This document shows, piece by piece, positions 1-64,000 of a stretch of DNA of 64,000 nt (positions within the stretch are counted from its first letter, which is position 1; each line of letters begins with the position of its first letter). A model generated the notes under the pieces. It saw only the letters and a list, made by a program, of their open reading frames with translations. It had not been told where the DNA came from and ran no database searches. The DNA comes from the human T2T-CHM13v2.0 reference genome, Homo sapiens, in the NCBI RefSeq assembly GCF_009914755.1, contig NC_060934.1. The stretch is one strand, 5' to 3'. Made by a program: the position numbers and the translations under genes.

Positions 1-411
1 AAGAGAGACAAAGAACAAAGGCGAAAGAAGATCCCTGTGGCCAACTGTGCAGTGAGCCCGGAGACAGGCAGCCAAAGAGGAGCTGGTCAGAGGGGCCTAG
101 AAGGAATTTTTCTAAAAAGACAGAAATGCTAGATTCTCAATTAGGGCTGAACACACTGAGAGGAGATTTACACAGCTGAATTAGTGTTTTGGCAGATAAA
201 ATGAAGTCTACAAAACATTAAAAAAAATAGAACAAAATGATAATGATTAATTCCAGAGGAGAAAATACTGTTTGGAAGAGAAAAAGTAACTGTGATATAA
301 TTTATGTCTCAGCTGTCGATAGTGTTTACACTATAATAAATGTGAATCCTGAAAATGGCTCTAACCAAAATTACAACAAAATCAGAATGGGAAGATGGGG
401 GGCAGCACAGG

Positions 412-413
<2 letters not shown>

Positions 414-462
<49 letters not shown>
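414..462. repeat. (GT)n(GA)n microsatellite
   Basis: Visible. Confidence 0.95.
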
Positions 463-1975
463 GGGTGGCAAAGAGGATAGGAGAGGTGTATGTCAAAGAG
501 ACCAGACTCTTATTTTTCACAGTAGAAAGTCCATTGGTAAGTCTTGAAATGGAAAATACAAAAAGTATCAACACAAACAAGTTATTTCGAAATATGAAAG
601 TAAATACCAGAATAATTACTGTAAAAAGAGTTGAGAGTGATTGCCTCTGGGGAAAAAGAAACAGTGGGAACAGGGTAGGAAACTGGTTCTTGTCATAGCA
701 AAAGAATAATTTGTCTTTTAAACTACGTCCATAGATAATTATGACAAAAGTAAAAACAAAAATAGAGAAAAAGAATAAGAGAAGAAAGAAGGCTCACACG
801 TAGACTGTGCACCCACTCTCAGGTAGCACTATTACCAACACCTCCTCAAGCTTTGGCTCATTTAATCCCCACGTGGCACAGTTCCTGTTATCCAGGTGAG
901 AAAAGAGGCCTAGAGACTCTGAAAACCTGCATGGGGCACACATCTAGCAAGAGATTTGCTCAATTCATCCGTCTCCCGGCTCCCCCAACTTTGGGCAACT
1001 CTTACCAACACATTATTTTTCTTCTGAGTTAGTTCCTGTAAGGAGGAAAGGTCTGGTCTTTTCCCAAAGCCTTCCTGGAGTTCCTGCTGACTTGGGGACA
1101 TAACTCTGTCAGTGATTTAATTCATTCCAGATGGAAGGCTCCACTTGGCTCTTAAAACATGCCTTTGGGAGTGCTGAGATTTGCAGATAAGACTTGGGAT
1201 GAGGGAGGAAGAAAAGGAAGCCAGAGGGTGGCAGAATATGAAGGCTGGGGGTGGGAAAGTCATTTAGGGATGAGTTTGAACCTGATGGAACAGCCTCCTC
1301 CACAGCTGTCAGGCCTGCAGCCAGGGTTTGGGGCCTCGGGCCACCAGCCCAGAATCTTAGGGTCAGAGACACATGCACTCCACCCATTCACAAATTCCCC
1401 AGACACTTCTGAATGCTCAGTGGCAGACACTGGAGTGGGAGTTGCGATGCAGGGTTGAATAAAATACAAACTACTGCCTTGAGACGTTCACAGTCTAGCA
1501 AATGAGACAGCAAAATGGACAAGTGGATAGCGAAATATTTATGATCCTGTGAGATTATAAATATTTGGGACAGAGTACAGAGGGAGGACAAAAGAGAGTC
1601 ATAGTCATGGAGGAATGGACAGTAGGCTGGGTCATGAAAAATCAACGGGCAAATTCCAGGGAGCAAAGTTGGAAGGGATACACCAGGCAGAGAAAAGGGC
1701 AGGGGCAAAGACATGGTGGCCTGCTGGATGGCAAATCATGGAGGCTGGGTGAGAAGGAGCTCTCAGGGTTCCTTGGAGCTGCCCTACACAGCTCGGGGGA
1801 GCTGGTATCAGCAGATAGGGTGTCCACTCCTGGTCCCTCCTCTTCTGAGCGTTGTAACCTCAATGAAGGCGCTTCATCTTTCTGAGCATCGGTTTTTAAA
1901 ATCTATTTATGGAGAAGGTGGTTTTTAAATTAAAAATCAACATGAAAATAATATATCGCATTGTATTGGGAGGGA

Positions 1976-2138
1976 ATTGTTTTTGTTTTTGTTTCTTTAG
2001 ACACAGGGTTTGCTCTGTCACCCAGGCTGGTGTGCAGCAGCGCAAACATAGCTCACTACAGCTCACTCTCCTGGGCAATCCTTCTACCTCAGCCTCCCGA
2101 GTAGCTGGGACTACAGGCATGCACCACCGCACCCAGCC
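1976..2138 (-). mobile_element. Alu monomer (FRAM/AluJ)
   Basis: Single Alu arm with T-rich tail. Confidence 0.8.
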
Positions 2139-2405
2139 TATATATTTTTTTAAAACCAAGAATGTTGCATACGTGTTTGTGATGAAGAACAAGCTTTTTG
2201 GTCCAACTCTCTCTACCCCTGATTCACTTTCCCAAGGCAATGTCTTTTAGCCATTTCTATTTGTATTTATTTAGATGGTTAGCCTCTGTAACTCTACATT
2301 AAAGTAGAGTTTGCTTATGGATCTGTTTCTTAATTTACCAACATTAGATAATGAAAAGTAATCATTTAGTTCACATAAACTCCTTTTTCTCTTCTTCTTT
2401 GATTC

Positions 2406-2406
<1 letters not shown>

Positions 2407-2460
<54 letters not shown>
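2407..2460. repeat. (TCTA)n tetranucleotide STR
   Basis: Visible, about 13 units. Confidence 0.95.
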
Positions 2461-2462
<2 letters not shown>

Positions 2463-3061
2463 CTAATCTGTTTTCTACTGGCTATATTTGAACATTTAAA
2501 CAATTACTTATTTTCTATTTCTTTTTTAAAATTAATTCTATTCACCATCTTGACAACCCTGTATGATGATAAGACTATTAACTCCTCCCTTTTCTTACGT
2601 TTTTCCCCCCATTAATGGAGCATTCCATTGGCTACACATTGATTTTTCTATTGTCAAGATAGTTGGCAGGGCACAGTGGCTCACTCACTCTTGTAATATA
2701 GAAAATAATGGCAACAATATCTCCCTTTCATTTAAAATGCCAGGTCTTCATATTAAATGAAATGTATGTGAAAGCCTAGAACTGACTTCCTGCCTTGGTA
2801 CAGCAATCACAATACTGTCTCCAGCTCGGACCTACACTCGGACTAGGTGCACAAGTCTGCTTGCTTCCCAGACCCTGGCTCAAGGACATGAGCTGCTTTG
2901 TAGTGAGGTTTTTATTTGTTTACACAAAATAGAAAAGTTGAGGACAATATAGTGAATGTTCCATAACATTAAATTGATTAATTCAGGGGATTTTTATTTA
3001 CTCTAAAAGTCTGTTCCTTTTACTTATTTTGGTATTAAAATAAAAATGTTATTAAAATTTA

Positions 3062-3375
<314 letters not shown>

Positions 3376-3613
3376 TCACAAAATGATGGATGATTCTTAT
3401 TCAAAGGCTCCAAAACTGAAATGCAGAACGGATTATATTTTAATGTAGTCCTTGACCAAATAAAAAGTTAGGACTCTTGTTTGGCCTTCCATGTGGGCAG
3501 GGGATGCAGTTTGCTTACAGGTCCTTGAAATGCAAATATTTAGGAACCACTGAGCTAAATGGATGGAGAATGGAAATCCAGGTGGTTCTTGACTTTAGCT
3601 GCAATGACTTTTG

Positions 3614-3762
3614 TTTTGAGATAGGGTCTCACTCTGTCACCCAGGCTGAAGTGCAGTGGCCCAATTGTAGCTCATGCAGGCTCAAACTTTTGGGCTCAAG
3701 TGATTCTCCAGCCTCAGCCTCCTAAAGTACTGGGATTACAGACATGAGCCCCTGTGCCTGGC
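3614..3762 (-). mobile_element. Monomer-length Alu
   Basis: TSD TGCAATGACTTTT on both sides. Confidence 0.8.
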
Positions 3763-6129
3763 CTGCAATGACTTTTTGTCCCCTCTGAGTATGCGCTGTG
3801 GAGGTCAGCTTAGGGCGGTACTGAGTGAGTGAGTGGTCTGCATTAGCGAGTGTTGATGAATGAGATGGTGACCTGGGAGGAGACCAGGGCTGACTGCTGG
3901 GGCTCAGCCTATGGAACAGGTGGGAATTGGAATTGGAATTCCTCTCTTGGAGATATTGTCCAGGAGAGCCTGTGGCTTTGCTTCTCTTTGAGAACAAAGG
4001 AAGGAAAGGGGTTTTGTTACATTAAGATGGCTGGAACTGGAGCATCCAGTGAGTGTCTAAAAATGACATAGAAGGGAGGGTTATTTGAGGCTGGAACCCC
4101 AAGAAGCCTCAGGCCAGGTGTGCTACAGAAATCTGGGAAGCCTTCCTGTGGGAGGGAGGGGATGGAATAGAAGTGGCAAAGTGCATGGTGTTTGGGGGGA
4201 CTGTGGAGGGAACCATCAGGTCAGGCCTGAGGTGGTTAGGGTAGCCTTTTGTGTATGGTGTGATGTAAGCAGCTGTTAAACAGTGGGAAAGGGGGTTCCC
4301 TGTCAAATAATTTGGGGAAATGCTAGGTTTAACAAAGTCATACAGGTTTCTTTACCACAGGGCTTGTACATGGTAGTGTGACCAGTGAATCTCCAGGAAT
4401 CAAATATATGTTTCCTCAAATTACAGACCCTTTCCCTGGAAACTGCCATGGACAGTAGGAGAGAAAAGGGTGGAGGGGTTTGAGGGGCTGAGATCATGGC
4501 GAGTCTTGATCCAGAGGCCTCACTCCATCCTGTGTGTGAGAGAAACACGGATAGAGAATTAAACATGCAGAGTCCTGGGGCCCATCCCTAACAGGAGGTC
4601 TGAAGCCTGGCCCAGGAATCTATGTGCTTAACAAACTGATTCCCATGCCAGGGCTCCAGGAACCACACTTTGAGAAATGATGAGTGCAGATGAGACAACT
4701 CCAATGAACACAAGTCCTGGAAGCCACAGCATTGGACGGCACTTAAGGATTTAAGCCTCCATGAGGATGGAGGGCTGAGAGCTAAGAGCCTAGATCTCCC
4801 GCCCCGCTAAGGGATTTGGGTGGGGAGAGCTGAGCCGCCCATGGTCTGGCTGTGCAGGTGACCACAGCGAAGCCACTTGCCTTCCCCCTGGTGTCTGAAG
4901 TGAGATACTGCAGATCAGGGCTTGCAGACCTCCCAGAGCAGGTTGGCTGGCAGCTGCCCTCAGAGATGTAAGAGGACAAGGCCCAGCTCAACCCCGCCTC
5001 TTCCAGAAAGCCTCTCTCCCCTGGCTCCTCTGTGCTCCTTCAACACCCGTTTCTGAAACACACCACCTCACTTTGCCACACCTCCTCCTGATGTTTCTAA
5101 AATGGTTATTTTAGATCTTATGGGAAGGATAGGGGCACTGATAGCTTTATCTCTGAAAGTGGGGAGCCCAGGGACACTGTCTATAGCTGAAAATAGAAGT
5201 ATCCTACTTAGACTTACAAAGATAACAACCAAGGAGCAAATGCCAGCCATCTAACTGGATGGGGGGGAAGGGGGAGAGGAGATCCCCCATCTGATACGGC
5301 CAAATATCTGTAAAACAGATAAATCAAGAGAGCAGAAAGACATCATACTGTATGGCTCCATTTATACGACATTGTGGAGAAGGCAAAATCAGACCCATGG
5401 CTGTCAGGGAAGATTTGGGGATGAGCTGAAGAAGGAAATGGCTTTGCAGTCCGGCTGGGAGACAGGACGGGGAGGAAACCTACTGGGGAGCAGGGTGGGT
5501 TAGGGAAAGTAACCTACCCCAGCAGACCATGCGACACTAGTGGGAAAAGATCTGCCTGCTTGGCCCAGTGCACAGAGCTTTCCCAACCCTGTCCTGGTTG
5601 CTGACTAATGTCTTAGGGATGTGAGAGGCCGGGGGAGGGATGTGGCCAAGGATTCTGGGAGGGGCGGTTACAAGATCTTGGGTAGGAATGAGAACAACAG
5701 CAAGAGCAACTGACTTGATCAGAGCTTCCCAACCTATGGGCTTATTTAATCCTCACAATGATTCTATGGACTTCTTATTATCCCTACATGGCAGAGGAGG
5801 AGACTGGAGCCCAGTGATATTAGGTAATCTGCACAAAGTAACACAACCAATAAGAGAGAGAGGGTTTTGGACACAGGCACCTTTGGCTTCAGCACCCTTG
5901 CCTTTAATGGCCACTGCTCTGTATGGTACGAAGTCCGTGAAGCCAGTGATGGTGGAGAATCTTCTATGACATTCGTGCAATGCAATGCACCTATCCCACC
6001 ATAGCTTACCCACTTCTGTTGATAGGTACTCACTATTTTCCTGGGAAGGCCATGCTTAAATGGACTCAAAGTCAACTTCCTTATGCATTCATCCACAGCC
6101 CCAGTTACCCTTTTAATCCTTGAGGTAGT

Positions 6130-6490
6130 CACGAGTGCTGCCAGTCAATCATTCCTATCTGCACATGGGCTCTAGGTGTGATTGCACTTCCTGGCCCCAT
6201 GAAGTTACGTGTTGCCATGTGACTTCCTTTGGCCAGTGAAATGTGAGCAGAAGCCTAAATAGCCAGTGTGTGGCTTACCTCTTTCCTATGCCATTGCTGC
6301 AGTGTCTTGGGGAGCTCATGCCTACATGAAGCCTGACTTGCCCTGAATCCCCGAGCAACTAGGATGAGGAGAGCTCCATGCTGACCTGTGTTGAACATGT
6401 AATGTGAGCAAGAAATAAACCTTGGCTGTGTGAGCCACTGAGATTTGGGGATTGTTTATTATTATAGCAAAACCTAACCAATCCTGGCTC
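6130..6490 (+). mobile_element. MLT1-type MaLR LTR
   Basis: ggccagtgaaatgtgagcagaag...gagcaagaaataaacc...ccactgagatttggg. Confidence 0.65.
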
Positions 6491-6715
6491 AATCTGTTCC
6501 CAGAGAACAAGTGTCCACTCAGGGTCAACAACAGTCCAGCCTCTTCTAAGTCTTCTCTAACCTGGATAGCCCCCAGTTTTTCCAGCTGAGCCTTCAGTTT
6601 GCTGACCTCTCACCTGATCTCTTCTTCCAGACACACTGCAGTGTGGAAAGGGAACACCATCACCCAGGAGCAATTTGTAAAATCTATTATCCCTTCCCCC
6701 TTCTCAGTATTCTTT

Positions 6716-7023
6716 ATTTTTACTTTTATTTATTTATCTTTTTTGAGATGGAGTCTTGCTCTGTTGCCCAGGCTGGAGTGCAGCGGCGCGATCTCGGCTC
6801 ACTGAAAGCTCTGCCTCCCAGTTCACGCCATTCTCCTGCCTTAGCCTCTTGAGTAGCTGGGACTACAGGCGCCTGCCACCACGCCCGGCTAATTTTTGTA
6901 TTTTTAGTAGAGATGGGGTTTCACCGTGTTAGCCAGGATGGTCTTGATCTCCTGACCTTGTGATCTGCCCGCCTTGGTCTCCCAAAGTGCTGGGATTACA
7001 GGTGTGAGCCACTGCGCCCAGCC
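6716..7023 (-). mobile_element. AluY-like
   Basis: AluY diagnostics; TSD TTCTCAGTATTCTTT at 6701-6715 and 7026-7040. Confidence 0.92.
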
Positions 7024-8824
7024 CTTTCTCAGTATTCTTTCTACCTCAGTGATGCAGCCAATGATTGCACTGAGCCTTCAGCAGGCAAACAAGGCTAACC
7101 CCATCCCTGGGTTCCGTTCTGGACCTGCCTGGTTCTAATTCTTTGGGCTCTGGATAAAATGAGGCTTCAATATGTAGAGGTAGATTGACCTAGTTCTGGG
7201 TTTCCTTCTGTCTTGACACTACTACTAACTTACCGGGTCACTATGGGCAATTTACCTAACCTCTCTGAGCCTGTCTTCTCAAATGAAGGCTAGAAGTAAT
7301 AAGACCAACTTTGAGATGGCGGTAAGCATCAGGTACAGCACCCAGCACCTCCCTGGTGCCTGGTGGGCCTGTGCAGATGTTATTGCCTTTTATTTTTCCC
7401 TCACCCCCATCTCTTTCAGGCTCACAAGATGGAGAAAGGGGAAGGCATTTCTGGAATGAGGCCCCAGTCGGCTCCTGCACCATTGCTCTGTCCCAATCTC
7501 TGAGTTTTAGGCCAGCCAGAGGCCCTTCTAGCCCCCCTTCCAGGTCACAGCTGTCTGTTCTCCCTTCCCTTGTCACAGGGGCTGCCCCATGGGGCTGCGA
7601 GAGAGGGAGGGGGATTCCAGGCTGCAGATGTCCAGGACTCAGAGAAGTCTGCAGAGCTAATCCTGGGGCTGCTGGCGAGGCCAGGCCAGGGCCTTAGAAG
7701 TGGCTTTCAAGAGGTCCTCTCCTGCCTGCCGGCAGCGTGTGGCTCAGCTCGAATTTCCGAGGCCCCCAACTCAGGAACAGCTGCGTGGCTTCCCCTCTCC
7801 TCCCTCTGTTCCCTCCTTTCTTCCCCATACATGAGTCAAAGAGACAGCCAGGCAGGGCTAGCCAGGGGTCTGGACAGAATCCAGAAGTCTCCAGCCACTC
7901 AACCCTGGTCTCTCTGAAGCCTGGGGAGCTCAGACACCTGGGGTTTCTTGGGCCTTTCAACTCCAGACATATTCCTGCTGCTCTTCATTTGGCCAAAAAC
8001 CTCTGGCCCAGCTTTGATGTTTGCCTTTTTGTCCACCCCTTGGTTCTCTGGCTGGGCAGGCTTCCTGGGACACCTTCTACCCAGTGTGGTGGGGCGGGAC
8101 CTGCCTTGGGGTGGAGCCTCCTAGTTTGGTAGTACGCCCACCCACAAGCCTTCCCAGCCTCCTCCTTCCCCCAGGTCCCTAAATGTCCCTTCCAACTGCC
8201 TCCCAGAGCAACAACCTCTGACTCTCCTTTCCATGTCCCTATCAACATCTCCACACCCACCCCAGGGAAAGGCGAGAGAGAGAGTGTGTGTGTGTGTTAC
8301 ACGTGTAATGCTTGTTACATGAAAAGCTTGTTTGGTTATATCCTTAACTATCTTGCTGGGTTTTTTTTGACAAATAAGGAAACAAGAGCCAGACAGGGTG
8401 GGAAATTTGACTGGTTCACAGAAAGAGGAAATGGTAAAGCCAGGATTTAAACCCAGTTGTGATGATTCTGAGCCCATGCTCTTTCTTCACGCCACCATGT
8501 GGCCTGGAAAAGACCTGCCACACACCTGCCCAGGAGCATGCAGGGAGTGAGTGATTCACCCCCTGCCCCAGATACAAGCGGCCCATGACCAGGGACTCAG
8601 GCCACTTCCACAGAACACGCTTGGTCCAGAGTGACAGTGAGGAGAGAATGACTTGGCTGGTGCAGGAGACCCCCATGCTAGTTCCTCTTGGTGATGGGTC
8701 CCCAGGGTGAGGCATGAATCTGCTCCCGCTGGGCCTCCAGTCTCCCTCACAGTACAAGTTCATTTAGGTGCTGGGAGTGACCCTGGGGGAACAGATGGTG
8801 CTGCATGATCATACATGATCCTGA

Positions 8825-9242
<418 letters not shown>

Positions 9243-10549
9243 AAAGATACCTTCAGGGGAAAGACTGACTCTACACAGTCCCAACCTTGGGATGATAAAC
9301 TAACCCCAAACATGGAGTAGTAGGTGGCCCCTTACTCCCAGCAAGTCCTTCTCTAATGGTGAGATTCCAGGACAGGGGAGAAGTCTAGGGAGAGAGACTG
9401 GGGACATGCGGCCTTCCGGGACCTCAGTCTCACACCACCGGGTCCTGGGCTCCCTGTTGTCTCTTATCAATCTAGGTTTCCAGCGTGGTGCAGTGAAGGA
9501 GTGTGTGACCCAGGCCCCAGCCGCACTCTGCAATGACACCATGGGCAAGTCCCTTAAACCCGCTCCAGACCTCAGTTTCCTCATCTGTCAGCTGAGACTA
9601 CTGGACAAATGACCAGATGAAGTTCTAGAGCCCTGGAGGACTCTGTCTGGGCTGGAGACAGCTCAAGACCCTGCCCAGGAAGCAGAATGGCTTCTAGTGC
9701 TGGCTACATCTGGCCTGAGGCTGCTTGCTTATGGTTTGGGACTGGTTACCAGATCTGCTTCCAGGGATGGTGTCATCGCCTCATTTTATAGGTGAGAAAA
9801 ACCCCTTTGTTTCCCGAGGGTCCTGTGCAGCCTTCCCTGCCCCTCCAGCTCCTACTACCTCTACCTTCTGTCTGTCCCTCTGTTCTGAAGCTCCTGTGTT
9901 CTGTCCTTGTCCTACTCAGGCCTGCTCTTCTCTGAGGCCACAGGCTCAGGGCTCTGCAGGCCTCTTCATCATGTCCCAGGAGCCCCAACCCTCAAACAAC
10001 TGCCCATTTCCCTTTCCTCTGTGTCAAAACTCCATGTTTCGGCCTGCAATTGTCACAGGCCCAATGGACCTTTCACACCAGCTGGCTGAGCTTGAACAGG
10101 TCACTTGAGCCCAGAGCCTGGACACGTGTGAAACAAAGACTGCAATAATCTCACAGTGACTGGAGCAGCTGTCTCACACTGGGTGCTTACTGAGACAGGC
10201 TGGACACCATGTCCTCACCATCAGCCCATGAAATGAGAGCCATCTCTCTCCCATGTCGAGCTTGAGAATGTGCCTGCCTGACAGAGGTGTAGGACTGCCT
10301 CAGCAAGGGCATAGTATACAATAGGTGCTTAATAAATGGGGACAATTGTGTTAAGATTTGTGGAACCCCAGGGGCAGTGGCTCAGCATCAGGTGGTTTAA
10401 AAACCCTCTGCCAGGTCAAGGCTGGCCTGGAATTGAAGGAGGATAGCAGAGGAGGGTGTTTGGTGGGCCCTGCAGTGGGAAGCTAGAGGTGGCCAAGGCT
10501 GGGGAGGTGGGCGGTGCAGGTACCCTGCGCCTACTGCATTAGCCCCATT

Positions 10550-10980
10550 TTTAAAAATTGAGATCACATTACAAATAATTAGCCATTTGATGAGTGGCAT
10601 TTAGTATATTGACACTGCTGTCAACCTCTGTGCAACCTCTATTTAGTTCCAAAACGTTTTTCACCACCTGAAAAGGAAACCGCAGAGGCATTAAGCAGTC
10701 ACTCCCCATTCTCCTGTCCCCACAGCCCCTGGCCATTGCTCAATCTGTTTTCTATCTCTATGGATTTACCTGTTCTAGGTGTTTCATACACATGGAATCA
10801 CACACTACATGACTTCTTGAGTCCGGCTTCTTACACGTAGCGTCGCATTTTCAAGGTTCCTCCTTGTAGCCCAGGTCAGTACTTCATTCCTTTTTATGGC
10901 TGAATAACATGTCATTGTATGGACAGACCACATCTTGTTTGTCCATTCATCCACTGATGGACATTTGGGCTGTTCCATCG
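10550..10980 (-). mobile_element. L1MB-type 3' region
   Basis: agtacttcattcctttttatggctgaataa...ccattcatccactgatggacatttggg. Confidence 0.75.
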
Positions 10981-12783
10981 TGGGCTCCTTTTTGAAGTGA
11001 AAGTCATTGAAAGCCTGGAGTAAGTCCTGCTATCACCACTCACCCCTTGGGAGGAGGCACAGCCCCATCCAGAGTCCTCTTCCCATAAAGTGTCCTCTCC
11101 TGGCAGCTTCTGTGGCTGCCATGGTGCTCACTGGAGCAGCTGCTGGACAGGGAAGTGGAGAGCACTTACAAGTTGCTTTGCTTTTATTCAGATCTCATGG
11201 ACAAGGACAGTGGGAGAAGAGGATGGGAAGAGAACAGGAAGGTGGAGGGAGAGGGATGGGGTGAGGATGATCTCCCACAGAAGCTTCTGGAAACTCCTGG
11301 CTAGTGACTGGAGTCCAACAAGGCACAAAGCCTAGTTGTGCTCAAGTCTCACTGAAGCCTACCTGAGCTTCATCAACTGGACAGGGCTTGGCTTTTCCAG
11401 GTGGGGAAACTGAGTCCCAGGGAGCAGCAGTGGCTTCCCAAACTGCAGCTGAGTCGGGGATGAAACCTGGAAATTTAGTTGTTCAGTGTGGGTTTACTCT
11501 GCCTTCCAGCACAGGGCATGGTGTAAGCTTGGAGGGACCACCCTACCTCCCTAGTGGGCTCAGTCCACAGCCGGGGAAGTGTACGAGTGTCAGCTCCTCC
11601 CATTAGATAGGTGATAGAGTCAGCAAGGGATCTGGAGCCATGAGTTCCAGCCACCACCTGCTCCTCCTGCAAGCATCTTCTGCCCTCGTGCCTTCCTCTC
11701 CTCACCTATAAACACATTTATTCCCTGATAGGTGGCTGGAGGGCCCAAATGAGACCATACCTGTGAAAGGGTTGGTAGGTTGTAAAGTCAAACACACTAA
11801 CTCTTTTGGCTCATCATGGCCCAGACAGGCAAGGTCCAGCTGTCTTCTTTTCCTGGAGGGAGATTTGCTCTGTCCCAAAGGGATATTTGCCTCACCCACC
11901 TCTGGGCCTGGCTTCAAGCCCCTTTGGCCAGTAACACACTTGAACAAAACCCTTGCTCCTAGCCCCACCCCAGCCCCAGGGAAAGGACTGTACCTGATCA
12001 GCATTAATCTGCCCTTGTCTCGCCAGACTCAGGCTTAGTTAAGTCCATCCCTGGCCAGTAGCTCTGTCTCCGTAAAATGAACACAATATTTCCCCCTGCT
12101 CCCTCCCACCCATGGCTGCGCCTTCCCAACAGGCTGGGCGGTGAGCCATTGACTGGGCCTCCCATCCTCAGCTACCAGAGGCTGCTCCCCGGCCTTAGCC
12201 ACCTCTAGGTCATGAGTGAGAGGTCGAGGGTCCACACATCTGGATCACAGGCCTAGGCTCTTGTGGAATGTCAATGTTAGGGTCCCCTCCTCACTCCCTT
12301 CCTTGCACACGTTTTTTGCACTCCTGAATGTCATATACTATTCTAGGCACATGGAGAAATAAAAGTCTCTGCCCTCCTGGAGCTTCTATTCTAGTGAGGG
12401 GAAACAAATATGAAATTTATACAGGAAGGAAATTGTACAGAATGTTAGAAGGTGATAAGTGCTATTTAAAGACAAAGAGAAAAGGCACTGCAGTAAGGGG
12501 GGTCAGGAGTGCAGTGGGGGCAGAGGGGAAGCGGCAGCAGCGCAGTTTGGAAGAGGGAGATCTGGACAGGTGTTCCTGAGAGGGCAACAGCTGAGGCGAA
12601 CACCAGACGTCCCCCTACCAGAGGATTGACGTTTTTAGAGTGCTGGCGTCGCACACTAGTTTTCACTTTTTCCAGGGTCAGGAAGACACAGAGTTACGGG
12701 TGTAGCTATTCTGCGTCATGTTGGGAGGTGTCTTTCTCCCCTATGGGCTGTTCTCCTGGAGTTCAGGGAGGCTGTGTGGCCTA

Positions 12784-13032
<249 letters not shown>

Positions 13033-14829
13033 CTAGGTTTCAGTGCTAGCCCAACTGGTTGCCAGTTGTATGCCACTGGGTAAGTTACTTTACCACCTCG
13101 AAACCTCAGTTTCTTCATCTGCAAAATGGGAATGAAAAACCGCTTTTCTGAAACTTCTCCAGTTGAGTAAAATTCTATGTGAAATTGCTTTGTAACCTAA
13201 AAAAATACCAACGTAAAATAGATTTATCTATAAATTGTATATGCCTTGTTGTGTGAGCCAGGCAGGCAACTTGGAAGGTGGAGACAGGAATGGGGGCATG
13301 TCTTCTCTGTTGTCTTCTTCCCCGACTTCCTTTGGGTCAGGGAATCCCATGCTCCATGGGATGTGAAGTGATCGAGCGGGGACCCTACTGCCTCCAGGGG
13401 AGGGCTTAATGGAGTCACACAGGAAGTAAGATGCTGCTGTACAGTGGGCTAGCTCTTATCGTCTTGGGGTCCAGCAGGAAGTGATTCTTACCAGCAACTG
13501 CCCTCACCATGAACTGTCCAGGGATAAGAAGATGCAACCAGTGAGGGGGAGAACAGCAATGCAAGACAAAAAGGCTGCCTCAAAGAGAGGCAGAGAGCTG
13601 CAGAATCATCCAGCACTACCCTGCCCTGCTCAGGGCTAACACCAGCATTTTGCAGAGGGCACTAGAAGGAAATCTATACTGGATGAGAACGTCCCTGAGC
13701 AAGGTTAGAGCTGCTCTGGACAATCTCAGGGCTGGGAGTCCTATTCAAGAAGAGGACCAGCTCTCTTCTGGCCAATGTAAAACCATGCAGTGAGCTCTTT
13801 AAGCCTCCTTAAAGATGGACACTCTGCAATTATCAAAATTATACCTCTGGTAGGTACAGGTTGACAGCTCTGAGCCACTACTAGTTTGAGTGCCTCTCAA
13901 CTAGCAGTCTTAATGACAGCATTCTGGAGCTGGGCAGTAGCCCTGAGGCTTTGGGGACCAGAACCTCATCTTTATGGTCCAAAATGGCCCACTGTGTGTC
14001 TGCATCAAAACAGCAGGGTACTGTGGGGCAAACCACAGTCCCTGTCACGGGGCAAGGAAAGGAGCCCCTACTCTGGTCACTCTATTTGTCACTCCCTGGA
14101 CCCTCATACTTCTTTCTTTGCCTTTCTGTCTGCCCTGTGCCCCAGGAGGCTCACTCCTGCAGGCTAAGTCTCTCTGACTCTTTGCCATTGGTTTTTGGTT
14201 AACCAATGGGAGGTACCATGGAACTCTGGACGGTGGGAGGAGAGAAGCTGGGGGTGTTTCCACCCAGCGTCTTGCAGCTGCATGATCTCCAGGGTTGCTG
14301 TTCACTTGGGTGACTCCTCTTTCATGGCTCCAGCTCTTAAAAAGTCGGGGACATTTCCTCTCCTAACCCCTTCAGCCTAGGGGTGCTAAAGTCTTCCCAC
14401 TGTTGCTAGTTTCTGGGAGCCTCTCCATTCCCCATATTGTCCCTTAACCTGCCACCTCTGTCAGTATTGCTTTATAGTGTCTTCATGGGAGCCATCTGGA
14501 GTGATTCTGTTTCTGCAGAGAACCTGATGAGTGCAGCCCCCAAGGGGAAATTATGTACACACATCTGGTTCAGATGGAATAGTCCTGACTCCTGGAGCCT
14601 ATGTTCTGACTCGTCATTATCAACCTTTCCTCTTCTCTCTTTGCAGAATTCTGCCCTCTCCAACTATTTTTTTCTTCTAGATGTGCTGTGCATCACCAGA
14701 GTCTTGGCCTGAGCATGCAGTTGCAATTTAACATCTTCCAACAAATGCAAAATGACTGTCTCAGTGGCTGAATGAATTGGCTGAGAGTGGAGGACCTGAA
14801 GGGATGAAGCTGCCTTTGGGGCCAGGTGG

Positions 14830-15008
14830 CTGGCTGCGGTGGCTCACGCCTGTAATCCTAGCACTTTGAGAGGCAAAGGCAGGGGATTGCTTGAGCTCAG
14901 CTGTTCAAGACCAGCCTGGGCAACATGATGAAACCCGTCTTAAAAGAAAGATAGAAAGAAAGAAAGAAAGAGAGAGAGAGAAGAAAAGAAAGAAAGAAAG
15001 AAAGAAAG

Positions 15009-15071
<63 letters not shown>

Positions 15072-15260
15072 ATAAAAGAAGGAAATTAGCTGGGCATGGT
15101 GGCATGTGCCTGTAGTCCCGGCTACTCAGGAGGCTAAAATGGGAGGATTGCTTGAGCCCAGAGGATCAAGGCTGCAGTGAATCAAGATCACGCCACTGTA
15201 CTCCAGCCTGGGCAACAGAGCAAGACCCTGTCTCAAAACAAAGAAACAAAAGAAACCAAA
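14830..15260 (+). mobile_element. AluJ with the middle A-rich linker expanded into (GAAA)n (about 14942-15085)
   Basis: Left arm, about 140-bp purine microsatellite, right arm. Confidence 0.9.
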
Positions 15261-15683
15261 CAACTTAGGGACCTTAGAGTCACCGTTGACATCCTTCATG
15301 CAGGACTCACATGATCCTTCATGTAGGAGTCATGTATGTGAGCAGCCTCCCTGGAAGACAGCCAGCCAATTGTTGTTTGCATACTTTCAGCGATGGAGAG
15401 CTCAGTACATCTTTAAGCAGTTCATTCTATTACTAAATGCCTTAGTCTAATTATAAATTACAGTCAAAATCTGTGTTCCTCTAATTTCTCTTCATAGGAC
15501 ACAGCTGTGAACTTCATACACAGCTGTGAACTTCATACGTGACAGTCCTTCAAAGACTCAGTGATTGTGTCCTCCTGAGTCATCTTTTTCTCTAGGCATC
15601 TCATGTCTTGCCCCGTCTCCATGTGGCTTCCAGGTGATCCCCTTTCCTTCTTCCCTTCTAATCTTGGTAGGAACCCTTTACAG

Positions 15684-15987
15684 CAGGGGTCCCCACACCC
15701 TGGCCGAGGACTGGTCTGTGGCCTGTTAGGAATGGGGCTGCACAGCAGGAGGTGAGTAGCAGGCAAGTGAGCGGAGCTTCATCTGTGTCTACAGCCGCTC
15801 CCCATCCCTCTGATTACTGCCTGAGCTCCACCTCCTGTCAGATCAGTGACAGCATTAGATTCTCATAGGAGCATGAACCCTATTGTGAACTGTGCATTCA
15901 AGGGATCTAGGTTGCCGGCTCCTTATGAGAATCTTACTAATGCCTAATGATCTGAGGTGGAACAGTTTCATCCTGAAACCACCCCTA
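15684..15987 (+). mobile_element. MER1B-like hAT-Charlie element, truncated
   Basis: Starts CAGGGGTCCCCA; internal gcattagattctcataggagc...gggatctaggttgc; second TIR missing. Confidence 0.8.
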
Positions 15988-15994
15988 AATCCCA

Positions 15995-16218
15995 CTTGAT
16001 CATGGCATATTATCTTTTTGATTCATTGTTAGATTCAGCTTGGTAGTATTTTGTTGAAAATGTTTTCATCTATGTTCATTAGGAATACCGCCTGTAGTGT
16101 TTTTTTGTGTGTGTGTGTGTCCTTGTCTTGTTTGGGTATCAGGGTAATGCTGGCCTTATAGACTGAGTTGGGAAGAATTCCCTCCTCTTTAATTTTTGGG
16201 AAAAGTTTGAGAAAAATT
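15995..16218 (-). mobile_element. Old L1 ORF2 fragment
   Basis: IFLKLFPKIKEEGILPNSVYKASITLIPKQDKD...LMNIDENIFNKIL matches L1 ORF2 upstream of the RT domain. Confidence 0.9.
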
Positions 16219-17125
16219 GTTTTTTTTGTTTGTTTGTTTGCTTGTTTTGGTATTTGCAGAACTTTAATTGCCAAGGCAGAATACATTCCAATAAATGAAA
16301 AAAAATGGATAAACAAATAGACACATTAGAGAATTTCTAAGGTTCAATTAACATGTGAGAATTTCTTAACCTCTCAACCATCAGGAAAATGGATATTACA
16401 ACCACAACAAAGCCACAAGTCATTGGATCAAGAAACGTTAAAAAGTCTCACAATCCTAAATGTTGGCAAAGACGCTGACCATCAGAAGCACTGGGAAAAG
16501 CCCTTTACAAAGCTCTCAAGCAGCATTCACTAATGCCAAATATCCCAGTGGACAGTGGTTCCAATCCCAGCAAAGAAATGCTCAGGCTCAATTCAAATGA
16601 GAGGCAGGTACATTCACAGCAGAGCCACCTGTGATGGCCGCACAGTGAAGACAGCAAATGCCCACCTGCAGCAGAGTGGGTGAAGGGCGGTGCATTTGCT
16701 GCAGAAAGTTATCAGTGGTGTAGACCAGCCACTCCAGGCCCACTGGGATCTGTAGGACTTTGCAGGCACAGGCCCCTTACCAACCCAGTGGTTACCTGGG
16801 GTCTGAATAGTTTTCATTCACAGAGATATCCTCCTCTTGGTACTGAAACCCTGAGTCTTTTTTGTCCATAGAGCCCTGCCCTTCTTTGTACTGAGACATC
16901 ATCGTGAAGACTGACGTCTAGAGGTGGGAGCACCTCCGTGAAGTGAGGGAATAACTGAGTGTCTGTCAAGAAGTCGGAGGCATAGGGGCTCTGAGGCCAC
17001 AAGGGGCCTGGGGCTGGGGCTGGGAGTGATCCTGGGCGTGGGCCTAGAACTGGGACTGGGCCTGGGAGTGAGCCTAGGCTTGGCATCCAACCAGAGCTTA
17101 AGATGGGGCCCGGGTCTGGGATTCT

Positions 17126-17145
<20 letters not shown>
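16218..17145 (-). pseudogene. TPRX1P1: TPRX1-derived processed pseudogene, 3' part only (no homeobox)
   Basis: [18 protein letters not shown]...PGSLPAPAPGPLWPQSPYASDFLTDTQLFPHFTEVLPPLD, frameshift near 16915, then SVFTMMSQYKEGQGSMDKKDSGFQYQEEDISVNENYS. Matches the recalled TPRX1 C-terminus. ATTAAA at 16268-16263; decayed poly(A) about 16248-16218. Symbol assigned by recalled synteny. Confidence 0.88.
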
Positions 17146-17450
<305 letters not shown>

Positions 17451-17916
17451 CTAATGGACTGTTTGGTTATTTCTCATTTTTGAACTCCAGATATTTGTGA
17501 AGTCAGCCCTTTTCCTGTGATCTGAGTTACAAATATTTGTCCAGTGTGAATTGCCTTTTGATTTTTCTTATGGTGCTTCATGCCATGTAGATTTTTTTGA
17601 ATTTGTGTAGTCAGATTTAGTAATGAATTTATTTTATGGTTTTTAGATATTGAGTCATGGTTAGAGGGACTCCAATCACCCCACCCACTTCAAGGTTAGA
17701 ATGGAATTCTCTCACATATTCTTCCAATACTTTTATGTTTTCTAACCAACTTTCATGAGATATAATTTACATATAACAAAAGGCATCTATTTAAAGGATA
17801 CAAGTTGATGAGGCTTGACAGATGTACATCCTCATGACATCATGATTTTTCTTTAAGTATTAAATCATAATGCATTTGGAATTTATATCACTGTCTACTT
17901 TGAGAAAAGGACTAAA

Positions 17917-18268
<352 letters not shown>

Positions 18269-19189
18269 TGAACACCCTGCATTGAGATGTTTCCTTTGTC
18301 CCATTCTCTATTTCTGTATGGATTTCTGTCTACATCTGGACTTCCTCTTCTATTTGTCTGTCCATATATACACGTTTACTACACAGTTTTAATAATTGAA
18401 GCTTTGTAACTGAATTACCTTTAATAAATGGTACCAGCTCCAATACCAATTATAGCAGAAAACATGGTCCCCTGTATTAGGTATTTGAGAGCAAGATGGA
18501 TGTTCTGGATGCTCGAGCTGAGTTTCTTTCCCTATGCCAGGCCTCCTTTTTACTCTTAGAGAAAGGTACCCCATTTTATAGATACAGAAAGTGAGGTGAG
18601 ATCAAGGAAGGTCAGTCCCCAACTGTGCCAGCTCTGAATTTTGTAGGGTTTAGGAGCACCCAGCCTCAAATGCCCATTTGTGGATGAGAAAACTGGTTCT
18701 GGGTGGAGATAGAGACATGTGGAAAAGACAGATCTGATGATGCATTATCACTCAACCACTCACTCATTCATCACTTCACCCCAGCACAGACTGACCGTGT
18801 GCTAAGGCCAAGCCCTGCACTGGGGCAGAGAAGGGGCTGCTCCGTCCCCTGGGATCTCACGGTGGGCTGGAGGGAAAGGCGAGGAAGCACTGAGGGACAG
18901 GAGGATGTGACTGTGGTGGGAATAGAGGGAGGAACGGGGCTGTGGGCGCCCACAGTGGGGCCTCATGGTCTTAGCCTGGGCCCCCCTTCCAATGCTGAAA
19001 GTAGGGCAGGTGCCCAGGACTTTGCAGCAGGAGGACTATTTCGAAAAGTGAATCCAGGGAGCAGAGTGAGGGTCTGGGAAAGTAACGGAGGAGAAAAAAG
19101 CTAAGGGTATACTGTAGAGATGACCACATTGAAGGCAACTGAGGCTTAACACAGTGTGATCTCTAGGACAGCATCTAGAAAGTGCATCA

Positions 19190-19559
<370 letters not shown>

Positions 19560-20059
19560 TTAACTCCAGGTTCCTGTCTCCATTGGTTGAGGGCTGTCCT
19601 GTGGGAACAGGGCAGGAATCCACCCGGGGTGTGTGGATCTGGTGACAGCCAGCACGCATGGACTGTTTGCCAGAGCTGTGGCTGGAATCTGGAGCCAGGT
19701 GAGAACAGATGAGGCTGGACAAAGGGTCTCAGCCTGGTTCCCAGGTATGGGACTTGACGGCCACCTAGCTGGCCAGGATGGGAAATGCAGCAGGGACCAG
19801 GACAGCGAGGGAGGCTGCTCTGGGTCCCCACCCCACAGAGGAGGCAAACCTGTGACAGGGCAGCCCTTTCCCCTGGAAGTCCCTGCTTCAGGGACAGACC
19901 CAGAGGCTCCACACAGCAACCCAGCCACAAGGGAGGCCTACGTGTCCCCATGTGATGGGCTTTCAAGGCCCCAAGGAGGTCACGGCTTGGAGTGCAAGAA
20001 CTCCTCCCAACTGCTGTGCCGCCCCCCCTCCACCTCCTGCCGGCTCACTGCTTTGTTCC

Positions 20060-20620
20060 CTGCTTTCTCTTTCTCTGCTTCTCTCTGCTTCTCTCTGCCT
20101 CCCTCTTTGTCCTTCCTTTCTCTCTTTCTGTGACCCTGTCTTCAACAACTCTTTCCCTTCCTCTATTGTGCTGTTTGTCTGTGATTCTCTCCAGCCTCCT
20201 CTCCCTGTCTCAGTCCTCTCCATCTCTCTTGTTTCCTCTGTCTTCATTCCTCTCTTCTCTTTTACTCTCTGCCTTCCTCTCGGTATGTGGATCACTGGCC
20301 AGCTCTCTGGACACCTCCCTCCCTCCAGCTCCCTTGGTTCTCACTGTGGGTCCTTCTGTCTTTGTCTCTTCCAGCTTTCCTTTTCTCCCCCTGGGCCCAA
20401 ATCAACTTCTCTCCATGACTCCATCCTCCCATCTCCATCTCTCTCTCTCTCCCCTCACCCTCCACCTTCTCTCTCTCTCCCTTCTCTCTTTCTCTCACTG
20501 TTTCAACCCCTCTCTCTCTATCCTCCCTGTCTTTCTCCTTCTCTTTGTCCTTCCCCTCCCTCTCTCATCCCTTCTCTCTCATCTTCTCTCTGCCTGTCCC
20601 GTCCTCTGACTGACCTCACC
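20060..20620. repeat. CT-rich low-complexity tract
   Basis: Strong pyrimidine bias on the + strand. Confidence 0.85.
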
Positions 20621-22678
20621 CCTGCGTTCTTCACTCCTCTCCAGTCCAGCTCAGTTAGCCTCTCACCACCGATCTCTGCCTATCACACAATTTAAAAATT
20701 ACAGGAAGATGGTGGGGGGCACAGGACTTATGGAGAAATGTCTACACCCAGCTCAGCTTCCCTTAGAGCCGCCTGGAGTTGGTGCTACCGGGGGGCAGCT
20801 GGCTCAGTGGGGCATGGGCTCTGACAAACCCTGAGTCTCTGCGAGGCTCCTTAAGGGCTCCACAGCCGCTGCTGGGCCCTTCTATTCCCTGTCAGAAGTT
20901 GGCCACCTCATGGGGATGTATTACTGTCTATCTGCTCACAAGGCACCACTGGCAGTCACTAGGAACACAGTGACTCTTTCTAGAATGAATGAGCACAACC
21001 TCCACCCGTGGCTGGATACAGGATATTCCCCCACCCCAGAAGTCCCCCTCGGGCCCTTACCAGTCAACACTACCCAAAGGGTAACCCTGCTTCTGTGTCC
21101 AGCAAGGCAGTATCTGCCTGAGTTTGAATAGTGTACGAGGAGTCACACCTGGTATACCCTGGGGTGTGAACTGGTCCTCCAGGAAGCAGACACCCAGAAA
21201 GATAGGACTGCAAATGTTTCTAAAGGGAAACACTGGAAATGAGAGAGAGAGGAGGGAGCACGGGGCATGGAGCATCAAATATGGTGGAGACTTTTCCAAG
21301 ATATCATGGCCCAGGAGACTCTTCAAATTTCAAAATTATCCTGTAAGGTAAAAAGATTTCGGTTTATTTCCAGGTGACCTTCTTTTGCCCAATATACATT
21401 TTGTCTTCTATGAAATATCTGTGCCCCTGCTGAATACTTCTGTGTGTGGCCATATCTGTGTCTGTATGTCATGGAGAATAATTATCCACAGATCACAGAT
21501 ACAAATCTCAGAGTTTAACTGTGTATGCATTTTTAGGATCTCTTCATCTCGTAAGGATCTGAATTCTAATCTTGGAGACAGGGGCTTTCCCTTATCTTTT
21601 GAAAGAGAAACTGGAAATCCCAGAGCCTGAGCTGCTACACCCTAAGGTTTATTAAATGAACTTCAATGAACACCTTTTGCTGATCTTCTGAGTGGAAATA
21701 TTTTCATTTAACCAGCGGGAGGGGTGAGGCTCTACCATCTACCAGCTATTTTGCAAGATGCCTTCCTTATGAGCTTGGTCTCCCTGTCCTCACCATGACC
21801 TCATAATCGCATCATTCCCAGCTCATTTCTGAGAAAGCTGGGGCTCTGAGCTCTACTGAGAGTTGGTGTCTGGGCTTAGGCAGCAAAGACACAGGGAAGG
21901 GGAAGCATTTTGCCTGCCAAGGTTGGGAGATGCAAAGCTGAGAGTTGTAGGTGGGAAGGAGAGGGTGCAGGAGATCAGAGTAGGTCACAGCAGCTCAGGA
22001 TTGGCCTTGAGTTTCCAGCCAGAGTTGGCCTCATTCTGAAGGCCAAGGCCGCAGCTCCACTGAACCAGACCCATCCTCATTGTTAGTCTCCTTAGGCCGT
22101 GAAAACTCAGGGAGACAGGTTCCCCTGACAGAACCAAGTTAAAATTTTCAGACCTCTAGGCATTCATTCACCCCGATCTAGAGCCTTCATGCACCCAGGG
22201 AAAGAATCATCTTCCTACCAATAATGGACTAAAGGCTGTAGGGCAACAAGGAAGTGCTGGGGTGGTAATTTCCTGTGCACAATGTGGTATCTGAGCTCCC
22301 ATGGCAGCTCTGTGTGGCCCTCACCGCAGCCTCCATGCTCCTGCTCACGCTGCTTGCCTGGCTAGGAGCAGCCTTCCAGCTCTACCTGAGTTCAACAACC
22401 CCCCATGTCACACCTCCCTGCTTCAGCTTTCTCTTCCACGGCCTCCTGTTTACTCCCAGGAGATTCTGTCTCCTCCTTCTGCACCCTGTGTCCCTTCACT
22501 TGTGTTTCCATTGGGCTGGTCAGAAGCTCTGTGCCCTTCAGTGTGGGTCTCTCTGCTGCAGCACACAGGATGCCCTGCCAGTCAGGGATGGGTCTCATCC
22601 CTCACAGAGCTGGCCATATGGCCCAGGTTCCACACAAGCCTGCAAAGCTTGTATTTCTAGCTTCTATAAACAATCTCT

Positions 22679-22992
22679 GGCTGGGCACAGTGGCTCACAC
22701 TTGTAATCTTGGCACTCTGGGAGGCCAAAGTGGGCAGATGGCATGGCTCCAGGAGCTTGAGGCCAGCCTGAGCAACATGGTGAAACATGGTCTCTACAAA
22801 AAGTAAAACAAAAAAACATTAGCCAAGCATGGTGTTGCACACCTGTAGTCCCAGCCACTCTGGAGGCTGAGGTGGAAGGATCACCTGGGCCCTAGAGGCG
22901 GAGGTTGCAGTGAGCCAGGAGTGCACCCCTGCACCCCAGCCTGGGTGACAGAGTGAGACTCTGTCCCCCACCAAAATAAAATAAAAAAAAAA
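22679..22992 (+). mobile_element. AluJ
   Basis: Full-length Alu just distal to the pseudogene terminal exon. Confidence 0.9.
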
Positions 22993-23188
22993 ACTCTTTC
23001 CTTATCTACAGAAGATACCTGCTGCCAAAGTCATAATGAGAAAATAATGCAACTGATTTGTAGTCTCAGAAACTTGAGCAAAGTGACCACATCCTCAGCC
23101 AGTGCTACCCTCATATTGCAAAGCCTTGCAGTACAATCTGTGACATTTCTATTCATTCAAAAAAGGAAAGATGAGTCCATTTTGCAAC

Positions 23189-25181
23189 TTAGTTCATACT
23201 GTTCAGATAAACATACCAAGTGGTACATGTGGAGTTGGTGGTTGAGGTCTTACAGGCCACAATGGGTAGAGGAGCTGGTTGAGGTCCCAGAGGAGTTGGT
23301 TCAGATAGCAGAGGCCAGGCAAGTGGAGGAGGTGGCAGATGTACTAGAAGAGACCCTGGTGGAGGAGGTGGCTGAAGTCCCAGGGACCACAAGTGGAGAT
23401 TATTGAAGTAGCTGAGGAGATTCATGTGAAGGTGGTAGTTGAGGGGCCAGAGGCCACCCAGGTAGAAGGGGTGGCTGAGGATCCAGAGATTACTAAGTGG
23501 AGATGTAGTCGGAGGTCCCAGAGGCCTCACAGAACAAAAAGGTGAATGATGTCCCAGAGGAAAGGCAGCTATAAAAGATGGATGAGGTCCCGGAGGACAG
23601 AAACATGCAGAAGATGGATAAGGTCCGGGAGGACAAGGAGCTGCAGGAGGTGGATGAGGTCCCAGAGGACCAACAGCTGCAGGAGGTGGATGAGATCCCA
23701 GAGGACCTACTGGTGCAGGAGATGGATGAGGTCCGAGAGGACCACCAGCTGCAGGAGGTGGATGAGGTCCCAGAAGACCTACAGTTGCAGAAGGTGGATA
23801 AGGCCCCAGAGGACCAACAGCTTCAGGAGGTGGATGAGGTCCCAGAAGACCTACAGTTGCAGGAGGTGGATGAGGTCCCAGAGAACCTACCACTGCAGGA
23901 AGTGGATGAGGTCCCAGAGGACCAACAGATGCAGGAGGTGGATGAGGTCCCAGAGGACTGACAGCTGCAGGTAGATGAGGTCCGGGAGGACTGACAGCTA
24001 CAGGAGGTGGATGAGGTCCTGGAGAACTGACAGCTGCAGGTGGATGATGTCCGGGAGGACTGACAGCTGCAGGAGGTGGATGAGGTCCCAGAGGACTGAC
24101 AGCTGCAGGTCGATGAGGTCCCGGAGGACTGACAGCTGCAGGAGGTGGATGAGGTCCTGGAGGACTGACAGCTGCAGGTAGATGAGGTCCGGGAGGACTG
24201 CCAGCTGCAGGAGGTGGATGAGGTCCCAGAGGACTGACAGCTGCAGGTGGATGAGGTCCCGGAGGACTGACAGCTGCAGGAGGTGGATGAGGTCCCAGAG
24301 GACTGACAGCTGCAGGTGGATGAGGTCCCGGAGGACTGACAGCTGTAGGAGGTGGATGAGGTCCCGGAGGACTGACAGCTGCAGGTAGATGAGGTCCGGG
24401 AGGACTGCCAGTTGCAGGAGGTGGATGAGGTCCCGGAGGACTGACAGCTGCAGGTAGATGAGGTCCGGGAGGACTGATAGCTACAGGAGGTGGATGAGGT
24501 CCTGGAGGTCTGACAGCTGCAGGTGGATGATGTCCGGGAGGACTGACAGCTGCAGGAGGTGGATGAGGTCCTGGAGGACTGACAGCTGCAGGAGGTGGAT
24601 GAGGTCCTGGAGGACTGACAGCGGCAGGTAGATGAGGTCCGGGAGAACTGCCAGCTGCAGGAGGTGGATGAGGTCCCAGAGGACTGACAGCTGCAGGTGG
24701 ATGAGGTCTCAGAGGACTGACAGCTGCAGGAGGTGGATGAGGTCCCGGAGGACTGACAGCTGCAGGTAGATGAGATCCGGGAGGACTGCCAGTTGCAGGA
24801 GGTGGATGAGGTCCCAGAGGACTGACAGCTGCAGGTTGATGAGGTCTGAGAGGACTGACAGCTGCAGGTGGATGAGGTCTGAGAGGACTGACAGCTGCAG
24901 GAGCTGGATGAGGCCCTGGAGAACAATCGAGTGGAGGAGGTGGTTAAGTTTTCAGGGGACTCTCCAGTGCAAGAGGTGCTTGAGTTCCCAGAGGACACTC
25001 CAGTGGAGGAGTTTGTTGAGGTCCCAGAAAACCTTCAGATGGAGGGAGTGTTTGAGTTCCCAGACAACACCCGGTAGAGGAGGCGGCTGGCAGCCCATCA
25101 ATGGTCCTGAAGGGCCAGCCATGAGATCGGGCAAGTAGGGCCATTCTGAGAAAGGATGAGCTTCCCTGCAGCCACATTGAC
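23189..25181 (-). pseudogene. Terminal proline-rich exon (MIA3 VNMAPKG / NPIP VRMAA exon homolog) containing the VNTR
   Basis: cttgtag|GTCAATGTGGCT: VNVAAG/HPFSEWPYLPDLMAGPSGPLMGCQPPPL vs MIA3 [35 protein letters not shown] and NPIP [35 protein letters not shown]. Confidence 0.85.
23230..25070. repeat. Minisatellite/VNTR, 36- and 33-bp units (GAGGTGGATGAGGTCCCAGAGGACTGACAGCTGCAG)
   Basis: Directly visible tandem array; homogeneous core about 23580-24900 with diverged flanks. Confidence 0.97.
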
Positions 25182-27132
25182 CTACAAGTCAGGAGGAGAA
25201 AATGTTTTGAAATATATGAATATGATGGACAAAAACACCAAAACCAACACAAGCTGCACCTTATGCCTCGGGTGATAGTCCCTTGCACCTTTCCCTCCTC
25301 CAGGTTTCAAAATGGCAGCATGAATGCCATAAAGTCTCCCTTCAACTGAGTCCTGCCAACAGCAGGGGAGTGAAGAAAAGTCGTGGGGACAAACTGCTAT
25401 CCCCACACGCCACTCTGTCTGCAAATGTACGCAGGCTGGGGGCCTGTCCCTGGGAAGACAGAGTCATAACCCAGTAATAAAGAAGCATGTTTCTGACACA
25501 GGGGTGTCTATGTCTATCCTAATTCCTCCCTCACCATCATCACCGGAGCATGTTCCTTGCATCAGATAAACAGAGAGAAAGAGAAGCATGAAAAGCCCAT
25601 TGTCCACACATGAGTCACAGCTACTCTTAAGAGAATGGCCTCCAGGCTTTTCATGTGCTGTCTCTGATTCTCAGAAATCTACAAGGTCAGTGTGACCACC
25701 CTGCTCCAAATCTAAGAAAATAGAGGCTCCAGAGGAAGGAGAAATTTCACCTAGCATCACACAGCTTGCAAGAAGCAGAGTGGAAGTCGATTCCAGCTCT
25801 GCCTGCAAGACCCTCTCGTCCCCCTTCTGCTTCCCTTCTTGACAAACGGTCTTCTCTACTTTGGAAGCGCCATCCATGGGCACAAAGAGCTCTGGGGAGA
25901 TGGGGATTCCTGAAGAGCTGCAGGGGAACTGGGAGAGGGTTTTCTGACGGAATAATCTTACATAGAGATATCAGTTTGGCATGGTTATCACATTTCTTTA
26001 ACTTCTAGGTAATACCAAATTTTAAGTGCACTATGACATAAAGAATAATTTTGTCCATGGAAAAATGAGGTGGGAATTCTCAACAACAGAAGTTTTAAAA
26101 ATATGTTTGATTTCAAGTGTACAAGTCCCATCGTGTGTGATCAGAGGATTCAGCAGCTGTCGAAGACACAGAGGCCACACGAGAACCAGCTTAATTGAGC
26201 ATCATTTAAGGCCTTCATTGAGAATTGTCCCTGTAGGTAATGAGTGACGTTCACTCTCCACTACCTCACAGCCAGGGCACATTTTCTATTAAAATATGGA
26301 ACCTCTGACACTTAGAATATTAGATCAAGGGCAACACTGGGTGAGGGTGGGGGCGTTTTTGCTCAACACAGTTAACAACAGAGATGGGACTGTGATGAAT
26401 TATGGAATTGACTTTGCCAAAGAACATTCAAAATTGCACAAAGCACATATTAATGTTGGATCAATGAGTTTTCACTTCTGGGATTACGGCGGATATTCTG
26501 AAGGTTAATCACTTACCTTATAGCAGAAAAGAAAATCACAGCAAAAAAAAAAAGGAAACCCCACATATTTTGGAAAGGGGATCCCACACCATCTTGAGTA
26601 AAAGGGATCAGTCAGGGTCTACTGGGCCATAAGACCTACCTCAGTGGAGTTCAATGGCATCCTCTCATGTTATTTCTGGAAACAGAACAGTGACAGCCCT
26701 GCAGCCCTTGGCCCTTAAGCATTTATGGCTTCTGGAGGTGCCACCAAAGATGACCAGCTGGAAATGGAGAAGCCTGAAAGCTCATGGGGAAGATTTTGCT
26801 TTCAAAAAAGTCCAGTTAGAAAAGGCACCACAGAACCCAGAGAGCAGAGGACAGGCCAGGAGAGGGCGCTGTAGGAAAAGACAAAACTGTCCTGAACTAG
26901 GCAGAGGGAAAATGACTCCAGCATTTACCTTTGTCTTCTCTGTTTTCTGGCTATGTCTTCTGATTCTTTAAGAAAAGAAGAAATATTGATCCATGAAGAC
27001 ATAGCCAGAAAATTTCTGCTCTCATCAGCACTTATGGCTCCCATTCTAAAATGTTACTAGTGTTACTTTTCTCAAATAATAATAAAAAAAATAAAGCCTT
27101 CCCACTGACTCAAGGTTGGAAGGGGAGCTGAC

Positions 27133-27267
27133 CCATTTGCCTTCTAGGCTCATCCCCTCAGTTAAAAGTAACCAAGACATCAGGGTGGAATGATGTCCAC
27201 AGTCAGTGGAGGGGCCTGTGCTCCGCTATTCACAGGGGACCAGCCAAGAGTCATTCAGCTGTGGCAC
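27133..27267 (-). pseudogene. Exon: MIA3 PRD exon homolog (frameshifted)
   Basis: NDS/GWSPVNSGAQAPPLTVD/VTFN*GDEPRRQM(G) vs [21 protein letters not shown]...ATLNRRDMPRSEF(G); donor gtcagc. Confidence 0.82.
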
Positions 27268-27442
27268 GTGAGAAAAACGGTCCTGCCACCCAGCGGGATA
27301 ACTGTTCTCTTTAGTAAGTGCTTGGAACTGTTTCCAGGAAACATAACAATAACCCAACCCAAGCCCTCACCCCAGAAAGGAGAAGCAGGGGTGTGGATTG
27401 TGGAGCAGAAGTTAAGCGGGTGCCTTCCCAGAGAGCTCCTAC

Positions 27443-27537
27443 CTCTCCAGAAAGGGTTCTCTAGCCCTAGCTGTCCCTGGGCTGCCTCCTGACTCATGTG
27501 TCTCTCCAGCACTCCCTGCTTTTCCATCATTTCCTGT
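27443..27537 (-). pseudogene. Exon: MIA3 LLELTQK...NPPRR exon homolog (95 nt, phase 2-1)
   Basis: QEMMEKQGVLERHMSQEAAQGQLGLENPFWR(G) vs [33 protein letters not shown](G); ttcaag|...|gtagga. Confidence 0.75.
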
Positions 27538-27658
27538 CTTGAAGACAGTGAAAGAGTTGACTTGTAGAAGAATTAAAACACTGTTTTCTTTACTAGACAG
27601 TCAAAGCTTCATCTTAAAACAAAAACATCCTTAAAATTTGTCCATCACAATCACCTAC

Positions 27659-27720
27659 CTGTGCTGCTTGCAGGCAGCCTTCCTCTCTGCCATCTCCCTC
27701 TGCAAGGCTTGAGCACAGAG
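27659..27720 (-). pseudogene. Exon: MIA3 LKARAAER exon homolog (62 nt, phase 0-2)
   Basis: LCAQALQREMAERKAACKQH vs [22 protein letters not shown]; cccacag|...|gtaggt. Confidence 0.82.
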
Positions 27721-27788
27721 CTGTGGGGAGAAAAATACATCCATGTCCCGACTTGGCCGAAAAGCAAGGGAAAAATGAACAAACTTAC

Positions 27789-27826
27789 CCAGTTGTTGAG
27801 GCCTTTCTTGCAGCAGAAGGGGCGAT
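27789..27826 (-). pseudogene. Micro-exon: NPIP exon 7 / MIA3 IATHEKKAHENW homolog (38 nt, +2 frameshift)
   Basis: tttttcag|ATCGCCCCTTCTGCTGCAAGAAAGGCCTCAACAACTGG|gtaagt; reads IAPSA/KKGLNNW. Confidence 0.88.
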
Positions 27827-27936
27827 CTGAAAAAGCCAACACATGAGAAAATGTATGTTGACAGATTCTAGGGGCAGTGGCATCATCTTGATGAGCGTTT
27901 AAGGATCCTGCAACTGCAGGAAGGAAGGCTCCTTAC

Positions 27937-27997
27937 CTCTCATCTGTAGGAGTCCTCTACCCACTGCTGCAGCTCTTGTCTGTCTTGAATCGTTTTT
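27937..27997 (-). pseudogene. Exon: NPIP exon 6 / MIA3 RRIEEM exon homolog (61 nt, premature TGA)
   Basis: KTIQDRQELQQWVEDSYR*E vs NPIP [20 protein letters not shown]; TGA at 27942-27940; catag|...|gtaagg. Confidence 0.88.
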
Positions 27998-28687
27998 CTA
28001 TGGTTTAGAATCACTTTCATCAGACACAGCATCATCTTTAGTATGATTTTAAATAATCTGCCATGTTCCTGTTGTCCTCACAATTGTACCCTTACACAAT
28101 CTATCTATACATAGAAAATGTATTTCACATGGCTATAAAAGTACAGTATGATCAAAACTGTTGCTGTAATGCTTCCTCCTCTTTTACTTAATGCCTGCTG
28201 GGTTCTGAGTTGACAATTTCCTTACCCATTTTCAGTATGTCCCTAATTCATGCTTCATTGGGCATCTTTTATCATAAAGCTCTATTCTCCTGGAATTAAT
28301 ATCCTTGCCATATTTCACAGGGCAGAAACAGCTGAGCTTATAAATAGGCACAGTCCTTTTGAAGGATGGGTTGATCCTACAACAACACACTTTCCTAAGG
28401 ATGATGACAACTCGCATCACCCCTAGAACGGCTGGTATGAACCGAGTTTCCACACAGTCTGGCTGGCATTGCAGTCAGGAGATGTTTGGCTACTTCACAT
28501 GTTTTGAACACTAGTAAATCTTAAGGTACTTGTGTTCTCTGGTGTGAATTGTCTCTCTCTCTAGGTATCGCTTCTGACCATTTGTTTCCATTTCTGTGTT
28601 AACTGGGTCTAAACATTGTACAAAGATTTAAAACAAAACACTCCACCAGCGCTTCCCCAAGAGGCTGGTGTCGGTTTCCGAACCCAC

Positions 28688-28789
28688 TTGCAGATGGGTA
28701 TTTTTTCTAGAGCCAATTTCATGGTTTCTTCCACCTCTGACAGCCGCCTCCCCTTTTCTTCTCGTTCACGTTCTTTCATTCTCAGCTTC
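28688..28789 (-). pseudogene. Exon: NPIP exon 5 / MIA3 KLSQEEYER exon homolog (102 nt, open)
   Basis: KLRMKEREREEKGRRLSEVEETMKLALEKIPIC vs NPIP [33 protein letters not shown] and MIA3 [33 protein letters not shown] (12/33); ctcag|...|gtgggt. Confidence 0.9.
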
Positions 28790-29150
28790 CTGAGTCGAGA
28801 AGGGAGAGAAATGCATGCACGTGATCCACTGGCCTGTGTGGGATTCCTTGCGGCATCTGAAGGCCGTGATTCAAAGGTCCCCTGACAACCTTCCCATAAA
28901 TGAACCAACTGATCCTCACAACTGGGGGGAGAATTAACACCTTCCATGGGACAAAGAAAAAGCACATTCTGGCCTGCTGGCAAGTCACCTGTCGTTTCCA
29001 GCTCATCTTCATCGCTCTGTATTCCTACTCTTTAGTAAATATGAACTATTAAAAGCTTCTATGAGATGCGCTATGTGTGCTTCTGGGGTCAGTCTTTTGC
29101 CTGACATAGCGAAAGCTCATTTTAGTTCAGTGTAGAAAACCAGACCTCAC

Positions 29151-29370
29151 CAGCTCATCACAACTAAACCCATAAGGACGGAGCAGAGGATCACTCCTCG
29201 TCTGACTCCTCCCACAGGGAAACCTGATTCTCCATCAGAGGCTGATGCCAGAACCCAGACAATCAGCCTCAGAGAGATCCTTCCAGGACATGCTGTCATT
29301 AGCCCTGCGGTTCACTACTGCACATGTCCATGATTCAGGACTGGAACTCTTCTCATCGACTTTAAAGATC
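29151..29370 (-). ncRNA. Candidate 220-nt non-coding exon resembling subtelomeric-duplicon lncRNA exons
   Basis: ccttttctctcaaccag|GATCTTTAAAGTCGATG...GAGCTG|gtgagg. Similarity to LINC01002/FAM157-type transcripts is from memory. Confidence 0.5.
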
Positions 29371-29660
29371 CTGGTTGAGAGAAAAGGCCAATCTGAGTGC
29401 TGGGTGCATCTACTGAATTGGAAATGATCCAATGGCTCTTTAGTCAGGGTGTTATGTCCTGAAAATAGGTGACAACTGCAAACCATCCTCTGGTGTCCAG
29501 AGACTTTAACAAGGTTTGTTTCACACAGACTGAGGGCAGAAAAAAGGAAATGGCCTAAAAAGGTGGGTTTGCTGTGTTGCCTCACACTACTTGATTCATG
29601 GTTCTGATTCTAAAAATCTCACTTGATACTTGATTTCATATGAAAGACGTGTAAAATGCC

Positions 29661-30900
29661 TGGGTAGAGGCGGCGGCGGCGGCGGCGGCGGCGGGCTCGG
29701 AGGCAGCGGTTGGGCTCGCGGCGAGCGGACGGGGTCGAGTCAGTGCCGTTTGCGCCAGTTGGAATCGAAGCCTCTTAAAATGGCAGATGATTTGGACTTC
29801 GAGACAGGAGATGCAGGGGCCTCAGCCACCTTCCCAATGCAGTGCTCAGCATTACGTAAGAATGGCTTTGTGGTGCTCAAAGGCTGGCCATGTAAGATCG
29901 TGGAGATGTCTGCTTCGAAGACTGGCAAGCACGGCCACGCCAAGGTCCATCTGGTTGGTATTGACATCTTTACTGGGAAGAAATATGAAGATATCTGCCC
30001 GTCAACTCATAATATGGATGTCCCCAACATCAAAAGGAATGACTTCCAGCTGATTGGCATCCAGGATGGGTACCTATCACTGCTCCAGGACAGCGGGGAG
30101 GTACCAGAGGACCTTCGTCTCCCTGAGGGAGACCTTGGCAAGGAGATTGAGCAGAAGTACGACTGTGGAGAAGAGATCCTGATCACGGTGCTGTCTGCCA
30201 TGACAGAGGAGGCAGCTGTTGCAATCAAGGCCATGGCAAAATAACTGGCTCCCAAGGTGGCAGTGGTGGCAGCAGTGATCCTCCGAACCTGCAGAGGCCC
30301 CCTCCCCCAGCCTGGCCTGGCTCTGGCCTGGTCCTAGGTTGGACTCCTCCTACACAATTTATTTGACGTTTTATTTTGGTTTTCCCCACCCCCTCAATCT
30401 GTCAGGGAGCCCCTGCCCTTCACCTAGCTCCCTTGGCCAGGAGCGAGCGAAGCCATGGCCTTGGTGAAGCTGCCCTCCTCTTCTCCCCTCACACTACAGC
30501 CCTGGTGGGGGAGAAGGGGGTGGGTGCTGCTTGTGGTTTAGTCTTTTTTTTTTTTTTAAATTCAATCTGGAATCAGAAAGCGGTGGATTCTGGCAAATGG
30601 TCCTTGTGCCCTCCCCACTCATCCTTGGTCTGGTCCCCTGTTGCCCATAGCCCTTTACCCTGAGCACCACCCAACAGACTGGGGACCAGCCCCCTCGCCT
30701 GCCTGTGTCTCTCCCCAAACCCCTTTAGATGGGGAGGGAAGAAGAGGAGAGGGGAGGGGACCTGCCCCCTCCTCAGGCATCTGGGAAGGGCCTGCCCCCA
30801 TGGGCTTTACCCTTCCCTGCGGGCTCTCTCCCCGACACATTTGTTAAAATCAAACCTGAATAAAACTACAAGTTTAATATGAAAAAAAAAAAAAAAGAAA
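29661..30900 (+). mobile_element. EIF5A processed-mRNA retrocopy (5'UTR, CDS, 3'UTR, polyA)
   Basis: Perfect 19-bp TSD GAAAGACGTGTAAAATGCC at 29642-29660 and 30901-30919; AATAAA at 30859-30864; poly(A) about 30882-30900; no introns. Confidence 0.97.
29780..30244 (+). CDS. EIF5AL1: eIF5A-1-like protein, intact intronless retrogene (154 aa)
   Basis: ATG at 29780 gives [15 protein letters not shown]...AIKAMAK*. Hypusine motif [10 protein letters not shown] (Lys50) is intact. W36, A45 and P109 differ from recalled EIF5A (R/T/R), as recalled for EIF5AL1. Confidence 0.93.
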
Positions 30901-32102
30901 GAAAGACGTGTAAAATGCCAAGAACTCTAGGAAACAGGGACAAAAACACTTCAAAGAGAAAGTTCATGCACTTGTTTCTGACCACCCAGGGCACCCTTCA
31001 GCACACGCTGTCTGGAGTGGCCTGAAGCAAGGAGTGTCTTGTGAGGTGCAGAGGATGCAATGGGAGCAGGGTCCTGTCCCCACCCTAAAGGAGTTCACAG
31101 TTTAACGCAAATGAGAAGCCAGTGAGGACATCACTACTCCTGCTGTGAACTTGGGAACTAGAAACACAAAACCTGAGTCTGGAGGGAAGCTAAGGAAGCA
31201 TTCTGCTCTGGAGTAGACATGAGTGCGTGTGAAGCTTCTGATCTCCCATGAGAGCAATGGGGACATGGGGCAGAATCTAAAACCCATGACTGAAAGCACC
31301 AAATTGCTAAAATGGCAATAAAGAGACATGAGGCCAAGATGGAGAAGAAGGAACCCAGGACGAGGGTCAGCCTCACATTTGGGGCTCATTTCCCTCAGTT
31401 TCCTCACTGAATTTCAGAAGGGACTAACTGAGATGCAAAGAAGCAGAGCAGCTTTTGCACCATGTGGAGGACTAGATGGAAAACAAGTAGACTGAGGGTC
31501 TGCTAGTGAAGGTGACCCCTACTGAAGTCCACTGGCTTTGGTTGGGACCCAGAAGAGTCACACGCCAGGAATAGAGGTGGACAGGAAACACCCTGACTTT
31601 TGTAGGGACTGAACCTCACTGATAACCTCAATTGCGGATGGTATGGAGGGTGTCTAGGTGTGCTAGGACCCCTGCCCATTCCCCAGAAATAGACTCCCAT
31701 CTTTTCTACAGCAAGATAACGTGCTAGTAGGCCTCAATTCATTGCTAAATATTTTTAACGAGTGTCTTACATTTAGCCAAAAAGACTAGTCATGTGGCAG
31801 GAAAAATACAATGTCATATGACCAAAAGCTAAAAGACTGTGAAAATGAATCCAGAGGTGACCCAAGCATTGAATTTAACAATGCCAGTACCTGGACCTCC
31901 GCTTGCCCCTAAAACATTACAATCAAGAATGTAGGAAGGGAAAGGAAACACGAAGATTAATCAAGCAGGAAGGACAAGCTCAGTTTTGCACCCACTGAAT
32001 TTGCCACAAATATTGTGGAAAATATTCTCGGGGACATTGCAGTTGTCTACTTTGGTTGGCACATGGTTCATACAACAGTGTTTGTGTCAGTGAACATCTT
32101 AC

Positions 32103-32241
32103 TCTTCCTCGGCAGTCTTTCTTTGCCCAGAGATTTCGCAATGACTGTTGACCTTCATCATCACCTTTTGGACTTTGGCTTGCACTTTAGCTTCTGTAGA
32201 TCTCCATGATGTAAAGAAGTATTTTAGGTCCATTTTAATTC
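32103..32241 (-). pseudogene. Exon: NPIP exon 4 / MIA3 DQVKKL exon homolog (139 nt, phase 1-2, open)
   Basis: (G)IKMDLKYFFTSWRSTEAKVQAKVQKVMMKVNSHCEISGQRKTAEE vs NPIP [49 protein letters not shown]; ttgcag|...|gtaaga. Confidence 0.9.
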
Positions 32242-32405
32242 CTGCAAAGGATAAAATCCTTCTATTTGTGTGCATATAAGTGGACCTGAGCCCTTGGTTA
32301 GGGTGTAGAGAGGAGAAGGGGAGAAACCTGAGGGCCAGAAGCTGTTCTTTCCCTTAAAAGGGCAAACTCATTTCCACACTATGGGGACTCTGACAGATAG
32401 CATAC

Positions 32406-32504
32406 CTTCCTGTCTATGGCTATTGGACCTGCAGGCTTTCCCCTGTAAATCCGTGTTCTGTCATTGACATTTTGTGACTGTAAGACAGACTTGAGATAAG
32501 ACAT
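32406..32504 (-). pseudogene. Exon: NPIP exon 3 homolog (99 nt, 1-nt deletion)
   Basis: MSYLKSVLQSQNVND/TDLQGKACRSNSHRQE(G) vs NPIP [34 protein letters not shown]; ttctag|...|gtatgc. Confidence 0.88.
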
Positions 32505-32649
32505 CTAGAAAACAATAATTGAACAATGATGTGAATATATTTCACACAACTGAACTGTACATTTCAACAAGGTTAAGATGGTAATTATCACGTTATACAT
32601 TTTTTACCGCAGGTTAAAATGTTTCACAGGTTGAAAGGAAAGCAACTAC

Positions 32650-32794
32650 CTTCAGTTCTCTGAGTTCAAGAATTTGTAACATTTCACCCCCTGCTCCTTC
32701 CTGATCTTCTGTGGAGCATCTTTTTTCCATCCATGCTCTACTCAGAGCCCACTTTCCCTTCCCTGACACCAGCTTCACTGAGGCTGGTTGGAAC
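32650..32794 (-). pseudogene. Exon: MIA3 VQIALNEAK exon homolog (homology 32794-32691), extended to a donor at 32649
   Basis: VPTSLSEAGVREGKVGSE* then frameshift to DAPQKIRKEQ, vs [20 protein letters not shown]...NARLKKKKEQ; tgttag acceptor. Confidence 0.75.
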
Positions 32795-32943
32795 CTAACA
32801 CAAAACATTCTCAGTAATGACTGAATTCCCACAAAGAATTCCATATAGACTGCATATGAGTTGAATCTTCTAAGACATGAAATATTTGTTCTCTTCTTGG
32901 CTAATATGCAATGCAAATCCTGTTGCAGATGTACGTCATATAC

Positions 32944-33015
32944 CTCTGAAATTCCTGATGTATTCAATGAAATAACATCTTTAAAGTTCTGTGTAGAATG
33001 TTTTTTTTCTGATTT
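32944..33015 (-). pseudogene. Exon: MIA3 coiled-coil exon homolog (72 nt)
   Basis: KSEKKHSTQNFKDVISLNTSGISE vs MIA3 [24 protein letters not shown] (13/24); ag|...|gtatat. Confidence 0.88.
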
Positions 33016-33938
33016 CTTCACATACGATAGAAAAAAAAACCCAAAAAAACATGTACTAGGATTTCAATAGAAGCAATGGGTGATCTAAAAAGATGAAAGA
33101 GCAACCGCATGCGCCCTACAGCTACCGCTAGATTTTATGGGGAAAGCAGCTGGCCCAGTTTGCAGCTAGGAGAAATGTCAAACACATGAAGAAATGAGAA
33201 GCAAAGAAAAACCATGAGGCATGAACATTTCATGGCAATCACGATGTCCTGGTTTGTGAGATAATGGGATAGAGGAGTAGAAAACAAGGAGAAAGATGAG
33301 AAGGTACAAAGTGGTTCAAGTCAAACAGCTCAACTGAACTTTTCTTAATGGAATATTTAAAAAGTGGTACATTAAAAAACTTCCCCCAGTTCACATCAAA
33401 AATTCTCTCTTCAGGACTAAGTTGGGTAGAGACTGTTCAATGTGCCTAGATATCTTCAGAACTTATATATTTTCTGTTTTCTACGTATGTTGAAGGGCAG
33501 TGCCAAATGATGTGTAATTATCTAGGTTGTAAAAATAAAACATACTCCCCCTTCCCTTGAGGATAAAAAAGCATTGTGGTATTAGCACTTTTTTCTTGGA
33601 TCATTGTTCAGAAGATGTTTAAGCCCCTAGACACCCAAACTTTTACTGTCATGAACAGCAAGAGAAAACGTAGAGCTCGATTTACTCAATGGACAAAAAT
33701 GCTCAAAAGCCAAATTATGGCACAATTTAGCAGCCACATTCTTAACCAGTACAGACTTTTGACATACCGATCCCTCTCCAGTGGCAACCGAGAATGTGTA
33801 CTTTGAATGATGCCATTTGAAATGACCACTCATTACTCTGCCCAGACACACTTTTCATTGATTCTTCGGAGGGCAGTTCCAAGAGATTCTCTGGGGCTTT
33901 CTCTGCATCATGAGACACAGTGCAGTTCTGCCCTTGAC

Positions 33939-34026
33939 CTTCCTGCAGTTTGTCGCCTCTTCCTCATGATCTCAGAGGAACTTTGTCTCAGGCCAGCTGT
34001 TTGTTCCTTGGGCTCTTTCATTTCCC
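33939..34026 (-). pseudogene. Candidate degenerate exon (MIA3 IKESKK...DEAIKYK homolog)
   Basis: tttttag|GGGAAATG...GGAAG|gt. Reads MKEPKEQ..., then EEATNCRK after a frameshift. Position is colinear but similarity is weak. Confidence 0.4.
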
Positions 34027-34639
34027 CTAAAAATCATTTGCTGTCCTGCCTTCATCTCCATCTCCCGTTTCCCTGAGAAGAGGGTGCTCATTAAGCATCA
34101 GTCATCTGGCCCTTCTTGCAGTCTCATTTTTTGGCTGGCTCCCATGTTTATGCATGTTAATAAGGTTCTATGTTTTCCTTCTCCTGTTAAGCTGTCTGTT
34201 GTTAGTACATTGCTGCAGTGAACTTTTAGAGAGGAGAGTGGAAGCTTTCCTTCCACCCATACAATAGAACTATAAAGCAGAAAAGTTTAGAAAGAATTTC
34301 TTATTTAAGTGCTGAAACTTTATACTTCAGTTTTTGATAAAGAGCAGAGGGCTTAAAAAAAACGTATTTTTGACCAAAAGCTCTGTTGACATTCTATTAA
34401 ACAAACACAAACCTATTTAATTTTTTAATTAAATAGGTTGAATTAAAAATTTAAAAAAATTTTAAAAATCTGCCATAATTTAAATGGCAGATTTTTCATA
34501 ATTCTTATGCTAATAAATCATTTCCTGATTTTTTAAATAAAACCCAATATTCATAATGAAGTCCAGAACCACAAATTGTTTTAAATAATTTCTTATTTGT
34601 GATTACAAGTCCACCTCTAGGGAAAGTTAGTGTACTCAC

Positions 34640-34771
34640 ACCAAGGCTAGTTTTGCAGAAGAAAATGGCAAGTTTGTAAATTCCCAGGGACACAACAATA
34701 ATGATAAGCATCCAAGGAATTCCAAAAAAGTCAGGCCCGGGATGAAAATGCCCAGGCAGAAAATTGACGAT
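34640..34771 (-). pseudogene. Exon: TANGO1 TM-hairpin exon / NPIP exon 2 homolog (132 nt)
   Basis: IVNFLPGHFHPGPDFFGIPWMLIIIVVSLGIYKLAIFFCKTSLG vs MIA3 [44 protein letters not shown] (about 20/44, ungapped). Donor gtgagt intact; acceptor reads CAT. Confidence 0.9.
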
Positions 34772-35455
34772 ATGGAATACTACTAGTTGACATAATGAGA
34801 AGGCTCAATGACATTTACAATATTTCAGTTACAAAGAATCATCCTTAGAAACCCTTAACCTCCTCCAAGAAGTAACCACACCCCTCAGATATCCCCGGGC
34901 AATTCCACTGCTTCAGGAAAGATTGGAAATTTCCAGTCTCATGTTTCTTGCATGGATGGTAGTGTATTTAGGCGTGCAAATGTGGGCTGTCTTTTTTCTT
35001 GGTCTGAAGCAGGCATGTCCAGTCTTTTGGCTTCCCTGGGCTATATTAGAAGGAGAATTGTCTTGTGCCACACATAAAATACACTAACAATAACTGATGA
35101 GAAAAAAAAAATCACAAAAAAATCTCAGAATGTTTGAAGAAAGTTTAGAAATTTGTGATGGGCTGCATTCAGAAAAGCTGTCCTGGGTTGAATACACTCT
35201 GCCACCCATGGGTTGGACAAACTAGTTATAAAGTAATTATCTTTAAAGTCATTTACTTATTTTTTAGATTGAAATATAATATTGAGTGTATTTGTCATGT
35301 ATCACATGATAAAGGAATCTCTCTGGATCCCACTTCTCTCTTGAATTACATGAATCTTTGCAATTTAAAGAATGTAAGTAAAAAAATACAATTAAGAGAT
35401 GACTTCATTCAGAAATAAGTATCAAATTTTAGTGCTTAAAAATAACCAAGGTGGA

Positions 35456-35768
35456 GGGTGGGGGCAGTGGCTCATGCCTGTAATCTCAGCACTTTGGGAG
35501 GCTGAGGCAGGTGGATTACCTGAGGTCAAGAGTTTGTGACCAGCCTGGCCAACATGGAGAAACCCCATCTCTACTAAAACATACAAAAATTCTCTGGGTA
35601 TGGTGGCAGGTGCCTGTAATCCCAGCTAATTCGGAGGCTGAGGAGGCTGAGGAAGAAGAATCGCTTGAACCCAGGAGGCACAGGTTGTGGTGAGCCAAGA
35701 CCACCCAGCTGCACTCCAGCCTGGGCAACAAGAGGAAACTCCATCTCAAAACAATAAATAAATAAATA
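35456..35768 (+). mobile_element. AluS
   Basis: Full-length; small internal duplication ggaggctga. Confidence 0.9.
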
Positions 35769-36135
35769 TTTAGATATTTGTGTTACATTATTTGTAATAT
35801 ATAAAAAAAGAGTCCACACTGTATGATGGAAGAATGAGAAAAATATAAGGAAAAAGTCTTAAAGTTATAGATGAAAATATGACATAAAGATATGTTTATA
35901 TCTATGCAAAACTGAGAGTGGACAGCTGCTATAATAATAATACCTGGGTTATATTCCAACAAAAATAATCACAGATGGTTGTTTAGCCCAAGTTTCTAAA
36001 ATCAGTGTTCACTTTGCTGCTGACACAGCGTACGTCACGTCAGATTTTCAAAGTCAAAAAGAATTTGCATAACAAAGTCTTTTTGGAATTATGATTAAAA
36101 CTGTGAGAATTGAATTTAGTTAAAAATACAACACC

Positions 36136-36468
<333 letters not shown>

Positions 36469-39400
36469 TTAGAGCATTGCACCTAAAGCAATCAGTAGCA
36501 ACCTTGGAAATCTGCATGGAAAACAATATAAATGTTCTGGAATGTATGGCCACCACCACAAAAGGCACACATACTATTTTACAAGCACTAGATTTACAAG
36601 TATTGGGGGAGAAAATAAATTCAAAATGTAATTCAGACCAATCCACACACCAAGACTCAGTTTTGTGCAAATAAAACCTCTTTAGAAAGCAGCCTTTGAC
36701 CTCTGTAGCACTTTTGTCTTCAGCCTCACAGTGGAGGTGAGTACAGCCTGGGCTCCTGGGAGGGATGCACTGTCCCTGAGGAGCCTCTGTCTGAAAAGGA
36801 GTAGGAGCTCTGGGCACAATGGTTAAAGATGTGGATCAAATGTACAAGAAGGATAAAGGCCATCTTGTCATTGACCAGGAACTCATCCCCCATCTTGGGC
36901 ACTCTTGTCACACCTGACAACTATCTGGTTGTAGGTTATCAGTAGTGGGCTCCTACCTAGATTAGGTCCAATGGGGCCAGTAAAAGCTTCGGTTCTGACA
37001 GTCGATAGCCATGAGCAAGGGTGAAAGTAGAAAATGCAATGAGGAAAATGTATCCAAGTCTTCAAAGGTGAGGTAGGGAAAGAGAGTTTAACTGATCTAT
37101 GAAAATGCAGCCAGGTAAAGGGGAAACAATTCCAACAAAGATTCTCAACACATTTCCTCCTTCATAGCCTCAAAAGAAACAATAGATTCTTTGATTGGAG
37201 GCATTCATGTGGGGTGATTCTGCCTGGATGCAGTGGTTGCTCCCCATCACTAGACTTCCAAATCCCTTCCTAAGAATCTGGTGCATGCCAGTCAGAACAA
37301 ATATTCTCATCTCCATAAAGCACCCTCTCCTGAGTGTAGTGGAGAGGTTTTATAATGTGAGGGTGAAAACTTTCAAAGTAGAAACCTGTCATTTCTTTAT
37401 ATTTGGACAATCATAAGCACTTTAAGACCCTTTCTGGTTTGGGTAAATCAGTGATCTGCACAAGACACGCTTTACAAAACCCAGCTTCCTGTCCTTGCTT
37501 CTGGGCCGCTCCTTCCTTCTTGAGTTCTCAGGGTTCCTCATGGTCAATCCTGGCTGCAAAACATGAGAAACAAATGATGGCAGGAAGGCAGGAAGAACCT
37601 CATAGACAAGCAGAGTGGGAGGCTCCACAGCCCCCTCTCAGCAATTCATGTACTAAGCAACAAAACACCAGTAGGATGTAGAAGGTCCGAATAGTAAGCC
37701 ATTTCCATCACTTCCATGTAGCCATCCGTCCATCATCCTTGTATATTGGGAATAAATGTTGGAGATACATTCATTTTAAGCACACATGGTACATTTACAA
37801 AAATTAACCCTACTTATTTTGTTCATCAAGCAAATCTCAATCATTTCAGAGAAATCAAATCACATAGCATGTTTCTGATCATATAATTATGCTAGAAGTC
37901 AATGATAAAAAGCTAACCACAAATTCTCATATGCTTGGAAATTCCAACGCCCTTATAAGTAAGACACAAACATAAGAAATAATCCAAAATGAAACAAGAC
38001 TGCCTTTGCACTCAATGATAAGATCATAATACGGCAATAAAATGTCTCCATCTGGCCTGGGAATTCCACTTTGTGGCACAAGGTTGTGTGGTCTTAAATC
38101 ATCCCTAATCCACCTAGACACTTTAACATCTGAAACGGGGTAATGATGTCACTTATCTATGTCATCTTACTGCCTGTGAGCATGGACTTTAAGCTTTGAA
38201 CCCTAATGAGGGAAAGAAAACCAAGTTGACTCTCACGATTGACCTCCCAGGGATGTCCAAGGAATCTGTGTATTTCAAGAGACAAAGTTCATCAGCTTCT
38301 CTCCTGGAGGATTTGGCCACAATACCCAGAGGGCTTGGCAGCACCAGGAGTGATGGATGGGGAGTGTCAAGCAGGTGGGCAGGACCCAGGGGCCTGGTGA
38401 CCAGGAGAGACACCCCAACTGGCCATCAGCTTTGCTGGCCTTGTCCTCAGCTAAACTTCCCAGAGGCCTTCTTCTGCCTGATGACACAGAGTGTGCCCAA
38501 ACTCACTCAGTCCTCTGGCAGCCTAAAACCACTGCTTTAAATCCCTTCAGCATTTATGATGACACAAGGTTATTGTAAACAAGAAATATTCTATCACCGT
38601 TGTAAATGGAAAGCCAATGCCTTTACCATAAATAAAAAGAAACCCTAAGAAACAAGCAAAACAAAACAAAAACAGGGACAACAAAACAATGGAATTAAAT
38701 TCTATTTGTGTGCTGTCACCTGCATAAAGACCCCCAGATTTGAGTTGTCTTGGTTGTAAAAGGAAAGACCAAGTAAGGGGAGTTGAAGTCAGATTAGCCC
38801 GAAAGTGAATGGGAGACCTGTGATGTCCATGAAGTGTTGTGGGGTCACCTTGATTATAGCCCAAGCAGAGAGAGGGAAAGGAAGGAGAAGCGAACAGAGT
38901 TTGGGCCCTCAGACAAGGAGAAGTCATTCATGTAACCAGGAAACACCTCCCGAAAGCCAGAGTCAACCTCCCTTGCAGGCGGGCCCCTCATGGTCCCTTG
39001 GAGGCTTGGCCAGGGGCCCTTGGCAGGACGAGGCACCTTGGGAGACCAGCTGTGCAACGCTGGGCTGGATTCCTTCTGTACAACTGGAGTGCTAATGGCT
39101 GTGTGCAAAGACTATCAGAAGACAGCAGGAAGTGGTTGAGCAGCTGTGTACCTGAGCATTGTAACCTCCCAGGGGCATCTTTCTTCCCAGAACTGGCACC
39201 CTGGGAGGTCCTTGGCCACTAAAGGCAGTGATGATGACAACAGCAGCCCCTCTTGTCGCCACTGTGCTAAGCATAGCACTTCGCAGGCATCATCTCCTGA
39301 GATCCTGAAGTACTATCACTGTTCCTTTGCACAGATGGGGATGTAGGTTCAGAGTGGTTGGGGGAGGGGGTGTATCCAGGCAGAGAAACAGATCTGGGGG

Positions 39401-40019
39401 AACTTGATTATCGGAGGGGACATTAGGAGAAGGGGAACCTGGGTCTGGAGACTCCCCAGGAAGATGCGGCCACAGAGATGCTTTGCCCAGGACCCAGCGT
39501 TGCCCTGGTCAGTCCTGCTCAGATGAGGTCCAACCAGGTGGCTGTGTTCCCAGCCCAGCACCTCCATCTATGAGTGAGGGTCAGTCACAGCTGTGATGAT
39601 GGGGATATATCATAGCATGTTCCTCATAGCATTATTGTGACGCAGAGAGTGCCAGCCCACTCAGGCACAGGGCATGGTTCTGGGGGCACATCTGTCTTTC
39701 TCTCTTGACCTCTAGATCTACTAAGCACCACGCAACACCCCCACTCTAATCATACCCAGACAGGGTACTGGGCCCAACCTTGTGCTCCTGTTCCCAGAGT
39801 CACCCAACCCTGGCCTGTCTCTGACATCTCCGGGCCCAGGCACAGCCCTTCTATAGGCCCTGGAAGGGGCACATCCCCAGCCCTGGGTTTGAAACCTGGA
39901 AAATACTTTCTTCCAAGAGAGCTCAGGAGGGCCAGGTCATGCCTGGGTCTGTTCTGTCCGCTGGTCCCAGGATTGCCCTCTGGAGTGCCACCTCTGGTTG
40001 TACTGTGGGCTGGGGTCTG

Positions 40020-40640
40020 GGAGTGTGTGCATGTTTGGGTGCGTAAATCTGCATATATTCATCTGTGCATCTGAGTGTCTGTGTCTGTGATTATGTCTCT
40101 GTGTAGCTGTCTCAGGGTGGCTCTGTGTTTTTCTCTATCTTTGTATGCATTTGGGTGTCCTTTCTTTCTGAATGAGTGTGTGTTGGTTGTGCAAATCTGT
40201 GTTTGTGTTTCTGATTGGGTAATGTGTGTGTCTCTGGCATGTGTGCCCCCTGTGGGAGTGTCTGTGTATACCTGGCTTCTGTATCTTTGTGTATGTGTTG
40301 AGGTGTGTGCGTGTGAATTTGCTTCTCCTTTGGGTGTCCCTGATTGTGTTTGTATTTGTGTGTTTATGTTTTGTGTAGTGTGTGTGTTCTATGTCTGATT
40401 CTCTGCCTGTGGGTCTGTGCCAGTGTGTGTGTGTGTGTGTGTGTGTATGTGAGCACGTGTGCGCACACGTGGGTGTCCACTGTGTGTAGAGTCAGCCCTG
40501 TGGGGCTGTGTCTCATGGTTCTGTGTGTGTATCTGTGTCCTCCTGGTGTGTGTGTTTATGTGCCTGTCCGTGGGCCATACTCCTGAGTGCCCAGGTGAAG
40601 CTGGGGCGGTTCTGTGCCTCTGTGTCTCTGTGCTCGCGGT
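40020..40640. repeat. TG-rich low-complexity tract with a (GT)n core
   Basis: Visible. Confidence 0.85.
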
Positions 40641-41635
40641 ATCTGTTTATCTCCCTGTGAGTTTCTGGGTTTGTGCACCTCGGAAGTTGGCAGTCACAGA
40701 GAGGCCTCTCCAGTGCTGACCTCCAGGGGTGGCTGAGAAGGGGACAGCATGTGCTTCTCTCATCCCCCGGCAGGGCCTTTTCTGCCCCTGCTTTTCTGAG
40801 CCTCTGGTGGCCCCCTGGTGGTCCCTCTTAGGCCCCAAGGAGGGACGGCATGAAGGGTCAGGTCACAGGACTCCAGGCCAGGGTTGTGAGGAGGACTCTG
40901 GGTCGCCGGAGAGAGTTATATTGAAAGAAGGAAGATTGTCTGTGGGGGGAGGATTCTGGGCTGGAGGGAGCCTGGGCCCTGGGAGGGTGAATGAGTGAGG
41001 TCCTCTAGGAAGGGCTCGGGGACAGAGCTCCTGGGCCACTTGGAAGGTCTGATGTGTAGGTGACTACAGGGGATAGCTAGGGGCAGGGCTAGAGGAGTGC
41101 TGGGTGCCCAGAGGCTGAGGCCCTCACTCACACATGCCAGGTTTAGGCTGGGGCACATGTGCACATGGGCACTATTGGGGGACACAAAGGACCATTGGGT
41201 GGGGGAGGCAGCGGTGGTCTGGCAGGCAAATATAGTCCCCAAGCCAAGGCTGACCACCCAGGACATCTGCCCTGCCCCGGCCTTCCTGGGGCCTCACTCC
41301 AGGGCACAGGCACGTGCCCGGTGCCACATGGGGCACACCTCCTGGACCCCTGTGTCTTGGCCATTGAAGGGTGCTTAGGGCTACCCTGAGAAACTGGTGC
41401 CAGGAGGGAGAATCTGGTCTCAAGATATTTCAGGTTGTGGATTAGGGAGAACTACAGAAGGAGGGCATTTAACATAGGTTCATTCCCAGAACAAATGCTC
41501 CACACAGGGTATTGTCGAAATTAATATTTTATTACCTGGAACTCCAATCTGTGTACTCACCTGGGAAATTCTAAAGACACAGAGAGGAGTTGGAGGAAGC
41601 AGAGTAACTGAATGTAACTTAAAATAACAAAAACA

Positions 41636-42010
<375 letters not shown>

Positions 42011-43828
42011 TCATCATCACCCCGCCCTAGTGGGGAGACTGAAGTGGCCAGGGATTTGCCGAAGGTGCCAGTTGGTTCCGAGTTCACTGCTGATTACATC
42101 TGACCAAGCTCCTTTTCTCAAGTTCACCTTGTTTAATCTTTCCAGTGACAGTTTTCCGCAGCTCCGGGACAAACTCCATCTGGTTAAGTATAAGGGAAAT
42201 CCACAGTGACTTACCAATTCCCTACCCTCCTCCTCTGCCCCTCCACAGTCTCCCACACAGGCTGACACCATATGGTCGCCTTAATGGAATCCACCAAGTG
42301 TGTCAGGTTCTCCCCTTGACCCTTTGAAGGTGGATGTAGCCGTGTGATGTGACTCAGGAGCTGTGAGTGGAAGTGAAGCGTGTCACTTCAAGACAGAAGA
42401 GTTGGGAGCCCCTGAGACTGGCCACCCTCTCCTCCATCTCTTAGAGAAGCTGACAGGTGATGAGGGGATGTGAAGCACAAGGCCCAGCAGAGCCATGGTG
42501 GACGTGCCGCATGAGCAGGATAAGAACCTTCAGTGTTGTAAATTTCCATTGTCTGGGGCTGTCCACTGAACCTACAGTGATATCTGGCCCATCGTAGCAG
42601 GCATGCACCATCTATTTCATGCTCTGTGAAGCAGGCTAGCCTACCCTCAGAACATGAACTTGTCAGACACACATAGGTTTCAGTTTCAGCCCTGCCTCTT
42701 AATGACTGCAACCTCGGGCATTTGACTTTGAGTCTCCGAGCCTCAGTTTTGTTTTTGTAAAATGGTTTGCTATGCTATCTCAGGTGGAAGAGAGGATTTA
42801 ATGAAATAAAAATCCATGTAAAGCATTGAGCCTAGGGGCTGGCACACACAGTGAGTACTCAATCAAGGTTAGCCATGTAGCTTCATAATGTGTATTGACT
42901 GTAAATACTCAGACACTGCAGCAAAGTATTACAAAGAAGGAAGTGTTAACTTTTTGGCATATGTATCTCTTTGCACTTTATTTTCAAAGGGGTAGGATAA
43001 TACCACGTATACTTTTTCATAGTACGCTTTTTTCTCTTAATATGTGTTGAGATATATGTTAAATATATAAAAAACTGAATCATTATTTTAAATTGCAGGG
43101 TTATATTCAATTTTATGAAAACCTTATTTCTCTATTGTTTGACTTTTTGTAGGTTGCACAAGGCATTGAATTAAAATAAACATATCAGAATGCATTGCAT
43201 TTATAAAGATAAATATCATTCTATTAATTTTTGTTTGTTATATGTATGTATATATATTTTGAGTTGCAAGACAGAACATATTTCTTCCTATGAATCATGT
43301 TAGAAAAAGTTTGGAAGCTGCTGATTTGGATTTTTTTTTTAATTTTTACAGGATTATAAATAACCTTTTTAAAAATATCCTTGGGCACTTGACTGATTTT
43401 TGTCTTTAGGTTAACATGCCAGCAATGATTCCTTTTGGGTTTCTGACACAAGATAGCAATTTCCATCCAAATAAATCAACTATGCCATCCCATCCCTAAA
43501 CCAAATTCCTTCTTCTGCAGAAGAAAAAGCCAGTACTGTGACTGCCTAAGCTTTCCCCTGCACAGCCACCCTATGAGACATGGGGCAGGAGCACTGGGAG
43601 CTATTCAGGAGCACCAGACCCCTTCCATCTGCCCTCACTCACCTTCCTTGGGGACTTGCATGAGACTGTCACTGACTTTACATGCTTCTGCAGCTCCTTG
43701 GTCAGCTGGTCCTTGTCACGGGACAGAAACTGTGGGGTCAGGACAATAAACACCTTCACGACCTGCAGAACGAGGGCAGAGGCTTATGGTGAGTGTCAAT
43801 GTATTACATATCTTAAAAAGTCAATATT

Positions 43829-44130
<302 letters not shown>

Positions 44131-44457
44131 CAAGAAAATATAGAGAATTTCACCAAATACCTGGACTTTATTTTTTAAGGATTAAAAAGGATATAGAATT
44201 GAGAAAATAACAGAAATTGAAAACCCAATAGATGGATTTATCAGCAAATTAGACAAAACAGAAGAGAGGATTAAAGAAGTGGAAGTTAGGTTAGTACAAA
44301 ACACTGAAATTGAAGGTTAGAGAGAGAGAAAACGATGGGAAATATAGGAAAGTTAACAAGAGACATGGAACATGTCAGACAGGTCTAACTTGTGAGGAAT
44401 TAGAGTCCCAGAACCAGAAAGGAAGTGGAACAGTACCTCTATTTAAAGAGAAAATGG

Positions 44458-45170
<713 letters not shown>

Positions 45171-45861
45171 TCAAAACAAATAAAAGACATTAATTCACAG
45201 ACAGGAATGTCTGCAAATCCTAAGCAGGTGAATAGAAAAAAAGTCGTGATTAAATTGCTAAAAAAAAGATAAAAGGAGACATTCAAAAGAAGCCAGAGGA
45301 AAAAAAGACATATTACTTTCAAAGAAACAACAATAAGTAGGAGAAGGACTTTTCATCAGAAACTACAGAAGCCAGAAACCCACGGAATGACATTTTTCAT
45401 GTTGAAATGAAAAAAATCTGCCAACATAAAATTCTACCCACTGAAATATACTTCAAAAATAAAAGCGTAGGTTTCTAGAAAATGGCAGCAATGACGATGA
45501 CGTCACTTTTAAATCTCCCCTCATCATCACATACCAACGGAGTAACTAGATGACAAAACCAAAAACTCATGGACAATACAACACAACTACATGATAAAAT
45601 CCTAGCAGAAACAAAACAAGACTTCCAGCAAGACTCATCAGGAAAAAAGACATAATGTCCAATTTTGAGAACAAAAAGAAGATGTCAATTAAATCCTACA
45701 GATATTAAAAATAAAAGAATATTATAAACAACTTCATGTCAATAAACTTGACAGCTAGATGAAACTGACAAATTTCCTCAAAAGACACAAATTACAAAAT
45801 CCAAATTATCCTATATCTATTAAAGAAATTAAGGCAAAGAGAATCTACAGCTAAGTTATTA

Positions 45862-46032
<171 letters not shown>

Positions 46033-46218
46033 TCAGCAAGAATGTGGGATACAAAATATAAAAATCATTCGCACTTCTAGCAGCCACAAACAGAAAGGAC
46101 AAATTTTAAAAAGATACCATTTATGGTTACAATAAAGGATACAAAATGCCTAAAAATAAATTTAACAAAAGATGTGTAAGTGGAAAAAATTATATATCTT
46201 TATGAAAGCTATTAAAGA

Positions 46219-46545
46219 GGCCAGGCATGGTGACTCACACCTATAATCCCAGCACTTCAGGAGGCCGAGGCAGGTGGATCACCTGAGGTCAGGAATTCGA
46301 GTCCAGCGTGGCCAACTTGGGGAAACCCCGTATCTACTAAAAATACAAAAGTAGCTGGGCATGGTGGCATGTGCCTGTAATCTTAGCTACTGGGGAGGCT
46401 GAGGCAGGAGAACCTCTTAGAACCTGGAAGGCAGAGGTTGCAGTGAGCCGAGGTCGTGCCATTGCACTTTAGCCTGGGCAACAGAATGCGACTGTGTCTC
46501 AAAAACAAAACAAAAACAAAAACAACAAGAACAAGAGAAAAACAT
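46219..46545 (+). mobile_element. AluS (a left-arm monomer also lies at about 45881-45998)
   Basis: Alu consensus similarity. Confidence 0.88.
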
Positions 46546-46586
46546 TAAAGAAGTCTTAGGCAAAAGAGACACAGGCCATATTCCAG

Positions 46587-46870
46587 CTTTTATTTGAAGT
46601 TCAGGAGTACATGTGCAGGTTTGTTATATAGGTAAACTCTCGTCATGGGAGTTTGCTGCACAGATTATTTCATCACCCAGGTATTAAGCCCAGTACCCAC
46701 TAGTTATTTTTTCTGCTCCTCTCCCTCTTCCCACCCTCCATCTTCCCATAGGCCCCAGAGTCTGTTGTTCCCCTCTATGCATCCATGTGTGCTCATTATT
46801 TGTCTCTCACTTATACATGAGAACATGTAGTATTTGGTTTTCTGTTCCTGCATTAGTTTGAAAAGGATAG
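46587..46870 (-). mobile_element. Short L1P 3'-end insertion
   Basis: gtacatgtgcaggtttgttatataggtaaac L1 3'UTR; TSD GGCCATATTC at 46574-46583 and 46871-46880. Confidence 0.85.
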
Positions 46871-46969
46871 GGCCATATTCATAGATTGGGATATTCAGTC
46901 TTTTGAAGATGTCAGTCTCCCAACTGATTTATAGCTACAACATGTACTATAATTCAAACAAATCCTAAC

Positions 46970-48033
<1,064 letters not shown>

Positions 48034-48074
48034 TGAAATAAATACAGAAAAATGCTGATGAATACAACTACTAT

Positions 48075-49040
<966 letters not shown>

Positions 49041-49164
49041 TTATATTATAATTAAAAACTTCTATTCTTCAAATGACACTATAGGAAGGTAAAAGGGCAA
49101 GCTACAGAATGGGATGTAAGATTTACAATACACATAATTGATAAGGGAGTTATTTCTAGGATAT

Positions 49165-49908
<744 letters not shown>

Positions 49909-50462
49909 ATGTGTATTTTTAATTGTGGAAAAATTTGGTGTCCAGTGCTTGGTCTTCCCTGCTCTGGGAGGCCCAGGTGACTCTGCCACAGCCTGTGTTA
50001 CTCTGTGACCTGCAGGTACTGGGAGATCCACAGGGAAGACACTGGGACATCCTAGAAGCTGGGAAATGAAAAGAAGAGTGAAGAATGCAACCACACATGG
50101 ATGGATGGTCTTTTCCATAACATAATGCCTGCCTCTCAGGCTCCAATTCCAAAGCGAATCATTTACAGTTAATTTCTGTCTCCTGGGTTGATCATTCTCC
50201 CTAACCATCACTTGCTGCCCCTCAAAGGAATTGTCTACATTCCCTATCTCCTCCTTACCCTGTGAAAAAGGGTATGTCAGCTTCTATACCCCATTGGGAG
50301 GTTGGGAAATCACTGACTCTCCCCTGCCCCATACATTAATTCATCTGTATGCCTTTTCTTCTATTAAAAATAAGTGAAAACTCAGTAAGACACCATTTTA
50401 CCCCACTGTATTAGCAAACCTTTAAAAATCTGACAATTTCAAGTCTTTCCAGTGAATCATAG

Positions 50463-51489
<1,027 letters not shown>

Positions 51490-51637
51490 ATAGGAACTCA
51501 CATACTTTTGACACGAGTTTAAATTAGTGCAACCTCTTTGGATAACAAATCGTGATGATCTATAAAGTTGGAAATGTACACCCTCTACAATCCAAGAGTT
51601 TCATCCCTGGGTATGTAATTGACAGAAATGCATGCAT

Positions 51638-51980
51638 GGCTGGTTATAGTGGCTTATGCCTGTAATCTCAGAACTTTAGGAGGCTGAGGCGGGAGGATTG
51701 CTTGATCCCAGGAGTTCGAAACCAGCCTGGGCAACATGGCAAAATCTTGCCTCTACAAAAAGATATGAAAATTAGTCAGGCATGGTGGTACATGCTTGTA
51801 GTCTCAGCTACTCAAGAGGCTGAGAGGGGAGGAGCAATTGAACCCAGAAGGTCAAAGCTGCAAGGAGCTGTGATCATGCCACTGCACCCCTGCCTGGGTG
51901 ACAGTCTCAGGGTCTTTTGAGACAGACCCTGTCTCAAAAACAAAAAAAAAAAAAAAAAAAAAAGAAGAAGAAGAAGAAGA
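51638..51980 (+). mobile_element. AluJ
   Basis: TSD AGAAATGCATGCA. Confidence 0.88.
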
Positions 51981-52677
51981 GGAAGAAATGCATGCACATG
52001 GATGTCCAAGCCAGAAAAACAAATAAACCTGGAGACAATGGGAAATAATTTAAATGTCCATCAACAGTAGAATGTTGTAAACAAAATATACAATAATGTG
52101 TAAATAAATTATAGAATACTTTAAAGGTAATTACATGGTTCCATTTCTTAAAGTTGGTGGATCCTACAACACAGGTGTTTGTTTCACTCTTCCTTCAAGA
52201 AGTCTTTCCAACTCCTCTGTCCCTTCCCTTGACCAGAAGTCAGAGGCGGACAGGCACTTAAAGATCAGGAACTTACCCCTCGGCTTCACAAACAAGGGGA
52301 CGAGGGAAGGAGACACATGTCAGGACTTCTCTTGAAACCCTCCTCTTTGTCTGCATAGGATGCCCTCCTCTTTTCCTTCTCAGTAACTGTCTGTCAACAT
52401 CCTCTTCATCTTTTAAGGCCCTTCCTTGGGATCCTTAGAGGGCACCCTGGTCCATCTACCTGTTGAGAAAACTGAAGTTCAGAGAGGTTGAAGGGTGAAC
52501 TTAAGGCATGCAGTCATTGAGAGGCAGCCTTGGCTCTCTGGAATCTGTGCTCTCTTTATCAGCAACATCCAGTGCTAATTTATGTCTGTACCCATGGCAC
52601 ACTTGAAGACAGTTCCTTATAAACAGGAGGTGCTCAGTAAATGCCACCTCCTCCCTCCGGGTCTTTACTGAGTTTAA

Positions 52678-54378
<1,701 letters not shown>

Positions 54379-54683
54379 TCAGAGCTTTATAAAACTGTTT
54401 ACTTTGATGCTGCTAACCTAGAAAATGACCGGCAGATGGCAGCATTTAGCTTTCCTAGCTTTCAACTTTGCAATTGCCGGTTTAAGGCGAGAAAAGTTGG
54501 TTTTTCTTTTCCATTCTCCTAACTCTGCTTGTTGTCAATGCCTGCCAAATGCCCACTGCTCCCATTGGAAGCCTCATCCTACTACCCCCTTGCTGAAAAA
54601 GCATCTTGAGCATCTGCAGAAGCTCCAGTTTGAGACCTGGTGGCAGGAGGGGGTACATGGACATGCAATGAGAATATGAACGC

Positions 54684-54989
54684 TTTTTTTTTTTTTTTTT
54701 TTTTTTGAGATGGAGTCTCACTCTGTCACCCAGGCTGGAGTAGACTGGAGCAATCTCAGCTCACTGCAACCTCTGCCTCGTGAGTTCAAGCGATTCTTCT
54801 GCCTCAGCCTCCTGCTTAGCTGAGATTACAGGCGCCTGCCACTGTGCCTGGCTAATTTTTGTATTTTTAGTAGAGATGAGGTTTTACCATGTTGGCCAGG
54901 CTGGTCTTGAACTCCTGACGCTCAGGTGATCCGCCCACCTTGGACTCCCAAAGTGCTGGGATTACAGGCGTGAGCCACCGTGACTGGCC
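54684..54989 (-). mobile_element. AluS
   Basis: Full-length; near-TSD ATGAA(C/A)GCTTTT. Confidence 0.9.
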
Positions 54990-56631
54990 AGACATGAAAG
55001 CTTTTCCTCTCCACAGAGCCCAGTGAAATGCTGATTCTCACCACAGCCCTGGGATACCATGGGCTGCAAAGCCATCTTAGGGCTCTGCTTTTCAGCTGGG
55101 GAAACAGACTCCAAAAGGCAAAGTGATGAGCTCAAATTCACAACAAGTTCAGATTTTCTGATTTGCAACTCTGTGCACTTTCCTGCGTTAGTTCTCTAAG
55201 GTGAGATCTACCCTGAAGGCATGTTCTGCCTATATGTGTGGAAAGGAGGCCAGAAAGATTTTTAAAAACCAAAATGCTACATGGTAAATAATAAAGGAAC
55301 AGCAGAGAAAAGAGTGTTGGGGCTCAGAGGAGCAGACTGCACCATTCAGGGCTGGGGTGGGTGAGAAATTACCAAGTCAGAAAAGAGCTGTTGAAAACAG
55401 GGGAGCTCTCACCCTTAAAAACAGTCAAGACATGCACAAGAAAAGGAGCAATGGTGGAAATTCTAGATCAGGATGGCAAACGTATGGCTTGGGGCTGCTA
55501 CTCTCTTTCACCCTACCCTGTCACTCGGCCCCCATGTCCATGACAGACATCAGTAATCAATCATGGGATTCTTTCCCCTTGAGCTCAGGGCCTGACCAGA
55601 ATCCATTGTGCACAGTGCGCCAGGCTTCCTCTACCAACTCGTGGGAGATGTCACCAGAGAAAGCCTGTTGCTCCTCCTCATCCTGCCCTATTGCCTCCCT
55701 CGTGGCCACAATTTATTGTGCACTTACTGTGTTGGAGGAGTTGTGCTGAGCTCTTTACACACACCTTCCATTTAATTCACTTACCATATTCTCGGGAGTT
55801 AGGCATCCTTCTGGTTTTACACATAAGGAAAATGGGGCACAGAGGTGTTAAAAGCCTCATAATGGCAGAGCCAGGATTCAAATCCAAGCCCACCTGTCTC
55901 CAAAGCCCAGCCTGGGAAACTGCTAGATAGGTGGGATAAGCCAGTATGGAAGCAGGCCTGTGGTTTGGGCCTTGTTTAGGCCTGAAGATCAAGACTAACT
56001 AGGCTGCAGTGGAGCCTGAGGTCCAGAGAACAGAGGACACTAAAGATGCTTTTTTTTGTTCATTCATTCCTGAACCCACGTTTATTAAGTCCCTGCTACA
56101 TGCCAGACACCTTGTAGATCCTGGGGGTATAGTGGTCAAACAAGAGAGACAGAACACCCCACCCTCAATCAGGGGAGACTAACAAGCCAGTCAAATGCAT
56201 TATATGTCAGGTGATGTATGTGCTAAGGGGAAAAATGAAGGCTAGAGAGTAGTGGAGAGAGCCACATAGAGCTATATGTGGACTCAGGCCTAGGAGATAA
56301 GGGAAGGGATGACTTAGGGGCCTGAGCTTCTTGGAGTGACTGATGCATATCGAGATAAAGGCCCTAAGAAGATGGGTCCTGATGCTCTCAGGGAAAATAA
56401 CGATGTTGGGGGGTGTCTGTGGTTGGGGAGGAAGGAGGGATTGCCAGGAACACATGGAGTTCCAGGGGCCTTCTTCACTCTGACAATGACAATGCGGCCG
56501 AGGGAGGGGGAGTCTTACCCAGAATACTCTTAGCTCCTGGACTTTCTCCTTACTCTGGTAGATGTGGGATGGAGGCAGAAAGTCCCACTCATGCGTCCTA
56601 CATTTTTTGAGAATCTAACGAAATAAATTTC

Positions 56632-57365
56632 GCCAGGTGCAGTGACTCAAGCCTGTAATCCCAGCACTTTGGGAGGCCGAGGCAGGTGGGTCACCTGAGG
56701 TCAGGAGTTTGAGACTAGCCCGGCCAACATGGTGAAACCCCATCTCTACTAAAAATACAAAAATTAGCTGGGCATGGCCTGTAGTTCTAGCTACTCGGGA
56801 GCCTGAGGCAAGAGAATTGCTTGACTCTGGGAGGCGGAGGTTTCAGTGAGCCAAGATCACTCCACTGCACTCCAGCCTGGGCAACACAGTGAGACTCTGT
56901 TTCAAAATACAATACAATACAATACAATACAATACAATACAATACAATACAATACAATACAGTACAGTACAGTACAGTACAGTACAGTACAGTACAGTAC
57001 AGTACAATAAAAGCATGACATGTTAAAAAAAAAAAAAAAAAAAAAAAAGACCGGGCTTGGTGGCTCCTGCCTGTAATCCCAGCACTTTGGGAGGCCGAGG
57101 CAGGTTGGTCACCTGAGGTCAGGAGTTCAAGACCAGCCTGACCTACATGGTGAAACCTCATCTCTACTAAAAATACAAAAATTAGCTGGGTGTGGCGGCA
57201 GGAGAGCCTGCAATCCGAGCTACTCAGGAGGCTGAGGTAGGAGAATTGCTTGAACCCAGGAGGCGGAGGTTGCAGTGAGCTGAGATGGTGCCACTGTACT
57301 TCAGCCTGGGTGACAAGAGCGAAACTCCATCTCAAAAATAAATAAGAAAAATAAATAAATAAATT
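56632..57365 (+). mobile_element. Two tandem AluS elements (56632-57005; 57049-57365)
   Basis: The first has a pentanucleotide tail; AAATAAATTTC flanks the pair. Confidence 0.9.
56906..57005 (+). repeat. Compound pentanucleotide (AATAC)11(AGTAC)9
   Basis: Counted directly. Confidence 0.97.
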
Positions 57366-57564
57366 TCATTCCTCTGCCCACTGCCAGTATCCAGTCCCGC
57401 TGATGAGGCTGGGGTGAGGTGGGGGGTAACTTTTTAGCACCTGGGCCCTTACGTCCAGCAGGGCTGTGAACAGGGACTTTTTGTGCCAGTAACAGTAGAA
57501 AATACGGCAACTGGTGTTTGCCACTATCAAAGAGGAACTTGGAGTTTTGTTGAAGGAGCAAAAT

Positions 57565-58236
57565 TGTAACCACCCAAGGGGTTCACCTTGCCTGCTGCCT
57601 CGACAGAGCCGATTGATCAAGACAGGGGAATTGCAATAGAAGAAGAGTAATTCACGCAGAGCCGGCTGTGCGGGAGACTGGAGTTTTATTATCACTCAAA
57701 TCAGTCTCCTCGAGAATTCGGGGAGCAGAATTTTTAAGCATAACTTGGTAGGGGGAAGCCAGTGAGCCAGGAGTGCTGGTTGGTCAGGGATGAAATCACA
57801 GGGAGTCGAAGCTGTCTTCTTGCGCTTCGTCAGTTCCCGGGTGGGGGCCACAAGATCAGACGAGGCAGTTTATCCATCTGTGTGGCGTCAGCTGATCCAG
57901 CAAGTGCGGGGTCTGCAACATGTCTCAAGCACTGATCTTAGAAGCAGTTTAGGGAGGGTCAGAATCTTGTAGCCTCCAGCTGCGTGACTCCTAAACCGTA
58001 ATTTCTAATCCTGTGGCTAATGTTAGTCTAGTCCCCAGACAAGAAGGAGGTCTGCATTGGGAAAGGGCTGTTACCATCTTTGTTTAAACTATAACTACAA
58101 ACTAAGTTTCTCCCAAAGTTAGTTCAGCCTACGCCCAGGAATGAACAAAGACAGCTTGGAGGTTAGAAACAAGATGGAGCTGGTTAAGTTAGCTCTCTTT
58201 CACTGTTTCAGTCATAATTTTGCAAAGGTGGTTTCA
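57565..58236 (-). mobile_element. Solo ERV1 LTR (LTR8-like)
   Basis: TGTAACCACC...GGTTTCA; 4-bp TSD AAAT at 57561-57564 and 58237-58240. Confidence 0.85.
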
Positions 58237-61203
58237 AAATGACTATCCATGAGTTTGTAAAATAACCCAGGATGCCTGTTGTTCACAGCACATAGCCTGC
58301 TGTGTGACTAAGCTGATAATCAGCTAGACTTTGGGGAGAGAAAAATGCCAAAAGAAAATGGCCTTGCCCTGCTAGAGAGTCTTCAGGTCTCCCTTTGGAT
58401 GCATGAGCAATATGGAAGGGAATGGAGAAGGAGGACAAAGAAAAGTCACCCTCCATAATTGGGACAGGGTTTGGAACTCTTGCGGCCAATTCTTTCATGC
58501 TGCCTGGCCCCACCTGCCCCGGAGACTTCTGGTGCTTAACGGAGGCTTTCTTTTGGCTGCCCTGGAACTGTGAATGGGCCTGCCTTGGATAATTTTCCCT
58601 CCAGGCGCTCTCTACCTGGGGTCTGTGAACACCCTCGAAGTAGTATCCACCATGAATTGTATGAATAATTACACATATGTGCACACTCATGAATACATGG
58701 ACCCATGCATATGTGTTCACTGCGTTCTACAATTGCCCCCATGATATCTATACCAGTTACAACTTATTACTTCTCAGCTCCATATTCACCCACTAATACC
58801 TGCTCTGTGATAATGGACAGGATTCCCATGAGCATTTCTCCTGTACACTAAGCATAACGTGAAGCTTTCTCAGCGGAGGGTGCTGAGAGAACAGTGCAGG
58901 TGAAAGGAGTTTCTCTTCCTGGGTCTGGCTGGTGTGAGGAGATCCAGTGGTACTCTGCTCCAGTCACGTGCCCAGAAGGTCCCAGGCAACTAGTCTTGTC
59001 CTGGCATGGTGATCGCCCTCTTAGTATCCTCCCAACACAGGCACCACGCGATCCATGCCTTCTGTCCGCACTGGAGACCCAATCATTCTACATGCTCATA
59101 CACTCAACCCAGCAGTGTGGCTCGCATGGGCTGTGGAGGTTTGTTTCCTGCTTGTCCAATAATTGCAACCAGCTCTAGACCATGCAACCCAGCAAATCTC
59201 TCTGCCATGTAGGGGGCTGCAATGATACCTTCTCCGACAATGTCTGATCTCCAGCCTGGGGAGGGGGCCCCATTCCAAGCTTGTCCTTCTTGGGTACTCT
59301 TCTCCACCTGTAGGGAGAGTAGCCCTATAAGGTTCTCTTTATATCATATAGTTGCTCTTTTATCATAGCTGAATAATTCTTTATATTAAACTTCCATTGC
59401 ATAAACCACTTGTGGTTTCTATCTCTTGATTGAAACCAGTCTGATACAGTACTTGTGGCCCCCAAAATATTGAGATCCACCATACCTAGTCCCAGGTAAA
59501 ACAAAAATATAAAAACTCTCAGCTCATTGCCTAGAACATAGAACACAATCCTTTTAAGCAGCTGTTACTACCATGTGTTGGAGATGGAGGTCAGTTGCCG
59601 CATAGGGTTGGCAGCTCTGCAGAATCACCTTAGACATTCCCTCTTGCCTGTTTAGCTTGAGCTGCATTCTCTCTGGTATAGCAGTAAAATAACAAGTGGC
59701 TAAAGCTATCACTTATGGAGCACACAGTTCATCTCAAGCAGTGGGCCATGAGTTTTGTATGCACTATTTTCCCCATTTTGCAGTTGTAAAAGATGAGGAT
59801 TAATGAAGTTGGAAACTTGCCGAAGTTTTCACAGTTGACCCTGGAAGAGCTGGAATTTGAACCCAGGTGTATCCAATTCCAAAAAACCGAAGTCTTCACC
59901 ACCACAATACATGCCTTTGTAGCATTTATTTCTGGGTCAAGCTCTGTGCTAAATGGTTCACAGTGGTTATGTAATGTGTTTCCTGTCACAGCTGTGTTTG
60001 TAAGCAGTGTTTTGTTCCTGTTTTATAGATAAAGAGACTAAATGTCTCACCCAAGGCCTCTCAGTTAGTGAGAGGTGGAGGCAGGATTTGAAACTGGTTC
60101 CCTGACTCCAGAGCCCACACTGCTAATGTCTATTATACTGCTTCCCTGGCTCACATAATAGAAGTGAATTTTGGGGTGTGAATATACCTACCCCTGGGGA
60201 CTGTGATGGGTGAAACAATGGAAAGCACATGGCATTTGATTCACATGCAGTTCCTGCTGCTCCCAACAATGCCATCCATGTGTGTTAATAAAGGATACAG
60301 AGCTGGTGAGGAGAAGGGTGTAGGTATAGGACCAGGTGTGCCATGTCATCACGCTAACGTACCTAACCCTAACCCCAGCCCTAACCCTCAGGGGCAGTGA
60401 TGGCCTACAGGCACCTGCATTAGGGTGGTTTGGAGGATCCATGTTCATCGCCAACCCTCCTCTAGGGAGAGGGTTCCCTGACACTCAACATCTGGATCTG
60501 CCCATGGCAGATCGAGCCACTACGGCATCTTGCCTATACCCCAGGCTCTGATGCCACCTCACTGACTGTGCCAACCCGAGTGATTAGCCCTCTTTGTGTG
60601 GACTCATGGTTGTTCACTGGTTTGGCTCTAAGACCCTAGCTGCTGATGGGGAGAGGGATATATGACACATTGTGAGATCCAGAATATTTGCAGGTTTCTA
60701 AGAAAAAGCACAACTATTCCAGATACTGAGGACCAAAGAGCATATTCTCCTCTAGGTGTTCATAGAGAGGCTTCATAGGGAAGCCACATCCTCAACAATA
60801 TCCCTGCAACAGATGGGGATCAGTGTTCAAAACCATGCTTTGTATAATGTGTATCATGTCCCTCAACCAAAGCACAAAGCATTAAAAGTCATTCTTCAAG
60901 GAGTCAGTGGGAAGCAGTCAAGCTCACAGGTTCATGGCTCTGGCTAAATTGGTAATAGATTTAAGAATATTTGTCCAGAGGATTGAATACAGCATGCACT
61001 CTGCAGGCACTTATCCATGAGTAGCATTTCTCTTAGCCAAGCTTTTGAAAAGTATAGTGTGGCTCTGAGGTTGAGATTCTACTTGGAATGCTGGAACTTT
61101 CCATTGCCAATTAAGAGACGAGCCATATACCTTAATAACAAACTGAGCCGTGGCTTGACATAGATCCTCTTATGAAAACTCATGCACCAGAAAGAACATT
61201 TCT

Positions 61204-61515
61204 CTCTTTCCCTGCTGCCGCCAAGCGCCAAGCCCACCTTTGTGTGCTTGCATCCAACTGTGATAAGCCTATGTATGTCAAGTTGGTGAAGGCCCATTGT
61301 GCTGAACACCAAATCAACCTAATCAAGGGTGATGACAACAAGAAACTAGGGGAATGGGAAGGCCCCTGTACAATTGACAGAGAGGGGAAACCCTGTAAAG
61401 TGGTTGGTTGCAGTTGTGCAGTAGTTAAGGACTATGGAAGGAGTCTCAGGCCAAGGATGTCATCGAACAGTACTTCAAATGCAAGAAATGAAGAACTAAA
61501 TCTTTGCCTCACACA
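61204..61515 (+). pseudogene. RPS12 processed pseudogene lacking the start codon and first 43 codons
   Basis: [22 protein letters not shown]...VVKDYG; 1-nt deletion near 61438; native stop at 61489-61491; AATAAA changed to ACTAAA; followed by an A-rich tail. Confidence 0.95.
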
Positions 61516-61517
61516 TG

Positions 61518-61636
61518 GAAAGAAAAGAAAAAAGAAAAAGAGAGAGAGAAAGAAGGAAAGAAAGAAAAGAAAGAAAGAAAGAAGAAAGAAAGAAAGAAGA
61601 AAGAAAGAAAGAAAGAAAGAGAAAGAAAGAAGAAAG
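61518..61636 (+). repeat. (GAAA)n microsatellite derived from the retrocopy poly(A)
   Basis: Visible purine tract directly after the RPS12 3' end. Confidence 0.9.
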
Positions 61637-62668
61637 TCAACGTGTTTCTGAAGAGAAGGCCAACCCACATCCCCTCCAAAGTGCATCAAGGGAGTCCCTG
61701 CAGGCAGAGCCAAGATTCTCTTCAGGAGGAAATTTGAGAGTTCCCTAACAGGGCAATGAATGGGTAACTGATTCCCTACAATTCCACATCATAAAATGCA
61801 ACGGCAATAAAAATAGCCCAGAAAAAATGTAAAGCAGGCATGTAACTATATATCTTGTTTGGCTACACATACACATAAGCATGTGCACACACACACATAC
61901 CTGCGGCCCATCTAATTTTGAGCAATAAGCCCTGTTAAAACTGGTTGTGAAATGTACACCCAAAGTAACTAAATGATTTATTGTTTATCATTATTTCCTA
62001 TAAATCTCCCTAAATTTGGGGGATTTCCATTAAAATGATTATTTCAGATCCAGATTTGGTAGCCCTTGTTTCTGGATGTCATTAGATAGCAGTATTCATT
62101 GTCTACTAAAACTACTCCTAGTCCATGATACCCACATCAGGTTATTTGCATCTGAGAGAATGCTTGACCTTCTGTGCTCCACTGCAGAGCAGGGTGGCGG
62201 GGCCCTACCATATGCAACAACCTGCAGGGCACAGATACTGATCCTTTGGAGCTGATGCTGGTCAGTGGCCTGCACTGTGCCTAACAGTTATGTGGGTCAG
62301 TAGGAAAGCAAACTCATGGGCTATCTCAATATGGTTTCAAGTTAAAAATAAAAGGATCCAGGGCACATCTTTGTTTTACCCACTGGAAATTACAAGCAGG
62401 ATAGTTCATATTTTTCCTTATATATTGTGTCAAAGGCTGGAAGAGGATCAAGAAAAGTCACAAGCCATTTAATATGATTTTTGGCAGGTGTTGTCACAAG
62501 ATTATATAAATTACAACAGATGACTATGTTCTCAGCCTGTGAGCTGTGAATATAGGTCAGGCTTGCAAATTATTAAGCAAAGCCATGCAAATGGACGTTG
62601 CTTGCACATGCTAGAATAGGACGACTAACTCATTCTGGTTTGGCAGAGATTTTTCTTATTTTAGTACT

Positions 62669-63099
62669 TGTCTTAATCCAATAAGTGTTGCTATAGAAGA
62701 ATACCTGAGGCTGGGGAATTTATAAAGAAAAGAGGTTTATTTGGCTCACAGTTCTGCAGGCTGGGAAGTTCAAAAAGTATGGTGTTAGCATCTGCTCAGA
62801 TTCTGGTGGGGGCTTTTTGTGCTATGTCATAACATGGTGGAAAATCTCAATGGTGAGTGGACACGTGGGAAGAGAAAAAACCCAAGGGGCATCCTGGCTT
62901 TACAACAACCCATTCCTGCAGGAACATTCCCACAAGAACTAAATCCAGTCTCATGAGAGAGCTGGAGTGCACCAAGTCATTCATGAGGGATCTGTCTCTG
63001 TGACCCAAACACCTCCCACCAGGCACACCTCCCAACACTGCCACATTGGGGATCAAAGTTCAACATGAGTTTTGTTGGGGACAAACTCAAACCATAGTA
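62669..63099. mobile_element. MST-type MaLR solo LTR nested in a MER94-like hAT element (about 62617-63165)
   Basis: Typical MST body; 5-bp TSD GTACT at 62664-62668 and 63100-63104; flanks end in ggttggtcaccct. Confidence 0.8.
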
Positions 63100-64000
63100 G
63101 TACTGACTGTCCCAAATCCTGTGAAACCCCTGGGTCCCTGGCAAACCAGGAAGGTTGGTCACCCTTGCTGGAGGCCTTCCTCCCAGGTGATATCCCTTAG
63201 CTGTGTATTCACATTTGGGGGTGAGGCACAAAACACTGACTGCAATGTCTGTGGGGGAGCGGGGCTTGTTGACTGATGGAGCTCACCACAGAGTGTCTGA
63301 GCATCAGGTCAGCTCCTCATTGAGGAAACCAGCACACATCAGCCACTGGAGGCCCTTTGTGTGGGACATTCCTTTTCTCCACAAATGAATCCTCCGGACT
63401 CTGGCCTGTAGATTGTAAATTAGGTTGCTCACTCTCTGGGGACTGGGGTCCCATCATTCAATATGTAGATTGTGGTTTAATCCTTGTGTTTAAGCTTGAC
63501 CTTACCTCCTCCTCCCAAACCTGTGTGGCTCAGACCTCCCATTCTGCAGTTTCTTCGGTTCAATTTATATGACAAATAACTCTCCTTTCTCCCCTGGGTG
63601 GAGGGGACCCCTGGCTGAAGAGGGTAGAGAAAGTGGCCTAGGGTTTCCACTTATGCCTCTGTTTTCCTGTTTACAGCCTCACACTGTACCTCACCTCTTT
63701 AAGTGTGGATCCTTTCTTAGACTCTGGGGGTGAAGTAGGGAGAATCCGTTGGCTTCTTCTTATTTTCTCCCTCTGGGGCATCCAAGTGAGAACATGCACC
63801 ATTCTGCCAAATTACCATTCCTTTGTATACTATCTCCAAAATACGTGTCCAAATTCTTGGTTGCTGTTTTCTCCTCTCCTGTCTCTATTGTCCTTGAAGA
63901 ATTTTACCTGTGCTCTTCCTCTACTGCCATTTTATTAGGATTTGGGGAGGGAGAGGAAATAAATTTGTGTTGCAAATCAACCATGTTTCATTGGACATCC

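What the first reader, a model, noticed from the sequence alone, without database searches (positions are those of the whole stretch)
23192..24943. Start-less 584-codon stop-free proline-rich frame: tandem amplification of a TANGO1-like PPP motif
Seen: after one TAA (24946-24944), the minus frame shared by track ORFs 24944..25288 and 23189..23893 has no stop until 23191. It reads (PLGPHPPPAAVS / PPGPHLPAAVS)n. The track shows only 234 aa because no start codon occurs upstream. Known: TANGO1/cTAGE5 PRDs bind COPII Sec23 through PPP motifs, and MIA3 has [11 protein letters not shown] at this position. Inference: the VNTR grew from that motif in its ancestral frame, so an ancestor or an intact ortholog could encode a highly multivalent Sec23-binding tail.
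Basis: partly seen in the sequence, partly recalled or inferred. Interest (0 to 1): 0.8.

Follow-up and report, generated by a model that had tools for sequence, protein, structure and literature searches.

The report
Relic proline repeat of NPIP paralog
The long stop-free proline-rich frame is the decayed last coding exon of an old chromosome-10 copy of the NPIP ("morpheus") gene family, which descends from the tail half of the secretion gene TANGO1/MIA3; the repeat grew by copying one short TANGO1 proline motif many times, and in humans it is now cut off from any start codon.

Summary
Window 23192-24943 (minus strand) is 584 codons without a stop, bounded by TAA 24944-46 and TAA 23189-91, and built from 36- and 33-bp units reading PGPHPPPAAVS.

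- The locus (LOC729815) is an unrecognised, intron-containing paralog of the 3' half of MIA3/TANGO1. Eight colinear DNA segments match MIA3; none match in the control orientation.
- It is also a member of Pfam NPIP (PF06409).
- Both flanks of the array map onto the same 74 bp of the MIA3 proline-rich exon, chr1:221897809-882, which ends in FGPRPLPP. The chrX paralog and MIA3 carry that unit once.
- The open frame is the ancestral MIA3/NPIP frame.

In humans it is a relic.
- A TAA shared with the chr10 duplicate and two window-specific 1-bp deletions cut it off. A titi-monkey model has Q at the TAA position.
- No ATG reaches it in the annotated transcripts.
- dN/dS against the duplicate is 0.89.
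- Neutral simulation keeps this frame open in 28.6% of trials.

Sec23 binding was not tested. The wider point is that the NPIP exon-8 coding repeat is an amplified TANGO1 PPP motif.

The parts
23192..24943 (-). 584-codon stop-free proline-rich frame (P frame), the ancestral MIA3/NPIP coding frame of the repeat
24944..24946 (-). TAA that cuts the P frame off from the exon start; shared with the chr10 duplicate; Q in the titi-monkey model
23521..25063 (-). Tandem array of 44 units of 36 or 33 bp (12 or 11 aa). Edge units are older (LGTQTLPPSEGF, LGPQQTPPLECP at the 5' end; LGPHPPPAAVGP type at the 3' end)
23986..24919 (-). Most homogeneous core: mostly alternating 36/33-bp units (69-bp higher-order repeat, 23 aa)
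23192..23520 (-). Decayed repeat units, then read-through past the former MIA3 donor (window CTTG|GTATGT, donor GT at 23216-15) into ex-intron sequence up to TAA 23189-91
25072..25181 (-). Start of the exon homologous to NPIP exon 8 and the MIA3 PRD exon (acceptor AG 25183-82, first base 25181), with two window-specific 1-bp deletions at 25161|25160 and 25073|25072
23500..24915 (-). Last exon of lncRNA NR_136624.1. Its acceptor lies inside the array. Spliced from 27720-27659 it gives an ATG ORF of 375 aa (ATG at 27693, end 23823) that reads the repeat in the Ser/Thr/Cys-rich frame, not the P frame
   Evidence: hub table
27658..27798 (-). NPIP-family exon (Pfam PF06409 positions 161-207, 78.5 bits)
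28687..28794 (-). Coiled-coil exon (LRKLRMKEREREEKGRRLSEVEETMKLALEKIPICK), colinear with a MIA3 exon at chr1:221892458-565
32090..32272 (-). NPIP-family exon (PF06409 positions 69-127, 75.3 bits), antisense inside the annotated EIF5AL1 exon
34610..34771 (-). Membrane-segment exon (PF06409 positions 1-53, 77.5 bits), homologous to the TANGO1 exon chr1:221879297-449 (47% identity over 45 aa, E 1e-12)

Best explanation
The frame is the fossil of a protein-coding minisatellite.

An ancient genomic (intron-containing) duplicate of the 3' half of MIA3/TANGO1 founded the NPIP family. It kept the membrane-segment exon, coiled-coil exons and the penultimate proline-rich exon. In that exon, the roughly 36-bp piece encoding the last PPP motif (FGPRPLPP in MIA3, LGTRPLPP in the unamplified chrX paralog) was copied in tandem and in frame by slippage or unequal exchange. 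The old splice donor fell out of use, and the exon now reads through into former intron.

The chr16 LCR16a genes still use this array as the NPIP exon-8 coding VNTR. The chr10 copy in this window (LOC729815) carries its own version, PGPHPPPAAVS, 44 units. In the human lineage it was disconnected by a TAA (Q in a titi-monkey model) and later by two 1-bp deletions.

The array has since kept turning over as non-coding DNA. The frame stays open because unit lengths are multiples of three and Pro/Ala/Gly/Val codons almost never mutate to stops.

Shown: the homology, the amplified segment, frame identity, the breaks, and neutral evolution since the chr10 duplication. Inferred: the slippage mechanism, the order of events before the apes, and past translation.
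For: - NPIP membership: Pfam PF06409 hits on the window's minus strand score 77.5, 75.3 and 78.5 bits against a cut-off of 27.5. The bonobo ortholog model P0001 matches the full profile at 320 bits.
- Link to chr16 NPIP: window 25077-26397, 27659-28151 and 28141-29660 are 83-88% identical to chr16/chr18 LCR16a copies.
- Link to MIA3: sensitive blastn gives 8 colinear segments between window 35386..22987 (minus) and chr1:221878929..221898116, with E down to 1.6e-58, and 0 non-repeat hits in the opposite orientation. A tblastx chain includes introns.
- The chr1 exon is human TANGO1: 100% identity to P0006.
- The exon start aligns in all six copies. MIA3 and chrX hold a single unit, 20/27 identical by my own count on the alignment; no tool computed it.
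- The 3' flank aligns into the MIA3 intron: 159/281 identical, with chrX as a bridge.
- Frame: the chr10 duplicate reads from the acceptor into the units in one frame. The orangutan chr11-ortholog model P0002 and the titi model P0123 use the same frame.
- Decay: the TAA is shared by both chr10 copies and the two deletions are window-only. dN/dS is 0.89 in this frame, against 1.0 and 0.78 in the control frames. The duplicate has its own stops and 1-bp and 4-bp deletions. No ATG ORF in the annotated transcripts reaches the P frame.
- Openness is expected under neutrality: 28.6% of simulations.
- Literature: NPIP exon 8 is a protein-encoding VNTR with a 23-aa unit in monkeys (PMC7419210, passages).
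Against: - Protein-level comparison of the repeat exons is not significant: chr16 exon 8 vs P0002 gives E 0.68, and the P0002 tail vs the TANGO1 PRD gives E >= 2.4. Homology of the repeat itself therefore rests on flanking DNA colinearity and position.
- The unit motif differs from the published PLPPS unit.
- P0123, P0002 and P0001 are automatic gene models, not evidence of translation. P0123 has an N-terminus that reads to me like Alu-derived sequence; no tool checked this.
- No other primate genome could be searched, so the age of the TAA, and whether the gene was already dead for other reasons, is not fixed.
- Around the array the two chr10 copies are only 78-90% identical, against 98-99.8% elsewhere. 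The dN/dS alignment therefore lies in a fast-changing zone and may not be strictly orthologous.
Confidence: 0.85

Rival explanations
1. A plain non-coding minisatellite. On this view the open frame is only a by-product of a C/T-rich unit whose length is a multiple of three, with no coding ancestry.
For: All three sense frames of the consensus array lack stops, and the neutral simulation keeps the P frame open in 28.6% of trials. Other frames are also long: 403 aa on the minus strand and 122-142 aa on the plus strand. Pfam finds nothing in any frame of the array.
Against: The array sits exactly at the NPIP exon-8 / MIA3 PRD exon, with a conserved acceptor and exon start. Both flanks map to one MIA3 coding segment. 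The frame equals the MIA3 frame. The paralogous chr16 array is a described coding VNTR.
Confidence: 0.03
2. The P frame is still translated in humans, from an unannotated upstream exon or by non-AUG initiation. This would give a PPP-rich, possibly COPII-binding, polypeptide.
For: 584 open codons with 22 non-overlapping PPP. The locus is transcribed (RefSeq NR_136624.1, hub table).
Against: The only Met codons are 507 and 583. A TAA and two frameshifts lie upstream. No ATG ORF in the three transcript models I built from the annotated exons (one is my own exon combination) enters the P frame. dN/dS is about 0.9.
Confidence: 0.04
3. If anything is translated, it is the Ser/Thr/Cys-rich frame. NR_136624.1 carries an ATG ORF of 375 aa, starting at 27693 in the native NPIP exon frame (MAERKAACKQH...) and reading the repeat as SSGTSSTSCSCQ units.
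For: (ORF from 27693 to 23823). Automatic models in Pongo abelii (P0125, flagged LOW QUALITY) and P0124 read the repeat in that frame. NPIPB genes are reported to switch frames within their VNTR (bioRxiv 10.1101/2025.02.04.636496, passages).
Against: RefSeq classes the transcript as non-coding (hub table). The frame is reached through an acceptor inside the array (24915), not the conserved one (25181). Control-frame dN/dS is 1.0. This frame has 6 stops over the ORF span. No expression or peptide data were available.
Confidence: 0.08
4. The locus is a processed cTAGE/MIA2-type retrocopy rather than a genomic MIA3 duplicate.
For: cTAGE retrogenes are common in primates (recalled, not tested).
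Against: Colinearity with MIA3 includes intron sequence on both sides of several exons. The Pfam NPIP scan of the genome hit chr1 (MIA3) and listed no chr14 row at E <= 10; that MIA2 lies on chr14 is recalled.
Confidence: 0.02

Closest known systems
NPIP (morpheus, LCR16a) exon-8 protein-coding VNTR, chr16/chr18
   Same: Same gene family (PF06409). Same exon, acceptor and frame. Tandem in-frame units with a 69-bp (23-aa) period, as reported for monkey NPIP (PMC7419210 passages).
   Different: Only 83-88% identical in flanking DNA, and located on chr10, outside LCR16a. The unit reads PGPHPPPAAVS rather than PLPPS/SADDN. It is cut off by a TAA and two frameshifts and annotated as lncRNA. The T2T census of 27 NPIP genes in bioRxiv 10.1101/2025.02.04.636496 (passages) does not mention chr10.
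TANGO1/MIA3 proline-rich domain (penultimate coding exon)
   Same: Positional and DNA-level homolog of the exon. The amplified unit corresponds to [11 protein letters not shown], residues 1795-1805 of a 1907-aa TANGO1 (P0011). That lies inside 1788-1847, the region PMC5461033 (passages) reports as binding Sec16 and important for Sec23 binding.
   Different: TANGO1 has the motif once and 7 PPP in all. This locus has 44 units. The donor is bypassed and the last TANGO1 exon is not used. No SH3 or luminal part is present: TANGO1 residues 1-1159 found no significant match in the window (one weak hit, residues 773-806, E 7.7, with seg filtering). No binding was tested.
cTAGE family (MIA2-derived retrogenes)
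   Same: Primate-expanded relatives of the TANGO1 family with a membrane segment, coiled coil and proline-rich tail (recalled).
   Different: Those are intronless retrocopies (recalled). This locus keeps MIA3 introns.

Membership tests
NPIP (Pfam PF06409) | Match to the family profile above the curated cut-off (27.5 bits) | tested here: met
   Window exons score 77.5, 75.3 and 78.5 bits. The bonobo ortholog model P0001 scores 320 bits over profile positions 1-207.
NPIP (Pfam PF06409) | Last exon with an in-frame tandem amino-acid repeat (23-aa unit in monkeys) | tested here: met
   Same acceptor and exon start as chr16 NPIPA. Period 69 bp. 44 in-frame units. The unit motif differs from the published PLPPS.
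NPIP (Pfam PF06409) | Part of the LCR16a core duplicon (near-identical chr16 copies) | tested here: not met
   83-88% identity to chr16/chr18 copies. In the intron tree the chr10 pair is separate from the LCR16a clade, K2P 0.165-0.174.
NPIP (Pfam PF06409) | Intact open reading frame through exon 8 | tested here: not met
   TAA at 24944-46 and two 1-bp deletions. No ATG ORF reaches the P frame.
TANGO1/MIA3 family | Homologous membrane-segment exon | tested here: met
   47% identity over 45 aa, E 1e-12, against human TANGO1 P0006. The Pfam NPIP profile hits the MIA3 exon at 47.4 bits.
TANGO1/MIA3 family | Gene-structure colinearity with MIA3, introns included | tested here: met
   8 colinear segments, and 0 in the control orientation. 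Decayed exon relics lie at 33012-32941 and 27251-27183.
TANGO1/MIA3 family | Luminal SH3 cargo-binding domain (long isoform) | tested here: not met
   TANGO1 residues 1-1159 found no significant match in the window (one weak hit, residues 773-806, E 7.7, with seg filtering). The duplicate begins near the start of the region to which isoform P0006 maps; that this corresponds to the TANGO1-short unit is my recall.
TANGO1/MIA3 family | Coiled-coil domains | tested here: inconclusive
   Colinear but weak at protein level: E 0.11 and E 0.036.
TANGO1/MIA3 family | Proline-rich domain that binds Sec23/Sec16 through PPP motifs | not testable with these tools
   22 non-overlapping PPP in the frame. Binding is known for TANGO1 only (PMC5461033 passages).
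cTAGE retrogenes | Intronless processed copy | tested here: not met
   Intron homology with MIA3.

The most novel reading that the evidence does not exclude
The whole NPIP/morpheus family is a TANGO1-short derivative, and its fast-evolving C-terminal VNTR is an amplified copy of the PPP motif from TANGO1's Sec16/Sec23-interacting region. Members with intact tails would then be ER-exit-site membrane proteins that engage the COPII inner coat or Sec16 multivalently, rather than nuclear-pore partners. Candidates are chr16 NPIPA/B, the chr11 ortholog in orangutan and the chr10 ortholog in New World monkeys. The descent itself I hold at about 0.9. The probability given here is for retained COPII/Sec16 binding in at least one living member.
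Probability: 0.2. Interest if true: 0.8.

Novelty: new member of a known kind. Interest (0 to 1): 0.6.

Why it matters
NPIP is one of the fastest-evolving human and ape gene families and the core of the chr16 segmental duplications. Its function is unknown. A 2019 review lists it as having 'no homolog' (PMC6920530, passages), and a 2025 preprint says it lacks deep homology.

I found only hints of a link to TANGO1:
- one sentence on 16-27% similarity to MIA3 in bioRxiv 10.1101/116087;
- precomputed PF06409 labels on TANGO1 proteins;
- no paper holding both NPIP and TANGO1.

The chr10 relic, with its chr11 and chrX relatives, gives intermediate forms. They tie the NPIP coding VNTR, exon by exon and in frame, to one TANGO1 motif that lies in the Sec16/Sec23-binding region. 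That turns 'what does NPIP do' into a concrete test: ER exit sites and COPII. The locus itself is a transcribed pseudogene and is probably of no direct functional weight.

Tried and rejected
- No paper holds 'LOC729815'.
- Pfam found nothing credible in five frames of the array and its flanks, nor in the chr16 exon-8 translation, P0123 or P0125.
- Protein-level comparison of the repeat exons was not significant. I therefore rest the repeat's homology on DNA colinearity, not on peptide likeness.
- A first dN/dS run used a poorly aligned array stretch and a duplicated control frame. It was redone on 23860-23192 with three distinct frames.
- Window 37479-36576 matches MIA3 intron 2 (chr1:221856061-221857694, 60-62%). 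It is 21 kb out of register with the rest, so I did not count it as part of the duplicate; it may be an old shared repeat.
- The plus-strand acidic frames (EVDEVPEDQQLQ...) were considered as an alternative coding strand and dropped. Transcription, splice sites and all homologs are on the minus strand.
- I ran no structure prediction or complex prediction. The tail is low-complexity, and a human Sec23 chain could not be supplied unaltered.
- No other primate genome was available.

Full report
**Observation.**
- The minus strand of the window holds one stop-free frame of 584 codons, 23192-24943. It is closed by TAA 23189-91 and preceded by TAA 24944-46. The same frame is open for a further 120 codons upstream.
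- Tandem Repeats Finder reports an array at 23540-24913 with period 69 (36+33), 19.7 copies, 86% matches. Weaker 36-bp units run up to 25083.
- Read in this frame there are 44 units of 12 or 11 residues from 25063 to 23521, followed by about 110 codons of decayed units. No unit has a length that shifts the frame.
- The frame is 35% proline and has 22 non-overlapping PPP. Its only Met codons are 507 and 583.

**Is it more than chance?**
- Yes against composition alone: 2000 shuffles gave a longest open frame of at most 419 codons, mean 180.
- No against a neutral tandem array. Only 85 of 5256 possible single substitutions make a stop in this frame, against 238/5193 and 179/5130 in the other two sense frames.
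- Random substitution of the consensus array at the observed density (119 of 1398 bases) leaves this frame fully open in 28.6% of 5000 trials, against 1.0% and 0.4%.
- Openness by itself therefore says nothing about selection.

**What the locus is.**
- DNA search of the window's own genome found these relatives:
  - an inverted duplicate at chr10:81.11-81.13 Mb, 98-99.8% identical away from the array;
  - an older paralog at chr11:3.38 Mb, 82-87% identical;
  - a still older paralog at chrX:50.37 Mb, 79% identical.
- Window 25116-26397 also matches 26 copies on chr16 and one on chr18 at 83-84%. This fits the published LCR16a/NPIP census of 26 chr16 copies plus one on chr18.
- A genome scan with Pfam NPIP (PF06409) hit the window's minus strand at 34771-34610, 32272-32090 and 27798-27658, all far above the cut-off.
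- The bonobo ortholog model P0001 matches the whole profile at 320 bits.
- LOC729815 is therefore a chr10 member of the NPIP family. Its last exon starts at the same acceptor as NPIP exon 8.
- The literature describes that exon as a protein-encoding VNTR, with a 23-residue unit in monkeys (PMC7419210, passages). It is variable and in frame in humans (bioRxiv 10.1101/2025.02.04.636496, passages). Neither paper, nor bioRxiv 10.1101/116087, contains 'chr10' or 'chromosome 10'.

**The TANGO1 link.**
- The same Pfam scan hit chr1:221879297-449. This is a spliced exon that is 100% identical to human TANGO1 isoform P0006. It is 47% identical over 45 residues to the window's exon, E 1e-12.
- tblastx, and then a sensitive blastn, gave 8 colinear segments between window 35386..22987 (minus) and chr1:221878929..221898116 (plus). 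These include intron sequence, with E values down to 1.6e-58. The opposite orientation gave 0 non-repeat hits.
- P0006 maps to chr1:221878216-221899357. The duplicate therefore covers about the last 20 kb of MIA3, from the membrane-segment exon to the intron after the penultimate coding exon.
- The direction MIA3 to NPIP follows from TANGO1's wide conservation (and established knowledge).

**Origin of the repeat.**
- The MIA3 exon chr1:221897739-889 reads VNMAPKG...[20 protein letters not shown].
- A six-way alignment (window, chr10 duplicate, chr11, chrX, chr16 NPIPA, MIA3) shows the acceptor and first bases conserved in all six. MIA3 and chrX carry a single unit before the old donor: FGPRPLPP and LGTRPLPP, 20 of 27 bases identical (my own count on the alignment). 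The other copies carry repeats of it.
- The upstream flank of the array aligns to MIA3 up to 221897882. The downstream flank aligns from 221897809 on into the MIA3 intron. So 74 bp of MIA3 coding sequence are represented on both sides, which is the mark of tandem amplification.
- The old donor survives as CTTG|GTATGT at 23220-23211, but the frame reads through it to the TAA.
- In a 1907-residue TANGO1 the amplified motif is residues 1795-1805. That is inside 1788-1847, reported to bind Sec16 and to matter for Sec23 binding (PMC5461033, passages).

**Frame and decay.**
- The chr10 duplicate reads from the acceptor into the units in one frame. So does the orangutan model of the chr11 paralog, P0002.
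- The window copy lacks one base at 25161|25160 and one at 25073|25072. Downstream of the second gap the finding's frame is the ancestral one.
- The TAA is present in both chr10 copies. A titi-monkey model (P0123) that reads the orthologous array in this frame has Q there.
- Over 23860-23192, dN/dS between the chr10 copies is 0.89 (20 synonymous and 46 non-synonymous differences), against 1.0 and 0.78 in the control frames. The duplicate has its own stops and 1-bp and 4-bp deletions.
- The window has 44 units with a 36/33 alternation. By my count on the translation, the duplicate has about 23 units, mostly 12-residue. Identity between the two copies falls to 78-90% around the array. The array has therefore kept changing after the TAA.
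- In three transcript models I built from the annotated exons (one is my own exon combination), no ATG ORF enters this frame. NR_136624.1 instead holds a 375-residue ATG ORF in the Ser/Thr/Cys-rich frame. Low-quality ape models use that same frame.

**Order of events (inferred).** K2P distances in the intron upstream of the exon are as follows:

| Comparison with the window copy | K2P |
|---|---|
| MIA3 | about 0.6 |
| chrX | 0.235 |
| chr16/chr18 | 0.165-0.17 |
| chr11 | 0.135 |
| chr10 duplicate | 0.011 |

- The chrX copy has no array.
- The chr11 copy shows transitional units, PLGPQPPPPVEC then PLGPHPPPAAAC then PLGPHPPPAAVS.

**Limits.**
- Peptide-level comparison of the repeat exons is not significant.
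- The primate evidence is three automatic gene models.
- No binding, expression or population data could be examined.
- Supplements of the cited papers were not read.

**Verdict.** The locus is a decayed member of the NPIP family, and the open frame is a relic kept open by codon composition and 3n units. The wider link between the NPIP VNTR and the TANGO1 PPP motif is the part worth following.

Noticed in passing
window 29663-33570 (+) versus 32090-32272 and 32401-32457 (-): The annotated single exon of EIF5AL1 lies inside an intron of the NPIP-like locus, on the opposite strand. Its long 3' part overlaps two NPIP-family exons antisense. Homology to chr16 LCR16a stops at 29660, 3 bp before the EIF5AL1 start, as expected for a retrocopy insertion.
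   Followed up: partly
window 43640-43762 (-): This exon reads [41 protein letters not shown]. It is used as the first coding exon in the bonobo and orangutan models of this locus (P0001, P0125). Relatives lie at chr16:20555043 (83%), chr22:17.72 Mb (80%), 14 chr16 sites that appear to be LCR16a copies (70-75%) and one chr18 site (68%). It lies about 9 kb upstream of the membrane exon here, and about 9.7 kb at the one chr16 copy I compared (28643069 vs 28633347). The link may therefore predate the chr10/chr16 split. The 2025 preprint calls the NPIPB start exon an independent duplication of ACSM1 exon 12 (passage). Pfam gave no hit on the 41 residues.
   Followed up: partly
window 27693 spliced to 24915-23823 (-): NR_136624.1 contains an ATG ORF of 375 aa that starts in the native NPIP exon frame and reads the repeat as SSGTSSTSCSCQ units. 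Pongo abelii LOC100446733 (P0125, LOW QUALITY) and P0124 are modelled in the same frame.
   Followed up: partly
window 22515-25184 versus chr10:81.121-81.123 Mb: The two chr10 duplicates are 98-99.8% identical on both sides but only 78-94% identical in and next to the array. This applies also to the non-repetitive 23015-23515 stretch (90%). It points to locally raised change around the minisatellite, or to exchange with a third copy.
   Followed up: no
G000 chrX:50366632-50376621; chr7:65596495-65596895; chr16:20540302-20549238: These are further NPIP/TANGO1-like fragments outside LCR16a. The chrX copy has decayed exons and no array. There is a chr7 fragment. NPIP-like pieces also lie beside the chr16:20.555 Mb homolog of the window's upstream exon at 43640-43762.
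   Followed up: partly
window 33012-32941 and 27251-27183 (-): These are decayed remnants of TANGO1 exons that are not part of the NPIP profile: SEKKHSTQNFKDVISLNTSGISEV against TANGO1 1305-1328 (E 0.036), and a weaker match to 1666-1686. Both are colinear with MIA3.
   Followed up: no
window 37479-36576 (-): This stretch is 60-62% similar to MIA3 intron 2 (chr1:221856061-221857694), 21 kb out of register with the main colinear block. It could be an old shared repeat or a second piece of the duplication; this is unresolved.
   Followed up: no

What the first reader, a model, noticed from the sequence alone, without database searches (positions are those of the whole stretch)
34640..34771. Transmembrane exon is still open and closer to TANGO1 than NPIP exon 2 is, but its acceptor is dead
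Seen: 44 uninterrupted codons, perfect gtgagt donor, acceptor CAT instead of CAG. It aligns ungapped to the recalled TANGO1 TM segment (about 20/44) and to NPIP VINTLADH...DFGGSPWLLII...YKFAI. This single exon bridges the two families and favours MIA3 over MIA2 (PGPDF vs PDSNL).
Basis: partly seen in the sequence, partly recalled or inferred. Interest (0 to 1): 0.7.

Follow-up and report, generated by a model that had tools for sequence, protein, structure and literature searches.

The report
Dead TANGO1-derived exon of NPIP pseudogene
This 132-base stretch is the leftover membrane-anchor exon of an old, decayed chromosome-10 relative of the NPIP (morpheus) genes, and it shows that this family began as a partial copy of the secretory-pathway gene MIA3/TANGO1.

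Summary
Window 34771..34640 reads as 44 open codons inside a 99-codon open frame. GTGAGT follows it, and CAT sits where paralogs have the acceptor CAG.

It scores 69.7 bits against Pfam NPIP (cut-off 27.5). It matches the TANGO1/MIA3 transmembrane exon 20/44 without gaps, with the same length and homologous flanking intron.

About 11 kb of the window (34968 to ~23800, minus) is colinear with MIA3 from that exon to its proline-rich 3' end. It is also colinear with NPIPA at 79-85% identity. MIA2 is a much poorer match (11/44, no intron homology).

The locus is an unannotated, ancient NPIP paralog. It has an ACSM1-like exon plus MIA3-derived exons, is duplicated on chr10, and is broken in human by the lost acceptor, a 1-nt deletion in the next exon, stops further on, and an EIF5AL1 retrocopy in an intron.

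The open frame is what neutral decay predicts.

The "bridge" is real but not unique. Macaque NPIP is closer to TANGO1 (22/41), and Pfam's NPIP model already hits TANGO1. This is an ordinary pseudogene relic of moderate evolutionary interest.

The parts
34640..34771 (-). Pseudo-exon: 44 open codons homologous to the TANGO1/MIA3 transmembrane exon and to NPIP 'exon 2' (Pfam NPIP positions 1-43)
34772..34774 (-). CAT in place of the ancestral CAG acceptor; shared by both chr10 copies
34634..34639 (-). Conserved GTGAGT splice donor
34780..34784 (-). Two cryptic AG dinucleotides (34784-83, 34781-80). Starting after the first begins the exon with TAG. Starting after the second shifts the frame by 8 nt into a different frame that is also open (47 aa)
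   Evidence: read
43643..43762 (-). ACSM1-like exon (40 codons, AG acceptor and GTGAGT donor intact). In gibbon, bonobo, macaque and orangutan protein models it is the exon upstream of the NPIP-like part
32406..32504 (-). Next NPIP-like exon (99 nt). Relative to the gibbon model the frame shifts after ..NVNDR, which I read as a 1-nt deletion
32103..32241 (-). NPIP-like exon (Pfam NPIP 69-127), open. It lies antisense inside the annotated EIF5AL1 3' UTR
29661..30900 (+). EIF5AL1 retrocopy body, inserted in an intron of the pseudogene. The flanks abut in NPIPA (chr16 15109342/15109360)
   Evidence: plus the supplied annotation
28627..28788 (-). NPIP-like exon (KLRMKEREREEK...). Approximate limits from tblastn. 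Positionally colinear with the TANGO1 exon KLSQEEYERQEREHRLS...
27660..27822 (-). NPIP-like exon (Pfam NPIP 161-207). Overlaps lncRNA LOC729815 exons 27659-27720 and 27789-27826
   Evidence: plus the supplied annotation
23800..34968 (-). Whole block colinear with MIA3 (chr1 221879053-221897897), from the TM exon to the proline-rich 3' exons

Best explanation
The 132-nt stretch is a non-functional relic: the transmembrane exon of an ancient NPIP-family paralog on chr10q22.3.

Origin. The family arose from a partial genomic duplication of MIA3/TANGO1, introns included, running from the TM exon to the 3' end. This became joined to an ACSM1-derived upstream exon. The chr10 lineage split from the LCR16a/NPIP lineage before the catarrhine radiation. 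It evolved more slowly than hominoid NPIP, so its TM exon still looks TANGO1-like.

Decay in the human lineage (shown).
- The ancestral acceptor AG was lost (CAG to CAT).
- The next exon acquired a frameshift, and a later exon acquired stops.
- An EIF5A retrocopy (EIF5AL1) landed in an intron.
- The whole block was then duplicated in inverted orientation on chr10.

What remains. Only the 3' exons are annotated as transcribed, as lncRNA LOC729815. The exon's open frame is simply not yet hit by a stop.

Shown here: homology, colinearity, splice-site states and lesions. Inferred: timing, lack of splicing, and the order of events.
For: Family membership.
- Pfam NPIP hit at 69.7 bits, E 3.8e-19.
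- A genome-wide NPIP-profile scan gave 116 matches: 100 on chr16, 4 on chr18, 6 on chr10 (3 per copy), 1 on chr11, 1 on chr1 (the MIA3 exon, 47.4 bits), 2 on chr7 and 2 on chrX.

Derivation from MIA3.
- Exon-plus-flank alignment shows intron homology to MIA3 and conserved splice sites.
- Of 219 blastn hits between window 48000-20000 (minus) and 40 kb of MIA3, 211 are in Alu-type multi-hit blocks. Seven are single-copy, same-strand and strictly colinear (window 34968 to 25204 against chr1 221879093 to 221897716). One is a 25-nt opposite-strand match inside an Alu.
- tblastx adds coding matches in order, for example SEKKHSTQNFKDVISLNTSGISEV against [24 protein letters not shown], plus the proline-rich exons.
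- Macaque NPIP aligns to human TANGO1 in two colinear pieces: 22/41 at E 2e-14, and 31/109 without gaps at E 9e-10.

Relation to NPIP and age.
- Colinear with NPIPA at 79-85% identity from 35243 to 25375, interrupted only by 30900-29661, the EIF5AL1 retrocopy.
- Tree: MIA3 is the outgroup (0.5). The branches are chr11 0.052, chr16:20.54 0.076, chr10 0.082 and the NPIP clade 0.17.
- The two chr10 copies are 97.8-98.1% identical over 22 kb and share CAT.

Primate models.
- The gibbon model P0003 reads ...SPRK|VINFLPEH..., spliced at the ancestral site.
- The bonobo model P0002 reads FH|IVNF, so it has CAY there, not CAG.

Other lesions and the open frame.
- Frameshift in exon 32504-32406, and stops in the exon near 28086-27950.
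- Only 9 of 396 possible single-base changes in the exon create a stop. The probability that it stays open and in frame over 0.7-2% divergence is 0.68-0.87.
Against: - All seven exon segments used by the bonobo 292-aa model are open in human, so a patched-together reading frame can still be drawn.
- Cryptic AGs lie 6 and 9 nt upstream of the lost acceptor.
- No RNA data could be consulted, so non-use of the exon is inferred from the annotation alone.
- The gibbon exon differs from human at 9 of 44 residues. This is more than I would expect for strict orthologs, so P0003 may be a paralog or a conversion product. That weakens the dating of the acceptor loss.
- The tree leaves the order of the chr10, chr11, chr16:20.54 and NPIP branches unresolved.
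Confidence: 0.9

Rival explanations
1. The exon is still used. A cryptic acceptor or read-through lets a human transcript encode a small TANGO1-like membrane protein from the chr10 locus.
For: - The frame is open for 99 codons.
- An automatic bonobo model (P0002, 292 aa) includes the exon at 98% identity, and all its exon segments are open in human.
- The hydrophobic core is strong, with a Kyte-Doolittle 19-residue mean of 2.51.
- The upstream ACSM1-like exon keeps both of its splice sites.
Against: - The ancestral AG is lost.
- Of the two cryptic AGs, one gives a TAG at the exon start and the other shifts the frame by 8 nt.
- The next exon is frameshifted relative to gibbon.
- The bonobo model has to read through both splice sites.
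- RefSeq lists no transcript over the exon, only lncRNA LOC729815 starting 6.5 kb downstream and EIF5AL1 on the other strand.
- The open frame is expected under neutrality.
Confidence: 0.04
2. The chr10 copy is not an independent old lineage. It is a derived copy of the LCR16a NPIP gene, or heavily gene-converted by it, and only looks TANGO1-like because it escaped the hominoid burst of positive selection.
For: - The order of the paralog branches is unresolved.
- Human chr10 shares ..YK.. with hominoid NPIP (SYKFAI), where gibbon chr10-type and macaque NPIP have ..ST... This is a possible conversion tract.
Against: - Identity to NPIPA is 79-85% over about 10 kb, far below segmental-duplication levels.
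- chr10-type exons (NSHCEISGQRK...) occur in macaque, orangutan, gibbon and bonobo models alongside separate NPIP proteins.
- chr10 lacks the 3-nt deletion present in all three human NPIP copies aligned and in macaque NPIP.
Confidence: 0.05
3. The resemblance to TANGO1 is chance or convergent similarity between hydrophobic segments.
For: The peptide is short and hydrophobic. Identity is only 45%.
Against: - E 2.2e-5 genome-wide for the exon alone.
- Identical exon length and phase, conserved donor, homologous intron flanks.
- Seven colinear single-copy DNA blocks over 18.6 kb of MIA3.
- A second significant protein segment, E 9e-10.
Confidence: 0.01

Closest known systems
NPIP / morpheus gene family (core duplicon LCR16a, Pfam PF06409)
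   Same: - Three exons in the window match the NPIP profile above cut-off: positions 1-53, 69-127 and 161-207.
- About 10 kb is colinear with NPIPA.
- The same ACSM1-like exon sits upstream of the TM exon, as in chimpanzee model P0016.
   Different: - It lies on chr10q22.3, not chr16 or chr18.
- It is only 79-85% identical to NPIPA, so it falls outside the LCR16a segmental-duplication set.
- It lacks the 3-nt deletion of NPIP exon 2.
- It is broken in human: lost acceptor, frameshift, stops and a retrocopy insertion.
- In the NPIP papers I consulted by term search only (passages of PMC7419210 and bioRxiv 10.1101/2025.02.04.636496), the terms 'chromosome 10' and 'chr10' had 0 occurrences.
MIA3 / TANGO1 transmembrane exon (ER-exit-site cargo receptor)
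   Same: - 132-nt exon read in phase 0, with a GTGAGT donor.
- Shared motif ..LP....PGPDF.G.PW.. followed by a hydrophobic stretch.
- Homologous flanking intron, and downstream colinearity to the proline-rich end.
   Different: - Only 20/44 identical.
- No homology found upstream of about 240 bp before the exon, so no SH3 or luminal part.
- Much of the first coiled-coil region has no detectable counterpart.
- The acceptor is lost.
MIA2 / cTAGE5 (TALI) transmembrane exon
   Same: Same exon length (132 nt) and general layout..LP......Y.G.PW plus a TM stretch.
   Different: - 11/44 identity to the chr10 exon, against 20/44 for MIA3.
- The genome hit has E = 5.
- No non-repeat DNA homology in 10 kb around it.
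It is not the parent.

Membership tests
NPIP (Pfam PF06409) | Profile score above the curated gathering cut-off (27.5 bits) | tested here: met
   69.7 bits for the 44-mer and 79.9 bits for the 99-aa frame. Two further exons in the window score 75.3 and 78.5 bits.
NPIP (Pfam PF06409) | Genomic colinearity with an NPIP gene (exons and introns) | tested here: met
   Window 35243 to 25375 is colinear with chr16 15116718 to 15106000 at 79-85% identity.
NPIP (Pfam PF06409) | Part of the LCR16a segmental duplication (high-identity copy on chr16/18) | tested here: not met
   On chr10 and 79-85% identical. It forms a separate branch in the tree.
NPIP (Pfam PF06409) | Intact, spliceable coding gene | tested here: not met
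   Acceptor is CAT. Frameshift in exon 32504-32406. Stops in the exon near 28086-27950.
MIA3/TANGO1-derived exon | Same exon length, phase and splice-site positions as the MIA3 TM exon | tested here: met
   Both are 132 nt and 44 codons. The donor GTGAGT aligns, and the acceptor column aligns as CAG versus CAT.
MIA3/TANGO1-derived exon | Homology extends into flanking introns and to downstream exons in order | tested here: met
   Seven colinear single-copy blastn blocks and ordered tblastx matches.
MIA3/TANGO1-derived exon | The chr1 partner really is MIA3/TANGO1 | tested here: met
   100% identical to human 'transport and Golgi organization protein 1 homolog isoform X4' (P0097). 182 proteins passed E <= 0.001 among 189 candidates. 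Of the 120 listed, nearly all that carry a source name are called TANGO1 or MIA3.
MIA3/TANGO1-derived exon | Hydrophobic membrane-spanning segment | tested here: met
   Best 19-residue Kyte-Doolittle mean is 2.51, against 1.84 for TANGO1. This is a hydropathy calculation only; no TM predictor was run.
Full-length TANGO1 gene | Luminal SH3 domain and upstream exons present | tested here: not met
   No single-copy match between window 48000-35008 and the 19.5 kb of MIA3 upstream of the TM exon.
MIA2/cTAGE5-derived exon | Closer to MIA2 than to MIA3 | tested here: not met
   11/44 against 20/44 identity. 0 non-Alu blastn hits; 40 hits in Alu-masked parts were dropped.

The most novel reading that the evidence does not exclude
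The chr10 locus belongs to a set of old relics, together with copies at chr16:20.54-20.555 (next to an 83%-identical ACSM1-type exon), chr11:3.39 Mb, chr7:65.6 Mb and chrX:50.4 Mb.

These would record that the whole NPIP/morpheus family began as a chimera of an ACSM1 exon with a partial TANGO1 copy (TM anchor, second coiled coil, proline-rich tail). That would have happened long before the ape LCR16a burst.

If so, the NPIP N-terminus is a TANGO1-type ER-membrane anchor. NPIP proteins could then act at ER exit sites or the nuclear envelope as truncated, TANGO1-like competitors. This origin is not spelled out in the NPIP literature I could search.
Probability: 0.3. Interest if true: 0.55.

Novelty: new member of a known kind. 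Interest (0 to 1): 0.35.

Why it matters
NPIP is one of the fastest-evolving human and ape gene families. Its function and origin are poorly understood.

This slowly decaying chr10 paralog keeps a near-ancestral version of the exon that positive selection has scrambled in hominoid NPIP. That makes the derivation from TANGO1/MIA3 visible at the DNA level, introns included. It also shows that the ACSM1-exon fusion predates the split of the chr10 and LCR16a lineages.

It suggests a testable idea: the NPIP N-terminus may be an ER-type membrane anchor with part of TANGO1's second coiled coil.

The exon itself has no sign of present function.

Tried and rejected
- PDB sequence search with the 44-mer: 0 matches at E <= 10.
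- MIA2 as parent: rejected.
- Retrocopy origin of the locus: rejected, because intron sequence is shared with both MIA3 and NPIPA.
- chr7 and chrX NPIP-profile hits as processed pseudogenes: rejected. Their exons are separated by intron-sized gaps.
- Exon-by-exon tblastn of the other chr10 exons against MIA3 gave no individually significant hit. The best positionally consistent one had E = 17. The macaque NPIP versus TANGO1 BLASTP was needed to show that segment.
- ACSM1-like exon in the fetched chr16:20.526-20.553, chr11 and NPIPA stretches: not found there. The whole-genome search placed copies further upstream.
- Literature searches: 'NPIP'+'TANGO1' gave 0 papers. 'nuclear pore complex-interacting'+'TANGO1' gave 0. 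'LOC729815' gave 0. 'NPIP'+'MIA3' gave 2, of which one is relevant. One search failed on a phrase that was too long and was re-sent shorter.
- The PIPPI microprotein preprint (10.1101/2024.12.08.627409, passages only) concerns another ORF in LCR16a and does not bear on this exon.

Full report
**The observation**

The feature is on the minus strand. Window 34771..34640 translates into 44 codons with no stop (IVNFLPGH...KTSLG). The frame is in fact open for 99 codons, 34804..34505. GTGAGT follows the last codon at 34639-34634, and the three bases ahead of the first codon read CAT.

**What family it belongs to**

The 44-mer hits Pfam NPIP (PF06409) at 69.7 bits against a cut-off of 27.5, covering profile positions 1-43. 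It has no match among solved structures.

A six-frame scan of the window's own genome with the NPIP profile gave 116 matches:
- 100 on chr16 and 4 on chr18, the known NPIP copies.
- 6 on chr10, as three exons in the window: 34610-34771 (profile 1-53), 32090-32272 (69-127) and 27658-27798 (161-207). The same three recur in inverted order at chr10:81.11 Mb.
- 1 on chr11, 2 on chr7 and 2 on chrX.
- 1 on chr1, at 221879297-221879449 (47.4 bits).

A search with the 44-mer itself ranks the hits as follows:

| Target | Identity | E-value |
|---|---|---|
| two chr10 copies | 100% | 9.7e-24 |
| chr16:20.54 Mb | 73%, one TGA | 1.7e-14 |
| chr11:3.39 Mb | 67% | 8.9e-11 |
| chr1 exon | 48% | 2.2e-5 |
| NPIPA-type exons | 48-52% | about 1e-4 |
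| NPIPB-type exons | 43-46% | 0.2-0.6 |
| chr14 exon | 30% | 5 |

**The partner exons**

The chr1 exon is the TANGO1/MIA3 transmembrane exon. Its translation is 100% identical to human [quoted passage not shown]. In that search, 182 proteins passed E <= 0.001 among 189 candidates. Of the 120 listed, nearly all that carry a source name are called TANGO1 or MIA3, from many mammals.

The chr14 exon reads VVAALPEGMRPDSNLYGFPW.... That chr14 is MIA2 rests on my recollection of its map position and on that motif.

**Exon anatomy across copies**

I aligned eight copies with 100 nt of flank.
- The MIA3, chr10, chr11 and chr16:20.54 exons are about 132 nt. The chr11 copy has one extra base.
- The three NPIP copies have a 3-nt deletion.
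- The upstream intron is alignable in all copies, MIA3 included.
- The acceptor column is CAG in 5 of 8, CGG in chr11, and CAT in both chr10 copies.
- The donor is GTGAGT in 7 of 8.

Pairwise figures:

| Pair | Identity | BLOSUM62 | DNA identity |
|---|---|---|---|
| chr10-MIA3 | 20/44, ungapped | 102 | 65.2% |
| NPIPA-MIA3 | 19/43 | 67 | 61.2% |
| NPIPB-MIA3 | 14/39 | 55 | 57.4% |
| chr10-NPIPA | 22/43 | - | - |
| chr10-MIA2 | 11/44 | - | - |

So the exon is closer to TANGO1 than human NPIP exon 2 is. The margin is clear in score and DNA identity, but narrow in residue identity against NPIPA.

**The locus is a partial genomic copy of MIA3**

I compared window 48000-20000 (minus strand) with 40 kb of MIA3 and got 219 blastn hits.
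- 211 fall in Alu-type blocks that hit many places.
- 7 are single-copy, same-strand and strictly colinear, from window 34968-34627 against chr1 221879093-221879438 down to window 25246-25204 against chr1 221897674-221897716.
- 1 is a 25-nt opposite-strand match inside an Alu.

For tblastx I dropped opposite-strand rows, rows upstream of the exon and rows in four Alu intervals. The remaining hits add ordered coding matches. These include a coiled-coil exon (24 residues, 58% identical) and exons of the proline-rich C-terminus.

No single-copy match lies upstream of window 35008. Ten kb around the MIA2 exon gave 0 non-Alu blastn hits, with 40 Alu hits dropped.

**It is also a complete old NPIP paralog**

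The window is colinear with an NPIPA gene (chr16:15.1 Mb) from 35243 to 25375 at 79-85% identity. The only break is 30900-29661, where the two NPIPA flanks abut. That interval is the body of the EIF5AL1 retrocopy (plus the supplied annotation).

A bonobo UniRef model (P0002, 292 aa) carries the 44-mer at 98% identity. It maps to seven minus-strand segments of the window: 43762-43640, 34789-34550 (the model's residues up to about 100 align down to roughly 34610), 32457-32401, 32242-32102, 28788-27627 region (28788-28627), 27822-27640 and 26397-26332.

The first segment is an ACSM1-like exon with intact AG and GTGAGT. It is 83% identical to an exon at chr16:20555046, and it also lies upstream of many NPIP copies. 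A chimpanzee NPIP model (P0016) splices the same kind of exon directly onto VINTLADH.... The ACSM1-exon fusion therefore predates the chr10/NPIP split.

**Lesions in human**

Besides the lost acceptor:
- The exon at 32504-32406 changes frame after ..NVNDR relative to the gibbon model. I read this as a 1-nt deletion.
- The exon near 28086-27950 carries stops when aligned to macaque NPIP.

RefSeq annotates only lncRNA LOC729815 over the 3' exons. EIF5AL1's long 3' UTR runs antisense over two exons. Nothing is annotated over the TM exon.

**Timing (inferred)**

- The two chr10 copies are 98.1% identical over 4,079 nt and 97.8% over 18,300 nt. Identity then falls to about 93%. Both have CAT, so the loss predates that duplication or was spread by conversion.
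- The bonobo model reads FH|IVNF, which means CAY at the site.
- The gibbon model P0003 (named "NPIPA2-like" by its source) reads ...SPRK|VINFLPEH..., spliced exactly at the ancestral site.
- This places the loss after the gibbon split and before the human-Pan split, provided P0003 is the ortholog. It differs at 9 of 44 residues in this exon, which is rather many, so that assumption is not safe.
- chr10-type exons also occur in macaque (P0050) and orangutan (P0074) models that skip the TM exon.
- In the tree of 8 rows and 353 columns, MIA3 is a long outgroup (0.5). chr11 (0.052), chr16:20.54 (0.076), chr10 (0.082) and the NPIP clade (0.17) radiate from an unresolved node.

**Is the open frame meaningful?**

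No. Only 9 of 396 possible single-base changes in the exon make a stop. With 0.7-2% neutral divergence since the acceptor loss, the chance of remaining open and in frame is 0.68-0.87. Even over the whole 0.082 branch it is about 0.2.

Of the four old lineages, two are still open (chr10, NPIP) and two are broken (chr11, chr16:20.54).

**How new is this?**

- The NPIP model of Pfam already scores human TANGO1 above its cut-off (33 bits, residues 39-85). Many TANGO1 entries carry that precomputed domain.
- A 2017 preprint notes 16-27% similarity of morpheus to MIA3 without further analysis (10.1101/116087, passages only).
- Macaque NPIP aligns to TANGO1 better than the chr10 exon does: 22/41 at E 2e-14, plus a second ungapped 109-residue segment at E 9e-10.
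- In term searches of two NPIP evolution papers, 'chromosome 10' and 'chr10' had 0 occurrences; 'MIA3' and 'TANGO1', searched only in the second, also had 0 (PMC7419210 and 10.1101/2025.02.04.636496, passages only). [quoted passage not shown]
- Searches for NPIP+TANGO1, 'nuclear pore complex-interacting'+TANGO1, and LOC729815 found no paper.

**Verdict**

This is a real, correctly described pseudo-exon. The exon itself is a non-functional relic. Its value is as a slowly evolved witness of the TANGO1 (plus ACSM1) origin of the NPIP family.

Noticed in passing
window 29661-30900 (+), with annotated EIF5AL1 exon 29663-33570: The EIF5AL1 retrocopy sits inside an intron of the NPIP-like pseudogene. 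In NPIPA the flanks abut with about 18 nt of overlap, possibly a target-site duplication. Its annotated 3' UTR runs antisense across two NPIP-like exons (32504-32406, 32241-32103).
   Followed up: partly
window 43643-43762 (-); G000 chr16:20555046-20555165, chr22:17724018-17724137: An ACSM1-like 40-codon exon with intact splice sites lies 9 kb upstream of the TM exon. Its best non-chr10 matches (83%) are on chr16:20.555 Mb and chr22. The chr16 one is directly upstream of sequence colinear with window 40371-26982. This suggests that the ACSM1 3' end on 16p12 is the family's original landing site.
   Followed up: partly
window 23229-25089 (-), inside the last exon of LOC729815: An internal tandem repeat, seen as many staggered self-similar blastn hits to chr11:3384000-3385046. 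It aligns by tblastx to the proline-rich C-terminus of TANGO1 (PLGPHPPPASVGPLGPHP... against PIRYGPPPQLCGPFGPRP...). The orangutan model P0074 translates a similar repeat in another frame.
   Followed up: no
G000 chr7:65596499-65599820 (L033) and chrX:50373937-50376594 (L034): Two further degenerate NPIP-like genomic copies. They have intron-sized gaps between exons and several stops. No TM exon was seen in the stretches fetched.
   Followed up: partly
G000 chr16:20540302-20540433 (+) versus chr16:20546698-20555165 (-): At the chr16:20.54 locus the TM exon (73% identical to chr10, one TGA, donor ATGAGT) lies on the opposite strand from the other NPIP-like pieces. This implies an inversion or two partial copies.
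   Followed up: no
window 34610-34639 (-), intron just after the donor: The read-through VSTLTFPRGG adds about 10 bits to the Pfam NPIP score (profile positions 44-53). NPIP copies show the same effect, with genomic hits reaching profile 52-54. In spliced NPIP proteins, however, those positions come from the next exon (VSFLKT...). This is either chance resemblance or read-through models in the Pfam seed. It is unexplained.
   Followed up: no
G000 chr16:15115496-15115621 and 15119889-15120014: The NPIPA locus examined has two copies of the TM exon and its flank 4.4 kb apart, a local tandem duplication.
   Followed up: no
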